A DNA stretch of 64,000 nt from an uncultured Gammaproteobacteria bacterium. Lineage in GTDB: Bacteria; Patescibacteriota; Microgenomatia; Levybacterales; GWA1-39-11. Shown piece by piece: positions 1-64,000 of the stretch. Under the pieces are notes generated by a model. That model searched no databases and was not told the DNA's origin. It worked only from the letters and a program-made list of their open reading frames with translations. Position 1 is the first letter of the stretch; every line of letters starts with the position of its first letter. The position numbers and the translations under genes were made by a program. Location of the stretch: contig CAZIAP010000001.1 in assembly GCA_964537315.1 (NCBI GenBank), forward strand, positions 23,975 to 87,974, read 5' to 3'.

Positions 1-148
1 AGTAGGGTGCAAAAATAATTACTATTTTTAAGATGCTTCACTACTTTTTAAACTAACTGAGATATGTTTAAATTATATGTCGCACATTCTTGCATACTCT
101 ACTCGTTTCTGCTTTACTATAGTTAGGAATTAGTAACTACTCTGCTCT

Positions 149-1084
149 ATGGAGAAGAAGCTTGATAAATTAATTGATCAATACTTGGAATATCTTGAGA
201 TTGAGCGTAATTGCTCAAAGCTAACTGTCCGCAATTACCGCTTTTACCTTTTTCGCTTTAAAGAATGGTTCTCCAGAACTCACCCTGATGCGGTAATTGA
301 GGATGTTACAAGCGATGTAATAAGAAAATTCAGAGTATTTTTATCTAACTACGAAGATGATAAAGGTATCACTCTCAAGCGTGTAACTCAGTCATATCAC
401 ATTATCGCGTTGCGGTCCTTCCTTCGTTACTTAGTGCGTAATGATTATGATACACTTGCGCCTGAAAAAATAGATTTACCAAAAGGTGAGTCACAATCAC
501 TTAAGTTTTTAGAAAAAGATCATCTTGATGAGTTGTTTGCTGCAGTCGACACTGATGATGAGCGTGGTTTGCGTGATCGGGCTATGCTGGAATTGCTCTT
601 TTCTACAGGACTCCGTGTCTCAGAGTTGGTAAAACTAAATCGGGATCAGCTAAACTTTGAGACCAGAGAATTTGGGGTAGTTGGTAAAGGAAGTAAGCTT
701 AGAATTGTATTTATGTCTGACTCAGCAGTATTCTGGGTTCAAAAATATCTTGAGTCTCGTACTGATAAGTTTAAGCCATTATTTATAAGGTACGCACGTG
801 AAATTGATTACGAAAATGAAGGAGAAAAGATGAGGCTGACAACCCGCAGTGTTGAGAGAACGGTAAAAAAATATGTCAAAAAATCCCGCATCCCGGTAGA
901 CGCAACTCCTCATACAATGAGGCATAGTTTTGCGACAGATCTACTCTCAAATGGAGCTGATCTTCGTAGTGTTCAAGAAATGCTTGGTCATAAAAATATA
1001 TCTACAACCCAGATTTATACACACGTTACAAATCCTAAACTAAAAGAAGTACACAAGAAATTTCACCAGGGAAATAAAAGGTAA
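149..1084 (+). CDS. Tyrosine site-specific recombinase, XerC/XerD family
   Basis: C-terminal catalytic region '...HTMRHSFATDLLSNGADLRSVQEMLGHKNISTTQIYTHV' (R..H..R..Y tyrosine recombinase signature); N-terminal core-binding domain 'LIDQYLEYLEIE...TVRNYRFYL'. Confidence 0.8.
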   Translation: MEKKLDKLIDQYLEYLEIERNCSKLTVRNYRFYLFRFKEWFSRTHPDAVIEDVTSDVIRKFRVFLSNYEDDKGITLKRVTQSYHIIALRSFLRYLVRNDYDTLAPEKIDLPKGESQSLKFLEKDHLDELFAAVDTDDERGLRDRAMLELLFSTGLRVSELVKLNRDQLNFETREFGVVGKGSKLRIVFMSDSAVFWVQKYLESRTDKFKPLFIRYAREIDYENEGEKMRLTTRSVERTVKKYVKKSRIPVDATPHTMRHSFATDLLSNGADLRSVQEMLGHKNISTTQIYTHVTNPKLKEVHKKFHQGNKR

Positions 1085-1187
1085 GCTCATGTCAAGACCT
1101 TGAATTATATTCTTTAACCTTCTACGATATGTATACATCCTAATTAGAAATTAGGTAAATTAGTAATTAGAAATTCTCTGCCTGCCT

Positions 1188-2498
1188 ATGCTAGCTGTTG
1201 AGTATAAAGATTGCCTTGACTATATAGAAAATTACTGGTCCCGTATCGTAAAGGATCCCAAAGAGGTTCCTGCTGGAAACGGATTTATAAAATTGCCTCG
1301 AAGGTATATAACCCCCAATGATAAGAAGTTCTCATATTTGTTCTATTGGGATTCTTATTTTATGTTTCGTGGTCTTATAGGCAATGAAAAAACTGACATC
1401 ATGAAGGATGTCGTTGATAACTATGTGTATATGCTTAAGAGGTACGGTATTATTCCTAACTTTAATTCTCATGCCTCTACGAACCGATCTCAACCTCCGT
1501 TTTTTACCTCTATGATCTTTGACGTTTTTAACGAGACACGTGGTAAAAAGACACTTGCTTCGCGAATGGAATGGGCAAAGTGGGAGTATGAACATGTGTG
1601 GATTGATAAAGGAAATCACTATAACCATAGTGTTGATGGATTTGGCCTAAGTAAATATGGAGATCGAGATGTGGGTTATGCTCATAGCTCAGAGCTGGAA
1701 TCGGGATGGGATTTTACTTCACGTTTTTATAATAGGTGTAATGAATTCTTGCCAATTGATCTTAACTGTTATCTTTACAAGTATGAGTTAGACTTTGCTC
1801 GAACTGCTGAAATTATAGGTAAAAAGTCAGAACAAAAGCTGTGGTTAACCAGAGCACAAAAGCGCAGGAAAGATATCTCAAAATACATGTGGAACGAAGA
1901 AAAAGGCTTTTTCTTTGATTATGATTTCGTGCGCGGAAAGCAAAGCAGATTTTACTCTCTGGCAAGCTATTCCGTCTTATGGGCGGGTTTAGCTACAGCA
2001 AAACAGGCACTAAGGATGATGATGAATCTAGAAAAATTTGAAACCGATTTTGGATTGTTGATTACTGACAAGGAGTCTCTCTCTCCTGAGTTACTTGCAG
2101 GTATTGAGAACGAGGATTATAATCACGCGCTGGTTGAATCAATAAAACCAAAACAATGGGATTACCCCAATATTTGGCCTCCAGTTGAATACCTTGCCGT
2201 GATTGGAATGCTGAGATATGGATACTTAGATGAAGCCAAAAGAATAATGCGTAAATATCTTAAAAGCGAAGCAAGCATCTTCAGAAAACATGGTAACTTC
2301 TTTGAAAAAAGAAATGGAGTTAATGGTGATATATCAGAAAGTTATCATTATGCAAATCAGGGAGGCTTTGGATGGACAAATGCGATATTTTATAGATATG
2401 TACAGATACTGGATGAGATGGAAAAAAACGGAGACGACTCGATTTATACTTTTCCCATGTCAGATATTCCACCTTTTCAGCTTTCTGTGCTGTATTAA
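1188..2498 (+). CDS. Trehalase (glycoside hydrolase family 37), cytoplasmic
   Basis: Matches both trehalase signatures: 'FSYLFYWDSYFMFRGL' (PGGRFxExYxWDxY-like) and 'KQWDYPNIWPPVEY' (QWDxPxGWAPxQ-like); no signal peptide. Confidence 0.7.
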   Translation: MLAVEYKDCLDYIENYWSRIVKDPKEVPAGNGFIKLPRRYITPNDKKFSYLFYWDSYFMFRGLIGNEKTDIMKDVVDNYVYMLKRYGIIPNFNSHASTNRSQPPFFTSMIFDVFNETRGKKTLASRMEWAKWEYEHVWIDKGNHYNHSVDGFGLSKYGDRDVGYAHSSELESGWDFTSRFYNRCNEFLPIDLNCYLYKYELDFARTAEIIGKKSEQKLWLTRAQKRRKDISKYMWNEEKGFFFDYDFVRGKQSRFYSLASYSVLWAGLATAKQALRMMMNLEKFETDFGLLITDKESLSPELLAGIENEDYNHALVESIKPKQWDYPNIWPPVEYLAVIGMLRYGYLDEAKRIMRKYLKSEASIFRKHGNFFEKRNGVNGDISESYHYANQGGFGWTNAIFYRYVQILDEMEKNGDDSIYTFPMSDIPPFQLSVLY

Positions 2499-2504
2499 AT
2501 TTTT

Positions 2505-3128
2505 TCAGCTTTGAGGATTTTTAAATAGTTTTGGTTTGATTATAAAGTACGGCAGAATTCCAAGCGCATTTACTCCTGCCGCAAGAAAGAATACGACTGA
2601 GAATCCATAGTTATCAGCTATTAGTCCTCCTATTGCAGCTGAAAATGCCATTCCTAAAAATACCGCTGCATCGTGTATTCCCCACTCGCTTGTTTCTCTC
2701 TTTTTATCTAAATGTGTTGAGAAAAAAGCATTTTTAATAGGTGTAGAAACTCCGAGTCCAATCCCTTTAATAGCATAGAAAAAGTATATTGGAAAAACAG
2801 TTGTAGTGAATGCAAAGCCTATATACGAGATTGTGATAAGCGAAGTCCCCAGTACGATTAGCTTAATTTTTTTCTTGTCTGAATATTTTACCGCAAGCTC
2901 GCCAATTATTAGTTCAAATATGACTCTAGCTACCAAGTACACACTAAAACCGGTTGCTGCAACACTGACGCTTCCCCCCACTACTCTAGTAGCTGCGAAA
3001 ACAGCAAAAATAGGCATTATAAAGTTCATTGCAGACCAGACAAATGTTTCTGAAAGAATAAAGTATTTAATTATTGGATTAATAGCAAAGTGGGTAGGTC
3101 TATGTCCGAGGAAAGATTCTTTTAGCAT
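2505..3128 (-). CDS. MFS-transporter-like 6-TM membrane protein (half-size; possible truncated gene)
   Basis: 207 aa, about six hydrophobic helices resembling the C-terminal half of an MFS permease; there is no room for an N-terminal half upstream. Confidence 0.35.
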   Translation of the reverse strand: MLKESFLGHRPTHFAINPIIKYFILSETFVWSAMNFIMPIFAVFAATRVVGGSVSVAATGFSVYLVARVIFELIIGELAVKYSDKKKIKLIVLGTSLITISYIGFAFTTTVFPIYFFYAIKGIGLGVSTPIKNAFFSTHLDKKRETSEWGIHDAAVFLGMAFSAAIGGLIADNYGFSVVFFLAAGVNALGILPYFIIKPKLFKNPQS

Positions 3129-3176
3129 ATTTACATTGTAATATAAATTAGTTATTAGTTGTTAAAATTTATTTCT

Positions 3177-3875
3177 TTATCTTTTTCTACCTCCAAAAAC
3201 TAAGTTAGTTGCGTCTCCTTTTACTCCAATTCCTACATGAGTCCATTCAGATTTCAACTGACTTTCGTTATGCGATGAGGAGCTCCCATAAATATTTTCT
3301 ATGAGGTTTTTCGCGTCTTCCCAGTTTCCGTAACTTGAGTTCTCGCCAAGTGCATTAAAGCCCATCTGTTCAAAGCCATTATCATCTAATAGTGTCTGAA
3401 ATCCTGCATGATTATCCATACTTCCGGCTGAGGCAAAACTATCTGCTCTACTCTGAGAGAATGTCTGCAACTTTGGGTCAGTTTGCAATGGACCAATCCC
3501 GTTTTTTTGTCTATAGTTGTTTAACGCTTTCAGTATCTCTTCTTGTATAGAGGGAGGTTGTATATCAGTGGTAGGTGCTTGTGTTGGTGTTAAATGTAGA
3601 CTATTCGTAGAGGTTGGAGTTATAGTCGGTGAAATAGAAATTTTTACTGAGGTAGGCGTAGCAGTTGCTGAAGCGGTAGGTGATAGTTTCGTTTCAATTC
3701 CCTGAACTTGCTGTAGTGCGTATGCTTTGGGTGCTGCAGTTTCTTCGTTTAAAAAATTAACGTACTTTACTATGATTACTCCGAAAACAATATAAAAAGT
3801 GACACAAAGAATACCAGATATAATCAGTTCTTTTTTCCCTCGGGCAGAAACTCTCACAAACTCAGTGTAGCACAA
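3177..3875 (-). CDS. Secreted CAP/SCP/PR-1-like (YkwD-type) domain protein with N-terminal anchor and Thr/Pro-rich linker
   Basis: N-terminal TM segment, 'TPTSVKISISPTITPTSTNSLHLTPTQAPTT' linker, C-terminal CAP-like block 'ALNNYRQKNGIGPL...GENSSYGNWEDAKNLIENIYGSSSSHNESQLKSEWTHVGIGV'. Confidence 0.55.
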   Translation of the reverse strand: MCYTEFVRVSARGKKELIISGILCVTFYIVFGVIIVKYVNFLNEETAAPKAYALQQVQGIETKLSPTASATATPTSVKISISPTITPTSTNSLHLTPTQAPTTDIQPPSIQEEILKALNNYRQKNGIGPLQTDPKLQTFSQSRADSFASAGSMDNHAGFQTLLDDNGFEQMGFNALGENSSYGNWEDAKNLIENIYGSSSSHNESQLKSEWTHVGIGVKGDATNLVFGGRKR

Positions 3876-4045
3876 AACGCATCAAACAACTACTTAAGTG
3901 TATTGATATTTTGGTGTCGTTTTCCAGATATGTAAAGGATTTATTGTAAAAATCTATATCTGATGGAGAGGGTTATAGCCTGCTTGACTCAAAAAATACT
4001 GTTAGTGTATAGTCATAATAGTGTAAGAGAATTGTAAATCCCTCT

Positions 4046-4576
4046 ATGAGTATTACGTATGTTCCCTACCCTAAATATTATTCTGACCGATGGAATTATT
4101 CGATAAATGCGGAAACTGTATTGTCAAAATACATTCTCCAAATGCAGGTTCCAGAATCTATTCTAACAACTGCTTCACTCCCGGCAACTCATATGATTAT
4201 TTCGAAACTTGAGCCTCGAATTCTTAAGTCTAAATGTTTTAATAATAAACATTTACCGTTTAATCAAGAAGTAAAAAAAACAGAAACAGCTCATTTATTC
4301 GAGCATATTTTGCTTGAGTATCTCTGTCAGGAGCATATTAAGTCAGGTGTTAAATCTGCAAAATTTTCTGGCTGGACAAGCTGGAACTGGAAGAAAGATG
4401 AAAGAGGAGTGTTCCACATAAAGATATCAGGAAACAAAACTGACGATACTCAGTTCGCCCGAGCTGTTTCCCGCTCTGTGATGTTATTTGAAACAATTTT
4501 ATCGATGAACCTGAATCTAATAAATTCCAAACAGATAGGTTTAGACTATCTGTTTGTAAAACGAATGCATGAATAA
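4046..4576 (+). CDS. Hypothetical protein
   Basis: 176-aa ORF with no recognisable motif. Confidence 0.3.
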   Translation: MSITYVPYPKYYSDRWNYSINAETVLSKYILQMQVPESILTTASLPATHMIISKLEPRILKSKCFNNKHLPFNQEVKKTETAHLFEHILLEYLCQEHIKSGVKSAKFSGWTSWNWKKDERGVFHIKISGNKTDDTQFARAVSRSVMLFETILSMNLNLINSKQIGLDYLFVKRMHE

Positions 4577-4592
4577 TATGCTAGGCTACGTG

Positions 4593-4808
4593 TTATGCAC
4601 GTCCGCCTTTCCTACCTGCAATCCTAGCCCTTTCAGGATCGTTCTTGAAGTTACCAGTGCTCGCACGTCCACCTTTGCTTCCGATCTCAGAGTAAAATTT
4701 TGAATCGTGAGACCGTGCAGTAGCCATACCGCCTTTTTGCCCTGCCTTTTTGTGACCTTCTGGATCACCGTGCCATCCTCGACCTTTTGATGCTGCCATA
4801 CAATACAC
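4593..4808 (-). CDS. KGG-repeat general-stress-type small protein (YciG-like)
   Basis: Repeated 'KGG' motifs ('AGQKGGMATA', 'IGSKGGRAST', 'AGRKGGRA'). Strong SD 'AAGGAGGTG' 7 nt upstream on the - strand. Confidence 0.6.
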   Translation of the reverse strand: MYCMAASKGRGWHGDPEGHKKAGQKGGMATARSHDSKFYSEIGSKGGRASTGNFKNDPERARIAGRKGGRA

Positions 4809-5084
4809 CTCCTTCTTTTAGTTTGTAGATTATCGTCTACAACTAAAACTTATTAATTAACATTACCAACCATGCTTTATAAAAGCATATGGTGCAAGTA
4901 AGAAATTGGAAAGACCATAAAGTAGCGTATAGAGGGTTTATGGGTTTAGGGTACAGCGGTTAGTTAATATAAATTAATTGAGAGACAATATGCATTAGAA
5001 TCTGAGCGCTAGAAGTTTTTTTACAAGGGGTTTTTTACAAGGTTGAACCTTTACTAGGCATGAGATAAAACGATTCAAGGATCA

Positions 5085-5116
5085 ACCTTTACAATTGACA
5101 ACCTTTACAATTGAAT
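5085..5116. repeat. Perfect tandem direct repeat 2 x 16 bp 'caacctttacaattga'
   Basis: Read directly; related 'gaacctttac' and 'aacctttaac' copies nearby. Confidence 0.8.
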
Positions 5117-5170
5117 AGAAACAATTAACCTTTAACCCCGTTTGGCGGGGCAAGCTATAAACCATGAGCT

Positions 5171-5220
5171 ATGAACCATGAACAATGAACCATGAACAAT
5201 GAACCATGAACAATGAACCA
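5171..5220. repeat. Tandem repeat, 14-bp unit 'atgaaccatgaaca' x about 3.6 (equivalently 7-mer ATGAAC[C/A] x 7)
   Basis: Read directly, immediately downstream of the folD stop. Confidence 0.85.
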
Positions 5221-5227
5221 ACAGACA

Positions 5228-6067
5228 TTAACTTTGTTCTATTCTTTGTAATTGAGCTGCTTGCAGAACATTCTGCAGTAGAAACGTGAGATTTAAGGGT
5301 CCTACTCCCCCAGGAGTAGGTGTATACACTGCTCCACTCTGTTTTGCGTCTCTATTTGTGAAATCGCCGCGAATTTTGTTGCCTTCTTTTCTAATACCAA
5401 CCCCAATCAGTACCTGATCTTTGTGCATTTGATCTTCTGATACTACTTGTTTGCCTGCACAGCTAATTACTATGTCAGATTCCTTGATAATTTTTTCAGG
5501 CTGTTTTGTTTTACTATCTATCACGTTTACATCTCCTCCTACAGTCTGCAACCCTTTTATAGTTGGCGCACCAGCTGTCTCACCTTTACCTATCACAGTG
5601 ATCTTTTTGCCTTTGAGGTACGACTGTAAGGAGTCTTCATAATTGGTTGATATATACTCTAGGATATATTTTACTGCGAGCCAGACTGGGACTTCGTAGG
5701 GTGAATCGGGTCTAAAACCATCTACATCTTTTTGAGGTTGAATGGCCTCGATTACTTGCTTTTTGTCAATATTTTCAGGCAGAGGTCGTTGTACTATGAT
5801 TCCGTGAGTATGCTTGTCAGCGTTTAATAAATCTATAGCATTGACTACCCCTTGTGTAGTTGAGTCTTTAAGATTATATACGCTTGCTTTAATTGAGAGT
5901 TTTTCTGCCCATTTCAGTTTTTGGTTAACGTAAGTTTGCCAACTCTCTTCTGTGCCGAGTGTAATAATCGCCAGATGAGGAGCTATGCCATTTGAAGTAA
6001 GTTTTTGAGCCTCGGCTTTTATAAGAGGGCGGATTTGGTCTGCAAGTTGGTTTCCTGATATTTCCAT
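5228..6067 (-). CDS. folD: Bifunctional methylenetetrahydrofolate dehydrogenase/cyclohydrolase
   Basis: 279 aa; Rossmann segment 'VIGKGETAGAPTIKGL' and C-terminal 'TPTPGGVGPLNLTFLLQNVL' match FolD architecture. Confidence 0.7.
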   Translation of the reverse strand: MEISGNQLADQIRPLIKAEAQKLTSNGIAPHLAIITLGTEESWQTYVNQKLKWAEKLSIKASVYNLKDSTTQGVVNAIDLLNADKHTHGIIVQRPLPENIDKKQVIEAIQPQKDVDGFRPDSPYEVPVWLAVKYILEYISTNYEDSLQSYLKGKKITVIGKGETAGAPTIKGLQTVGGDVNVIDSKTKQPEKIIKESDIVISCAGKQVVSEDQMHKDQVLIGVGIRKEGNKIRGDFTNRDAKQSGAVYTPTPGGVGPLNLTFLLQNVLQAAQLQRIEQS

Positions 6068-6110
6068 CAGGATATTATACCATTAAAAGAAATTAGAAAT
6101 TAAGAAAGGT

Positions 6111-8690
6111 CTACTCTTCTTCTTGCTCAGTAACGCAGGTTGCGGCGGCTACTTTATCGTCTTTTTTAGAAAATCTCATGAGTATTACTCCCTGAGCGTT
6201 ACGTGAAAGAAGCGGTATGGAGTCAATCGCAATTTTGACAACCTGACCTTTTTGAGAAGTCATTATGATCTCTTTTCCATCTGCAGGTAGAACTGCTGAG
6301 TATACAATTTTTCCTGTTTTATCATTGATATTTGCAACTCTTACACCCTGTCCTCCTCTGTTCTGGTTTTTAAATGCATCAACGCGTGTTTTCTTGCCGA
6401 GTCCATTTTCGGCAATGACTAGTAGGCTGGCTGCCTTGTCAGCGCTAGATATAACATCTACTCCTACAACCATGTCATCGCCTATTAGTTTTATACCTCG
6501 TACACCCATGCTTGACCTGCCGGTCGCACGAATTTGAGTTTCATTGAAACAAATAATCTTACCGTTGGCGGTTACTAACAGTACTTCATCATTTCCGCTG
6601 GTGAACCTTGCCCAAGTGAGGCTGTCAGTGTCAGCAATTTTAATGGCTATAATTCCATTTTTGCGTATATTCGCAAACTCTGTCAGTTTAGTTTTTTTGA
6701 CTTCACCCTTCCGTGTAGCAAGCATTACGTATTCTTTTTCTTCTTTTTGCTGCGGATTATATGTAAGTATTGAGCTGATTGTCTCACCCGACTCTGTATT
6801 TAAAAGATTGGCAATTGCCTGACCTTTGGCAATACGTGAGCTTTCAGGAATCTCAAACACTCTTGTCTGATAAACTTTCCCTTTGTTAGTGAAAAAGAGG
6901 ATGTACTCATGAGTCTGAGAGAAAAGGATGTGATCTATTATGTCATCTTCTTTTGTAGTCATGCCCATAACGCCTTTTCCTCCTCGTTTTTGGGTTTTAA
7001 ATGATGCCATACTCTGTCGTTTGACGTACCCTGTTTTAGTGACGGTGATCACTGTAGGTTCATTCTGTATTAAGTCTTCATCAGAAAATTCATCTGCTTT
7101 AGAGCTAAATACGCGAGTTCTTCTTTCATCTCCGTATTCTTTCTTGATTTCTTTTATCTCATCTTTAATTACAGCAAGCATCTTTAATGGATCGCCAAGA
7201 ATTGATAAAAGATAATCAATAATTGCTTTTACACTCTTCCACTCTTCTTCAAGTTTTTGCCGTTCAAGCGCAGCTAGTCTTCGAAGTTGCATGTCTAAAA
7301 TCGCGATTGCTTGAATGTCGGTGAGTTTATATTTTTCCATCAGGTTAGTACGAGCTTCATCTGCACTTTTTGAGTTGCGGATCAGCTGGATAACTGCGTC
7401 GATATCGTTAACAGCAATAAGCAGTCCGTCCAAGATATGTAATCTGGCTTGTGCTTGACGAAGCTCAAATTGTGATCGTCGTGTTACAACATCAAATCGG
7501 TGCTTTATATACTCTTCAAGTATAAGTTTTAGATTACATGTACGAGGAATTCCATTTACAAGCGCCACCATATTGGCAGGAAAAGATGACTGCAATGCTG
7601 TTAGTTTGTATAAGTTATTAAGAATCTTCTTAGGAGCGACATCACGTTTTAGTTCTACGACAACTCTAATACCTGCACGGTCTGACTCATCTCTAAGATC
7701 AGAAATACCCTCAAGTTTTTTGTCCTTTGCAAGCTCTGCAATTCGCGAGACAAGCGAAGCTTTGTTCACCTGATACGGCAGCTCACGAATGATTATTGCG
7801 CTCTTTCCACCACTTAGCTCTTCAATCTCGGCAATCCCACGCATTAGTACTCTACCCCGTCCGGTACGATAAATATTTTTTATCTCGTTCGCGTCAAATA
7901 TTACTCCTCCTGTTGGGAAGTCAGGTCCTTTGATATGTTCTAATAGGTCATCAATTGTAGTATCAAACGTAAATGGAAAATATACTTCTTCAGTATTAAG
8001 GACGTTTGTTGTTACACCGTTTGAGCTATCAGTTTCTTCATCAGTGTTGGTTTCCCCATCTTGAGTAGATATAGTTTCAATTTTTTTAGCCTTATCTATG
8101 CTCAAAAGTACCGCATCAATTACTTCTGTAAGATTATGTGGAGGAATTTTTGTTGCCATACCCACTGCAATACCCTCACTTCCCATGAGTAATAGATTTG
8201 GTAGCAACGCGGGAAGTACTACAGGTTCCTGTTCAGAACCATCAAAGTTTGGCGTATAAGTGATTGTGTCTTTTTGATAATCACGTAGAAGCTCTTCAGC
8301 GATCTTAGTAAGTCTTGCTTCGGTATAACGGTAAGCCGCAGGACTATCACCGTCTATTGATCCGAAGTTTCCTTGACCATCAATGAGCGGATATCGTAAA
8401 CTCCACTCTTGAGCAAGGCGAACCATTGCGTCATATACGGCCATATCACCATGAGGATGGTATTTTTTTAACACTTCTCCGACCACACCCGCACATTTGG
8501 AGTATTTGTGGTCATGGGTTAACCCTAGATCTTTATACATCGCATATAGAATTCTGCGGTGTACAGGTTTAAGACCATCACGTACATCAGGCAAGGCTCG
8601 TGAAACAATTACTGACATCGCGTAGTCAAGATACGCTTTCTTAGCCTCAACTGAGATATCTATATTTTCTACTTTACCTATATCTTGCAT
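6111..8690 (-). CDS. gyrA: DNA gyrase subunit A
   Basis: '[18 protein letters not shown]', active-site region '[10 protein letters not shown]', C-terminal beta-pinwheel repeats. Confidence 0.95.
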
Positions 8691-8760
8691 AATATTTATA
8701 ACTCTAAGAGTTATGATATAAGACTTAAGTTAAAGATACTTAAGTCTTACGTCTTAATTC

Positions 8761-9276
8761 TTATTTATAGCTATTGATTGATTTTTCAATCTCTGCGATA
8801 GCTACATCTTTACCTTTCCATTCTTTAACCTTTACCCATTTTCCCGGTTCAAGCGCTTTATAGTTCTCAAAGAAGTTCTTAATCTTTGATTTGAGTGCTT
8901 CCGGTAAATCAGAAACGTCATTATATGTTCCGTATAACGGATCTATCTTTGCAGGTGGAACTGCCAAAATCTTTGCATCAATTCCAGACTCATCTTCCAT
9001 TTCAAGCATACCAATCGGTATTGCAGGAATAGCCGCTCCAGGTGCAATAGACTCATCTGAGAGCACCAACACGTCAGTCGGATCACCGTCTTCTGCGAGA
9101 GTATTTGGAACAAAGCCATAGTTAAAAGGAAAGTACATTGCAGTGTGTAAAAATCTGTCAACCATAACAACACCACTGTCTTTGTCCAGTTCATACTTAA
9201 TAGAGCTTCCTCTTGGTATTTCCACAAGCACGTTTACTTCGTGCGGCGGATTCTTTCCTGTTGATAAGTTGTTCAT
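8761..9276 (-). CDS. ppa: Inorganic pyrophosphatase (family I)
   Basis: '[26 protein letters not shown]...[10 protein letters not shown]' canonical family I PPase. Confidence 0.9.
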
Positions 9277-9413
9277 AATTTTATCACCACCCTCTTCATA
9301 ACTAAATATCTAATGTTGCAGTAGTCGCCCTCCGATTCTTACTTTTTGCTTTTACCTATTATTCATAGCACGGCTCAAAGAGCGAATCTAGGCGGACTCC
9401 CACTGCTATTCTA

Positions 9414-11378
<1,965 letters not shown>

Positions 11379-11545
11379 TTATTATACCAAATTTGTGCGT
11401 ATATTGCTAGGATTTTGCGATGAAATCAAGCAAAACGGTCAACAAGTAATAGTTATACTATGTTTCTTGTATAAAAATCAAGCACATGAAATAAATTACA
11501 CTTTTAGGTCTCGACTTTCAATACATTACTGTTACAAATCTGTAG

Positions 11546-12745
11546 CTATTGTATTTGGGTGATAAGGCTGTAGATCGGGGTGATAACGGAGAAAATCAAA
11601 AATCCGACTGAGATACCAAGAGTGATGATAAGTATTGGTTCAATTGATGTGGTCAAGGTCTTGATTTTTAAATTCATGTCTCGTTCAAAGTACTCTGCTA
11701 GCTTGAGTAAACTTTCATCTAGCTTACCTGTGGACTCTCCTACTTTTATCATTTGGATTACAATAGGCTGAAATATGTTCTGATTTTCCAGAGCAGTTGA
11801 TAAAGGCACACCTTTTTCAACCATCGAGCTAGCCGCAGTAATTGCATGCCTATAGTGATAATTGCCCGCAACTTGAGCTGTAATAGTCATGGATTCTATA
11901 ATCGTAGAACCGGAAACGATAAGCAATGATAGCGTTCTCGCTACTTCGTCTACGATTGATAGCTCTATAATCTTGCCAATTACCGGAACTTTTATTTTTA
12001 TCGTATCTATTATTTTTACCCCTTGCTCAGTCTTTTTTAATCGTTTGAAAAGGAAGAATCCTCCTATTGCTGCAATGATTACAAGCGGGAAAAAATTTGT
12101 AAATAGTTTGGACATTCCTAATACAAGTTTTGTTGATGTGGGCAACTCAAGATTAAGACTTTCATAGAGGGACCCTAGCTGTGGAATAACAAAGATATTC
12201 ATAACTGTTATAACTCCAAGCATACCTACTACGATAATGATGGGGTAAAATAATGCAGAGCGTATCTGTTTTTTCATATCTTCAGATCTTTCGAGATTTT
12301 CTGCAAGTCTGGCAAGTACTTTATCCAAAAGCCCACCTGTTTCTGCTGCTCTTACAAGTGCGATATAAACGTCTGAAAATGCCTCTGGGTGTTTAGAAAG
12401 AGCTTGTGAAAATGATGAGCCTTCTGAGACATCAGTCATCAACTCATCAATAATAGAGTTGATTGCAGAGTTTGTGGATTGTTTTCTTAGAATTGATAAA
12501 GATTCAAGAAGCGTGAGTCCGGTAAGGATCATTGATGAGAGTTGTCGAGTGAAAAGCACAATATCCGATTTTTTAACACCCTGAAACATCTTCAAAGACG
12601 TATTGATGTTTCTTCTTTGATTGACGGTAATGGGGGTGAGGTTTTTTTTCCGAAGAAAATCTACTACTTCTTTTTGTGAGCTAGCTTCGATTATTCCTTT
12701 TTCTTTTTCTCCTGTTTTGTTAATTGCAACGTAGTGAAATTCCAT
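11546..12745 (-). CDS. pilC: Type IV pilus assembly platform protein (GspF/PilC family)
   Basis: 399 aa with two repeats of the GspF domain and three TM segments. Confidence 0.85.
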   Translation of the reverse strand: MEFHYVAINKTGEKEKGIIEASSQKEVVDFLRKKNLTPITVNQRRNINTSLKMFQGVKKSDIVLFTRQLSSMILTGLTLLESLSILRKQSTNSAINSIIDELMTDVSEGSSFSQALSKHPEAFSDVYIALVRAAETGGLLDKVLARLAENLERSEDMKKQIRSALFYPIIIVVGMLGVITVMNIFVIPQLGSLYESLNLELPTSTKLVLGMSKLFTNFFPLVIIAAIGGFFLFKRLKKTEQGVKIIDTIKIKVPVIGKIIELSIVDEVARTLSLLIVSGSTIIESMTITAQVAGNYHYRHAITAASSMVEKGVPLSTALENQNIFQPIVIQMIKVGESTGKLDESLLKLAEYFERDMNLKIKTLTTSIEPILIITLGISVGFLIFSVITPIYSLITQIQ

Positions 12746-12754
12746 ATGCAGTTG

Positions 12755-13846
12755 TTATGTGAGATGTCGGTTAAGCTCTTCCGGTCTCACAGCATACTGC
12801 AGCGCAAGCTCTCGTGTGATTCTTCCCAGTTTTACGAGCTCTGCCAAGGAGGATTCAATAGTATTCATACCGTAGTCTTGTGATGTCTCAATAATTGAAT
12901 CAATAAGATGAGTTTTTCCTTCACGAATATTGGACTTAATTGCGGTAGTACCGATAAGCACTTCAGTTGCCATAATTCTTCCTCCTGAAATCTGTGGCAG
13001 AAGACGTTGCGATATGATTCCTTGAAGTGTAGATGCAAGCTGTATTCGGATCTGATTTTGTTGACCAGATGGAAATGAGTCGATAATACGGTCAATAGTT
13101 TGAGATGCAGAATTTGTGTGTAGTGTCGAGAACACGAGATGACCAGTTTCGGCAATAGTTATTGCAGACGCTATACTTTCCGGATCACGCATCTCTCCAA
13201 TTAGCACAACATCCGGATCTTCACGCAGAAGCGCTTTTAAACTCTCACCCCACGAATATGTGTCGTGTCCTAGCTCTCTTTGTGAAATAATGCTTTTGCC
13301 TTTAGGGTATACATACTCTACCGGATCTTCAATAGTAATAATATTGCTAGTTCTAGTCATGTTTATTTCGTTCACCATTGAGGCAAGAGTGGTAGTTTTT
13401 CCATGACCGGTAGGACCAGTGACTAAGACAAGTCCCTGCTTGAGGCTTGCAAGAGTGTGGCACGCCTTGGGAAGACTAAGCTCTTCAATTGTTTTTACTT
13501 TTGCAGGAAGTAATCTCAGCGCAGCTGCCAAAGTTCCTCGCTGAAAAAAGTAGTTAACACGAAAACGCGCCTTTGGCTCATGGTATTCGTTGAGACCGTA
13601 GTCGTAAGAAAAATCAAGTGTCCGATTATTAATAAGAAGCTCGCGCTGATTATCAGAAATTATTGACATGAGCATTGCTTCGATTTCCTGGGAAGTAACT
13701 GCGTTATATTGTGTGATAAATGTGAGTGTTCCATCAACACGAATTACAGGTGGGACTCCTACTCTGAGATGTAAATCAGATGCTTTACCGGCGAGTGTAT
13801 GTTCAAACAGCTCCAGTAATGTTGGGTGAGGTGTTTGTGATTGCAT
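12755..13846 (-). CDS. pilT: Type IV pilus retraction ATPase PilT
   Basis: 363 aa, Walker A 'GPTGHGKTTT', His-box, PilT-sized. Confidence 0.85.
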   Translation of the reverse strand: MQSQTPHPTLLELFEHTLAGKASDLHLRVGVPPVIRVDGTLTFITQYNAVTSQEIEAMLMSIISDNQRELLINNRTLDFSYDYGLNEYHEPKARFRVNYFFQRGTLAAALRLLPAKVKTIEELSLPKACHTLASLKQGLVLVTGPTGHGKTTTLASMVNEINMTRTSNIITIEDPVEYVYPKGKSIISQRELGHDTYSWGESLKALLREDPDVVLIGEMRDPESIASAITIAETGHLVFSTLHTNSASQTIDRIIDSFPSGQQNQIRIQLASTLQGIISQRLLPQISGGRIMATEVLIGTTAIKSNIREGKTHLIDSIIETSQDYGMNTIESSLAELVKLGRITRELALQYAVRPEELNRHLT

Positions 13847-13919
13847 AGTGTTATCTTTTCTCCTCTATTTAGCATATGCAAAGAAGAGATAAAAAATCAA
13901 TTAGTAATTAAGTTATTGT

Positions 13920-15695
13920 TTAATTTTGTGCGACTCTGAGAATTTCATCAACTGTCGAAATTCCTTCAAGAACTTTAAGGTATCCATCTTGTTTCATAGT
14001 TATCATTCCCTCAAGAATAGCTTGTTTTTCAATTGTTGCTGCATCAGCTTTTTCTAATATTAGACGAGATATTTTTTCAGATATCGGCATTACTTCAAAA
14101 ACTCCTATTCTGCCAAGATATCCTGAGTGTCCGCAGAAATCGCACCCTTTCCCTTTATATAATTTAGCCGGTCCGCTCTGCTGCTGTGGCATAAGAGGTC
14201 CCAGGGTTTTTTTAATTTCCTCCATTATTTCATTTGGAGGAGTATATTCAATCTTGCACTGCGTACAGATTTTGCGTGCAATACGCTGTCCTAACACTGC
14301 ATTCATTGTTGATGCTAACAAGAAAGTCTCTGCACCCATATCAATAAGACGAGGAAGAGTTCCTGCCGCTGTTGATGTGTGCAGTGTGGAAAAAACTAAG
14401 TGACCAGTGAGTGCTGCTTGAATCGCAAGCTCTGTTGTCTCTTTGTCACGAATCTCTCCTACCAAAATAATATTGGGATCCTGGCGTAAGAATGAGCGTA
14501 GACCTGCTGCAAAACTAAGTCCCACATCTGCGTTTACTTGCACCTGATTGATACCCGCAATCTGGTATTCGATCGGATCTTCCAGAGTCATGATATTTAC
14601 GCGCGTGGTATTAAGCTTTGTGAGTACAGAGTATAGAGTGGAAGTTTTACCTGACCCAGTTGGACCGCAGACGATAATAATCCCGTGTGGACGAAGAATG
14701 GATGCTTCAAGATTTTTTAGAGCATTACCCCGTAAACCAAGGTCATTTAGTGTGGGGACACCTCCCGATTTTCTTAACAAGCGAAGTACAATTTTTTCAC
14801 CATACGCAATGGGGAGTACGCTGACACGTAAATCAGCCTCTTGATCTCCGAACTTAAAGTTAAATCTGCCGTCCTGAGGAGTTCTGTGTTCATCAATTTT
14901 AAGATCAGATAAGATTTTAATACGGGAAGTTACTGCTTCTTGTACGGCTTTTGGTAACGATAACCTTTCATAAAGAATTCCATCTATTCTATATCTGATC
15001 CTCATTCTATCTTCTTGAGGCTCTATATGTATATCAGAAGCACGACTCTTCATTGCGTATTCGAGTGTAGTAGCAACGATTTTTGCAATTGGAGCGTCTT
15101 TAATGACACTGGCAATACTTTCTTTGTCAAATGTTTTTACCGCGCTAATTTGTTCACTTTCTTTTAGTGCTGCTTTGACTTCGCCGACAAGTCCTGCTGA
15201 ATACATTGACTCTATCGATTCTTGGACTTCTCTAGGTATTGCTTGGTACGCAGTAATAGTTTGTCCTGTTTTTTGGCGAATAAAGTTAAATGACTCCATA
15301 TCCAATGGATCCGCCATGGCAACAGAGAGTATTTTTCGGTCTTTATCATAGGCAAACGGTACCAAGTGCATTCTCTCAGCTACAGGTCTGGTGATAAAAC
15401 CGAGCGCTTCAGGAGATGATGGTATAGAAGTCATGGAAATAAATGGAACATTAATAAGCTTTGCTCTGGCTTCATAGTACTTTTCTTCTGGAACCATTTT
15501 TGAATCCAGCAATACTTGGTCGACATGTAGACCTTTATTTGCAGACTCAACTTTCAGACTGGAGTATTGTTCATTGGTGAGTAAGCGCTGTTCCAATAAT
15601 ATATCGGCGATAGATCGTTCACCGATGGTATTAGACATCTGAGAAAATACTCCCTGCGTACCTGTATTATTTGTTGATTGGGCAGAATTATCCAT
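13920..15695 (-). CDS. pilB: Type IV pilus assembly ATPase PilB/GspE
   Basis: Walker A 'GPTGSGKTST', tetracysteine Zn motif 'CTQCK...CDFCGHSGYLGRIGVFE', N-terminal GSPII domain. Confidence 0.85.
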   Translation of the reverse strand: MDNSAQSTNNTGTQGVFSQMSNTIGERSIADILLEQRLLTNEQYSSLKVESANKGLHVDQVLLDSKMVPEEKYYEARAKLINVPFISMTSIPSSPEALGFITRPVAERMHLVPFAYDKDRKILSVAMADPLDMESFNFIRQKTGQTITAYQAIPREVQESIESMYSAGLVGEVKAALKESEQISAVKTFDKESIASVIKDAPIAKIVATTLEYAMKSRASDIHIEPQEDRMRIRYRIDGILYERLSLPKAVQEAVTSRIKILSDLKIDEHRTPQDGRFNFKFGDQEADLRVSVLPIAYGEKIVLRLLRKSGGVPTLNDLGLRGNALKNLEASILRPHGIIIVCGPTGSGKTSTLYSVLTKLNTTRVNIMTLEDPIEYQIAGINQVQVNADVGLSFAAGLRSFLRQDPNIILVGEIRDKETTELAIQAALTGHLVFSTLHTSTAAGTLPRLIDMGAETFLLASTMNAVLGQRIARKICTQCKIEYTPPNEIMEEIKKTLGPLMPQQQSGPAKLYKGKGCDFCGHSGYLGRIGVFEVMPISEKISRLILEKADAATIEKQAILEGMITMKQDGYLKVLEGISTVDEILRVAQN

Positions 15696-15755
15696 AGAAA
15701 TTTAAATTTCCTACTTACTTATAAATCGTAGGTTAAAGCGTGCTACAATGTCAAT

Positions 15756-16403
15756 ATGCCAAGCATAATTGTATCTGGTCTGCAGGAAGGACGAGAAGAA
15801 TATGTAAAAAAAATTGTTTCGCAAAACTCTATCCCTGCGTACTCTATCCGTCGATTGGAAGGTACAATAAAAATAGCTGATGTGCACAATATTTTGAGAT
15901 CTATCAGAGTGCACGCAGGTAAAAATGAAAAAAGATTGGTTATTTTTTCAGGTCAGCTAACAATTCCTTCTCAGAATGCTCTGCTTAAGTTTTTAGAAGA
16001 ACTAAACGATTCTGAGATCGTTGTTTTTTCGGTAGATTCTAAAGAGCTCTTGTTAGACACAATAGTTTCAAGATGTCGTGTCATTATGTTGAATGCGGAT
16101 GATAAGGGAGATGAAGGAAGTAATTATGATGGACCTACAAAAAACATTAATTTTTCAGAGTTGTTATATCTTGCAGAAAAGATTACGACTAAGGAGTCGT
16201 TTGAGGAGATCATTTTACTTTTGAGGAAGCAAATTATCTCAGATATATTGGTTAATAATCCAAATAATATAAACGATTCTATCGCATTACTTCGTTATCT
16301 TCACGAGAACTACCGGTTGGTAAAAGAAAATAATGTAAACCCCAAACTTGTACTTGAAGCAGCTTATACTAGTGAAATGTTAGCTTCGTTTGTAAGAAAA
16401 TAA
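15756..16403 (+). CDS. holB: DNA polymerase III delta-prime-like AAA+ protein lacking a Walker A motif
   Basis: 'SQNALLKFLEELNDSEIVVFSVDSKELLLDTIVSRCRVI' matches the HolB 'AQNALLKxLEEP...TIxSRC' sensor region; no P-loop. Confidence 0.5.
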   Translation: MPSIIVSGLQEGREEYVKKIVSQNSIPAYSIRRLEGTIKIADVHNILRSIRVHAGKNEKRLVIFSGQLTIPSQNALLKFLEELNDSEIVVFSVDSKELLLDTIVSRCRVIMLNADDKGDEGSNYDGPTKNINFSELLYLAEKITTKESFEEIILLLRKQIISDILVNNPNNINDSIALLRYLHENYRLVKENNVNPKLVLEAAYTSEMLASFVRK

Positions 16404-16431
16404 ATTACCCTATTGACAACCGTTTTAAGAT

Positions 16432-17037
16432 ATGAGTAATATATTTTATAACATGAAATACTCACTGCCCGTTATAACAAATCTTTCAGAATTTAAATCT
16501 TATTTCTCCGGTAAAAAAGGATTTACACTAGTCGAGCTTCTAGTAGTAATTGCAGTACTTGGAGTACTAGCAGCAGGAGTTCTAATTGCAATTAATCCAA
16601 TTGAGCAGCTTAGAAGAGGCCGAGATAGTGGGCGAAAAACCTCTGTAGCTGAGCTTGGTCGTTCTCTAACTGCATATTACACTTCACAGACAACCTACCC
16701 AACACAAGGCACTACATGGATAACTTTACTTAGAAGCTCAGGAGAGATAAAAATTGAAGCGCAAAATCCAAACTACTCTAATGGGTATACTCCAGCGTGT
16801 GGAGGAGCCGCAGCTTTGCAAAATGGTTATTGCTACGCAACAGGAAACATTTCAAATAACCCTGAGGCTCTAGTCTTTGTCCAAGCTGAGTCAGAGTCTG
16901 ACAGAATTAAAGCTGGATGTACAACCAGTACAATGGCTGCATGGATAGTGTGGTCATCAGCTGCTGGAAAAACAGGATTAACTTGTACAGCAAATGCAAC
17001 CACTTATCCTCAACTCGGAATCTCTTCATTGAACTAA
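16432..17037 (+). CDS. Type IV pilin (candidate major pilin) with an unusually long leader
   Basis: 'KKG|FTLVELLVVIAVLGVLAAGVLIAINP' class III signal with Glu+5; leader at least 22 aa, with no in-frame start nearer the cleavage site. Confidence 0.7.
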   Translation: MSNIFYNMKYSLPVITNLSEFKSYFSGKKGFTLVELLVVIAVLGVLAAGVLIAINPIEQLRRGRDSGRKTSVAELGRSLTAYYTSQTTYPTQGTTWITLLRSSGEIKIEAQNPNYSNGYTPACGGAAALQNGYCYATGNISNNPEALVFVQAESESDRIKAGCTTSTMAAWIVWSSAAGKTGLTCTANATTYPQLGISSLN

Positions 17038-17069
17038 TTTTCTAGAAGCAATATAATTTTCTGTAAGGT

Positions 17070-17825
17070 ATGGAACTTTTTTTAGCATCCGTTATATTTA
17101 TATTTGGTTCAATTTTCGGAAGCTTCGTTAACGTACTAATTGATCGCGTTCCGCAAGGGAAATTTTTTGATAATAAGAGGTCGTACTGTGAATCTTGTAA
17201 AAAAAGCTTAAGCTGGTACGATTTAATCCCATTATTTTCGTATATTATTCTTCGTGGTAAGTGTAGAAGATGTAAAAGTAAGATACCTTTTAGAATTTTT
17301 GTAGTTGAGTTATTAACTGGTCTTGGGTTTGTTGCACTCTACTCGCTTATCTATCAATCACTTCCTCTAATTAGCTTTATTATGATTGTTCTAACATTTT
17401 GTTTACTTACGGCTATATTTTTTATAGATGTAAAGCACAGAATCATTCCTAATTCACTACTTATTGCGATTTTGTTATGCACTCTGTTCTATCACATATT
17501 TGCAGGACATGACTTAATACCATACATAATTACAGGCATAGTATCATTTTTAGTTTTTTTCTTATTATTTGCCGTAACAAAAGGCAAAGGAATGGGTTTT
17601 GGGGACGTGAAGTTTGCTTTTGTAATAGGTTTTTTGCTTGGTTTTCCGGCTTCATTAATTGCTTTTTATGCTGCCTTCTTGACAGGAGCTGCTATCTCTA
17701 TCATACTGATAATAGCAGGAAAGAAAAAAGCAAGAGGCAGTGTAATTGCGTTCGGTCCATTTTTAATAATCGGAATTTTAATTGCGACGCTATTTACAGA
17801 TGAAATTATTAAAAAATTTTTTTAA
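17070..17825 (+). CDS. pilD: Prepilin peptidase (A24 family)
   Basis: N-terminal CxxC...CxxC Zn motif 'CESCKK...CRRCKS', multi-TM, 'GMGFGDVKF' catalytic Asp region. Confidence 0.85.
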   Translation: MELFLASVIFIFGSIFGSFVNVLIDRVPQGKFFDNKRSYCESCKKSLSWYDLIPLFSYIILRGKCRRCKSKIPFRIFVVELLTGLGFVALYSLIYQSLPLISFIMIVLTFCLLTAIFFIDVKHRIIPNSLLIAILLCTLFYHIFAGHDLIPYIITGIVSFLVFFLLFAVTKGKGMGFGDVKFAFVIGFLLGFPASLIAFYAAFLTGAAISIILIIAGKKKARGSVIAFGPFLIIGILIATLFTDEIIKKFF

Positions 17826-18339
17826 CAAAAAGTTTTCTTTTGCTTCCTCCATAGCTTCACTACGAAGCAATCTCTCTAGTACTCATGGATTTACTTTAGT
17901 TGAATTGCTGGTTGTAATGGGAGTAATTGGTACTCTTGCAGCTGGTTTGGTAGTGGTGATAAACCCTGCTGCCATGGTAGGTAAAGCACGAGACGCACAG
18001 AGAAAAAGTGATTTTAATCAAATACAAAAAGCCTTGGAATTATATTATGATGATTATAGTGAGTATCCAGTCAATATGGATGATCTGACTACAGTTGGTA
18101 ATTATATGAAAACAATTCCTTCAGACCCTGTTCCGACGCGTTTTCAATATAGGTATGTTCAGATTTCAGGCGGACAGATGTATAGATTATATGCTCACTT
18201 AGAAAATGCAAGTGATCCTCAAGCGTGCTCACCTACAGGTGACTGTCCAAATGCGTCAGGAGTTTCAAATCCGAAATGTGGAGTTGGAGTAGCACAAACA
18301 TGTAACTACGGTGTAACCAGTCCGAATACATCACCATAA
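17800..18339 (+). CDS. Type IV pilin-like protein
   Basis: 'HG|FTLVELLVVMGVIGTLAAG'; start placed at MKLLKN within the track ORF. Confidence 0.65.
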   Translation: MKLLKNFFNKKFSFASSIASLRSNLSSTHGFTLVELLVVMGVIGTLAAGLVVVINPAAMVGKARDAQRKSDFNQIQKALELYYDDYSEYPVNMDDLTTVGNYMKTIPSDPVPTRFQYRYVQISGGQMYRLYAHLENASDPQACSPTGDCPNASGVSNPKCGVGVAQTCNYGVTSPNTSP

Positions 18340-18343
18340 TAAT

Positions 18344-18838
18344 ATGAAAAATTTAATAAATATAATAAGTAAGAAAAATAGTATCAACTTGTCGAGGGGA
18401 TTCACACTGATCGAATTGATTGTGGTAATCACTATAATAGGCATTCTTTCAAGCGTACTAGTGGCAAACTTTATGCAGGTTCGGGAAAAAACACGGGATT
18501 CCGTAAGAAAAAAAGATTTTGAGCAAATACGTTTAGCGCTTGAAACTTACAGGATTGATGTAGGGTCATATCCTGCTCACTCCAGTTCTTTTCTCCCCAA
18601 CTGCCCGGCGAGTGGATCGCTAAGAAATCCTACTAATACATCTGTTGTGTATATGGAACTAATTCCGTGTGATCCTAAAAGTAAAAATCAAAAATATACA
18701 TATAATAGAAGCTCAACATTGAGGTATACATTGTCTGTGTGTTTAGAAAACCCTAATGAGCAGCTAGGACCTACGATTAGGAGTGTAAGCACAAGTCAGT
18801 GTGCTAGTGGTAAACTGCTTGAAGTAACTAATCCATAA
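18344..18838 (+). CDS. Type IV pilin-like protein
   Basis: 'RG|FTLIELIVVITIIGILSSV'. Confidence 0.65.
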   Translation: MKNLINIISKKNSINLSRGFTLIELIVVITIIGILSSVLVANFMQVREKTRDSVRKKDFEQIRLALETYRIDVGSYPAHSSSFLPNCPASGSLRNPTNTSVVYMELIPCDPKSKNQKYTYNRSSTLRYTLSVCLENPNEQLGPTIRSVSTSQCASGKLLEVTNP

Positions 18839-18844
18839 ACATGC

Positions 18845-19387
18845 ATGCGCAATATCCTACGTTTACATATATTTTCTGCCGATGAAGGATTCTCTTTACT
18901 CGAATTAATGGTGGCAATAACCGCTTCTGCTCTAATTGCCGGAGGAGGTTTTTTTGCTTTTATACAGTATTCACGCTCGCAATCTCATTCACAGACTATC
19001 GAAAATATACGCTATGCATATACAGAAGCACGTAATAGCGCCATCTCAAATGTGAAAGTAGACAGGATTGGTTCTACTCCTACCAACTGTGGCACTCTGA
19101 TGGGTTATAGAGTAAATTTAAGTGCAACTTCATACGAAATTCAAATTGTATGTTTGAATAATACTGGTTCTCAGGTGGTAACTGGTAATCCAGTAAGTCT
19201 GCCTTCAGGTATAAGGTTGAGTGGAGCTAATCAATGTTCAGGTCTAGGTTACAGAGTAATTACAGGTAATGTAACAACTTTTTCTGGTTCGACTACTCTA
19301 CCCTGTACGTTCGAAGTACTGCATGACTCAGACAGTTCTTTAAGAAAAACTATAACAATTGAAAATGATGGAAATCTGACGATTTAA
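18845..19387 (+). CDS. Minor pilin-like protein
   Basis: 'DEG|FSLLELMVAITASALIAGG' prepilin-type N-terminus. Confidence 0.55.
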   Translation: MRNILRLHIFSADEGFSLLELMVAITASALIAGGGFFAFIQYSRSQSHSQTIENIRYAYTEARNSAISNVKVDRIGSTPTNCGTLMGYRVNLSATSYEIQIVCLNNTGSQVVTGNPVSLPSGIRLSGANQCSGLGYRVITGNVTTFSGSTTLPCTFEVLHDSDSSLRKTITIENDGNLTI

Positions 19388-19390
19388 TAT

Positions 19391-19900
19391 ATGAAAGAAT
19401 TATTAGTTAGCAAAAAAATGTCAACACAATCAGGATCTGCATTACTGGAGGCAATAATAGCTCTGGGAGCAGTTGTTATGGCAGTAGCCGGAATTGCTAT
19501 ATTAATGGTATCAAGCGCTAGCAACGCTGCATTTATCCAAAATCAAAATCAAGCAAACAAGTATGCGCAGGAGGGTATGGAATACTTAAAGAGTGTGAAG
19601 AATCAAAGTTACACAGATTTTCTGGATCTGTTTCCGGTTTCTGGTGTTGATTACTGTCAAAACGAGCAGTTCCAGAATGTAACTGCAGATAATAACTGCT
19701 CCGGTGCGAGAATTGAAGGAGGAAAATATGTCAGAACAGTAATGGTGAACCATGACTCTTCGAACTGCGAGAATGGCGCACATCAAGTAAGTGTACAAGT
19801 TTCATGGCAGAGCGGAAAATGCGATGTTAATGTAAATTCTTTTTGTCATAACACTTTATTAAGGACATGTTTTGTACGTCCGCCAAATTCAGAATTATGA
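19391..19900 (+). CDS. Minor pilin-like protein (PilV/FimT-like N-terminus)
   Basis: 'QSG|SALLEAIIALGAVVMAV' with Glu+5. Confidence 0.45.
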   Translation: MKELLVSKKMSTQSGSALLEAIIALGAVVMAVAGIAILMVSSASNAAFIQNQNQANKYAQEGMEYLKSVKNQSYTDFLDLFPVSGVDYCQNEQFQNVTADNNCSGARIEGGKYVRTVMVNHDSSNCENGAHQVSVQVSWQSGKCDVNVNSFCHNTLLRTCFVRPPNSEL

Positions 19901-20469
19901 AAAAAGCTAATGGATATACGCTCATAGAGCTATTAGTAGTATCAGGCATATTAGTGGCTGTATCGGGTATTGTAGGAGGAATTCTAGTTTCCACAATGCG
20001 CAGTTCAGAGGTTACACGTTCAACAACACAGATCGCACAGAACGGTAATTATGCGCTTTCGTCAATTAGCGAACTGATAAAGCACTCCCAAGATGTATCA
20101 GCAGTCTGGAACTCGAATAACAGTTATCCTACCAATTTTGCAGGATGTGCTGGAGAATCATCACCTGAGGGAGATTCTTTAGCATTGATGATGCCCGAAG
20201 GACAAGAAGTTCAGTTAACGTGCTCTCATTCATCAGGCAGAGTCGCGTCAACCAGCGGATCTATGACGTATTATCTTACTAACAGAGAGCTCGCAGTTGT
20301 ACAGGGAAGTTGTAAATTTGTGTGTAATCAAAATTCTGCTTTTTCACCTCCTAGGATCGAAGTAAAGTTCGAACTAGGTATACGTGATGGTACAACAAAC
20401 AACGTGCTTGACGGCAGTTCTAAAGTATTTCAAACTCAGATCAGTAGTAGAAATTATATTAACAAATAA
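19897..20469 (+). CDS. Type IV pilin-like protein
   Basis: 'ANG|YTLIELLVVSGILVAVSG'; start at MKKANG. Confidence 0.6.
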   Translation: MKKANGYTLIELLVVSGILVAVSGIVGGILVSTMRSSEVTRSTTQIAQNGNYALSSISELIKHSQDVSAVWNSNNSYPTNFAGCAGESSPEGDSLALMMPEGQEVQLTCSHSSGRVASTSGSMTYYLTNRELAVVQGSCKFVCNQNSAFSPPRIEVKFELGIRDGTTNNVLDGSSKVFQTQISSRNYINK

Positions 20470-20523
20470 ATGAGTACAATATTCTTGACATCCAAGCTAA
20501 AATAATTCTATGATTAAGATAAG

Positions 20524-21354
20524 ATGAAACACAAATCATCGCAGTCAGGTCAAATTTTATTAATAGTTGTATTAAGTATTGTAGTGGCTTTGACTGTTGG
20601 ACTGTCAGTCGCCTCCAGAACAATCTCAAATTTAAGAATTTCTAAACAAAATGAAGAATCACAGCGCGCATTTCAGGCGGCTGAAGCAGGGCTAGAACTT
20701 GCCACGCAGGCTTTAAGCCAGGGATCAAGTGGAAATCTAGCTAGTGGCTTAGATAATACTGCGACATACCAAGTAGAGGTACAATCAGAAGGAGGCAACG
20801 AGATTATTTTAAATGGAGAAAACCTTGTACAGCGTTCAGTAGGACTTGATGTCTGGATGAGTAATCATGATGATTATTCTTCTCCTTTCAGAGGGAGTGT
20901 GATATTGGGTTTTGGTTCTCCTGGTCAGGATTGTAGCTCAAGGAACAAAGATTACGCTCCTGCACTTGAAGTGTTATATATTTATGGAGATCCAAATGCT
21001 CCCCAATTTAGGCGTGATGTATACGATCCTTGTAGAAATATTTCAGGACGTATATCTAATGCTACGGGAGGATCGGCCGGAGCTACTACTATTGCGGGCA
21101 CGCAGTTTCCCTTTTCCATTAATTTAAACCTTTCTTCAGATCCAAGTAACATTTTGATAATGAAGGTGATTCCTATTTATAACTCGACTAAGCTTGGTAT
21201 ACGTAGAGTCAGCGGAAACAGGAATTTGCCTGCGCAGGGGTCAACAATTGTTTCTACTGGTCGTTCAGGAGATACAGTTAGAAAAATAACGTATTTCCAA
21301 TCCCATCCGCAAATTCCTAATGAATTATTCCCGTACGCAATAATCTCACAATGA
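20524..21354 (+). CDS. PilX-like pilus tip/assembly protein
   Basis: 'SQSGQILLIVVLSIVVALTVGL' PilX-type N-terminus lacking Glu+5. Confidence 0.45.
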   Translation: MKHKSSQSGQILLIVVLSIVVALTVGLSVASRTISNLRISKQNEESQRAFQAAEAGLELATQALSQGSSGNLASGLDNTATYQVEVQSEGGNEIILNGENLVQRSVGLDVWMSNHDDYSSPFRGSVILGFGSPGQDCSSRNKDYAPALEVLYIYGDPNAPQFRRDVYDPCRNISGRISNATGGSAGATTIAGTQFPFSINLNLSSDPSNILIMKVIPIYNSTKLGIRRVSGNRNLPAQGSTIVSTGRSGDTVRKITYFQSHPQIPNELFPYAIISQ

Positions 21355-22373
21355 ATAAACGCTTTGGGCTTGACATAGGATCCACTTCAATTAAGGTAGT
21401 TGCTTTAGAAAAGCAAAAAGACCAGTTTACGCTTAATGCCATTGGTTTTTCTCCTGTGGCTGTAAACAGCATACTCTCTGAGTCCCCTGTCGACCAGCAG
21501 ACACTGGCAGAGTCAGTTAAAAATATCCTTAACCAGGCAGGTATTAAGGAAAAAGAAGTGAATTTGGCCATACCTGAGAGCAGTGTCTATATCAAAATAA
21601 TTGAGATGCCTAATCTTTCTGAACAAGAGTTATCGGCCGCTCTCAGATGGGAGATGGAACAGTATATTCCTATGCCTATAGATCAAGTACGGACCGATTG
21701 GCAGGTTTTGAGACGTTCAGATGACAAGGAAAAAACAATGGATGTACTACTTGTCGCAGCTCCTATTGCTACAATTAATAAATACGAAACAGTGCTAGGA
21801 CTAGCTGATCTTACAGCAGAAAATGTAGAAACCGAAATTATTGCTGTACATCGTGCACTTCATCCATTGGTAGCGGGTATGTCGAGTGTTATAGTGCACC
21901 TTGGTGCAACTACTACCGATGTCGCGGTAGTCAAAGATGGGTTGTTAAATATGGTTTTTTCGATCGGTGTTGGTGGATTGGCTATCACAAGGGCGATATC
22001 GTTGGATTTAGGAATTGATGTAAAGCAAGCTGAAGAATACAAACGAGCGTATGGCTTGACTAGAGATACATTTGAAGGAAAAATCGGTAAATCACTCTAC
22101 CCCATTATGGAATCAATTGTAGGAGATATTAAAAAGGCAATGCTCTCATATAAACAAAAAAACGCAAATGATGAGATTAAACAAGTCGTTCTATCCGGTG
22201 GAAATGCTATGCTTCCTGGTTTGGACGTGTTTTTAACTAATACGCTTAATACTCAGGTCGTTTTAGGTAACTGTTGGGAGATCAATAACATTCAAAATGT
22301 ACCCGATCAAGTGAAGACGGACTTCAGTAGGTATAATGTAGTTGTAGGTTTAGCTCTTCGTGACTTTATTTAG
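21351..22373 (+). CDS. pilM: Type IV pilus assembly ATPase-fold protein PilM
   Basis: 'FGLDIGSTSIKVVAL' actin-like fold; overlaps the upstream stop by 4 nt. Confidence 0.8.
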   Translation: MNKRFGLDIGSTSIKVVALEKQKDQFTLNAIGFSPVAVNSILSESPVDQQTLAESVKNILNQAGIKEKEVNLAIPESSVYIKIIEMPNLSEQELSAALRWEMEQYIPMPIDQVRTDWQVLRRSDDKEKTMDVLLVAAPIATINKYETVLGLADLTAENVETEIIAVHRALHPLVAGMSSVIVHLGATTTDVAVVKDGLLNMVFSIGVGGLAITRAISLDLGIDVKQAEEYKRAYGLTRDTFEGKIGKSLYPIMESIVGDIKKAMLSYKQKNANDEIKQVVLSGGNAMLPGLDVFLTNTLNTQVVLGNCWEINNIQNVPDQVKTDFSRYNVVVGLALRDFI

Positions 22374-22929
22374 ATACAGTATGAAATCTACAATCAATCT
22401 TGCCCAGCGTACCAAAACAGGTTCTCAAAAGAAGCATAAGTATACAGTTTATATATATGGTTTATTTGTTGCAGTAATTGCCGTGGCGATGGGTGTAATG
22501 GTCATAAACATTATTTTAAAATCAGAGTTTAGTTCGCTAGAAACAACCGAAAGCCAACTCTTAACACAGATAAACAACCAAGCAGATAAAAAGCTTAAAA
22601 TGCTTATTATATCTGAGCGATATAAAAATATTAAATCACTCCTCGCTTCTCGCGGAAGCTTAGATCAACGACTTGCTTCTCTTATACGTCAATTTCCATC
22701 GACTGTTCGCGTATCAGGAATGAATGTGAAAGATAATGTCATTATATTGACAGTCGAGTCTTCTAATTTGCTTGCTCTTAACACAATATTAGAAAATGAT
22801 CTTCCTGAGTACTTGAAAAGTAATGATATCGGGGTACAGTTGGCTGATGTGAGTTCATTTAAGGCAGCTGAGGGCGTGTATGCGGCAGAGCTTCGTTTTG
22901 AGTTTGCTGGAGGATTAAATAATGAATAA
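22360..22929 (+). CDS. pilN: PilN-like bitopic membrane protein
   Basis: Single N-terminal TM, size and position after pilM. Confidence 0.5.
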   Translation: MTLFRYSMKSTINLAQRTKTGSQKKHKYTVYIYGLFVAVIAVAMGVMVINIILKSEFSSLETTESQLLTQINNQADKKLKMLIISERYKNIKSLLASRGSLDQRLASLIRQFPSTVRVSGMNVKDNVIILTVESSNLLALNTILENDLPEYLKSNDIGVQLADVSSFKAAEGVYAAELRFEFAGGLNNE

Positions 22930-23587
22930 AGATTACGTACTATTTGGTAAAAAATTTACTGCAGAACAAATGCTTGCAGTTTCACTTGTGCTACTCGGTT
23001 TTTTCGTAATTTTGTTTGTTATACTCCCTCAGATTGATAGCATAGGTCTACAAAGAGAACAGAATCAAGCTAAAAAAGCTGAGGTGAATGAGCTTCAAAA
23101 TTCGCTAAACGTAATGCAGTCAATAAGTTCTGAGCAGGTAGAAGCAGATCTGAAGCTTGCAAGCAGTGCGCTTCCTACAAATAAAGACATTATTTCCATA
23201 TTCTCCGCGATCTCTGAACTCGCAAGCTCATCGGATGTACAACTGAGAGGCTTTACAATAAAAGTGGGAGAACTGTATACAAAAGCTACTGGAGAAAGTA
23301 ATCAGGTGGATAATACAACTTCGGTTACTGGAGTTCCCAGCATGGATGTTACAATAACAGTAAGCACAGTTGATGATAAAAACTTAGTCGCGTTTACACA
23401 GCAACTTTACAAAAATTTTCCGATCGCGCGTATTAATACCCTGAATTCTCAAAAAAACGACGGGATGATAGAGCTGTCATTTTATTATCGACCATATGAC
23501 TTAAAACAAATTGAAGGAGTTAACCTTGTCTCGCCTTATAACACACAATATTCAGATCTCATACAGCAACTAAGTAGCTCAAAGTAG
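22922..23587 (+). CDS. pilO: PilO-like bitopic membrane protein
   Basis: Single TM and coiled-coil region; synteny. Confidence 0.45.
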   Translation: MNKDYVLFGKKFTAEQMLAVSLVLLGFFVILFVILPQIDSIGLQREQNQAKKAEVNELQNSLNVMQSISSEQVEADLKLASSALPTNKDIISIFSAISELASSSDVQLRGFTIKVGELYTKATGESNQVDNTTSVTGVPSMDVTITVSTVDDKNLVAFTQQLYKNFPIARINTLNSQKNDGMIELSFYYRPYDLKQIEGVNLVSPYNTQYSDLIQQLSSSK

Positions 23588-23588
23588 A

Positions 23589-24272
23589 TTATTTTTTGAG
23601 TAAATCTGGTCTTCTCTCTTCTGTCAATTTGTGTGCAGAATTTGCCCTATATTCGTCAATTTTAGCTGCATGACCAGATAAAAGGACTTCTGGTACCTTA
23701 AGTCCTTTATACTCTTCAGGACGTGTATATTGTGGATGCTCTAGCACTCCGCCTTTTTCATGTGAGAACGACTCGAACCGGTGTGCCTCAGTCTTACTTA
23801 ATACATTGGGAATAAGTCGTATGACAGATTCTGAAATTACCATTGCAGGTATTTCTCCACCTGAGAGCACGTAATCTCCTATTGAGATTTCATCATCAAC
23901 AAAGTTTCGGATACGCGCATCATACCCTTCATAATGTCCACAGATCAGAATTAGATGATCATATTTACTCAGTTTTTCTGCAGTTCTTTGTGTATATGGA
24001 GTTCCGGTTGGAGCAAGTAGAATTACACGCTCTTTTTTGTCTTTAAGACGCGCTGCTTCGATTGCTTCATCTAAGACGTCTACTTTAAGTAACATACCTA
24101 TTCCACCTCCGTATGGTGTATCATCCACTATTTTATGTTTACCTATACCAAACTCTTTTAAGTTAAAAAAACGGATTTTAACATGCCCTTCCTGTTGAGC
24201 ACGTTTAATAATAGAGTAATTGAAGACACCTTCAAACATTTGAGGGAAAAGGGTAATGATGGAGATAACCAT
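23589..24272 (-). CDS. trmD: tRNA (guanine37-N1)-methyltransferase
   Basis: 'ISIITLFPQMF...DDTPYGGGIGMLLK' SPOUT/TrmD motifs. Confidence 0.9.
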   Translation of the reverse strand: MVISIITLFPQMFEGVFNYSIIKRAQQEGHVKIRFFNLKEFGIGKHKIVDDTPYGGGIGMLLKVDVLDEAIEAARLKDKKERVILLAPTGTPYTQRTAEKLSKYDHLILICGHYEGYDARIRNFVDDEISIGDYVLSGGEIPAMVISESVIRLIPNVLSKTEAHRFESFSHEKGGVLEHPQYTRPEEYKGLKVPEVLLSGHAAKIDEYRANSAHKLTEERRPDLLKK

Positions 24273-24368
24273 ATATAATTGACCTAATTAGTTTAATTAA
24301 TCTAATTTCTAAATTTGAGGATTGGTATTTTTAGGTTAATTAGGAATTAGGATAATTAGAAATTAAAT

Positions 24369-24602
24369 TTATTCTTTCTCAATAACGTCTACTTCTATTT
24401 TCTTTCCTTCTTTAATCGCGCGGATTTTGAGAATATTTTTTATTGCAGAGATGTTCTTGCCGCTTTTACCGATAATTTTACCCATATATTCTTGAGGTAC
24501 GGTAACCCGTAGCCTTACAAACCCATCCTGCTCTTCTTCTTCTATTTCAGATTTAGCTTCAGGGATTGTTTGTTCTAGAATATATGCAAGGAGGTCTTTC
24601 AT
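24369..24602 (-). CDS. KH-domain RNA-binding protein (YlqC-like)
   Basis: 'GKIIGKSGKNISAIKNILK' GxxG KH loop; overlaps the rpsP stop (ATGA). Confidence 0.7.
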   Translation of the reverse strand: MKDLLAYILEQTIPEAKSEIEEEEQDGFVRLRVTVPQEYMGKIIGKSGKNISAIKNILKIRAIKEGKKIEVDVIEKE

Positions 24603-24823
24603 AGCAATGCTTTTACCGCAGGAGATAGCTGCGCGCCGCGTTCCTGCCAGTATTTTACTTTGTCTTTATCAATCTCTTTTGTTACACCTTTAACAGTTTT
24701 TTCGTACCATCCCAAGAAGTCGACTGCTTTACCGTCGCGTTTACTCCTCTTCTCTTTGACCACAATACGATACTTCCGCTCTCCACGGCGACCAATTTTT
24801 GCAAAACGAATTACTAATGCCAT
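24599..24823 (-). CDS. rpsP: 30S ribosomal protein S16
   Basis: 'MALVIRFAKIGRRGERKYRIVV'; start moved to MALVIR. Confidence 0.85.
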   Translation of the reverse strand: MALVIRFAKIGRRGERKYRIVVKEKRSKRDGKAVDFLGWYEKTVKGVTKEIDKDKVKYWQERGAQLSPAVKALL

Positions 24824-24872
24824 ACCCGTGTAGTTTATCATGAGCGTGATTTGAAGTCAATCAGGTGTAATC

Positions 24873-25328
24873 TTATATGCGTTGGAGTTCAATAACTGCA
24901 CCTTGACTGGTTTTCGTATTAACTAACAAATAAAAGGTATATTCAGTAAGTGTAGCTGTTGCTCTAGATTTTGGTTGAACTGTCACTTCTTGATAATCTT
25001 TTGAGCCTCTTTTTCCAAATCTTAAGCTTGCGGGACTATTTGTTTCATTTATGATTAATAATTTTCCGCTGGGTGTCTCATCTGAGGAAAAAACTATTAG
25101 CTCAAGTGGTTCTAATCCTGCATCATTTAGCAATATATATCCTACGTACGAGTCTGCGTCTTCTGAAGTATCATTTGTATTTTGAGTAATGGAATCTCCT
25201 TCTATGGCTGCTTGATCTGAACCTTTTGTTAAGTAATAGGTACCTACTATGATTAGTACACATATTAGTAAAACTGAAATAATGATGTAAATTTTTTTCA
25301 TAAGCTTAAGTTTACGGAGCAACTTCAT
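24873..25328 (-). CDS. Small N-terminally anchored extracellular protein (partner of the upstream giant protein)
   Basis: N-terminal TM 'IYIIISVLLICVLIIVGTYYL' plus a ~120-aa beta-rich domain; overlaps the upstream giant gene by 17 nt. Confidence 0.4.
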   Translation of the reverse strand: MKLLRKLKLMKKIYIIISVLLICVLIIVGTYYLTKGSDQAAIEGDSITQNTNDTSEDADSYVGYILLNDAGLEPLELIVFSSDETPSGKLLIINETNSPASLRFGKRGSKDYQEVTVQPKSRATATLTEYTFYLLVNTKTSQGAVIELQRI

Positions 25329-27762
25329 TCCACATGCTGTTTGATACTTTGTAAAAGTCTGTAAGTGCAGTAATAAAGCTTAGTCTAGATTTTACGAATA
25401 GCGATGGATTTGTAGCATCTGCCGTACATAATGTTCTGTCATTGATTAGTCTGCCACCAGCGCTCTCTACTCCGAATGGATTATCAGCATTTGCAACCAG
25501 TGTTCCTTCAATATTTAATCTCCTGTCAGCTGTAGCGGGGCAGTTTGCGATACTCGGTATTAGTATATCGTTTTCTGCCGTTATAATTGCTTGAAGGTTT
25601 GGGTTTGTGCTTGATGGATTAACCTCACCTACATTAGTTCCAATGGTGACATCGCCTTTGGCTGCGAAAATCAGTAGGGACTTGCCAGTTGCTACCCTTA
25701 CATCGCTGTTTATCGTGATATTTCCTTTAGCCAAGATGATAATTTTATGATCATTATTTATCGAGCGGTTCGCAGGGCCAGATGGGTTAAATGTTAGATC
25801 ACCATCTACATAATAGAAAGTTTGGTTATTCAAGCTACTGAGGCTTGCAATAAAAGTACAGTTACCACTGGGTGAACAGCCAGGCAATGGAGTTAAGTTT
25901 ACAGCCGCGCTCTGTTCTTGACGTTTTTTATAGAAACTGTATGATGCGTTTCCTTCTCGGTTTGAAGCACCTACTTGATCGTATTCATTGTCTACCCTCC
26001 AAATGTCTGAAGCGGATCCAAATAGCGAACTTCCTGTGGTGCTATAAAATACTGAGGCTGTACCACTATTAATGGAAGTTGTAGGACGCTCTCCTGCGGG
26101 TACTCGGTTTTGTATAGTTTGCTGTCTTACACTGCCTATTTCAGTCTGGAACCAGGGTTGTGTAGTCTTAAGGATGATGGTGATGTCATCAGGAGGATTT
26201 GATATATCAAATGGTCCATAAGTTGGGTTTGATAAGTCTACCTGTGTTTGTACTCCATTTTGCGTAATTATCGCACACTGAACTACCCTGCTTCCTATGT
26301 TTGATAAGGTAAGATGATACTCATTGCCTGCAGGACCTGTGACTGAGATCGAGTATCTGCCATTTGCGCCTGTAGGGTTTGATGGCCAGTTATCTGTGTT
26401 TCTAAACACTGATGCGACTGCACCCGGAACCCCGACTAAACCTGTTAAGTTACACTCGCCTGTGGGACTATCTCCTATAGTCCCTGTTACCGTATTAGTA
26501 ATATCCGTGTTACCTGGCGCATTTAGGATAAGCGGATGGTTGTATGTTCTATTTCCAGTAACGGATATTTCCGGTGAATAGGTATCAGAAGTGTAGGTTG
26601 TTGGAATTTCTGCATATCTGATTCTATATCTTCCGGTTGTTAAATTACTGAATATTCGTCTACCATTATTAATTCCTGAAGTTGCTGTATACCCGTTAGT
26701 GACCGCAGTCCAGTTGCTTCCAGATCTCCTTTCCAGGTAGACTCGGGTACGGGGACCCGGATCTTCTGCTGAATCAAACTGTCCATTACCATTGAAATCA
26801 ACAATAAGTATTCCCAGAATACTAATGTCATCTTGAGTTTGCCATTCTCCGTCTCCATCACGGTCTACAAATACCCCAGCGTTTAATGTATGAGTTGAAG
26901 GTGCTGTTGTCGGTGTGTTTACTCTTCGAGTAGGTGTAGGTGTATTAGGGACTCTACAGCGCATTAAACCTCCTCCAGGAGGAGGAAGACATCTGCTACA
27001 ACCGTCAGCAGCATTCGCGCATTGTGAATCGAACGAGCAGGTAGCATTGCATCTATTTACTGAACCGGGTGCACTTGTAGGAGTGCGTGTTGGAAGAGTA
27101 CCGCCTCCACCACCGCCACCACCACAGTCCGTAGGACAAGAAGTTGGAGTTTCTCCTGCTCCTGTTTCACATGCTCCATTTCCACAAACTGCTCCTCCAC
27201 CAGAACCTGTTCTACATGTACCATTTTGACAAGTCATGGTCCCACAGCATTGTGTATTGCTTGTACAACTACCACCCGATGATCTGCAGCACTGATTACT
27301 AACGCAGCTTAGTTGCTGTCCACTACAGCACGGCGCTGCTCCTGCACCACTCGGAGTGTTACACGATTGTCCAACATTTCTACAGGATTCTCCCCCTCCT
27401 CCGCTACCAGATCCTTCACATCTATTAGTACTGAGATTACAGGTTAGATTACTACAGCAGTTTCCGATACCTGCACCACAAGACTGCCCAGTTGACCTGC
27501 AAGAAGTATCAGGCGTCGGGGTAGCGTTACTTCTCGGGACGCAGCATATATTATTAGCCTGAAGATTTGGACAGAGCTCATTATTTCCACCTTGTTGTGT
27601 TTGATAACCTGCAGGACAAGGTGATGACGTCGTACAGTATCCTCCTCTTTGTGAACAAGTCTGCGCTGATACACTTTTAAAAATTCCGCTATCGGTGCCG
27701 ATAATCAAAAACAGCAGAAAAATGATTATCTGCCCCGTCAAAAAGTATATAAATTTTTTCAT
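25312..27762 (-). CDS. Giant secreted Cys-rich surface (adhesin-like) protein, paralog 1
   Basis: Signal peptide; ~230 aa with tandem knottin-like spacings (e.g. 'SCRSTGQSCGAGIGNCCSNLTCNLSTNRC'), 'GGGGGGGG' run, PT-rich linkers, SdrD/Cna-B-like 'GVFVDRDGDGEWQ' module, ~400-aa C-terminal domain shared with 28754..31255. Confidence 0.6.
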   Translation of the reverse strand: MKKFIYFLTGQIIIFLLFLIIGTDSGIFKSVSAQTCSQRGGYCTTSSPCPAGYQTQQGGNNELCPNLQANNICCVPRSNATPTPDTSCRSTGQSCGAGIGNCCSNLTCNLSTNRCEGSGSGGGGESCRNVGQSCNTPSGAGAAPCCSGQQLSCVSNQCCRSSGGSCTSNTQCCGTMTCQNGTCRTGSGGGAVCGNGACETGAGETPTSCPTDCGGGGGGGGTLPTRTPTSAPGSVNRCNATCSFDSQCANAADGCSRCLPPPGGGLMRCRVPNTPTPTRRVNTPTTAPSTHTLNAGVFVDRDGDGEWQTQDDISILGILIVDFNGNGQFDSAEDPGPRTRVYLERRSGSNWTAVTNGYTATSGINNGRRIFSNLTTGRYRIRYAEIPTTYTSDTYSPEISVTGNRTYNHPLILNAPGNTDITNTVTGTIGDSPTGECNLTGLVGVPGAVASVFRNTDNWPSNPTGANGRYSISVTGPAGNEYHLTLSNIGSRVVQCAIITQNGVQTQVDLSNPTYGPFDISNPPDDITIILKTTQPWFQTEIGSVRQQTIQNRVPAGERPTTSINSGTASVFYSTTGSSLFGSASDIWRVDNEYDQVGASNREGNASYSFYKKRQEQSAAVNLTPLPGCSPSGNCTFIASLSSLNNQTFYYVDGDLTFNPSGPANRSINNDHKIIILAKGNITINSDVRVATGKSLLIFAAKGDVTIGTNVGEVNPSSTNPNLQAIITAENDILIPSIANCPATADRRLNIEGTLVANADNPFGVESAGGRLINDRTLCTADATNPSLFVKSRLSFITALTDFYKVSNSMWNEVAP

Positions 27763-27766
27763 ATCT

Positions 27767-28216
27767 TTAAAAAACTACCAGCGTCATCATTTGATCTGAT
27801 CCTTCAACTTGTAGGACATAATTGCCTGCATAAGGAAGATAAATTTCTTCAAACTTATTGTACTCTAGTGTAAATTGATGAGGCAGCCCTGCACCCTCGG
27901 GTTGCTGAGTAGTTTTAAACGTTATCGGGTCTGAGTCAATATTCAGCACAGTAACGTGAACAACCTCGTCGCCTGCTCTTTTAAAAACTATCTCATTTCG
28001 CTCTAGTCTCCCGTTTTCATACAGTACCAGCCCATGAGTGTTCAAGTCTGCGTGTGCTTCTTGCAATATTTGAGTTACTCTTTGAGGTCCACTATTAAGG
28101 TCAGGAGGTAGTTGGGATGATGTAGAGTTATTTCGAATATAAACAATGCCAATAACTAATACTAAACATAATGCAATAAGTGAGGCGGTGATTAGTATGA
28201 TATTTTTCTGCTTCAT
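27767..28216 (-). CDS. Small N-terminally anchored extracellular protein
   Basis: N-terminal TM 'IILITASLIALCLVLVIGIVYI' plus ~120-aa domain; stop 4 nt before paralog-1 start. Confidence 0.4.
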   Translation of the reverse strand: MKQKNIILITASLIALCLVLVIGIVYIRNNSTSSQLPPDLNSGPQRVTQILQEAHADLNTHGLVLYENGRLERNEIVFKRAGDEVVHVTVLNIDSDPITFKTTQQPEGAGLPHQFTLEYNKFEEIYLPYAGNYVLQVEGSDQMMTLVVF

Positions 28217-28312
28217 GAAGTAATTTGACTGCTAATTATATATTACACAAAAATTTCCAGATTTGTAAACCCTGCTTTAATTTTAAATGTTGTAGTTTGA
28301 TTTATCCGGAGC

Positions 28313-28753
28313 TTATTGGTTACGTACGTGTATTGTGACAGCTTGATTTGTTTGTGTGTTTCTCAACTCATAAGTATTGTATTCATGGAGTGTCATTATA
28401 ATGTGTCCATGTTTGGGAATAGACATCGGCGGATAGAGCTCAGTCTTATCATGAGATTTGTTAACAGAAACTGAAACCGCTTCGTCCGATGAGTTTGCTA
28501 TTACTAAAGTTGCAAATGGGATTTCATCGTTTGATGATATATTAACTTCTTTAGATTCAAATCCCTCGTTTGAAATCAATATACTTCCAGTAGATTTTGG
28601 TACGACAGATTTCTCTGTTTGTTGCGTAACATTTTTGTTTACTTGTTGAGTAATTTGTGTAAATGGCAGTTTGGTAATTACAAATCCACTAATAACTAGC
28701 ACTGCGGACAGGATTAATAAACCTAGAATTAATATTTTTTTATTCTTATACAT
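28313..28753 (-). CDS. Small N-terminally anchored extracellular protein
   Basis: N-terminal TM 'ILILGLLILSAVLVISGFVI'; start abuts the paralog-2 stop. Confidence 0.4.
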   Translation of the reverse strand: MYKNKKILILGLLILSAVLVISGFVITKLPFTQITQQVNKNVTQQTEKSVVPKSTGSILISNEGFESKEVNISSNDEIPFATLVIANSSDEAVSVSVNKSHDKTELYPPMSIPKHGHIIMTLHEYNTYELRNTQTNQAVTIHVRNQ

Positions 28754-31255
28754 TTATGGTTCAACCTCATTCCAAATGCTTGTTGATACTTTATAAAAGT
28801 CAGTGAGTGAAGTAATAAAGCTTAGTCTAGATTTTACATATAGTGATGGATTGTCTGAGTCTGCTGAGCACAAAGTCCTATTATTTATCAATTTACCACC
28901 TGAACTTTCTACGCCGAATGGATTGTCTGAGTTGGCGACCAGGGTTCCTTCAATATTTAGCCTGCGGTCAGGATTTGCCGGACAGTCTGCGGTTCCTTGA
29001 ATCGTAATATTATCTTCGGCGGTTATAATGGCCTGAATATTAGGTGCGGAACTTTCCGGGTTAAGTTGTCCTACGTCGTTACCAATAATCACGTTATTTT
29101 TTGCAGCAAGTATCAGTAGTGATTTTCCATCACGTACGCGCGCATCACGGTTGATAGTAAGAGTTCCGTTTACAAGGATTACTACTCTTGCGTTAGAATC
29201 AAGCAATGGATCGCTAGGATTAAAGATTAGATCTCCATCTACATGATACAGTACTTGGTGATCAAGTTCGCTTAAAGGACGACTAAAAGTGCATCTTCCT
29301 GATGTAGGACAATGTGGAAGGTTGACCAACTGAGGACCTGTCTGCTGGGAACGTTTAATATAAAAGCTGTATGAAGCATTTCCTTCTCGATTATTGGAAC
29401 CTGTCTGATCATACTCATTATCAACTTTCCAGAGATTTGATGCAGTTCCGAGCATTGATCTGCCCTGCGTACTATAAAACACAGAGGCAGTTCTCCCTGA
29501 CGTTGAGGTAGGGCTTTTGCCTTCTGGTACTTTATTATTAATTCTTTGCTGCTTAACGCTGCCTATATCTGTCATAAACCAAGGCTGTCCAATACTTAGA
29601 ACGAAAGTAACCTCTGTATCATCAGGGAAATTTATAGAGTGTGAAGGACTGGTAGTGTCGATCTGTGTGCCATTTCCAAGAATAATACACTGAACTTGTA
29701 AATTACCGAAATTAGAGATATTTATAAAGTGAGAGTTGTTTGGATCGTCTGTTACTGTGATTGAGTAATTCCCGTTTGTGTCAGTAGCATCTGTCCAGGT
29801 TTGAACTGGTGATTCAGTATTGTTAATTGACACTAATACATTAGCCAGAGGTGTTGCCCCTGTTAGGCTACATATTCCATACTGGTTGCTTACAACATTT
29901 CCTCCAACATTTGAGGATATGTCATTTTCTGAGTTTGTGTCGACGGTAAGAGGTAAATAACGAGAGTAATTATTTGAAATTTGTACTGGAGGATAAGCAT
30001 ATGAAGTCGGACTGTAGGTTGACGGTATTTCTGAAAACTCAAGGCTGTATGTGCCTGTGGCAATTCCGTTAAAATTTATTTTACCGTTTGCCGCAGTGTA
30101 CCCATTTCCGACTTGAGTCCCGTTATTACGTCTGAGAATTACACGGGTACGAGGACCGGATTCTTCAGCCAGATCGTACTGTCCATTACCATTATAGTCG
30201 ACCAGTAATACCCCTCCAAGTATTAAGTCATTTTGTTCCTGCCAGATACCATTCATATCACGATCTACAAATACTCCCGCTGTTACTGTATGAGATCCGG
30301 TAGGAGGCGTTATTGGGGTTGGGGTAGATGTTGGATTCGACTGTCTATTAAGTGGAAAATATATCTGCGTAATGTAAGATCCGTTGTTTTGTATTTGTGG
30401 TATGTTAACCGTTTTAGGATTACTGGAAAGGTCTACATAGCCGGGAGGACTTAAACGCGATATGTTATATGATCCGTGAGTAGGTACATCTTGTCTAAAG
30501 AATCCTGCAGAGTTAGTCACTATTGTTACTCCATAAGAGTTTGGTCCAGTGATCCTAATCTGAGCTCCCTGTATACGCTCGTCTGGAGCGCTCAGCGTGG
30601 TATCACCATCTTCATCTACAAACACATACCCGGTTATAGTGTAGGTTTGTATTGGTGGTTGTGCTGAAGTTGGTGTTGGTGAATTTGTTGGTACTACTGG
30701 TGGAGTTGTTGGTGTAGGTGTATTTGGTCTGGCTGTGGGTGTTCTGGTTGGAGTTCGGGTAGGTGTAGGGGTTGCTGGACGACGTATTCCAAAATCTCTA
30801 GTATCAACATCTATGAAACCAGTTCCCCCTGTAGTTTCTACTGAATAAGAAGTAGCCGTAGTTGCTACATAGCCAGATGGCACAGAGATTGAAACGTTCC
30901 TTGTTCCACCTGTAAGTCCTTCAAAGCTATAATATCCTTTGCTATCAGTAGTTTTGGTACCTTTTCCTGTTAAAGATATTGTGACACTTGAAACCCCTTG
31001 CTCACCGGAATCCCAAGTTCCATTACTATTTGAATCAATAAATACCGTTCCTCTTATCACACTACTAGTTGAATTGGCGCATTTGTTATTCGAACAATTA
31101 GCATGGCAGCATTCTTGATCAGAGCTACAGGTTTGATTTAGCCATTTACATACTTGAGCATTAACGTTCGATGTTAGGTTAAAAAATGACAAACCCGCTA
31201 CTATAATAGTGAATAAAACTATTTGACGAGCTACAAATTGTAGAGCTTTTCTCAT
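28754..31255 (-). CDS. Giant secreted surface (adhesin-like) protein, paralog 2
   Basis: Signal peptide; one knottin-spaced module 'CKWLNQTCSSDQECCHANCSNNKC' (C-x6-C-x5-CC-x3-C-x4-C); three SdrD-B/Cna-B-like modules ('GTVFIDSNSNGTWDSGEQ', 'GYVFVDEDGDTT', 'GVFVDRDMNGIWQ'); PT linkers; C-terminal ~400 aa near-identical to paralog 1. Confidence 0.6.
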   Translation of the reverse strand: MRKALQFVARQIVLFTIIVAGLSFFNLTSNVNAQVCKWLNQTCSSDQECCHANCSNNKCANSTSSVIRGTVFIDSNSNGTWDSGEQGVSSVTISLTGKGTKTTDSKGYYSFEGLTGGTRNVSISVPSGYVATTATSYSVETTGGTGFIDVDTRDFGIRRPATPTPTRTPTRTPTARPNTPTPTTPPVVPTNSPTPTSAQPPIQTYTITGYVFVDEDGDTTLSAPDERIQGAQIRITGPNSYGVTIVTNSAGFFRQDVPTHGSYNISRLSPPGYVDLSSNPKTVNIPQIQNNGSYITQIYFPLNRQSNPTSTPTPITPPTGSHTVTAGVFVDRDMNGIWQEQNDLILGGVLLVDYNGNGQYDLAEESGPRTRVILRRNNGTQVGNGYTAANGKINFNGIATGTYSLEFSEIPSTYSPTSYAYPPVQISNNYSRYLPLTVDTNSENDISSNVGGNVVSNQYGICSLTGATPLANVLVSINNTESPVQTWTDATDTNGNYSITVTDDPNNSHFINISNFGNLQVQCIILGNGTQIDTTSPSHSINFPDDTEVTFVLSIGQPWFMTDIGSVKQQRINNKVPEGKSPTSTSGRTASVFYSTQGRSMLGTASNLWKVDNEYDQTGSNNREGNASYSFYIKRSQQTGPQLVNLPHCPTSGRCTFSRPLSELDHQVLYHVDGDLIFNPSDPLLDSNARVVILVNGTLTINRDARVRDGKSLLILAAKNNVIIGNDVGQLNPESSAPNIQAIITAEDNITIQGTADCPANPDRRLNIEGTLVANSDNPFGVESSGGKLINNRTLCSADSDNPSLYVKSRLSFITSLTDFYKVSTSIWNEVEP

Positions 31256-31378
31256 TCTTTACTGATGAAATATATTCTAATTTAATATTAGACATATTTT
31301 TTTTAATTTGTAAACCTACTAAATTTATTTGAACTATTAAAATGCTGACGATTAGAATGAGGTCTGTATGTTAGTAAA

Positions 31379-33904
31379 TTAATTAATTTGCTTAGTGAAA
31401 AGTGAAATTGGCTTATCAGCAATTTTGAGTGATTGATCTAATTGGTAGTCAGTTTGCAAACTTTGTACAATGATACGCATATAGTTTATCGAACCAAAGT
31501 ATGCTTCCATGTCATCTCTGAAAGCTGGATCTACACTATCTAAAAATGCCGATGATAAGGGTCCATATGATGGGTTAATTTCTTTATCACGTAAGTGGAA
31601 ATTAGAGGTGTATCTTTTAACTTTTCTGTCAAAAAAATCTACTGGCGCATAACCATCCCAATCTTGGTGCTCAGCACCAAGACCGTATTCATCATAGTAT
31701 CCGTATGCTTTATATTCAGGACGTGTGTATTTAAAGTTATCATCAATATGATTAATAAATGACCTACGTGCTAAGTCAACGTTATGAGAGAACTCTTCTC
31801 CGACATCAATGTTTCCCATTTTAGCAAACAGCTTAGCCTCTCCGAGCAGTCCGAGTGAGGTGGCTAGATAATGGTCACTGATGATTCCGTGATTATAAAA
31901 TTCAATATCACCGTTTGAGTCTAATATTACTGTACGAAGACCATCATCTTCTGTTGTGCCTAATGCAAAAGTAGCCTTTGCGTATTTATGAGCAGATGCT
32001 ATCCATTGTTCCCGATTAGGATGATTCGATAGCAAGCTTGCTGCTCCTATAAGCTGTGCTGCTATACCTGCGTTCGTTTCTCCAAAGCTGTTCTCACGAA
32101 TATTATCCTCAGAATTTCCTTTAGGTGGTTGCGAAGCGTAATTATCAGCCATTGCAGTAAGTCTGTTGAGTATTTCATCAACCATGTTAGGCTCTCGTTT
32201 CTGAAGCTCATTTCCATGGAGCTTCAATGCAAGGATAAATTCGAGCATGGGAAATACCTCAGTTGAGGTGTTATCAGGCAGAGAATTACCATTTAAGCTA
32301 ATTAATTCCTTGGAATACTGCCAGGACTTTTTTATAGTCTCATTAGCTTTATCAAACTCACTATTTACTCCGTAAATAATTCCTGCGTTGGTAAGATATG
32401 CGCCCATCCACCATCGCTTATCTTTTATCTCTTGCGTGTAATGTTCTGGAAGAGAGTTAACAAAATTTTGATTGAAAAAAAGTAGGTCTTTATTCTGTAG
32501 AACTTCTTTTAATACATTATTCATATGTTTATTACTTTCTGTAAGTAATAGATTCTCGTGGTTGTTATCTTGAGGCTCAGAATCGTATCTCCAAGTGTGA
32601 TATTGCTTACCAACGTTTCCTGCTTCTACCTGCCAGTCAGATGGGTTAGTAGGATCATAAGTTAGACATCTTCTCTCAAAAACCTGCATTAAGATTTTTT
32701 TAGGAGTCCCTCCAACATTTGCCTCTACCCAATACGGCTCAGTTATCGGTCTACCAATCTCTTTCAAAGGATCGTGATCACGATTATTTATATATTCTTC
32801 GAATGGACCAGCAATATTATGACCAGTAATTTCGTCATAGCTAGAAATAGAAACTTCGTGAGAAACATTTTCTACCTGTGATACTTCTCCTGCTCGGTTG
32901 ATATGCGAAGTAACCTTTGTTCCTTCATGAATTTTTTCTACAGGATCCAATTTGTTATGTAGTGATGCGTACGTGACCCCGTGTGAGTCATCAAGATCGC
33001 CGACTATGTTTATTTCTGCTGGTTTTCGATCTTCAAATTCATTATTTCCTGTTTGGATCTTTCCTTTTATCATTTCCAACGGAAGTAGTCCATTAGTGAC
33101 ATACCAATTACTGTCTGGGTTTCTATCGGGGTTATTGATTTCCATTCTGGACTTATCAAAGTAAACAACCTGCCGTTTACCATTTGGAGAGTCTGAATAT
33201 GGCTCCTCAATAATTTTAGTTAGAGCTTTAGGTCCCCATGTCCATGGTTTTCGTACTGAACCAGTAGCTATGGGTCCATCTGACAATTTCCAAACTCTAT
33301 CAAAGTAAAAGTTTCCCGTTGGTCCGTCTATTCCTTCAAGATTTCTGGTCAACTCGTCTGGTTTTACCATGTAAGTGGCACTTCCATGAGCTTCAGCAGT
33401 TTCAGGGAGAGAGCGCAGTGCAAGCGCTCCTGTTACACCTATAGCTCCTTGTAAAAATCTTCTACGAGACATGGTTGAAGAAAAATTGCTGGTTGAATCA
33501 GGTGATTCTGACTCAATTGATCCTAAAGTCTTTTCTTGTAAGTTATCAGTAGATGTGTTTTTTCTTACTTCCTCAAATTCTTCTAAGTAATGGATTCTTC
33601 GTCTAGAACTAGATAATACAGGGTCAGTACTCAATAATTTTTCAGGTTGTTCCGGAACTGACTGCTCTATGCTCTCTACCATGTCTTCAGGTGACAAGTT
33701 TGTTGAAAAATCATTGGTTGGAATACTAAAATCTTGAGTTTCTTCCTGTCCTCTCTGAGAATGACCGAGCATGTGCGCGATTTTGCCGAAAAGTGATTTT
33801 CTCTGCTCTTGAATCGGTTTTAATGAGGGTTCATGTGATTGATTTGCTTGCTCGGTACGTGAGGTATTATTAATTTCTGAATGATTTGGACTTTCATTTT
33901 CCAT
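31379..33904 (-). CDS. Large secreted protein with a twin-arginine signal (function unknown); the true start may be at 33472
   Basis: 'MSRRRFLQGAIGVTGALALRSLPETAEAHG' Tat motif sits 145 aa into the track ORF; the upstream 144 aa are acidic and low-complexity. Confidence 0.5.
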   Translation of the reverse strand: MENESPNHSEINNTSRTEQANQSHEPSLKPIQEQRKSLFGKIAHMLGHSQRGQEETQDFSIPTNDFSTNLSPEDMVESIEQSVPEQPEKLLSTDPVLSSSRRRIHYLEEFEEVRKNTSTDNLQEKTLGSIESESPDSTSNFSSTMSRRRFLQGAIGVTGALALRSLPETAEAHGSATYMVKPDELTRNLEGIDGPTGNFYFDRVWKLSDGPIATGSVRKPWTWGPKALTKIIEEPYSDSPNGKRQVVYFDKSRMEINNPDRNPDSNWYVTNGLLPLEMIKGKIQTGNNEFEDRKPAEINIVGDLDDSHGVTYASLHNKLDPVEKIHEGTKVTSHINRAGEVSQVENVSHEVSISSYDEITGHNIAGPFEEYINNRDHDPLKEIGRPITEPYWVEANVGGTPKKILMQVFERRCLTYDPTNPSDWQVEAGNVGKQYHTWRYDSEPQDNNHENLLLTESNKHMNNVLKEVLQNKDLLFFNQNFVNSLPEHYTQEIKDKRWWMGAYLTNAGIIYGVNSEFDKANETIKKSWQYSKELISLNGNSLPDNTSTEVFPMLEFILALKLHGNELQKREPNMVDEILNRLTAMADNYASQPPKGNSEDNIRENSFGETNAGIAAQLIGAASLLSNHPNREQWIASAHKYAKATFALGTTEDDGLRTVILDSNGDIEFYNHGIISDHYLATSLGLLGEAKLFAKMGNIDVGEEFSHNVDLARRSFINHIDDNFKYTRPEYKAYGYYDEYGLGAEHQDWDGYAPVDFFDRKVKRYTSNFHLRDKEINPSYGPLSSAFLDSVDPAFRDDMEAYFGSINYMRIIVQSLQTDYQLDQSLKIADKPISLFTKQIN

Positions 33905-33966
33905 ATGCTCTTATAATTTTTACTTGGTATACAGCGTACTTGTCAAATACCACTTAAAAATAGTGC

Positions 33967-34626
33967 TTATAGTGTCAGTTTTTTCAGTGCTTCCTTTGCC
34001 GCGCGTTTTTCAGCATCTTGTTTAGATTTCCCTACACCTTGTCCAAGTTCACGACCTCCGATAGATACTCGTACTGTATAAATGCGTGCATGATCAGGAC
34101 CTTCTTCTTTAATAATTTCATAGACTGGAGAGTCTTTATATTTTTCTTGTAATACTTCCTGTAAATGGCTTTTCGGATCTTTAAGCCCTTGCTCCTCAAT
34201 AATCGAGTCTATTCTGTTAAGAATAGTGTTTTGGATGAATTGTTCTGCAGCGCTTAATCCTTGATCTAGAAAAAGACCTCCTACTACTGCTTCATATGTA
34301 TTAGCAAGCAAGCTTTTATTAGTCCTTCCTCCGCTGGCTTCTTCTCCTCTAGATAATTTCAACTTTTCCCCAAGGCGTAAATCTTTGGCTACAAGATACA
34401 AAGTTTCTGTGTTAGTTAAAATTGATCTGAGATTTGTCAACTCACCTTCTTTAAGATCAGAGTATTTCAGATAAATATGAGATGATACAACAAATGAGAG
34501 AATGCTATCGCCTAAAAACTCCATTCTTTCATTGGACTCTGTTGCACCGTTAGACTCGTTAAGATAAGACCGGTGCGTAAATACTTGGAATTCAATATTT
34601 TTGTTTTTAAATTGGGGTATTGTCAT
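33967..34626 (-). CDS. rnc: Ribonuclease III
   Basis: 'ERMEFLGDSILSFVVS' signature plus C-terminal dsRBD. Confidence 0.9.
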   Translation of the reverse strand: MTIPQFKNKNIEFQVFTHRSYLNESNGATESNERMEFLGDSILSFVVSSHIYLKYSDLKEGELTNLRSILTNTETLYLVAKDLRLGEKLKLSRGEEASGGRTNKSLLANTYEAVVGGLFLDQGLSAAEQFIQNTILNRIDSIIEEQGLKDPKSHLQEVLQEKYKDSPVYEIIKEEGPDHARIYTVRVSIGGRELGQGVGKSKQDAEKRAAKEALKKLTL

Positions 34627-34646
34627 AATTCATAGATCCTAACTTT

Positions 34647-35015
34647 TTATTTATCCGATTCTTGTAGTTCTTTTAATAGTTTACCTAATGCTCCATTTAT
34701 AAATCCAGGAGAAGATTCTCCTCCGAACTCTTTTGCCAATTCAATCGCTTCATCAATGATAACTTTGGGAGGCTGAGTTTTTTCTATCATCAGCTCGTAT
34801 GCTCCAAGCCGTAAAATTGCCAGATCGATTTTATTTAGTTTAGGAATAGGAAACTCAGGTGCAATTTGTTCAATTTTTGCGTCAATGAGATGGAGATTGT
34901 TGAGAATATCAAGAGATTTTTTGTCAGTGATCTCCTGTTCAGAAAAAGTATGAGCAAAAAGGGACTGAATTATCTTCTGTCGATGAATATGACGAGGATC
35001 ACGTGATGTTTTCAT
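34647..35015 (-). CDS. nusB: Transcription antitermination factor NusB-like
   Basis: 122 aa all-helical, '[10 protein letters not shown]' NusB-like core. Confidence 0.6.
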
Positions 35016-35129
35016 GTGCTAATAGCTAAATTGTTTATCTCGCATAGCGAGTATAAATAGCTGCACGGTTAAATAGTATATTTTCAGTTCCTTGAAGCGA
35101 TATGACTATTAAACTATGTAACTATTTAG

Positions 35130-35306
35130 TCTATTTTTGGACAACTTGCTGTCCTTTATAAAATCCGCAGGTAGCACAAACAATATGTGGTGCATTTGCA
35201 GCTCCACAGTTTGAGCATCGTGCCACAGGAGTAAGTGAGAGTCGAATTGACTCCCGTCTTTTTCCTTTACGCGCAACTGAATGTCTTTTCTTTGGTTCGT
35301 GTGCCA
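35130..35306 (-). CDS. rpmF: 50S ribosomal protein L32 (absent from the ORF track, <60 aa)
   Basis: Hand translation of the - strand gives 'MAHEPKKRHSVARKGKRRESIRLSLTPVARCSNCGAANAPHIVCATCGFYKGQQVVQK': CxxC...CxxC Zn ribbon and YKG..V tail typical of bacterial L32. Confidence 0.8.
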
Positions 35307-35331
35307 TATATTTAGTTTTCTACAACCTTAA

Positions 35332-37380
35332 TTAATCTGGATTTACTTTATGTATTATAGTGGATTTAAGCCTTTCTTGCAATATAGGGTACTTTTCAAG
35401 CTGATCATATAATTTTCTTGCATCCTGTTGCGATAATCTGATTAGTGAACTATCACCAAAGTTAGCAACTTTAAGCATTCTCGATCCGTGCTGAACAGTC
35501 CCATACATATCTCCTGCTCCTCTTTGTCTGAGATCAATCTCAGCCAAAGCTGCGCCATTATGAGTTGTTTCCAGACTCTTTAATCTTGAAATCGTTTTCT
35601 GGCTTTCACTTTCTGTGAATAATAGGCAGTACGACTGTTTATCACTTCTTCCTACTCTTCCACGAAGCTGATGTAAGCTTGCAAGACCAAATCTCTCCGC
35701 AGCTTCAATGACTATTATAGTTGCATTTGGAATATCGATTCCCACCTCGACTACCGGGGTTGAAACTAGAATTTGTGTCTCTCCCGTTTGAAATTTATTG
35801 AGAGTTTCCTGTTTTTCATTAGCTTTCATTTTACCGTGTAACAAGCCAAGACTAAGTTCAGGAAATATTTTTTTCTGCAGATGCTCAAATTCTTTTACTG
35901 CTGCCCGTACACTTTGCATGCTCTCTGACTCTTCAATAAATGGACATACAATAAAGACTTGATTAAAGTTGCCTTGCTTGTCTTTCTCAAGCACTTGTTT
36001 TTTGATCCAAACATATGCGTTTTCTCTTTTATGGTTGGGCACAAGCCAAGTTTTTATTTGTATTCTGCCACTTGGCATTTCGTCTAGAACAGAAAGATCC
36101 AAGTCACCATACATGGTGAGGAACACAGTACGTGGTATCGGAGTCGCTGTCATACTTAGAAAATGAGGAGCTGTTCCTTTATCCCTAAGAACTCCTCTTT
36201 GATGTACCCCGAATCTGTGCTGTTCGTCCACGACTACAAATCCAAGATTTTCGAAGTTAACTTTTTTTTGAATGAGAGCATGAGTACCGACAAGAATGTC
36301 TGATTTTGTTTGATGATTGTTTTTATTCTTTGTAGCGCTAGTTAGTAAACTTATTTTAACTCCAAGTGGTTCAAGTATTCTCTTAATTGTTTCGTAATGC
36401 TGCGTAGCTAAAATCTCTGTTGGTGCCATAAGAGAAGACTGGAAACCGTTAAGAAATGCAACATACATTCCTATTGCTGCTACAATCGTTTTTCCTGACC
36501 CTACGTCACCTTGTAACATTCTGTTCATTGGAGTAGTTTTGGACAGGTCATTTAGAACTTCCTGAACTGCTCTATTCTGAGCACTTGTCAAACTAAACGG
36601 AAGACTTTTATATAATTTGTCAATTTGCTTTTTATACTTTTTAGCATCGAATGCTTGGGTTGTTTTTTGAACGGTCCACTCTTTTTTTCGGTGAATTGAA
36701 GTAAGTTGGAGCATAAATAGTTCGTCATATGCCAACCTCGAACGCGCTTTTTCTGCATCCTGAAGTGATAGAGGAAAATGAACTGTCCTAATAGCATCAG
36801 TCAGAGGAAGTAGATTGTTTGCTTGAATAAGTTCGTCAGGAAGATGTTCCTCAAATAATACATCCATGGTATTAAGTATTGTTTTTACTCTATTACGAAT
36901 CCATTTTGAACTAACACCTCGTGTTTCAGGATATATGGCAACCAGCGCTCCAGTGTGTATTGTCGGTGAACTCAAGTCAGGGATTACCTCATAATCCTTT
37001 ACTTGTATACTTGATTTAGAGCCAAATCGTTCTATACGTCCTGAGACACTAAGTATTTCTCCTATGTGTAGATTTCTGGTTACATACGGCTGGTTAAACC
37101 AGACACACTCAACTGTTCCCGTTTCATCTGCAAGCTCTACTTTTTGAATTTGAAATCTATTACGTGTATAAACATTTTGGATAGATGAAATAGTACCGAC
37201 TAAGGTAACTACTTCTCCGGTCGGTGCTTTGGCAATTGATGTTTTTAGCGTGTAGTCTTCGTACCGGGTTGGTAGATGCATCAATAAATCTTTGACTGTA
37301 TAGATAGACAGCTTCTCGACTTTTTTTGCATAGACTGAAAATGCTCGTCCTGCTGCGGTTAGTGGTGTATCAAGTGTCAT
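35332..37380 (-). CDS. recG: ATP-dependent DNA helicase RecG
   Basis: Wedge/OB N-terminus, Walker A 'GDVGSGKT', 'VVDEQHRFGV', helicase C motifs. Confidence 0.9.
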   Translation of the reverse strand: MTLDTPLTAAGRAFSVYAKKVEKLSIYTVKDLLMHLPTRYEDYTLKTSIAKAPTGEVVTLVGTISSIQNVYTRNRFQIQKVELADETGTVECVWFNQPYVTRNLHIGEILSVSGRIERFGSKSSIQVKDYEVIPDLSSPTIHTGALVAIYPETRGVSSKWIRNRVKTILNTMDVLFEEHLPDELIQANNLLPLTDAIRTVHFPLSLQDAEKARSRLAYDELFMLQLTSIHRKKEWTVQKTTQAFDAKKYKKQIDKLYKSLPFSLTSAQNRAVQEVLNDLSKTTPMNRMLQGDVGSGKTIVAAIGMYVAFLNGFQSSLMAPTEILATQHYETIKRILEPLGVKISLLTSATKNKNNHQTKSDILVGTHALIQKKVNFENLGFVVVDEQHRFGVHQRGVLRDKGTAPHFLSMTATPIPRTVFLTMYGDLDLSVLDEMPSGRIQIKTWLVPNHKRENAYVWIKKQVLEKDKQGNFNQVFIVCPFIEESESMQSVRAAVKEFEHLQKKIFPELSLGLLHGKMKANEKQETLNKFQTGETQILVSTPVVEVGIDIPNATIIVIEAAERFGLASLHQLRGRVGRSDKQSYCLLFTESESQKTISRLKSLETTHNGAALAEIDLRQRGAGDMYGTVQHGSRMLKVANFGDSSLIRLSQQDARKLYDQLEKYPILQERLKSTIIHKVNPD

Positions 37381-37577
37381 AACAAAGTTATGTGCGGATA
37401 TTAAACCAGAATAAAAGGTAGAATTGCTCCTACAATCATCACGATCGCGGTAAGAATTATAATAATTTTTAGTATCCAGTTTTTCCTTCTTAAAATATCC
37501 ATAATCTTTATTGTCTAGTTGGCTGATCGAAATATAATTATAAAATAACTATACGCTAGATGCCAGCAACTATACTC

Positions 37578-38798
37578 TTATATAACCTCTATTCTAACAA
37601 ATGTGCGTTTGCCGATCTGCAATACTCCTGCTCGTACAATTTCATGCACACTCGTAACAGGACGTGTATCAAAGGTTACTCCACCCTGCTCAATAAGACG
37701 TTTTCCTTCTGATTTTGAAGCAACTAAATTATTCTCTACTAAAAAATCAAGCACCGTTCTTTGTTCTCCTGATGTTAGGGTAATTGTATTTATTTCCTGC
37801 GGTACATTTTTTTGTTGTACAACTGTTACAAACTGATCTTGAGCATAAGCAGCCTCTTGCTCGCTATGAAGTTCAGAAACAATAATTTTTGCTAACTCTT
37901 TTTTAATTTCAATTGGATTCTCACCACTTTCAAGTCGTCTTTTAACTGTTTCAATTTCTGACAAAGAAACATTAGTTCCTAATGTGTAATAATCAATGAT
38001 TAAATCATCGTTAATAGACATAACTTTACCAAACATATCAACAGGTTGGTCTTCTAACCATATAGCATTTCCCCATGTTTTACTCATTTTACGTCCGTCA
38101 GTGCCCATTAAGAATTCATTTGTCATAACAAAAGACTCTTTTTTCCGTAAATTTTTTTGTAGAGTTCTTCCTGCTTGCATGTTAAAGGTTTGATCTGTAC
38201 CTCCGATTTGCAAATCCGTATCCAGATGATAACTGTCATAACCCTGCATAACCGGATACAAAGCTTCGTGAAGTCCGACTTTTTTTCCTTCGCTAAGGCG
38301 TTTTTTTATCAGCTCTCTTCCAGCAAAGTCACCAAATGAAAAATGTTGGGTGAGTTTAATAATTTCAGTAAATGTTAGTTTAGATAGCCACTCACTGTTG
38401 TAACGAACAGATACTTTTGAGAAATCTAGTACTTTTTCTGCCTGTTTTTTATAAGTCGCGAAGTTTGCTTCGATTTCTTCACTTGTCAGTACAGGTCGCT
38501 CACTTTCCTTATCAGATGTATCACCGATGAGGGCGGTAAAATCACCTATTAAAAATGTAACATCGTGTCCCATTTCAGCGAGTTTTTGTAACTGACGCAG
38601 TGGAAAGGCGTGACCAAGATGGATATGGGTTGAGGTTGGATCAATACCAAGATAAACGTTAATTTTTTTATCTGATTCAAGAAGTTCTTTTAGTTTGTCT
38701 TTGTCAGGGATGATGTTTGCCACACCGCGTGAAAGCAATTCTTCTATCTGATTCATATGGTTATTATATTCTAATTGGTCAATTGCGTAAAGCTGCAT
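37578..38798 (-). CDS. tyrS: Tyrosyl-tRNA synthetase
   Basis: 'HIGH' ('THIHLGH'), 'KMSKT', C-terminal S4 domain. Confidence 0.9.
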   Translation of the reverse strand: MQLYAIDQLEYNNHMNQIEELLSRGVANIIPDKDKLKELLESDKKINVYLGIDPTSTHIHLGHAFPLRQLQKLAEMGHDVTFLIGDFTALIGDTSDKESERPVLTSEEIEANFATYKKQAEKVLDFSKVSVRYNSEWLSKLTFTEIIKLTQHFSFGDFAGRELIKKRLSEGKKVGLHEALYPVMQGYDSYHLDTDLQIGGTDQTFNMQAGRTLQKNLRKKESFVMTNEFLMGTDGRKMSKTWGNAIWLEDQPVDMFGKVMSINDDLIIDYYTLGTNVSLSEIETVKRRLESGENPIEIKKELAKIIVSELHSEQEAAYAQDQFVTVVQQKNVPQEINTITLTSGEQRTVLDFLVENNLVASKSEGKRLIEQGGVTFDTRPVTSVHEIVRAGVLQIGKRTFVRIEVI

Positions 38799-38847
38799 AT
38801 TCCTCGTGTCTTTTACCTTTTATGATTTTTGTTATAATGAATGCTCT

Positions 38848-41196
38848 ATGCGGTATTTCTCTGCTCCGACTCCGCGGTCTCGCCGCCTCAGAAGACGTTC
38901 AAGCCTGAAACGTATTGTTCTGTTATCAAAGTTTACCAAGATTGCTTTTATTGCAATGATTGTAGGTATAGTTCTATTTTTTGGATATTTCCTCTGGATT
39001 TCTCGAAGCCTTCCTACTCCTGGAGAGTTGGCAAACCCTGACATAAAAGACTCGACAAAAATTGTTGATCAAAATAATGTTGCGCTGTATTCAATATACA
39101 AAGACTATAATCGCACCTATGTTAATCTGTCGGATATACCAAAAGAACTACAAGAAGCAACCATTGCTACAGAAGATCAGGATTTTTATGAAAACTCAGG
39201 GTTTTCTTGGAGGGGATATGCTCGTGTAGTAAAAGACCTTATATTAAAGCAGCGACTCACCGGAGGATCAACTATCACGCAGCAGTTAGTAAAAAATGTG
39301 TTACTTACATCTGACCGCAATGTGACAAGAAAAATGAAAGAGTTAATATTAGCGGTACAGGTTGATAAGCGATTCTCCAAAGATGAAATACTCGAGATGT
39401 ACCTCAATAATGTTCCATACGGAGGTACGGCTGTAGGGATAGAAGCTGCGGCAAATCAGTACTTTGGTAAAAAAGCAAAAGATCTTAATCTAGCTGAGTC
39501 TGCATTTCTTGCAGGACTACCTCAATCTCCGACCTATTACTCTCCTTATACCGGAAACAAAGCATATATTGACCGTTCAAAACAGGTGCTTAGAAGAATG
39601 GTTGAAGAAGGATATATCTCTGAGAACGAGTCAGAAAAAACGCTTGCTGCAATCGGAAAATTTAAATTTGCACAGGAAGGCGGCAGTTTTAAAGCTCCCC
39701 ACTTCGTGATGTATGTCAGGCAGCAGTTAAATGAGTTATTTGGTGAAAATGCAGTTATTAATGGTAACTTAACCGTAAAGACTACTTTAGATTACAAGAT
39801 TCAACAGCATGCGGAAAAAACTATCAAAGAAGAGATAGCTGAACTTAAAAATTATAAAGTGAGTAACGGATCGGTAGTAGTACTTGATCCTAAGACTGGT
39901 GCGATACTCTCTATGGTGGGTTCTGCTGATTATTTTGATCAGGAAAACGACGGAAATTTCAATACAGCTATTGCGCCACGACAGCCAGGATCTAGCTTGA
40001 AGCCTCTAATTTATGGAGTTGCACTTGAGAAAGGATACACACCATCTACTCTTCTCATGGATGTTCCTACAGAGTTCCCTGGTGCAACAGAGGCAACTCC
40101 TTATAAGCCAGTAAACTATGACGGGAAGTATCGTGGCCCAGTACAGATGCGTTTTGCTCTCGGAAATTCATTAAACGTACCGGCAGTAAAAATGCTTGCC
40201 ATGGTAGGTCTTGAGCCGGTAATGAAAAAAGCTTATGACGCAGGTATTGAAAACTGGAAGCCAACTGAAGAGGCGATGAGAAACGTTGGGTTATCATTGG
40301 TATTAGGAGGACGTGAAGCAACTCTGTTGGAGATTACTTCACTCTACTCTGCATTTGCAGATAAAGGAATGCATCATGAGCCTTTTGCGATATTGGAAGT
40401 TAAAGATGCCAAAGGAAAAGTAATATATAAACATAACCAAGATAAAGGTAGGAGACTGTTTACAGAAGAAGCTTCATTTTTGATATCTCACATGCTGCTT
40501 GATAACAATGCCAGAAGTATGGTTTTTGGTACTAGGTCATTACTAAACGTTCCTGGTAAGACGGTCGCGGTCAAAACAGGAACCACAGATGAGAAAAGGG
40601 ATAACTGGATAGTAGGTTACACACCATCATATGTTGTTGGTGTTTGGGTGGGAAACAACGATAACTCCCCAATGAATCAGGCTATAGCTTCAGGTGTTAC
40701 AGGTGCAACTCCAATCTGGAATAATGTGATATCAGAGATTCTAAAAGACAAAAAGGATGAGCAATTTGAAGTGCCTAATAATGTAACAGCAATGGAAATC
40801 GACTCGTTAGGAGGAGGTTTACCGGTAGAGGGTCAGGCAAAGCGTACAGAATACTTTGCAAAGGGAACGGAACCAACTACCAAGAGTCCGATCTATAAAG
40901 AAGTAAAAATTTCCAAAGCAGATAGCAATAGACTTGCTAATGAGGAAGAAATAGAACGTGGTGATTATGATGTGAAAGAGTTTGTTGTGTTTGAAGAGAA
41001 AGACCCAGTTTCCAGTGATGGAAAAAACCGTTGGCAAGAAGGAATTGCATCCTGGATTGCAGGAAATTATAAAGATAACCCCCTTTATAATCCGCCTACT
41101 CAAAGCTCAGATAAAAAGTATGATGAAAAAACTGCAAAACGAAATGAAGATAATGATGACAATGACGATGGCATAGCCGGAGTTGCTAAAGAATAA
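38848..41196 (+). CDS. Class A penicillin-binding protein (bifunctional glycosyltransferase/transpeptidase)
   Basis: GT51 'EDQDFYENSGFSWRG', 'GGSTITQQLVKN'; TPase 'SSLKP' (SxxK), 'KTGTT'; start placed at the M of 'MRYFSAPTPRSRRL', 14 codons inside the track ORF. Confidence 0.85.
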   Translation: MRYFSAPTPRSRRLRRRSSLKRIVLLSKFTKIAFIAMIVGIVLFFGYFLWISRSLPTPGELANPDIKDSTKIVDQNNVALYSIYKDYNRTYVNLSDIPKELQEATIATEDQDFYENSGFSWRGYARVVKDLILKQRLTGGSTITQQLVKNVLLTSDRNVTRKMKELILAVQVDKRFSKDEILEMYLNNVPYGGTAVGIEAAANQYFGKKAKDLNLAESAFLAGLPQSPTYYSPYTGNKAYIDRSKQVLRRMVEEGYISENESEKTLAAIGKFKFAQEGGSFKAPHFVMYVRQQLNELFGENAVINGNLTVKTTLDYKIQQHAEKTIKEEIAELKNYKVSNGSVVVLDPKTGAILSMVGSADYFDQENDGNFNTAIAPRQPGSSLKPLIYGVALEKGYTPSTLLMDVPTEFPGATEATPYKPVNYDGKYRGPVQMRFALGNSLNVPAVKMLAMVGLEPVMKKAYDAGIENWKPTEEAMRNVGLSLVLGGREATLLEITSLYSAFADKGMHHEPFAILEVKDAKGKVIYKHNQDKGRRLFTEEASFLISHMLLDNNARSMVFGTRSLLNVPGKTVAVKTGTTDEKRDNWIVGYTPSYVVGVWVGNNDNSPMNQAIASGVTGATPIWNNVISEILKDKKDEQFEVPNNVTAMEIDSLGGGLPVEGQAKRTEYFAKGTEPTTKSPIYKEVKISKADSNRLANEEEIERGDYDVKEFVVFEEKDPVSSDGKNRWQEGIASWIAGNYKDNPLYNPPTQSSDKKYDEKTAKRNEDNDDNDDGIAGVAKE

Positions 41197-41203
41197 CTAA
41201 TTG

Positions 41204-43168
41204 TTAAACCACTTTTGCTTTTAGCTCTTTTTCGATTGCGCGTATTATTTTTTCTCTGACATTTGTGATCTCATCATTGGTTAAATTTCTTTGCGGGTGT
41301 TGATAGATTATACGAAAGGTCTTTTTATCTTCATAGACATCTAGTAGTCCTACGTCTTTAATTAAACTACTTTGTTTTGTGATTGTGTTTACAATTTTGT
41401 CATAAGCAATATCATTAGAAATTTGAACCCTCAGATCTTCTATCATAGGAGGATGTTTAATAATTGGTTTATAATTTTTGGTGGTTGTGGCATTTGCTAG
41501 CATCTGAGAAAAATCTAGTTCAAAATCTGCAAGACTACTATCTAGGATTTCAATAGCTCCAATTATTTTGTTATTCAGTAAGATGTTTGCTCCATTTCTT
41601 TCATCAGATTGAGTAAATGAAATTGAAACTCCCATATCAGTAGCGATCTGCTCCACTACTCCTTTTAACTCAAAGAAAGATATATTCTCTTTTTTTATAA
41701 CTACACCAAGGCGTAAATTCTCATGAGGCAATTTTTTATTGACTGGTAGATAAACATTAGAAATTTCGAATAACTTTATATCCTCCCTTTGTCCATTTTC
41801 ATAAACTACTTGTAGCATGCTGGGAATAAGTGACTGTCTCATAAATACGTGGTCCTCATCGAGTGGGTTTTTAAGTCTCAAAGCATTTTCCTCAGGTCCT
41901 TCTAACATTTTTTCAGACACCATTGAGTAGGTATAAGTTTCTGTGAATCCCCAATACTTTAATGCATTTTTTACTCTACGCTCCCAGTAGAACTGATCAT
42001 CTTTTAGATGATAAAGGGTTTCCGAATGCATTGGGGGGAGCACGGAAGGAAGGTTGTGATAACCGTATACACGCGCTACTTCTTCAATAATATCTTCCTC
42101 TATTGATACATCTCCCAAACGGAAGCTGGGGACGGTAACTTTAATTTTCGTGCCCTGCATCTGTGGGCTAAACCCTAAGTCGTTTAATATGGATTTGATC
42201 TGAGTTTCTTTTATATCAACTCCTATAACAGATCTAATACTATTTATATTCGCTGTAACAGTAACTGGTTTGGGTTTATTTGGATAAATATCAATTATGT
42301 CTGATATTACTTTACCGTCAGCAATTTGTTTATATAGTTCAATCCCCCTGAGTAGTGCATCTTCCATTAACTCTGGATCAACACCTTTTTCATTCAGTAC
42401 TGCCGCCTCTGATCTAATTCCCAGCTTCATAGAGGTTTTTCGAATTAGATTTGGATTATTATTATCTAGAAAGAATAAAATACGGGTTGTACTGTCTGTA
42501 ACTACACTGTTTTTAGTGCCCATTATTCCTAAAAGATCAATAATATTTCCATTACCGTCATCAGCAACTATATCTTCACCAGGTAAAGTATGTGACCGGT
42601 TATCTAACGTGACAATCACTTCTCCTGGGTGAGATTTTCGGATAATTAATTTTCTAGCAGGCTGATCTTTGGATGAAAGTAGTCTATCGTAATCAAAAAC
42701 ATGAGCAGGATGACCAATTTCTCTCATGACGTAGTTTGTGACATCAATTATGTTATTGAGACTTCTTATATCGCTTGCTTCTAATCGCTTCTTAATCAAT
42801 GATGGAGAGCTTCCCATTTTTACTTCCATTACTACTGCCATAACTCTGTTTACAAGTTTTGGATCGTTTTTAATTGTAATGTCTGCAGTTTTTCCAACAG
42901 GTGTAACTTTAGGTAATTTTGGTTGTTTGAATTTGGCAGGAACTCCAAATTGGGGAAGTACAACACTTGCCTCTCGAGCGATTCCGATTACAGACATTAG
43001 ATCAGGTCTATTCGTGGTAACTTCTATATCGTATACAAAATCATTACTAGTTTTTTCTACACGCTCAATGGATACACTACACAAGGAAAGCGCACGTCTC
43101 AGCTCAGAGACTGTTGCTTTTGTGTCAATGTATTCGCGTAGCCAGCTATCTAAAATTTTTATATTCAT
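41204..43168 (-). CDS. pheT: Phenylalanyl-tRNA synthetase beta subunit
   Basis: B3/4, B5, class II core and FDX-ACB arrangement; directly downstream of pheS. Confidence 0.9.
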   Translation of the reverse strand: MNIKILDSWLREYIDTKATVSELRRALSLCSVSIERVEKTSNDFVYDIEVTTNRPDLMSVIGIAREASVVLPQFGVPAKFKQPKLPKVTPVGKTADITIKNDPKLVNRVMAVVMEVKMGSSPSLIKKRLEASDIRSLNNIIDVTNYVMREIGHPAHVFDYDRLLSSKDQPARKLIIRKSHPGEVIVTLDNRSHTLPGEDIVADDGNGNIIDLLGIMGTKNSVVTDSTTRILFFLDNNNPNLIRKTSMKLGIRSEAAVLNEKGVDPELMEDALLRGIELYKQIADGKVISDIIDIYPNKPKPVTVTANINSIRSVIGVDIKETQIKSILNDLGFSPQMQGTKIKVTVPSFRLGDVSIEEDIIEEVARVYGYHNLPSVLPPMHSETLYHLKDDQFYWERRVKNALKYWGFTETYTYSMVSEKMLEGPEENALRLKNPLDEDHVFMRQSLIPSMLQVVYENGQREDIKLFEISNVYLPVNKKLPHENLRLGVVIKKENISFFELKGVVEQIATDMGVSISFTQSDERNGANILLNNKIIGAIEILDSSLADFELDFSQMLANATTTKNYKPIIKHPPMIEDLRVQISNDIAYDKIVNTITKQSSLIKDVGLLDVYEDKKTFRIIYQHPQRNLTNDEITNVREKIIRAIEKELKAKVV

Positions 43169-43244
43169 ATTTCAAATATAAAATTCAAAACTTTTAAATT
43201 TATACTTTTATTTTTGCCTTTTTCCTTTTGACTTTTTGCTTTAA

Positions 43245-44279
43245 CTAAAACTGTTCTAAAAACTCCAAATTATTACTATAAAGTAATCTTAAATCATCAA
43301 TTTCTAAACCTTCTTTCATCATTAAAACTCTCTCCACTCCCCAACCAAATGCAAATCCTTTGTATGATGCAGGATCGACACCACTATTTTTCAGCACATT
43401 TGGATGAACCATTCCCGCTCCACCTAGTTCGAGCCACCCTTCCTTACAAAGTCTGCAGCCTTTACCGTCACATATGCCACAGGAGACATCTACTTCAAAA
43501 GAAGGTTCTGTAAATTGGAATTGATAAGGTCTAATGCGGAAAGATCTCTTTTCTCCAAAATATGATTTTACAAAATAATCGAGAACTCCTTTGAGGTGGA
43601 TAATTGAGGTATTCTTATCCACAACCAGTCCTTCAAATTGGTGAAACATTTGAGTGTGTGATACATCTGATTGGCGTCGGTATGTTTTTGCAATGTTTAG
43701 CATTTTTATAGGCAGTTTGCCTTTTTCTAACTCTCTTATCTGTCCGGATGATGTATGAGGGGTCAATACCATAGGACCTTTTTTAGGATCTTTTGGTACA
43801 TCGATCAAGAATGTTTCCCATTCATCTCGAGCTGGATGAAAATCAGGAAAATTTAGTGCTTCAAAAGCATACCAATCCCACTCTACTTCCGGATATCTAA
43901 CTCGAGTAAAGCCAACTTTTTCAAATATAGAGGTGATTTCATCAATTGCTTGTGTTACTAAGTGCAGATGACCGAGTGGAGGCTTCACACTTGGCAGGGT
44001 CACATCTAATTTTATTGCACTCTGTTTTTTAGAACTATTTTTTAATGAATTAAATTTATCTTCAATTAAATCCTCAATTGCAGTTTTAACTTCATTTGCG
44101 AGTCTTCCGATCATGGGGCGTTGATCGACTGGTACATTAGGAAGGCCTTTTAGAGATTTAGTTAAGCGCCCATTTCGACCTAAGTAGTCCATCTTGATGC
44201 GGTTTAGCTCTTCAGTATCTTCTGCTGCAATAATCATACTTACCGCATCGTTTTTAATGTTTATTAGGTCGTGTTCCAT
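43245..44279 (-). CDS. pheS: Phenylalanyl-tRNA synthetase alpha subunit
   Basis: Class II motifs, 'LELGGAGMVHPNVL'. Confidence 0.9.
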   Translation of the reverse strand: MEHDLINIKNDAVSMIIAAEDTEELNRIKMDYLGRNGRLTKSLKGLPNVPVDQRPMIGRLANEVKTAIEDLIEDKFNSLKNSSKKQSAIKLDVTLPSVKPPLGHLHLVTQAIDEITSIFEKVGFTRVRYPEVEWDWYAFEALNFPDFHPARDEWETFLIDVPKDPKKGPMVLTPHTSSGQIRELEKGKLPIKMLNIAKTYRRQSDVSHTQMFHQFEGLVVDKNTSIIHLKGVLDYFVKSYFGEKRSFRIRPYQFQFTEPSFEVDVSCGICDGKGCRLCKEGWLELGGAGMVHPNVLKNSGVDPASYKGFAFGWGVERVLMMKEGLEIDDLRLLYSNNLEFLEQF

Positions 44280-44281
44280 AG

Positions 44282-44752
44282 TTAAATTCCACTTATTGCA
44301 GCTATAAATGTAGATATTTCAGGTAAGGTGTCGAGTTCTTCGACTTCTTGCAGTGAAAACCAGCCTACTTTTCCGACTGTTTCTTCTTTAGAAATATCTA
44401 TGTCTCCGTGCAGATACATCACCGGAAAACCCAAAACTACTGCATGTATATTATCTTTTTCATAATGGTGGGAAAAAATAATTGGTCGTCTTGAGAGCAA
44501 CTGTACTTCTAGAGGTCCTACTTCTTCATTTACTTCACGTAATACTGCATCTGCAGGATCTTCTCCGAATTCAATTCCTCCGCCAGGAAAATGCCATTTT
44601 CCGTGGATATGTGGAGATGTTGGTTCGTCTCTTTGTATTAAGAGTACTTTATTGTCGCTGTTTTGCAGTATAGCAACCACTGCTAAATGTCGGTTTCCTG
44701 AGTTATCCATATCGTATCCTAGGATACCAAAATTATGACTCAATTTCATCAT
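44282..44752 (-). CDS. NUDIX hydrolase
   Basis: Nudix box 'GGGIEFGEDPADAVLREVNEEVG'. Confidence 0.75.
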   Translation of the reverse strand: MMKLSHNFGILGYDMDNSGNRHLAVVAILQNSDNKVLLIQRDEPTSPHIHGKWHFPGGGIEFGEDPADAVLREVNEEVGPLEVQLLSRRPIIFSHHYEKDNIHAVVLGFPVMYLHGDIDISKEETVGKVGWFSLQEVEELDTLPEISTFIAAISGI

Positions 44753-44796
44753 TTGTATTATTTAATGCATTACCCGTTGGGATTAGCTTTTCCCAT

Positions 44797-44840
44797 TAAA
44801 AAACCTCCCGTTTGCCCCGCTATTCGGGGTGAAGGAGGTC
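44797..44840 (-). terminator. Rho-independent terminator after rplT (second of two hairpins)
   Basis: - strand 'gacctccttcaccccgaatagcggggcaaacgggaggtttttt': nested GC stem followed by a U run. Confidence 0.5.
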
Positions 44841-44975
44841 TATACGTTTATATCTTTTAGTCTTTTTTACTTGTTCATACTACGAACAAACCTCCCTTTA
44901 AGGGAAGTAAAGTAAAAAAAGTAAAAAGCTTGCGCGGTTTGAGTAATCATCTGAAAGTTTTGTGCAGCCATAGAT

Positions 44976-45326
44976 TTATTTGCCAAAAACTTTATTAGTT
45001 ATTGATTTGAATGTCTCGGGGTCTGAGGAGACAATATTTGCTAAAATTTTTCGATCAAGTTTTATGTTTTTCTTATTCATTCCGTTGATGAACGTACTAT
45101 ATGAGTGTCCCATTTCATCAAGTGCACCATTAATTCTCGTGATCCATAGCTTTCGCATATCTCTTTTACGAAGTTTTCGTCCGTGGAATGCATATTCACC
45201 AGCATGAAGCACAGCTTCATGAGCTGCTTTAACCAATGTACTTTTTGTTGCCCGGTAACCTTTTACCTGTAGCATCAATTTATTATGTTTTCTTTTTGAT
45301 ACGGTTCCCCGTTTAATACGTGCCAT
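44976..45326 (-). CDS. rplT: 50S ribosomal protein L20
   Basis: 'MARIKRGTVSKRKHNKLMLQVKGYRATKST'. Confidence 0.9.
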   Translation of the reverse strand: MARIKRGTVSKRKHNKLMLQVKGYRATKSTLVKAAHEAVLHAGEYAFHGRKLRKRDMRKLWITRINGALDEMGHSYSTFINGMNKKNIKLDRKILANIVSSDPETFKSITNKVFGK

Positions 45327-45329
45327 AAT

Positions 45330-45536
45330 TTATGCTTCTCCCAACATTTGCTTAATTTTCTTTGCAAATTTACCTGTTTCCATTACTCCAATCTCTTTCT
45401 GTCTTCTAATTCGGGCTTTTGATTTGTTCAGTTTTTTATGTGATCCATACTGGTGACCAAAAATCACCTTACCGTTTTTTGTCACTCTAAAACGCTTTGA
45501 AACTGAGCTTTTAATTTTTTTCTTTTGTTTTGCCAT
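45330..45536 (-). CDS. rpmI: 50S ribosomal protein L35
   Basis: 'MAKQKKKIKSSVSKRFRVTKNGKV'; start at MAKQKK. Confidence 0.8.
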   Translation of the reverse strand: MAKQKKKIKSSVSKRFRVTKNGKVIFGHQYGSHKKLNKSKARIRRQKEIGVMETGKFAKKIKQMLGEA

Positions 45537-45640
45537 AATATTCAATTTCTAATTACTTTAATTACTAATTAACCTAATCAATTACTAATTCCTAAAGTTA
45601 GAAATTAGGTCAATTAGAGCAATTAGTAGTTTTTTCTTGA

Positions 45641-46222
45641 CTATCTTAGTCGAGAAAGGATGGTTACCATTTGTCGACCTTCCATGTGCGGATCTCGTTC
45701 CACTTTTGCGACGTCTTCAAGTTTGGCTATAACTTTATTTAATACGTTTTCACCTAACTCTTTTTTAGTAAACTCTCTTCCTCGAAAACGTACTATAAAC
45801 TTTACTTTATCTCCGTCTTCTAAAAACTCACTTGCTTTTTTTACCTTAATGTCAAGATCATGTTCACCGATAAAGGGCCCCATCCTGATCTGTTTAGTTT
45901 CAGATGTAGTACTCTTTTTCTTTTCTTCCTGCTTCTTTTTCTTTAATTGATACAAGAACTTGCTATAATCTATCAACCTTGCAACTGGTGGCTTTGCCAT
46001 CGGTGCAACCTCAACCAAGTCTAACTCTTGTTCATCGCTTAGTTTTCTGGCTTCATCGATGCTCATCACACCAATTTGTTTCCCTTCACTATCTAGAAGC
46101 CGTACTTCTCTAGCTCGGATCTGACTGTTTATCCGATAGAATGGTTGTTTTGATTGGTTATACTTTTTTCTCAATTTCTTTTTTAACTCTCTCCACGAAT
46201 TCAGAGAGCGCAAGACTTCCAA
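45641..46222 (-). CDS. infC: Translation initiation factor IF-3 (non-AUG start; exact start uncertain)
   Basis: 'RINSQIRAREVRLLDSEGKQIGVMSIDEA' classic IF-3 N-domain; the track start is a TTG inside the thrS 3' end. Confidence 0.85.
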   Translation of the reverse strand: MEVLRSLNSWRELKKKLRKKYNQSKQPFYRINSQIRAREVRLLDSEGKQIGVMSIDEARKLSDEQELDLVEVAPMAKPPVARLIDYSKFLYQLKKKKQEEKKKSTTSETKQIRMGPFIGEHDLDIKVKKASEFLEDGDKVKFIVRFRGREFTKKELGENVLNKVIAKLEDVAKVERDPHMEGRQMVTILSRLR

Positions 46223-47930
46223 GATCTTGACCGTTACGGGTTCTTATGCTTACTATCTCTTTTCCCACAGAATTACTCTCGGATTCTTCCTTTCCGCCTA
46301 TTATACACAGGTATGGGACCTTTTGTAAAGTAGCCTCGCGGATTTTTGCACCTATTGTTTGATTAGAATTATCAAGCTCCACTCGGATTCCAGAAGAATC
46401 TAGGATTTCATAAACCTTTTGCGCGTAGTTCTCGACTTTCTCAGAAATCGGCAGGACAGCAATCTGCACCGGTGCGAGCCAGATCGGAAATGCGCCTGCA
46501 TAGTGTTCTATTAACACCCCTAAAAATCGTTCCAGTGAACCAAAAATTGCTCTATGAAATACTATAGGTGTTTTGTCCGATCCGTCTTTGCTTGTGTATG
46601 CAAGGTTAAACCGTTTTGGTTGTTGAAAATCAAGTTGTATGGTGCCTGTTTGCCATTCCCGTCCGATTGAGTCACGCATCAAAATATCAACCTTTGGTCC
46701 ATAAAAAGCTCCTTCTCCGTCTGCTTTAAAATAATCTTGACCTGAATCTTTAAGTACTGATTCAAGCATTTCTTCAGCTCTGTCCCAATCGCTACTTTCT
46801 CCTAAATACTTATCCGGTCTGGTTCCAAAACGTAGTTTGTAACTTATCCCAAATGGCTTATACATTTCCTCGATCATTACCATAATCTGAGAAAATTCAT
46901 CCTTTATTTGTTCTTGAGAAATGAAAATATGCGCGTCATCCTGACGAAACTGTCTTGTTCTGAATAAACCATTTAACGTTCCTGAACGCTCAAAGCGGTG
47001 TAATAATGAGGTATCAGCAAGTCGGATAGGAAGATCATTATATGAACGAGTTTTAGAGTTAAATATAACCATAGCGTTTGGACAATTCATCGGCTTTATG
47101 CCGAAAACCTCGTGGCCTCCCTGTTCATCAGACATGCGAGACATATCTGCGACAAACATATCCTCTTGATAATGTGACCAGTGACCAGAGGTTTCGTATA
47201 AGTCTTTCTTATTTAACTGGGGCGTCATGACTTCTTGGTAGCCAAACTTTTTATACATTTGTCGTGCAAAGTCATATAAGTTGTTATATAAAACAACACC
47301 TTTTGGAAGCCAATATGTCATTCCGGGAGAAGTGTCGTGCATAATAAATAAATCAAGGTTTGGTCCAAGTTTTTTGTGATCTCTTTTCTTAGCTTCCTCA
47401 AGCATTGTTAAATATTGGTCAAGCTCATTTTGAGTATGAAACGCAGTTCCATAAATGCGGGTTAACATGGGATTTTTTTCGTCGCCTCTCCAGTATGCGC
47501 CTGCGAGAGATAAAAGCTTAAAAGCGCCAATATCTTTTGCAGGATTTTCACTATGCCCTCCTCGACATAGATCCTCAAATCCGTCAGCTGGCGGACCGGC
47601 TTTATACAACGTAATTTTTTCTCCTTTTTTAACAATTTCATCAATCAGATCCAACTTGAAAGGATTATTTTGATATAGTTCCCGCGCTTCACTTTCTGAT
47701 ACTTCTCGATGAGTGAACTCAGTCCAAGATGGAAGAATATCTGACATTACTTTCTCAATTTTTGGTAGGTCTTCTTCTGTAAGTGGTTTTGTGAACTGAG
47801 CATCATAATAAAATCCATTCTCAATTGATGGACCGATAGCTATTTTTACTTCGGGATAAAGTTTGATTAGTGCTGCAGCGAGTAAGTGGGCAGCTGAATG
47901 CCTCAGTTGATTTAATTCATCATTATTCAT
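46158..47930 (-). CDS. thrS: Threonyl-tRNA synthetase
   Basis: Editing/second-additional domain, class II core, anticodon-binding domain; 590 aa. Confidence 0.92.
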   Translation of the reverse strand: MNNDELNQLRHSAAHLLAAALIKLYPEVKIAIGPSIENGFYYDAQFTKPLTEEDLPKIEKVMSDILPSWTEFTHREVSESEARELYQNNPFKLDLIDEIVKKGEKITLYKAGPPADGFEDLCRGGHSENPAKDIGAFKLLSLAGAYWRGDEKNPMLTRIYGTAFHTQNELDQYLTMLEEAKKRDHKKLGPNLDLFIMHDTSPGMTYWLPKGVVLYNNLYDFARQMYKKFGYQEVMTPQLNKKDLYETSGHWSHYQEDMFVADMSRMSDEQGGHEVFGIKPMNCPNAMVIFNSKTRSYNDLPIRLADTSLLHRFERSGTLNGLFRTRQFRQDDAHIFISQEQIKDEFSQIMVMIEEMYKPFGISYKLRFGTRPDKYLGESSDWDRAEEMLESVLKDSGQDYFKADGEGAFYGPKVDILMRDSIGREWQTGTIQLDFQQPKRFNLAYTSKDGSDKTPIVFHRAIFGSLERFLGVLIEHYAGAFPIWLAPVQIAVLPISEKVENYAQKVYEILDSSGIRVELDNSNQTIGAKIREATLQKVPYLCIIGGKEESESNSVGKEIVSIRTRNGQDLGSLALSEFVERVKKEIEKKV

Positions 47931-48013
47931 ACCTTTATACTAATATATTATACTTATTTCGTACTATATCAGAAACCAGGCACAATTTGAAGATGAATAC
48001 TTAGAACGAGGAC

Positions 48014-48283
48014 TTAACCACGAGTTACACCTTGTTGCTGAAGATATATGAGTATGTCTGCAATAAAATTGCCAACAAATGGAACAACATTTACATACTG
48101 TGAAAGTAAGCTGATGACAGAAAGAAAGAGAGCGATACCAATGACAGAACCCACTCCCCAAAAGATCCCGCCTAATAAATTGTTTGCTATAATCTCTCCT
48201 TTTGATAGCTTCGACGGTTTCTCAAATGGTTGCAATGGTGCGGCAGGAGGAAGAGTATCTTTGCTTTTTTTAAACTTTGCCAT
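48014..48283 (-). CDS. Small 2-TM membrane protein
   Basis: Hydrophobic helices 'LLGGIFWGVGSVIGIALFLSVISLL' and 'VVPFVGNFIADILIYL'. Confidence 0.35.
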   Translation of the reverse strand: MAKFKKSKDTLPPAAPLQPFEKPSKLSKGEIIANNLLGGIFWGVGSVIGIALFLSVISLLSQYVNVVPFVGNFIADILIYLQQQGVTRG

Positions 48284-48335
48284 ACGTGTGATAGTTTAGC
48301 ACAAAAGCAAGCAATATTGAAAGAATAGAATCTGT

Positions 48336-48911
48336 TTATAGTCCAAGATCTCTGTGGATAGATTGCATGGATGCAAGCGTTATTTGAATATATTGTTCAA
48401 GCGGTATATCAATTTTTTCCTCGCAAAGTTCAATCACCTTTCTGTCTACTCTGCGAGAAAAAGCTGTTTGTCCGAATCTCTTATATACAAATTCTGCAGT
48501 TAGCGAATTAAGTTTTTTGTCAGGGTGAATGAGTGCGCACGCAACAATAAGTCCTGTGAGACCATCAACTGTGGTGATTGCCCAGTCCATATCACTTTTG
48601 GGCTGTACTTTTGTGCTTTGAAAATTATGCGATTTGATTGCGTAAGCAATATCTCGGGGAATTATCTCTGGCTCGAGATCAAAAATCAACAGTCCGTGAC
48701 GGTCTAGGGCATTTTTTTCCTGAGCAATTTCATAGTCTATATCATGAAGCAAGCCAGTTATACCCCAAGTTTCTCTATCATGATCTGTACCATCTGGATA
48801 TAGATGATCAAAAATTCCTTTCATACTTGCCTCAGTTGCGAGACAGTGCTTTAGGAGATTTTTGTTATGAAGATACTTTGTTAGAAGTTTATATGCATCT
48901 GTTCGATTCAT
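48336..48911 (-). CDS. HD-domain phosphohydrolase
   Basis: 'HCLATEASMKGIFDHL...GLLHDIDYE' H...HD motif. Confidence 0.65.
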   Translation of the reverse strand: MNRTDAYKLLTKYLHNKNLLKHCLATEASMKGIFDHLYPDGTDHDRETWGITGLLHDIDYEIAQEKNALDRHGLLIFDLEPEIIPRDIAYAIKSHNFQSTKVQPKSDMDWAITTVDGLTGLIVACALIHPDKKLNSLTAEFVYKRFGQTAFSRRVDRKVIELCEEKIDIPLEQYIQITLASMQSIHRDLGL

Positions 48912-48915
48912 AGCG

Positions 48916-48975
48916 TGTGGAGTTAACTGGATTCGAACCAGTGACCTGTCCGATGAACATCGGACCGCTCTAACC
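48916..48975 (-). pseudogene. tRNA-like 3' fragment (D-arm to 3' end) lacking a 5' half; abnormal 8-nt anticodon loop
   Basis: - strand 'GGTTAGAGCG GTCCG ATGTTCAT CGGAC AGGTC ACTGG TTCGAAT CCAGT TAACTCC A': good T-arm and acceptor 3' strand, but the upstream sequence cannot form an acceptor or D stem; the GIY-YIG stop codon lies inside it. Confidence 0.35.
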
Positions 48976-49233
48976 TTTTGTTTTAATTACTCCGTCTGAA
49001 ATTATTTGTTCAATAACTTTTCTACTTTTGAATTTCTTTAGTTTCGTTTCTATTAATCTGGCTTCTTGTACTGTTTGATATTCTTTCTTAAATACTAAAA
49101 TAAATGGAGCTGTCAGTTTGGTATATTTTGATTTTCCAGAGTTATGTTCTTGCAGTCTTCTTTCTATATTTTCAGTAGAGCCAATGTAATATCTGTTATT
49201 TTTTATAGACTTAAGAATATATACAAAAAACAT
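48970..49233 (-). CDS. Standalone GIY-YIG (URI) nuclease-domain protein, YhbQ/COG2827-like
   Basis: 'FFVYILKSIKNNRYYIGSTENIERRLQEHNSGKSKYTK' GIY..YIG..R..EHN motifs; 87 aa; starts 5 nt after tRNA-Val. Confidence 0.7.
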   Translation of the reverse strand: MFFVYILKSIKNNRYYIGSTENIERRLQEHNSGKSKYTKLTAPFILVFKKEYQTVQEARLIETKLKKFKSRKVIEQIISDGVIKTKG

Positions 49234-49237
49234 ACTG

Positions 49238-49309
49238 TGGACGACATTGGGATTGAACCAATGACCTCTTCGATGTCAACGAAGCGCTCTACCACTGAGC
49301 TAGTCGTCC
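49238..49309 (-). tRNA. tRNA-Val (anticodon GAC)
   Basis: - strand 'GGACGAC TA GCTC AGTGGTA GAGC G CTTCG TTGACAT CGAAG AGGTC ATTGG TTCAATC CCAAT GTCGTCC A' folds as a cloverleaf with a 7-bp acceptor stem. Confidence 0.85.
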
Positions 49310-49443
49310 ATATAATTTTGACCTTTCCTATAAACATCGGACCACTCTACTACTGATCTATATACGCAAATAAGCCTCACAATTATACAAAACTATGTAT
49401 GGAATCTCAATTGAAGGTAACTTATGCTTTTACTTCATAAGCA

Positions 49444-49499
49444 TAAAAAAATCCCGACAAAGCGGGATTAAAGTGAAGGGGGTGCAGATACAGCACCCC
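49444..49499 (-). terminator. Tandem hairpins forming a - strand intrinsic terminator
   Basis: - strand 'gggggtgctgtatctgcaccccc...aatcccgctttgtcgggattttttt'. Confidence 0.45.
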
Positions 49500-49605
49500 C
49501 ATTCGGTAAAAGAAATCAGGTGGTCAAAGTGTGACCTTTTCCTCGCCATTGAGGAATTGGTCAGACAACTTTGCCTGATTACTTTTGTGGCACTAGCTTC
49601 GGTCA

Positions 49606-49640
49606 GCGAAACCTGGTCGGTTTCGCTTTTTCTTTTCTTC
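49606..49640 (+). terminator. + strand intrinsic-terminator-like hairpin
   Basis: 'gcgaaacc tggtc ggtttcgc tttttcttttctt'. Confidence 0.4.
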
Positions 49641-50443
49641 AGGATGAAAACCCCATGGAAGAGGTTTATTTTTTGGTTCCATTTTGGTTTCAGTGTGGGT
49701 CTGGATGCAGTCTCTATCTCCCCATTCAGGGTGATAGCGAGTTTCTTCTTCTTCCTCATCTAGAGGAAAGAATCGACCTTTAAACGGAAGGGACATTTCG
49801 ATCTCCTTTCTGCTTTTTGTAAGCCTAAAAACGATGCATAGGTCCGTAACGGACCAGCGCTGCTTTGTGAGCAGCTGCAACTTCTTCCAAATCCCTTGAG
49901 GATGGAGGAAGAGGTCTGCAAGCCTGACATAGCAGTATGCTGAGCGAAGTTTCTATGTCCTCATCGGATTCTGATTGAACGAACACAGCTCGATCTGCCG
50001 TTTCTCCCCAATTTCTCTTGGAAAGAGCAGAATAAACAACTACGCTGTTGGCAGGAAGTTCATCCTCTTTGTTGAGGATCTTCTCCTTGAACTGAGCTTG
50101 GAATTGCTCGTGTAGGACATCTCTGACCTTCATCGAAAGCCAGTCAAGCCTTATGAAGCAAATCGTCGGAAGATCGCTCTTGTCCACTTCTAGATTCCTT
50201 TCAGGAATGTAAAAAACTCCCCTTCGCGGTTTGGTAAATCACGACCTCATGGAATTTCTTCTCCTTTCGTTAATCAAATGCAAGTGCCACGGTGTCTTGA
50301 GTTAACTAAGTCGTATTTACGCCGTTTGTAAAATTGACCAGGTATTCAAGACGATTTTAATGTGCTACTACCCTTCTACTATACTTCCTTCGTTTCTGTT
50401 CCCTTCGACTATGCTCAGGGTAGTTTTTCTGTATTCAGAAAAA

Positions 50444-50470
50444 CAAAAAAAACCTCCCATGTGGGAGGTA
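50444..50470 (-). terminator. Intrinsic terminator (copy 1 of an identical hairpin)
   Basis: - strand 'tacctcccacatgggaggtttttttt'. Confidence 0.55.
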
Positions 50471-50706
50471 GTTCGTATATTTTAGGGCTATATGTCTCCT
50501 CCCACAATTAAATCGCCTCATTAAAGAGGACGACCATAATAATTGGGAAGAGTTGCTTGTGCATACTAACTTTATTGTAAATCCATAGTCTGTAATTGTC
50601 AACATTTAGTTTAATATTGGTGCAGGAGAGTCTACCTCCTGCACCAAGAAAGACAAGGTTCATGCCACTGATGGTGTTCGCCGATGAACATAGTGACAAT
50701 TTAACC

Positions 50707-51207
50707 TTATGTAGCAGATGGGAAGTTGACGGAAAAGGGTGATTTTCTTTTTATTGTATATCCCGGACATTCACGAAGTGCTTCTTTTAACCGATTTCGG
50801 TAGATTCTGAGCGGATCTAAGTGTGTTTTTCTTACACTTATTGGATTACCGCAAGGAAGAATCTCACCTTGGGTTTTATAAACATTGTCAAGGCGCTTAC
50901 CGATACTTAATATCTCTTTTGATCTCAGCACTTCATCTCTGTTTACGATTATAAGAAGCGGTGTTTTGACCCAACTTGGGAATAGTTCGGTTGGAATAGT
51001 ATGAGGAGCGTCCCATATTTTCCACGGTCCAAATCTGTAATACGCATCAGACTCCGCGCTTATTATGACTGAGTCATACTTTCGACTTACTTCTCCGCGT
51101 TCAGGAAAGATAATCCTGGTGTTGTACTGCGAACCAAGAAGCTCCAGCATCCCCATGACTTTTGGATCATTGTTGGGGATCAGAATTACAGGATTTGAAC
51201 TATTCAT
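50707..51207 (-). CDS. Hypothetical protein
   Basis: 166-aa ORF, GC slightly elevated, no known motifs. Confidence 0.3.
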   Translation of the reverse strand: MNSSNPVILIPNNDPKVMGMLELLGSQYNTRIIFPERGEVSRKYDSVIISAESDAYYRFGPWKIWDAPHTIPTELFPSWVKTPLLIIVNRDEVLRSKEILSIGKRLDNVYKTQGEILPCGNPISVRKTHLDPLRIYRNRLKEALRECPGYTIKRKSPFSVNFPSAT

Positions 51208-51222
51208 GTCTCACACGTCTTT

Positions 51223-51504
51223 CTAGGGAATGTAGACAAGCTCAGGGAACAAAATATTGTTTCGACTAGCCTCCTCAATTGCTAAAAGGTGGCATACTTG
51301 GCAAGTATTACTACCTTTGATTACTACCTTTGAACATCGTGGACATATGGTAACAGTGCACCCGCATCCTTCACATCTTGTAACAATCTTGTGATCATCT
51401 GGATGCTTACATACCTTTGCCGATTCCTTCATCCTTGCTTCCTTTCTGCTATCTCTCAGATTGAGAGAAACAGCCTTGAACATTTCAAGACTCTTACCTC
51501 TCAA
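51223..51504 (-). CDS. Small Cys-rich double zinc-ribbon protein
   Basis: 'VCKH...TRCEGCGC...ICPRCSKV...TCQVCH': four Cys pairs. Confidence 0.4.
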   Translation of the reverse strand: MRGKSLEMFKAVSLNLRDSRKEARMKESAKVCKHPDDHKIVTRCEGCGCTVTICPRCSKVVIKGSNTCQVCHLLAIEEASRNNILFPELVYIP

Positions 51505-51527
51505 CCTGTATGTAAATGTGCAACTAA

Positions 51528-51555
51528 AACAAAAAAACCTCCCATGTGGGAGGTA
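51528..51555 (-). terminator. Intrinsic terminator (copy 2 of the identical hairpin)
   Basis: Same 'aaaaaaacctcccatgtgggaggta' as copy 1. Confidence 0.55.
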
Positions 51556-51714
51556 TAGATATATATTTTTTTGATTATTAATTTTTATATTTTACTATTC
51601 CACCCACGCATGTATTTTTCCACCAACGTGGAGAATATTTGCGCGTGAAGGAATATGTGTAATTCATGGTTTATTCATTCTAGCTAACATGAATTTATCT
51701 GTCAAGAAAGGTAA

Positions 51715-52383
51715 TTATCCTGTTTGAGTTGCAACGTTTCGTTCAGAAGAAAGGCTAAATGACGTACCTTTTTTGGATACTTGGCTCCAGTACTGTTGCT
51801 GACCTTTTTTACTTGCAAAAAGTGCCAACCAGTTTTTACCCTCCTCAACTCTGATTCGTGCATTTCTCACAGTCAAAAGTACCCATTCAAGAAAGTTTAC
51901 CTGATAACGACTTGCTTCACTCGAATTACTTTCAACCGTAACCTGTTGTGAGACTTGCTTAAAAGCCATTTCCATCTCTTTTGATGCTTTAATTAATTTT
52001 TTAATCTCGCTTTGAAGTACTTCAATCTGTTGCTTATTTTCAACTTCTTCTTTTTTAGGCACCTCTGCGTGGTCAAGTGATCTTACGTACTCTCTATGCT
52101 CTGCTGTTACTGCAGGCTTTTTTTCTGATTTTTCCGGAATCAAAGAAAACTCCTGCCCTTCTTGCAGTACTGCTTCTTTTTGAATACTTGTACCAGATTC
52201 TGATTTCGTACTTAAAAGCTGTTCAGGGAGGGTTTGTTTAGCAGAAGATTTAAAAAAGTCTTCCCACATGGTTCGAAGCGCATCTTTGGAAAGCGAAGAT
52301 ACCTGTTTGCCCATCTCTCCTCCACTCGTTTCTATAGAGTCTTGGAAGAAAGTGTGTTTTTTTTGTTTTGTTTGATTTGCCAT
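51715..52383 (-). CDS. Hypothetical coiled-coil protein
   Basis: 222-aa ORF downstream of tig. Confidence 0.3.
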   Translation of the reverse strand: MANQTKQKKHTFFQDSIETSGGEMGKQVSSLSKDALRTMWEDFFKSSAKQTLPEQLLSTKSESGTSIQKEAVLQEGQEFSLIPEKSEKKPAVTAEHREYVRSLDHAEVPKKEEVENKQQIEVLQSEIKKLIKASKEMEMAFKQVSQQVTVESNSSEASRYQVNFLEWVLLTVRNARIRVEEGKNWLALFASKKGQQQYWSQVSKKGTSFSLSSERNVATQTG

Positions 52384-52427
52384 AGGAAATTGATCGTATT
52401 ATAAGATATTTTACGTTCAATTTCAAA

Positions 52428-53258
52428 CTAAATTGACATAAGAAAGTCAATTGTCTTCTGTTGTCGGATTAGAGCTACAAGAAAGTATGGATTTTTTGCA
52501 ATTTCTTCTCTATTTTTAGGATCTTGAAACTTAGATAGAGCTTCTTCTATGTCATTTTTTTCAACTGCTATGTTTTCTGTGTCAGCAATTTTTTTGAGCA
52601 AAAACTCAAGCTTTAGATCACGTTCTGCTTTTGCTTCATATCCACTTCTCATTTCTTCAGCATTTTGACCACGGGTCGCCAGATATTGATCCAAGTTCAT
52701 ACCTAGTCTCTGCAGTTCATCTACAAGTTGTGACAAAAGTCTATTTGTCTCTTCTTCAATAAGGATTTTAGGAACTGTTATCTCAGCTCCTTCTAAAGCA
52801 GCTGCTAGTACGTCGTCAACTTTTGGTTTTTCCGGCTCTTTTTCTCCCGGTTTGATGATTTTGTTTTTTGATGTTACGTTTGTAACTGCCTTTTTATAAT
52901 CACCTAGCTTTACTTCTGGCTCAAGCGCGGTTACAGCCTCAAAAACCAGGTCTGTGCCTTCTTCAAATACTTCAATATGTAATTTTGGTGAGATAATAGG
53001 CTGCAGTTTCTCTGCCTGGATAGCTTTATTGTATGCTTCAGGTACTACTGCTTTTAGAGTTTCTTCCTGAACTACGTGCTTGGGTAGTTTTTCTTCCGCA
53101 ATTTTTTTCGGAACCTGTCCTTTGCGAAATCCTGGTGCTGACACGTTTTTACTCAGCTCAGATTTGATTTTTTCGCGAGTTTTTTCAACTTCAGCGAACG
53201 GAACAGTTATTTTTAAAACTAGTGTTCCGTCGTCTTGTTTGGTAATTTCTGGTTTCAT
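52428..53258 (-). CDS. tig: Trigger factor (short form, no PPIase domain)
   Basis: N-terminal ribosome-binding 'APGFRKGQVPKKIAEEK' signature; 276 aa. Confidence 0.7.
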   Translation of the reverse strand: MKPEITKQDDGTLVLKITVPFAEVEKTREKIKSELSKNVSAPGFRKGQVPKKIAEEKLPKHVVQEETLKAVVPEAYNKAIQAEKLQPIISPKLHIEVFEEGTDLVFEAVTALEPEVKLGDYKKAVTNVTSKNKIIKPGEKEPEKPKVDDVLAAALEGAEITVPKILIEEETNRLLSQLVDELQRLGMNLDQYLATRGQNAEEMRSGYEAKAERDLKLEFLLKKIADTENIAVEKNDIEEALSKFQDPKNREEIAKNPYFLVALIRQQKTIDFLMSI

Positions 53259-53572
53259 ATCGCCCTATTATACAGGTGAACAGGTTAAAATTCAAAATAT
53301 AAAGTAAAAAGTAGAAAAAGAGCCCATTGATGTTATCGCAGGGCTCGTAGAATTATTCTTTGTTATACTGCTCTGGTAAGAACCTAGAAAAAGGTTCAGC
53401 ATCGTTTGAATCGGGTTGGATTTTGAGAATTTTCTTAATCATATTGAAAATCCTATTAATCAACTTTCTCCCCCTTACTTCTAACCCAAGATAGACAACT
53501 CAATACACACAAAGAATATTACAGTTATTATAACACCAACTATAGGATTAATTAAAGAGTTATTGTGAGGTG

Positions 53573-53655
53573 TGCCCGAGAGAGGAGTTGAACCTCCACA
53601 CCGTTGCCGATACAGCGTTCTGAACACTGCGTGTCTACCATTCCACCACTCGGGC
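53573..53655 (-). tRNA. tRNA-Leu (anticodon CAG)
   Basis: - strand 'GCCCGAG TG GTG GAATGGTAGA CAC G CAGTG TTCAGAA CGCTG TATCGGCAACGGTGT GGAGG TTCAACT CCTCT CTCGGGC A': class II with long variable arm. Confidence 0.85.
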
Positions 53656-53714
53656 ATAATTTAGTTATTGGGCAGTTCATATATTTTGATATATTTTATC
53701 CCTTTTGATCTTCC

Positions 53715-54347
53715 TTGACAAGCAAATACATCTATGGAAAGATAGAAGGAATGGACAAACGGATTATTCTGCTCGGTGTCTATTTGCTCACTGCTCCTGC
53801 TGCACTTTTCGTTCTTATCTTTTATACCCTTTACTATCACCATGAGCATACTCTGTCTCGTACACCTTCTGTAAAGGTGTTGAATTATAATGGTAATTTT
53901 GAAGCTCTACCTGACAATACTGTAAGCACATCAGCGATTAACCTACCAAGTACTGATGCCAGAATTGCAGCGCTGGATGACTTCTTTAAGAAGCACAAAT
54001 CCCCACTTGTCTCTCATAGCAAAATTATTGTTCAGCAGGCTGATGAATATGGGTTTGATTATCGGCTTCTACCTGCAATTGCCATGCAAGAAAGCAACCT
54101 GTGTAAAAAAATTCCTAAGGGAGCTGATCATAACTGTTGGGGTTTCGGTATATACGGAAAAAAACGTACTGGATTCGAATCGTATGATAGAGCTATACAA
54201 GTTATCTCTAAAACTCTTTCCGAGCAGTACATAAGTAAAGGTTTGGAAACTCCGGAGCAGATCATGTCCAAGTATACTCCTAACAGCAATGGTTCATGGG
54301 CAAATGGAGTTATTTACTTCATGAATCAAATCCACTCTAATATTTAG
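53715..54347 (+). CDS. Membrane-anchored lysozyme-like/glucosaminidase-like putative peptidoglycan hydrolase (paralog A)
   Basis: N-terminal TM; 'ADEYGFDYRLLPAIAMQESNLCKK...CWGFGIYG'; homologous to 54690..55241. Confidence 0.4.
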   Translation: MTSKYIYGKIEGMDKRIILLGVYLLTAPAALFVLIFYTLYYHHEHTLSRTPSVKVLNYNGNFEALPDNTVSTSAINLPSTDARIAALDDFFKKHKSPLVSHSKIIVQQADEYGFDYRLLPAIAMQESNLCKKIPKGADHNCWGFGIYGKKRTGFESYDRAIQVISKTLSEQYISKGLETPEQIMSKYTPNSNGSWANGVIYFMNQIHSNI

Positions 54348-54437
54348 CTGCTATATAGTGGTCCAAACTACAAGTGACCACTAAGGCAATTCCAGATTAG
54401 GCCGTATTTATGCTATTTTGAGCATTGTTTTACAGAC

Positions 54438-54466
54438 TTGACAGACTCATAGTTGTTTGCTATAAT
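54438..54466 (+). promoter_or_regulatory. Near-consensus sigma70-type promoter
   Basis: TTGACA (54438-54443), 17-nt spacer, TATAAT (54461-54466). Confidence 0.55.
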
Positions 54467-54689
54467 ACGTGCTAGGTCTCGAGGTAGCCCAAAACTTACT
54501 TTGAGACTCTTTAAAAGGACTGAATCAGTGGATATTTTTTATGTAAAAATCCACATCTCTACGAGGCGATTTAGTCCTTTTAAAGTTTTATAAGCATCTC
54601 CAACGTAGTTTTACCTCTGAGTTCCAAGAAAATATTTCATTATTTTTTTGGAGTCCCAGGTAAACGCATAATGCGAATCGGGATGCAAT

Positions 54690-55241
54690 ATGAAAAAACT
54701 TTTTATTCTTATCGCCTTTCTTCTTGCGGTAAGCGTTACACCTACAACCTTCGCGTCTGAAAAAATTGCAGGACGCTCAGCAACACTTTCTATTGAATCT
54801 AAACGTCAAACTGATAAGAACTTATCTAACGACGTGAGGGTTACTGCAGTTCAAAATGTACTGAAAAAGTATGATTCTATTCTAGTGCCTGAAGCAGAAA
54901 ACTTTGTGTACTATGCTGATAAGCACGGTATCGACTGGAGACTTCTGGTATCTATTTCAGGTCTTGAATCATATTTTGGTGCCCGGTATGTACAAGGGTC
55001 ATATAACGCCTATGGATGGGGTGGCGGATATATATACTTTGAAAGCTGGGAGGATGGTATAGACACTATTTCTTACGCGCTGAAAACGAAATATTATGAT
55101 CGTGGTGCAAATACTGTGGAAAAAATAGGTCCTATTTATGCTGAAAATCCTCATTGGGCAGAGCGCATATCACGTTTTATGACTCAAATTGATAAAGAGT
55201 ATATAAACCTGACTACCCTTGCTGCTGCTCCTCAGTTTTAG
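54690..55241 (+). CDS. Secreted lysozyme-like/glucosaminidase-like putative peptidoglycan hydrolase (paralog B)
   Basis: Signal peptide 'MKKLFILIAFLLAVSVTPTTFASE'; 'ADKHGIDWRLLVSISGLESYFGAR...AYGWGGGYIYF'. Confidence 0.4.
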   Translation: MKKLFILIAFLLAVSVTPTTFASEKIAGRSATLSIESKRQTDKNLSNDVRVTAVQNVLKKYDSILVPEAENFVYYADKHGIDWRLLVSISGLESYFGARYVQGSYNAYGWGGGYIYFESWEDGIDTISYALKTKYYDRGANTVEKIGPIYAENPHWAERISRFMTQIDKEYINLTTLAAAPQF

Positions 55242-55244
55242 AAA

Positions 55245-55267
55245 TGTCAAGAACCGATCTCGACAAG
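55245..55267. repeat. REP-like palindromic element, copy 1
   Basis: 'tgtcaagaaccgatctcgacaag'. Confidence 0.7.
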
Positions 55268-55298
55268 CACTTCGCATTCACATGCAAAGTATTGTATT

Positions 55299-55321
55299 TG
55301 TCAAGAACCGATCTTGACAAG
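55299..55321. repeat. REP-like palindromic element, copy 2 (perfect 8-bp stem)
   Basis: 'tgtcaagaaccgatcttgacaag'. Confidence 0.7.
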
Positions 55322-55349
55322 TTGGATGTGACAGCTCATAACTGATAGT

Positions 55350-56018
55350 ATGTCGTCTCGATATACCGTTAGAAGTTTTTCTAAAAACTGTGTGTATCAC
55401 GCATATAATCGTGGCGTTGAAAAAAGAGATATATTTCTTGATGAATCTGACTGTAGAATATTCCTATTTTACCTTAAGCTCTATTTATCTCCTATAGAAG
55501 CATTAAAGACTCAAAAAATTCCTGGACTTAGGTTAGATAAAATTCTTAAGAATAACTTATCAGAAGAAACTGATCTTCTTTCCTATGCATTAATGCCAAA
55601 CCATTTTCACTTACTGATTAAACAAAAAACTACCAATGGTACTACAAAGTTAATGAAGCGAATGTCTGTTGCATATGCAATGTATTTTAATAAAAAGTAC
55701 AATAGGGTGGGTCCGTTATTTCAGGGAATTTATAAGTCTGTGCTTATCACAACAGACGAACAAATGCTCCATGTATCGCGCTATATCCATCTTAATGCCT
55801 TTGAGATAAAGTCAAATATAGATTTCAAAAAGTTTTCTAGTTACGCTTGGTATTTAAATGCAAATCCACCATCGTGGATACATCCTGACATAATTACTGA
55901 GTACTTTAGAAGTGTGAAAAAAATAAGTAATAACGATATGTTATCGTACCAGAGTTTTGTAGAAGACCATACTCAGCCATCAAAAGAACTACTTGGCGAA
56001 TTAACATTAGAAGACTAA
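55350..56018 (+). mobile_element. REP-associated tyrosine transposase (RAYT, IS200/IS605-like Y1 HUH transposase)
   Basis: HUH motif 'PNHFHLLIKQ'; catalytic Tyr region 'VSRYIHLNAFE'; 222 aa; flanked by REP-like hairpins. Confidence 0.65.
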
Positions 56019-56043
56019 GTTTTTTGTGCTCAATGTCAAGAAC

Positions 56044-56066
56044 CGATCTCGACATATTTGGAGGTA
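56044..56066. repeat. REP-like palindromic element, copy 3
   Basis: 'tgtcaagaaccgatctcgacata'. Confidence 0.7.
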
Positions 56067-56164
56067 TGATCTGAGGGGGGTTGTGTATCGGGTGCATACG
56101 CTAAAATTTGTTTAATATTTCGATTGCAGTTTGTAGGTGGAAAAATGTATAATGTGAGTCGTGA

Positions 56165-56247
56165 GCGGGCGTGGTGAAATGGTATACACGCTAGTTTTAG
56201 GAACTAGTGGCCGCAAGGCCGTGGGGGTTCAAGTCCTCTCGCCCGCA
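56165..56247 (+). tRNA. tRNA-Leu (anticodon TAG)
   Basis: 'GCGGGCG TG GTG AAATGGTATA CAC G CTAGT TTTAGGA ACTAG TGGCCGCAAGGCCGT GGGGG TTCAAGT CCTCT CGCCCGC A'; possible promoter TTGCAG-18-TATAAT upstream. Confidence 0.85.
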
Positions 56248-56293
56248 CTAAAATGGATTAAAGCTGTTTATCCTCGTTTAGTAAACTCGAATT

Positions 56294-56656
56294 ATGAAAC
56301 CCAAAAGTGTTGACGAATACATTGAAAATTTTCCACAAGATCAGAAAGAAAAGCTGATAGAGCTACGAAAGATTATAAAAACTACACTGCCTGATACAAA
56401 GGAAGCACTCAAATGGGGTGATCCAGCAGTCTTGGATAAAGATGGAATGATCTTAGTAATTTATGGTGGATATAAACAACACATGAATCTTGTTGCTACA
56501 CCAAGCACTAAACAGGCGTTAGAAAATGAATTGTCAGATTACAAAACTGGTAAAGGTTCCGTTCAGTTACATTATGATAAACCACTGCCGGTTACTTTGA
56601 TTAAAAAAATCTTGTTATACAGAGCCAAAGAATATCGTGAACAAGGTGTTAAGTGA
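56294..56656 (+). CDS. DUF1801/YdhG-like small protein
   Basis: 'KPKSVDEYIENFPQDQKEKLIELRKIIKTTLPD...LKWG' typical DUF1801 N-terminus. Confidence 0.45.
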   Translation: MKPKSVDEYIENFPQDQKEKLIELRKIIKTTLPDTKEALKWGDPAVLDKDGMILVIYGGYKQHMNLVATPSTKQALENELSDYKTGKGSVQLHYDKPLPVTLIKKILLYRAKEYREQGVK

Positions 56657-56845
56657 AAGTGATTGAATAGGTCTATAATCTACTCACCTATTGTCATTTC
56701 TTCCTGTATTCTTACTGTATTTTTTGATTATTCTCGTTCGATTTCCTTACTATCTAGTTAGTTATTTCAATTTAATGTACCGAATGTATACAAGGTGTCT
56801 TTGTGCAAATATCACAAGCATACCAAGTAAAAGGAGGTGAACTAT

Positions 56846-56998
56846 ATGACTGATGTGTTAAGAGACAAAGATGATTTAAAAAAACGGGAAGAAATAATCG
56901 ATGATGAAGAAGGCGAAGCAGGTGGAGAGGCAGAGTATGACGCAGATATCAACGAAACAACTGATGATCTGATCGAGACTGATGACGATAGGATGTAA
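56846..56998 (+). CDS. Small highly acidic protein (50 aa, not in the ORF track)
   Basis: Consensus SD 'AAAGGAGGTG' 8 nt upstream of the ATG; translation 'MTDVLRDKDDLKKREEIIDDEEGEAGGEAEYDADINETTDDLIETDDDRM'. Confidence 0.35.
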   Translation: MTDVLRDKDDLKKREEIIDDEEGEAGGEAEYDADINETTDDLIETDDDRM

Positions 56999-57169
56999 AT
57001 GGCTAGCGCAGGAGATATGTCCCGCGCTAGGATAATATGCCAAAGCGCTATTTACTCAAAGAATTAAGAGATACATTCCGTTATATCAAAAATGGGTTAG
57101 GAAATATTCGCGGAAAAAAAGGCGGAGAACAAGAAATTAAAGAGGACGAAGAGGTTCAAATAAAAGAAA

Positions 57170-58033
57170 ATGACACAAAAACCAACACCCCCACAACCGA
57201 AACAAACTCTCGATACTAGACCAGGGAAAGAACACGAGATGGTTCAAAAACCTGAGTATTATGGAGAAGATTATAAGCCTGCCGGGAAATTAGAAGGAAA
57301 AATTGCAATTATTACCGGCGGTGATAGTGGAATTGGACGCTCGGTTGCTGTGCTTTTTGCGCGAGAAGGAGCGGATATTGCTATCGCCTATCTTAATGAG
57401 CATAAAGATGCTCAAAAAACTCAACAAGAGGTTGAAAAGGTAGGAAAAAAATGTATTGCTATTTCCGGTGACCTTGGTGAAGAATCACACGCTAATGATG
57501 TCGTAAGCCAGGTGATACAAGAATTCGGGTCATTGGATATATTAGTCAATAATGCTGCCGAGCAGCATCCACAGGAAAGCATTTCTGATATTTCTTCTGA
57601 GCAGCTTGAAAGGACTTTTAGAACAAATATTTTTGCATATTTTTACTTAACTAAAGCTGCTCTATCCCATCTGAAATCAGGAAGTACCATTATTAACACT
57701 ACTTCCGTTACAGCTTACAGAGGAAGCGATCATTTAATTGATTACGCATCTACTAAAGGTGCAATTGTTGCTTTTACACGCTCACTTGCAAGTCAGTTGG
57801 CTGAAAAGAATATTAGAGTCAATGGCGTTGCTCCGGGTCCTATTTGGACTCCGTTAATACCCTCTACTTTCCCTGAAAATCATGTTGAAAAGTTTGGAGA
57901 AAAAGAGCCTTTAGGTCGTCCCGGTCAACCTGATGAAGTTGCACCAAGTTATGTATTTTTAGCCTCACAGGATTCTTCTTACATGACAGGTCAGGTACTC
58001 CACCCTAACGGCGGGGAAATTATAAACGGATAG
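57170..58033 (+). CDS. SDR-family oxidoreductase, YghA/YdaD (general stress protein 39)-like
   Basis: 'GKIAIITGGDSGIGRSVA' NAD(P) site, 'NNAA', Y-x3-K; N-terminal Pro/Lys-rich extension typical of YghA. Confidence 0.8.
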   Translation: MTQKPTPPQPKQTLDTRPGKEHEMVQKPEYYGEDYKPAGKLEGKIAIITGGDSGIGRSVAVLFAREGADIAIAYLNEHKDAQKTQQEVEKVGKKCIAISGDLGEESHANDVVSQVIQEFGSLDILVNNAAEQHPQESISDISSEQLERTFRTNIFAYFYLTKAALSHLKSGSTIINTTSVTAYRGSDHLIDYASTKGAIVAFTRSLASQLAEKNIRVNGVAPGPIWTPLIPSTFPENHVEKFGEKEPLGRPGQPDEVAPSYVFLASQDSSYMTGQVLHPNGGEIING

Positions 58034-58116
58034 TTATAATTTTTCACGATAATTTTCATTGATATTAAGTAATATTTCTTGTAAAATGTAAGCCACCCTT
58101 CAGGAATGGAAATATG

Positions 58117-58200
58117 GGCTGATGGCGAAACTGGTAGACGCGCAGTCTTGAGGGGGCTGTACCGCAAGGTGTGGAGGTTCAAGTCCTCTTCAGCCCACCA
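58117..58200 (+). tRNA. tRNA-Leu (anticodon GAG), CCA encoded
   Basis: 'GGGCTGA TG GCG AAACTGGTAGA CGC G CAGTC TTGAGGG GGCTG TACCGCAAGGTGT GGAGG TTCAAGT CCTCT TCAGCCC ACCA'. Confidence 0.85.
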
Positions 58201-58279
58201 AACGTTTCACATTAAACTACTTTTATTACCTTCGTACGTATGTTAAAATGATCTCTGATATAGGGTTAATCTTATATTT

Positions 58280-58354
58280 GGGCGCTTAGCTCAGCTGGTT
58301 TAGAGCGCCTCGTTTACACCGAGGAGGTCAGGGGTTCGAATCCCTTAGCGCCCA
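58280..58354 (+). tRNA. tRNA-Val (anticodon TAC)
   Basis: 'GGGCGCT TAGCTCAGCTGGTTTAGAGCG CCTCG TTTACAC CGAGG AGGTC AGGGG TTCGAAT CCCTT AGCGCCC A'. Confidence 0.85.
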
Positions 58355-58410
58355 CTCTTCATTACGTCCACTGTAGACAATAACAGGTTTACATCAAACG
58401 AATGTGAGAT

Positions 58411-58483
58411 GCCGAGATTGCCAAGTTGGTCAAGGCGCTTGTCTGAAGAACAAGTTATGCGGGTTCGATTCCTGCTCTCGGCA
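58411..58483 (+). tRNA. tRNA-Phe (anticodon GAA)
   Basis: 'GCCGAGA TT GCC AAGTTGGTCAA GGC G CTTGT CTGAAGA ACAAG TTAT GCGGG TTCGATT CCTGC TCTCGGC A'. Confidence 0.85.
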
Positions 58484-58521
58484 CAACTGACAATAAAGGA
58501 AGCCTTGATTTTCCTTAAAAA

Positions 58522-58596
58522 GCGGCGGTAGTTCAGCGGTAGAATGCTTCCTTGCCAAGGAAGATGTCGCCGGTTCGATCCCGGTCCGCCGCTCCA
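58522..58596 (+). tRNA. tRNA-Gly (anticodon GCC), CCA encoded
   Basis: 'GCGGCGG TAGTTCAGCGGTAGAATG CTTCC TTGCCAA GGAAG ATGTC GCCGG TTCGATC CCGGT CCGCCGC TCCA'. Confidence 0.85.
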
Positions 58597-58662
58597 TATT
58601 TTACTCTCTTCATACTCATATCTTGCAATCATTTCATTTATCTTGTTTACTATATTCAAGAT

Positions 58663-59106
58663 ATGCTGATTCAAAGTGTAATGTTTCAGGATAATGAATT
58701 TATTCCTATGCAGTACACCTGCGAAGGAGAAAACATTAATCCCCCACTACTCTTTTTAGAGGTGCCTCAAGAAGCACAGAGCCTAGTACTAATTGTTGAC
58801 GATCCTGATGCTGTATCAGGTTTGTGGACGCACTGGGTTGTATTTAATATCCCCCCAGATACTCACGAAATAGGAGAGAATGCTACTCCACCCGGAGTTG
58901 AGGGAACAACAAGTTTCGGAAAACCTGGATGGCGTGGTCCTTGTCCGCCTAATGAACCTGTGCACCACTATAGATTTAGACTTTATGCGCTTGATACAAT
59001 GCTGGATCTTGATAACTCAGCAACGCGAGAAGAAGTTGAGACTGCAATGAGTACTCACGTAATCGATGATGCAGAATTAATTGGATTGTATCAGAAGACG
59101 AGTTAG
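58663..59106 (+). CDS. YbhB/YbcL-family (PEBP/Raf-kinase-inhibitor-like) protein
   Basis: 'LIVDDPDAVSGLWTHWVVFNIP' and 'GPCPPNEPVHHYRFRLYALD' are PEBP hallmarks; start moved to MLIQSV because the track ORF overlaps tRNA-Gly. Confidence 0.7.
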   Translation: MLIQSVMFQDNEFIPMQYTCEGENINPPLLFLEVPQEAQSLVLIVDDPDAVSGLWTHWVVFNIPPDTHEIGENATPPGVEGTTSFGKPGWRGPCPPNEPVHHYRFRLYALDTMLDLDNSATREEVETAMSTHVIDDAELIGLYQKTS

Positions 59107-59406
59107 AAACTAACATCTCTCATTTTATCTCCTCACTTTGTATTCTTACATTACTATGCTAGTATAAACATACTCAAATCTTCAGATTTCTTCAGAAAGA
59201 TTGTAAGAAAACACACTAAATATTACAAAAATCTTACTCATTTTTATCTTGAAAATTAAAATGATACACTCTGATATAGTTGACTCCTCTATTTCTGCAT
59301 GGTATAAACTCAATGTTCTAAAAAATAGATAAGCGAAGCAAGCAAAAAGATTGATATATCAATCCAAACGAATTTATTCAAGCCCTGTTAATTTTTTTGC
59401 TAAGGA

Positions 59407-60678
59407 TTGGTGAACAATATTTTTAATACACAAAAAACTATAAAAAAATACCGAAACAAACGCTTAACGCTTTTGACAATAACGGTAATTTTTCTAACCT
59501 TTATTCTAAATACCGTATTTACCGGAGACTTTAATATAATCTCTCCTCTTGCGCGGTCAAATGAACTGCAGCCGTTAAAAGAAGGAAAGTCTCAAAAAGA
59601 AGTATTCGGTTTTGCCCCGTACTGGACAATCAACAAACTGGACAATGTAGACTTTAATGTCTTAACTACATTTGCATACTTCGGAATACCTGTAAAAGGA
59701 GACGGAAACCTTGATACATCATACCAGGGATATCATACATTCAAGAGTGAAACTGCAACTGAATTATTTCAAAAAGCGCACAGACATGGTACGCGTGTTG
59801 TACTTACTATTACGCAGATGAATAATGCAGAAATCCGGGCTCTTATGGACGATCCTGAAGCCCAAGCACGATCTATCGAGCAAACGGTCTCCTTAGTAAA
59901 AAGTAGAGGTATCGATGGAGTTAATATCGATATTGAGTACACCGGAAACCCTGGTCAAGGATATCGAAATGCATTTAGTGGATATGTCAAAAACATGACT
60001 GATGCAATGCATGCTGCCGTACCACAATCAAAAGTTACAGTATCAGTATATGCTTCAGCAGTAAAAGAACCAAAGATCTATGACATTGCCAAGATGGGAG
60101 AATATACCGACGGAGTATTTATGATGGCGTATGACTTTGCTGTTGCGGGATCAGATCATGCGATTCCTACTGCTCCACTCTATGGACACAAAGAAGGAAA
60201 ATATTGGTATGACGTATCAACCGCGGTTGAAGACTTTCTTACTTACATGCCCGCTGAGAAGTTAATTCTGGGAGTGCCTTGGTACGGATATAACTATAAC
60301 GTAGGTGCTCCAACCGTAAAAGCGAGGACAGGTAATGGACGTGGATTTGCGCAAACATACAAGCTCGTTGAAGATGGAGTAACACAAGATATGCCGGGAA
60401 TATATGAGTTCGCCAGCGGATGGGATGAGCATGGACAGGTAGGTTGGAAAGCGTATTACTCTTCCCGTACCAGAACCTGGAGAATGGTGTTTATTGATGA
60501 CGTAAAGTCGCTGGATATTAAATTTGAATACGCTAAGCAAAAGAATCTAGGCGGAGTAGGTATGTGGGCATTAGGATTTGACGACGGAAAAAAAGATTTC
60601 TGGGCTTTGCTTGATAGAAAATTTGGAGCAAAATATGCAGACGCAAATATTATGAACAAGAGAATTGGAAATCTATAA
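59407..60678 (+). CDS. Membrane-anchored glycoside hydrolase family 18 protein (chitinase/cortex-lytic-like)
   Basis: Catalytic motif 'DGVNIDIEY' (DxxDxDxE); N-terminal TM. Confidence 0.65.
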   Translation: MVNNIFNTQKTIKKYRNKRLTLLTITVIFLTFILNTVFTGDFNIISPLARSNELQPLKEGKSQKEVFGFAPYWTINKLDNVDFNVLTTFAYFGIPVKGDGNLDTSYQGYHTFKSETATELFQKAHRHGTRVVLTITQMNNAEIRALMDDPEAQARSIEQTVSLVKSRGIDGVNIDIEYTGNPGQGYRNAFSGYVKNMTDAMHAAVPQSKVTVSVYASAVKEPKIYDIAKMGEYTDGVFMMAYDFAVAGSDHAIPTAPLYGHKEGKYWYDVSTAVEDFLTYMPAEKLILGVPWYGYNYNVGAPTVKARTGNGRGFAQTYKLVEDGVTQDMPGIYEFASGWDEHGQVGWKAYYSSRTRTWRMVFIDDVKSLDIKFEYAKQKNLGGVGMWALGFDDGKKDFWALLDRKFGAKYADANIMNKRIGNL

Positions 60679-60684
60679 ACAAAA

Positions 60685-61758
60685 ATGACTATGAATAAGT
60701 TAAACCTGACAAACATTATTGAACAGCTGAAAGGAATAAATCTTAATACATTTAATCGACGATCATTCTGGTTCGCGCTCATCGGAGGATTTGCAATGGC
60801 ATTTTTTCAGAACCTGGGAATCTCTCCAAACTTTTTCTCACCTGACGAGAAAAAAATTGTAGAAGCGGTAGATTCAATAGAATCAAAGCTGACAGAGAAA
60901 AGAAACACGATAACTTTGACTGAAAAACTTAGAGAAATTCCGCTTGAAATAAAAGCAAATGCATATATTGTTGTTGATATGGATACGCATGAAGTACTTG
61001 CTGAAAGCAACTCAAGAACTCCTATGGCAGTAGCTTCACTTACCAAGGTTATGTCCAGTGTCGTGGCGCTGGACTTAGCAGAAGTTTCAGAGAACTTTAC
61101 GGTTTCGGAGCACGCAGCAGGAATCATTCCTACAAAAATCGGAGTTGTTCCGGGAGAAAAAATGTCAGTCTACGAACTTCTCCAGGCTGTGATGCTTACT
61201 TCCGCAAATGACGCGACAGAGGTAATGAAAGAGGGTATTAATGAAAAGTATAACGAAGATGTGTTCGTAAGAGCTATGAATATAAAAGCCGAATTTATAG
61301 GAATGGAAAACACGAATTTTACGAATCCGCAAGGGTTTGATTACCCTGAAGGTCATTACTCAAGTGCGTATGATCTTGCACTACTCTCTCTATATGCAAT
61401 GGAAAACTACGAAGAAATTCGGAATATTGCAAAAGAGGACTATGCCTTTCTTCCTGAAAGCAAACTACATAAACAGTTTGATCTCCATAATTGGAATGGA
61501 CTTATTGGCGTGTACCCAAACACATTCGGACTCAAGACCGGCATGACCGAACGTGCAGGAAACACGACTATTGTTATGTCTGAGCGTGATGGAAAGCGAG
61601 TACTAGTTGTTTTGCTGGGTGCTACATCGGTAGTTGAGAGGGATTTACAAGCATCCGTTCTTTTAAATGCAGGATTTTCATCATCTAATATGAAACCCAT
61701 AGCGGTTGACGAATCAATGTTAAGTGAGCGATACGGGAGGTGGGCGTTTTGGAATTAA
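60685..61758 (+). CDS. D-alanyl-D-alanine carboxypeptidase (S11, PBP5/DacA-like)
   Basis: 'ASLTK' (SxxK), 'SANDA' (SxN), 'KTGMT' (KTG). Confidence 0.8.
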   Translation: MTMNKLNLTNIIEQLKGINLNTFNRRSFWFALIGGFAMAFFQNLGISPNFFSPDEKKIVEAVDSIESKLTEKRNTITLTEKLREIPLEIKANAYIVVDMDTHEVLAESNSRTPMAVASLTKVMSSVVALDLAEVSENFTVSEHAAGIIPTKIGVVPGEKMSVYELLQAVMLTSANDATEVMKEGINEKYNEDVFVRAMNIKAEFIGMENTNFTNPQGFDYPEGHYSSAYDLALLSLYAMENYEEIRNIAKEDYAFLPESKLHKQFDLHNWNGLIGVYPNTFGLKTGMTERAGNTTIVMSERDGKRVLVVLLGATSVVERDLQASVLLNAGFSSSNMKPIAVDESMLSERYGRWAFWN

Positions 61759-61973
61759 AAAGTCTTGCGTCTATTATTTCTGGAATACTGGATCGTTTGT
61801 TTCCGAAACCTTCCCGGCCAGCACCTGCGTATGTAAGTAATTAAGTAAATAAGTACTTCATATGTATTATAAATTACTAACTTTATCCCGTATAAAATTC
61901 AATACTTAGTACTTATCTTAACTGCTTGTATAATTCTTACATTATATTATCCCTTTCATAAATTTGTCTGACT

Positions 61974-64000
61974 ATGCTTAAACAAATGAAAAAGTTATTA
62001 TTCAAAAATAAAGCAAATTTATTGATTCTTGTTTTTGCATTTTTGGGATTCTTTATTTTTTCTTCAATCTTTACTTATCTGTATTTTGCAAAAGATCTAA
62101 GCAGCAAAGAGTCAATAATGAACCGCAATAACACCGGAATTATTCTGACTGATCGAAATGATGAGCCGTTTTTTACTTTTTACTCCGCACGCAAAAAAAC
62201 ATTTATTCCTTTATCGGAGATTCCTGACTCAGTAGTCGGTGCAGTAATTGCAGCAGAGGATAAAAGCTTTTATTCACATTCTGGTTTTTCAATGCAAGGC
62301 ATACTAAGAGCCGTGTTTAGGAATGTATCAGAGCAAGATTTAGTAGCTGGAGGATCAACTATTACCCAGCAGCTTGTAAAGAACTCTCTGCTTACTCCGA
62401 GACGTGATTTCTTGCGCAAGTTTCAAGAAGTAGTACTTGCGCAAGAGATTGAGCGGAGGTACTCTAAGGATGAAATTTTAGAAATGTACCTAAACTCTGT
62501 TTATTTCGGAAACGGATCTTTTGGTATCGAAGAAGCTGCAGAAAGATATTTTGGTAAGTCTGCGTCAGAGCTTTCGATTGCTGAAAGCGCGTTGCTAGCA
62601 GGAGTGCTTCCGGCTCCATCACTCTACTCCCCTCTTGATGGTAATGAACAAGCTGCCAAGAAAAGACAAGAGTATGTACTCTCCCAAATGGTAAAAGAAA
62701 AACTGATTACAGAAAATGAAAAGGAGGCAGCAATAAATCAGCAGTTATCATACGCAAAAGATGATGATAATCTCAACTCGATAGCTCCTCATTTTGCCGT
62801 GATGGTAAGAGACGAATTAATCAAAAAGTATGGAGAAGAAAATATTATTAGATCTGGGTATAAAGTAAAAACCACAATTGATTTAGATATGCAAAGGTTT
62901 GCTGAAAGAGTGGTTGGTGAAGAAGTAGAAAAGCTTGCAGCCAATAATGTGTCAAATGGTGCTGCTGTAGTAATAGATCCTCAAACCGGAGAAGTTCTTT
63001 CACTGGTTGGAAGTAGGAACTGGTTTGACAAAAAATTCGGAAAAGTTAACGTAGCAACTCAGCTAAGGCAGCCTGGTTCATCATTTAAGCCGCTAGTTTA
63101 TGCCATTGCGATGGAGGAACAAAAGATTACGCCCGCTACAGTGCTGCATGACAAACCGACTACTTTTGGCCAGAATTATAAACCACGAAACTACGATAAT
63201 AACTTTCGTGGAAACGTATTAGTCAGACGCGCGCTTGCTAACTCTTTAAATGTTCCTGCTGTTGAGATAATGACAATGCTCGAAATGGACGATGTTTTGC
63301 AGCGTGTAAAAGAATTTGGGATCACTACTCTACGCGATCCTGTAAACTATGGACCATCATTGGCGTTAGGAGCGGGAGAGGTTAAGCTAACTGAATTAAC
63401 ACAAGTCTATGCGATGTTTGCAAACGAAGGAAGACGCAATGATGTGACTACGATAAAGTCAATAGAAGATAAATCCGGAAAATCGATATATAAATATACT
63501 CCTAAAAACGAACAGGTACTAAGTTCTCAGGTATCATTTCTTATTTCATCAATCCTATCCGATGTTAATGCTCGTCAAGAAGTTTTCGGTAGCACACTCA
63601 ATATATCGCGTGTAGCTGCGGTCAAAACCGGAACAACGGAGAACTATAAAGATGCATTAACAATTGGTTATACACCACAGCTAGCAGTAGGTGTATGGGT
63701 TGGAAATAACGACGGAGAGCCAATGGATCAGATTGCCGGAAGCTTAGGAGCAGCACCGATCTGGAAACGATTGATGGAGGAATTTCACAATGGAAAACCG
63801 GAGCTTGCATTTAAGCAGCCAGAAAATATTATTGCACGCTCTGTTTGCTCTCATAGCGGTCTTTTAGCTAGGTCAGATAACTCAGGATCGACAGAGTATT
63901 TTCTTGCCGGAACACAACCAACACGTAGATGTAGTCCTCCTCGAAATGAAAGTGACAATCAGCAGTTTGATGATAGAAATATTGGACAGTCTCCAGATGA
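61974..64000 (+). CDS. Second class A penicillin-binding protein, 3'-truncated by the window end (absent from the ORF track because it has no stop)
   Basis: Hand translation from the ATG at 61974: 'MLKQMKKLLF...', GT51 'EDKSFYSHSGF', 'GGSTITQQLVKN'; TPase 'SSFKP', 'KTGTT'. Confidence 0.75.
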   Translation, partial: MLKQMKKLLFKNKANLLILVFAFLGFFIFSSIFTYLYFAKDLSSKESIMNRNNTGIILTDRNDEPFFTFYSARKKTFIPLSEIPDSVVGAVIAAEDKSFYSHSGFSMQGILRAVFRNVSEQDLVAGGSTITQQLVKNSLLTPRRDFLRKFQEVVLAQEIERRYSKDEILEMYLNSVYFGNGSFGIEEAAERYFGKSASELSIAESALLAGVLPAPSLYSPLDGNEQAAKKRQEYVLSQMVKEKLITENEKEAAINQQLSYAKDDDNLNSIAPHFAVMVRDELIKKYGEENIIRSGYKVKTTIDLDMQRFAERVVGEEVEKLAANNVSNGAAVVIDPQTGEVLSLVGSRNWFDKKFGKVNVATQLRQPGSSFKPLVYAIAMEEQKITPATVLHDKPTTFGQNYKPRNYDNNFRGNVLVRRALANSLNVPAVEIMTMLEMDDVLQRVKEFGITTLRDPVNYGPSLALGAGEVKLTELTQVYAMFANEGRRNDVTTIKSIEDKSGKSIYKYTPKNEQVLSSQVSFLISSILSDVNARQEVFGSTLNISRVAAVKTGTTENYKDALTIGYTPQLAVGVWVGNNDGEPMDQIAGSLGAAPIWKRLMEEFHNGKPELAFKQPENIIARSVCSHSGLLARSDNSGSTEYFLAGTQPTRRCSPPRNESDNQQFDDRNIGQSPD

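Follow-up and report, generated by a model that had tools for sequence, protein, structure and literature searches.

A RAYT-related Y1 gene and the three DNA hairpin copies at its flanks in a CPR-like genome

REP/RAYT pairs are the standard example of a transposase that has been domesticated and lives with its own non-autonomous repeats. To our knowledge, nearly all descriptions of such systems come from Proteobacteria, Cyanobacteria and Bacteroidetes. In the work of Quentin et al. 2018 (PMC6006769) the Group 1 RAYTs of Bertels et al. 2017 (PMC5581495) are equated with subclass 2.1, whose proteins (~238 aa) carry the motifs NH[YF]H, FQ and Y[IV]HLNP and a proximal tail with SS (Table 1 of PMC6006769). 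With subclass 2.1, Quentin et al. detected no hairpins of the REP kind, and they reported in-frame hairpins in the transposase gene for subclass 2.4 only (PMC6006769). IS200 transposases (subclass 1.1) have a Y---Q Tyr motif in a core-only protein of ~150 aa (PMC6006769). The TIRYT proteins and their TIRtrons were presented by Di Nocera et al. 2013 (PMC3733652). Published REP families usually comprise >100 copies per genome (PMC2817692).

The stretch of DNA analysed here (64 kb, referred to as the window) contains an 810-bp cassette, in which an intact Y1 gene is accompanied by three copies of its 21-nt DNA hairpin that delimit the unit (Table 1). The hairpin reads TGTCAAGA-ACCGA-TCTTGACA (8+5+8 nt; in counting form TGTCAAGAACCGATCTYGACA), with the loop ACCGA on the + strand in all three copies. 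A sequence of 23 nt (AATGTCAAGAACCGATCTCGACA) is the same in copies 1 and 3, and copy 2 is predicted to fold as DNA with -8.0 kcal/mol (z -5.3). The initial annotation had described a 23-bp palindromic element; the flanking hairpins are real and gene-specific, but the hairpin itself measures 21 nt, and 23 nt is only the extent of the identity between copies 1 and 3. Two copies upstream, one downstream and a perfect stem in copy 2 were all borne out. Relative to the Y1 gene the copies are placed at -105, -51 and +16. The core of copy 1 begins 3 nt past the stop codon of an upstream glucosaminidase-like gene, and that of copy 3 lies 16 nt past the Y1 stop codon. A search of the 64-kb window for further matches with up to 3 mismatches returned none (0 expected from 100 shuffles). 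The cassette is adjacent to a tRNA-Leu(tag), as had been noted before, and this tRNA is the sole Rfam match over 54000-57500. Solo copies of a AAGGTTGAACCTT-type hairpin were observed at 5039-5089. For this window alone, the locus is an ordinary single-copy cassette.

Table 1. Positions of the cassette elements and the neighbouring tRNA gene in the 64-kb window
Feature	Position	Strand	Remarks
Copy 1, distal upstream hairpin	55243..55265, core 55245-55265 = TGTCAAGAACCGATCTCGACA	+	A.C stem mismatch; left cassette boundary
Copy 2, proximal upstream hairpin	55299..55319	+	perfect stem of 8-9 bp, loop ACCGA
TTGACA, -35-like hexamer	55314-55319		within the 3' arm of copy 2; ~36 nt before ATG
Putative -10 hexamer CATAAC	55337..55342	+	17 nt after TTGACA; predicted from the sequence
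Y1 gene	55350..56018	+	222 aa, HUH/Y1 enzyme, RAYT-related class 2; intact
Copy 3, downstream hairpin	56032..56054, core 56034-56054	+	sequence and mismatch of copy 1; right cassette boundary
tRNA-Leu(tag)	56165-56248

The 222-aa ORF has a HUH motif (MPNHFHLL, with H85 and H87) and a Tyr motif (SRYIHLN, with Tyr145), and its Pfam Y1_Tnp match (PF01797) reaches 37.2 bits against a gathering cutoff of 23 (E 3.6e-9), which confirms the Y1 protein that had been annotated. H85, H87 and Y145 are invariant across 27 aligned homologues, and the HUH and Tyr residues align to those of ISDra2 TnpA. Since these residues are intact, the gene is not a degenerate IS200 relic, and this candidate was rejected: the ORF has its full length and all invariant residues are present. 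The initial annotation had named a repeat confined to this place and a missing catalytic Tyr as the marks of such a relic; the repeat does occur solely at the gene within the 64-kb window, but Tyr and HUH have been retained. HUH, [W/F]Q and Y---N(P) are class-2 motifs and stand in register with those of E. coli RayT in the alignment. In the window protein the Tyr motif reads YIHLNA, with A for P; among the 27 aligned homologues YIHLNP predominates, and a few have another residue at this position. The core domain is followed by a C-terminal tail of ~70 aa with a conserved FSSY motif. In a Pfam search (E<=0.01) no domain besides Y1_Tnp appeared, in particular no distal HTH (Bac_DnaA_C, HTH_23, HTH_28).

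The predicted fold of the protein is RAYT-like. A Foldseek search with the AF2 model (pLDDT 88, pTM 0.87) gave the E. coli RAYT-REP complex 4ER8 as the best PDB match (E 1e-5, 178 columns), ranking above the IS608 and ISDra2 TnpA structures. All 12 top PDB matches (E<=1e-3) are RAYT, ISDra2 TnpA or IS608 TnpA, with a probability of 1.00. A single-sequence search of the PDB with the Y1 protein yielded noise only, and a profile search a weak ISDra2 match.

A search of 5.8 billion proteins returned 7853 matches at E<=1e-3, of which the best 120 are 50-64% identical to the query. Wherever a source name among these best 120 identifies a taxon, it is a CPR lineage. The taxonomy of the homologues (Daviesbacteria, Levybacteria, Curtissbacteria, Shapirobacteria and other Patescibacteria) supports a CPR origin of the window, as first suspected. 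The Y1 family is abundant in CPR and not exceptional there, so that its initial description as notable in a CPR-like genome was misleading. The nearest homologue is 64% identical, and each variant is found on few contigs. The window protein is encoded on a 1964-bp Logan contig.

To compare the gene surroundings we scored the short repeat common to the 200 nt upstream and the 200 nt downstream of the Y1 gene. Of 81 related CPR loci, 63 have species-specific hairpins on both sides of the homologous gene, with flank-repeat scores of 13-58; a control that combined flanks from different loci had a mean of 8.5 and a maximum of 11. From species to species the hairpin sequence varies, while architecture and distances are kept. 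Within the subclade of the window the hairpins seem to share an origin (TGTC-WAG...CTWGACA), and among just six sequences a few stem changes appear to be compensatory (W A-T, L086 T-A, L089 G-C). Protein clade predicts hairpin type, and two paralogues within one genome (L043 and L055) have different hairpins; paralogues that share a genome are each ~35-50% identical to the query. Because 63 of the 81 loci have such hairpins and paralogues each have their own type, we regard the flanking hairpins as cognate elements of the enzyme. The gene-plus-hairpin arrangement thus recurs in the sampled CPR loci; it is real, but a rather ordinary representative of a type of system already known.

In relatives the hairpins have spread beyond the gene flanks. 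Within the Y1 gene, cognate hairpins occupy two permissive loops and keep the reading frame, and solo or paired copies are found 1-9 kb away, either between genes or, again in frame, within other genes. Such distant copies number 14 in 792 kb of the relatives' neighbouring DNA (17.7/Mb), compared with 2.4/Mb for a foreign-hairpin control. The copies on the two sides of the gene have the same orientation in the window and in 28 loci, and opposite orientations in 13 loci; therefore, no one strand logic holds for the whole family. The 21-mer TGTCRAGAACCGATCTYGACA had 0 matches in a collection of genome contigs, among whose species representatives the source genome evidently does not figure. Scans of metagenome contigs gave 0 matches for the 21-mer and 0 for the control hairpin of L089 (a JGI contig). 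They are uninformative because that control hairpin was missed too, the collection being without that sample.

Copy 2 overlaps a putative promoter of the Y1 gene. Its 3' arm contains TTGACA, which of the three hairpin copies in the window only this one has, copies 1 and 3 having TCGACA. At the spacing of the putative -10 hexamer the relatives show CATAAA, GATAAA, AAGAAT or TATAAT. A consensus promoter scan called no promoter at Y1, where the -10 of the window is weak; CATAAC was missed because its last base is not T. TTGACA is present between -75 and -25 in 39% of 82 Y1 genes, compared with 8.5% of 656 control ORFs, and 27 of the 32 boxes of these Y1 genes are located at -34 to -37. From such a promoter, transcription would start at or beside the ATG and give a leaderless-type mRNA. 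The Y1 ATG has no visible Shine-Dalgarno sequence upstream of it.

The cassette is present or absent as a unit. Three relatives (L092, L093 and L094) have the same synteny from the upstream gene, which is 77-80% identical, to tRNA-Leu(tag), and lack the cassette. Homology to these cassette-free loci stops at the stop codon (55241) and restarts at ~56093, within the promoter region of tRNA-Leu. Between uvrA and uvrB lie all of the closest Y1 homologues (60-64% identical). Together, the cassette-free relatives and the uvrA/uvrB site of the homologues indicate that the cassette relocated as a unit. The uvrA-Y1-uvrB placement is constant across genomes whose UvrB proteins are just 58-60% identical, and the window copy lies elsewhere. 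A clock-like co-divergence of Y1 and UvrB was not seen, the two divergences not being proportional: Y1 identity is 60-72% where UvrB identity is 84-87%, yet 92% where UvrB is 84%. As the divergence is not clock-like, strict vertical inheritance cannot be claimed. A link to DNA repair, as the uvrA/uvrB site might suggest, was considered and set aside, since the window copy and the more distant homologues stand in unrelated contexts. Homologues are nearly absent from mobile DNA, with 11 of 72,556 plasmid records (<=37% identity), 1 phage record and 1 distant locus in IMG/VR.

By motif comparison rather than by a tree, the Y1 protein belongs to class 2 and resembles subclass 2.1 and the TIRYTs, with NHFH, LFQG, YIHLNA and FSSY in 222 aa. 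The size of ~220-240 aa and an apparently low copy number per genome are likewise TIRYT/TIRtron-like. As in TIRtrons, short repeats enclose the gene and keep roughly constant distances from it; among TIRs, some are self-complementary and belong to small repeat families. Unlike TIRs, which have the motif GGGGWSAS, the flanks in this family are compact 13-21-nt stem-loops without it, and the motif is absent from the flanking repeats of the window. These repeats are direct, whereas TIRs are inverted, and the proximal one holds the -35 box. A further difference from subclass 2.1 is that Pfam detected no distal HTH/DnaA_C-like domain in the window protein.

The REPtrons (E. coli RayT, 4ER8; subclasses 2.2, 2.4 and 2.5) provide the top structural match, with motifs in register. 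The locus also shares with them a gene that is single-copy in the window and has its own flanking hairpins, and a separate hairpin family for each paralogue. Further REP-like traits are seen in the relatives, where hairpins form REPIN-like inverted doublets, are dispersed singly and also lie in frame in the transposase gene. The initial annotation as a REP-associated tyrosine transposase therefore holds as far as a RAYT-related class 2 protein is meant, on account of its motifs and its fold match to 4ER8. It is not a canonical RAYT: the protein scores 34.7 bits with NCBIfam NF047646 (REP_Tyr_transpos), under the curated equivalog cutoff of 80, its WQ motif has F in place of W, and a GT[AG]G guide tag is missing, the tetranucleotide (GTAG/GTGG) being absent from the hairpin foot of the three copies on both strands. 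The BIME-like pairing that had been proposed for checking was not found either; unlike a BIME/REPIN inverted pair, the two upstream copies of the window are direct. Abundance differs as well: relatives have ~18 distant copies for each Mb of DNA around the locus, and none is dispersed in the 64-kb window, compared with the >100 per genome that are usual for published REP families.

With IS200/IS605 elements (IS200, IS608, ISDra2) the locus has in common the HUH/Y1 fold and a subterminal hairpin at each end, both of them on one strand. Terminal inverted repeats are not needed in either case, and the unit has moved whole at least once. IS200 itself is ~0.7 kb long, close to the 810 bp of the cassette. 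Unlike IS200/IS605, the window protein has a Y---N(P/A) Tyr motif and an extra C-terminal tail of ~70 aa, and tnpB is missing. Multiple near-identical copies were not seen in the 64-kb window, and the position between uvrA and uvrB in relatives is stable over the long term.

Taken together, the locus is best explained as a REPtron/TIRtron-like unit, in which a single-copy gene for a RAYT-related HUH/Y1 ssDNA endonuclease-ligase is accompanied by its own cognate hairpins, and we consider this reading rather probable. One alternative is an autonomous minimal IS200-type insertion sequence of 810 bp, with copies 1 and 3 as subterminal end hairpins and a protein that moves only this element by single-strand 'peel and paste'. 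The same-strand end hairpins with their 23-nt identity are arranged like the ends of IS200/IS605 elements, close relatives either have or lack the whole unit, its locus differs from that of the closest homologues, and the Y1 gene has a GC content of 32.4% against 38.4% +/- 2.8% for the window. Moreover, the literature counts Group 1 RAYTs (= subclass 2.1) with those RAYT groups that most resemble insertion sequences (PMC5581495, PMC6006769). What renders an insertion sequence unlikely is, on the protein side, the class-2 Y---N(P/A) motif in place of the Y---Q of IS200 transposases and the same-genome paralogues, each with a different hairpin type. One copy in 64 kb, a nearest homologue of 64% identity and variants confined to few contigs fit poorly to an actively spreading element. 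The uvrA-Y1-uvrB site was kept while UvrB identity fell to 58-60%, hairpins of relatives spread without the gene too, and plasmids, phages and IMG/VR are nearly devoid of homologues.

It is also conceivable that the hairpins are ordinary transcription signals, namely a terminator of the upstream gene, a Y1 operator or insulator, and a Y1 terminator or 3' stabiliser, rather than enzyme substrates, the Y1 activity being unrelated or lost. Their positions just past the upstream stop codon (3 nt), just past the Y1 stop codon (16 nt) and on the -35 box would suit such roles, as would their restriction to the Y1 gene in the window; REPs are known as terminators and mRNA stabilisers. Yet a T-run follows none of the three copies and a terminator scan called none, so that the terminator reading of the hairpins was rejected. 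Terminators need no sequence identity, but copies 1 and 3 agree in all of 23 nt, and identity within a genome combined with difference between genomes recurs in 63 loci. Nor would transcription signals explain the relatives' in-frame hairpins inside coding sequences, and the catalytic residues are invariant. We therefore regard this explanation as highly improbable.

For the favoured REPtron/TIRtron-like unit, the likeliest mechanism would be binding and cleavage of the hairpin in ssDNA, possibly with autoregulation. The Y1 protein would recognise the 21-nt stem-loop in single-stranded DNA, e.g. at the replication fork. Tyr145 and the HUH-bound metal would then cleave beside the hairpin on the active strand, leaving ends that could be rejoined. 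Over evolutionary time hairpins may thereby be copied or moved and, occasionally, the entire hairpin-gene-hairpin cassette, whose ends would be marked by copies 1 and 3. As copy 2 overlaps the -35 box, protein bound there probably represses the Y1 gene.

On a broader scale, we tentatively propose that CPR/Patescibacteria possibly carry a widespread, undescribed REP-like system of subclass-2.1-like Y1 enzymes that co-evolve with 13-21-nt hairpins. These hairpins would bracket the gene, form its -35 box, insert in frame at permissive loops of the enzyme and of unrelated host proteins, scatter at low density in very small genomes and occasionally carry the gene to a new locus, the window being one relocated instance. 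We found no published description of such a system in a CPR lineage. If the pattern holds, a RAYT-related clade in reduced CPR genomes retains species-specific hairpins at its gene and seeds them into intergenic and even coding DNA, and the phenomenon reaches a major uncultivated radiation and a subclass with no cognate hairpins known before. It would also offer a compact pair of enzyme and 21-nt substrate for biochemical testing. The value for annotation is modest, in that such genes in CPR MAGs would be better called RAYT-like or TIRYT-like than 'IS200 transposase'.

The Y1 gene, which encodes a 222-aa tyrosine enzyme of the HUH type and is the only copy in the window, is flanked by two upstream hairpins and one downstream hairpin, as the initial annotation had claimed. 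All three copies have the form TGTCAAGA-ACCGA-TCT(T/C)GACA. The element is indeed palindromic, but measures 21 nt and not the 23 bp originally assigned to it; 23 nt is the length of the stretch AATGTCAAGAACCGATCTCGACA, which is identical between copies 1 and 3. The perfect stem ascribed to copy 2 was confirmed by DNA folding (-8.0 kcal/mol, z -5.3). In copies 1 and 3 the stem is interrupted by one and the same A.C mismatch; on the minus strand this is a G.T pair, so that strand folds better. For the 86-nt upstream region the minus strand gave -18.0 kcal/mol (z -4.2) versus -14.1 kcal/mol for the plus strand, and a third, unrelated stem-loop (CTTTGCATGTGAATGCGAAG, nine pairs including G.T) lies between copies 1 and 2. 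No spread beyond the three gene-flanking copies was seen in the 64 kb (no further match with up to three mismatches; none expected from 100 shuffles). The Y1 gene has a GC content of 32.4%, compared with 38.4 +/- 2.8% for the window.

Features of the Y1 locus and of related loci (L numbers) from other genomes
Feature	Position	Strand	Remarks
ORF	4593-4808
Second-family hairpins	5039-5060		AAGGTTGAACCTT, then ACTAGGCA
Second-family hairpin	5077-5089		AAGGATCAACCTT
folD-like ORF	5228-6067
tRNA-Leu(cag)	53572-53655
Glucosaminidase-like gene	53715-54347
Glucosaminidase-like gene	54690-55241		stop codon 3 nt before copy 1 start
Hairpin copy 1 (distal upstream)	55245-55265	+	loop ACCGA; sequence match
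Unrelated stem-loop	55266-55298	-
Hairpin copy 2 (proximal upstream)	55299-55319	+	loop ACCGA; sequence match
TTGACA	55314-55319 (-36)		in copy 2; CATAAC 17 nt later
Y1 gene	55350-56018	+	222 aa with MPNHFHLL and SRYIHLN
Hairpin copy 3 (downstream)	56034-56054	+	loop ACCGA; sequence match
tRNA-Leu(tag)	56165-56248
120-aa ORF	56294-56656
Four-tRNA cluster	58116-58596		Leu-gag, Val-tac, Phe-gaa, Gly-gcc
Loop site 1 in Y1 genes	just after YIHLNP		L012, L024, L027, L036, L038, L042, L043, L071
Loop site 2 in Y1 genes	aa 55-65		L012, L019, L024, L070, L080, L048
In-gene hairpins	L012 10182/10478; L024 10174/10453; L071 10461; L048 2170
In-gene hairpins, gene offset	L036/L042/L043 +489; L038 +490
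Cognate hairpins within open frames of at least 80 aa	L012 17620, 18676; L042 4268, 6889; L038 16226/16249

The HUH and Tyr motifs reported earlier are present. Among 27 aligned sequences, H85, H87 and Y145 are invariant, and so are the N-terminal block YNRG..KR.IF.D and the FSSY-bearing C-terminal tail. The Pfam Y1_Tnp search proposed at that stage gave a match (37.2 bits, cutoff 23). As to the designation as a RAYT, a RAYT-related Y1 enzyme was upheld, but not membership in the REP-associated tyrosine transposase equivalog, the sole NCBIfam match, which scored 34.7 bits, far under its cutoff of 80. A PDB profile search returned only a weak match to ISDra2 TnpA with HUH and Tyr aligned, and the hhalign comparison with E. 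coli RayT was weak (E 0.033) with HUH, [W/F]Q and Y---NP in register. For the AlphaFold2 model (pLDDT 88, pTM 0.87), the best predicted structural match is 4ER8 (E 1e-5, 178 columns), in which the E. coli RAYT is in complex with a REP hairpin; the ISDra2, IS608 and IS200 transposases come next.

In the classification of Quentin et al. 2018 (PMC6006769), the protein fits subclass 2.1 by its motifs (NHFH, FQ, YIHLN(A/P)), length and SS-containing tail. This subclass is the counterpart of Bertels' Group 1 and of most proteins that Di Nocera et al. 2013 (PMC3733652) termed TIRYT. The motifs disagree with those of the IS200 transposases, whose Tyr motif is Y---Q, and with those of the E. coli-type subclass 2.2. 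Whereas subclass 2.1 was reported without REP-like sequences (PMC6006769), hairpins flank the gene here. A protein search yielded 7853 matches at E<=1e-3; the best 120 show 50-64% identity along their entire length of about 224 aa and lie mostly on one or a few contigs. Every taxon-identifying source name among these 120 denotes a CPR lineage (Daviesbacteria, Curtissbacteria, Shapirobacteria, Levybacteria, Nealsonbacteria). Homologues are nearly absent from plasmids (11 of 72,556 records, <=37% identity), with one phage record and one distant IMG/VR locus.

The comparison across relatives drew on 80 related loci (+/-10 kb per genome) in species-representative genomes, which are without exception CPR or mislabelled CPR MAGs, and on the loci that encode the closest proteins. 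A short repeat common to the 200-nt flanks on either side of the gene was found in 63 of the 81 loci whose flanks were usable (scores 13-58); pairing upstream flanks with downstream ones from different loci gave a mean of 8.5 and a maximum of 11. These repeats form compact stem-loops, single or as inverted doublets, typically 30-70 nt ahead of the ATG and 1-40 nt past the stop codon; they are (near-)identical inside one locus and different between species. Relative to the upstream copies, the downstream ones are in direct orientation in 28 loci, the window among them, and in inverted orientation in 13; five loci are mixed. Hairpin type goes with the protein clade: AAGG..CCTT or AGGGTC..GACCCT in the main clade, CCACC..GGTGG in a paralogous clade whose N-terminus is shorter, and TGTC-WAG..CTWGACA in the window's subclade (with L086, L089 and L090). 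Among the six hairpin sequences of this subclade a few stem changes appear to be compensatory, and position 5/17 is often mismatched in distal and downstream copies. Two paralogues in one genome (L043, L055) have different hairpins.

The proximal hairpin coincides with a promoter-like signal. Exact TTGACA occurs at -75 to -25 in 32 of 82 Y1 genes versus 8.5% of 656 control ORFs; it belongs to, or abuts, the proximal hairpin, lies at -34 to -37 from the ATG in 27 of the 32 and is usually followed after 16-18 nt by a TAnnnT-like hexamer. Since Y1 genes also have no Shine-Dalgarno sequence, a leaderless-type transcript is indicated. In the window, copies 1 and 3 carry TCGACA instead. A consensus promoter scan did not call TTGACA-N17-CATAAC because the last hexamer base is not T, and the pair is hence treated as a predicted promoter.

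In about a dozen relatives, the Y1 gene itself contains in-frame copies of the species-specific hairpin at two permissive loops, neither of which is occupied in the window. In-gene REP insertions were previously reported for subclass 2.4 only (PMC6006769). Distant copies, solo or paired, lie 1-9 kb off, intergenic or in frame in unrelated genes. L012 has hairpin-encoded TRSDL in two host ORFs (hydrolase-like and aminotransferase-like) as well as in its Y1 gene; for L042 and L038 the copies overlap with long open frames. Own hairpins recur at a distance 14 times in 792 kb (17.7/Mb), compared with 2.4/Mb for foreign hairpins. This pattern is REP-like behaviour at low density.

The cassette is also present or absent as a unit. 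In L092, L093 and L094, where the glucosaminidase-like gene is 77-80% identical, synteny is kept up to tRNA-Leu(tag), the neighbour already recognised in the initial annotation, and the Y1 cassette is absent. Homology ends at the stop codon at 55241 and is regained near 56093, within the promoter region of the tRNA; therefore, a stretch of some 850 bp delimited by copies 1 and 3 is either there or missing as a whole. The empty sites contain small hairpins of a different type, one to three in number (AAGGTTGAACCTT, AAGGATCAACCTT, AAGGTCGGACCTT).

We consider it rather likely that the locus is a REPtron/TIRtron-like unit, i.e. a RAYT-related Y1 enzyme with cognate hairpins. The enzyme would bind and cut the hairpins in single-stranded DNA, the proximal hairpin may also act as an operator over the -35 box, and the end copies could enable rare relocation of the entire cassette. 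An autonomous IS200-type element would account for the same-strand ends and the cassette indel, but appears doubtful: the motifs are of class 2, one copy is seen in the window, near-identical relatives are lacking and the hairpins spread independently. That the hairpins are plain transcription signals is quite improbable, as this would explain neither why copies within a genome are identical nor why relatives carry copies in frame. RAYT/TIRYT genes with flanking repeats, to which the REPtron/TIRtron-like reading assigns the locus, are a known kind; a full-text literature search found no paper linking RAYT, REPIN or TIRYT with CPR/Patescibacteria. The possible family-wide pattern would be more novel than the window's own cassette.

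The five closest homologues (60-64% identity) are all found in the uvrA-uvrB interval, in opposite orientation, even where UvrB identity is only 58-60%; neither gene is in the window. This placement, next to lexA, was seen in L002, L003, L066, L086, L089 and L090 (L006 and L065 nearby; uvrB and uvrA are adjacent in L065), and may stem from ancient vertical inheritance or from a favoured insertion site, or have to do with DNA repair. Because Y1 has not diverged in proportion to UvrB, the data do not allow strict vertical descent to be claimed.

The cassette lies within a tRNA-rich stretch, with tRNA-Leu(cag) and, 2 kb downstream, a four-tRNA cluster. The tandem paralogous glucosaminidase-like genes upstream are kept as a pair in L092 and L094. 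The 120-aa ORF directly after tRNA-Leu(tag) is missing from the otherwise syntenic L093, where the tRNA is followed at once by an acidic 53-69-aa ORF and an SDR gene, a second small indel at that tRNA. The second hairpin family, which fills the cassette-free site upstream of tRNA-Leu in L092 and L093, also occurs in the window between a short ORF and a folD-like ORF. Since this family supplies the cognate hairpins of the L048 Y1 gene, flanking and internal as well as distant, its presence suggests that the source genome contains, or formerly contained, a second Y1 paralogue at another place.
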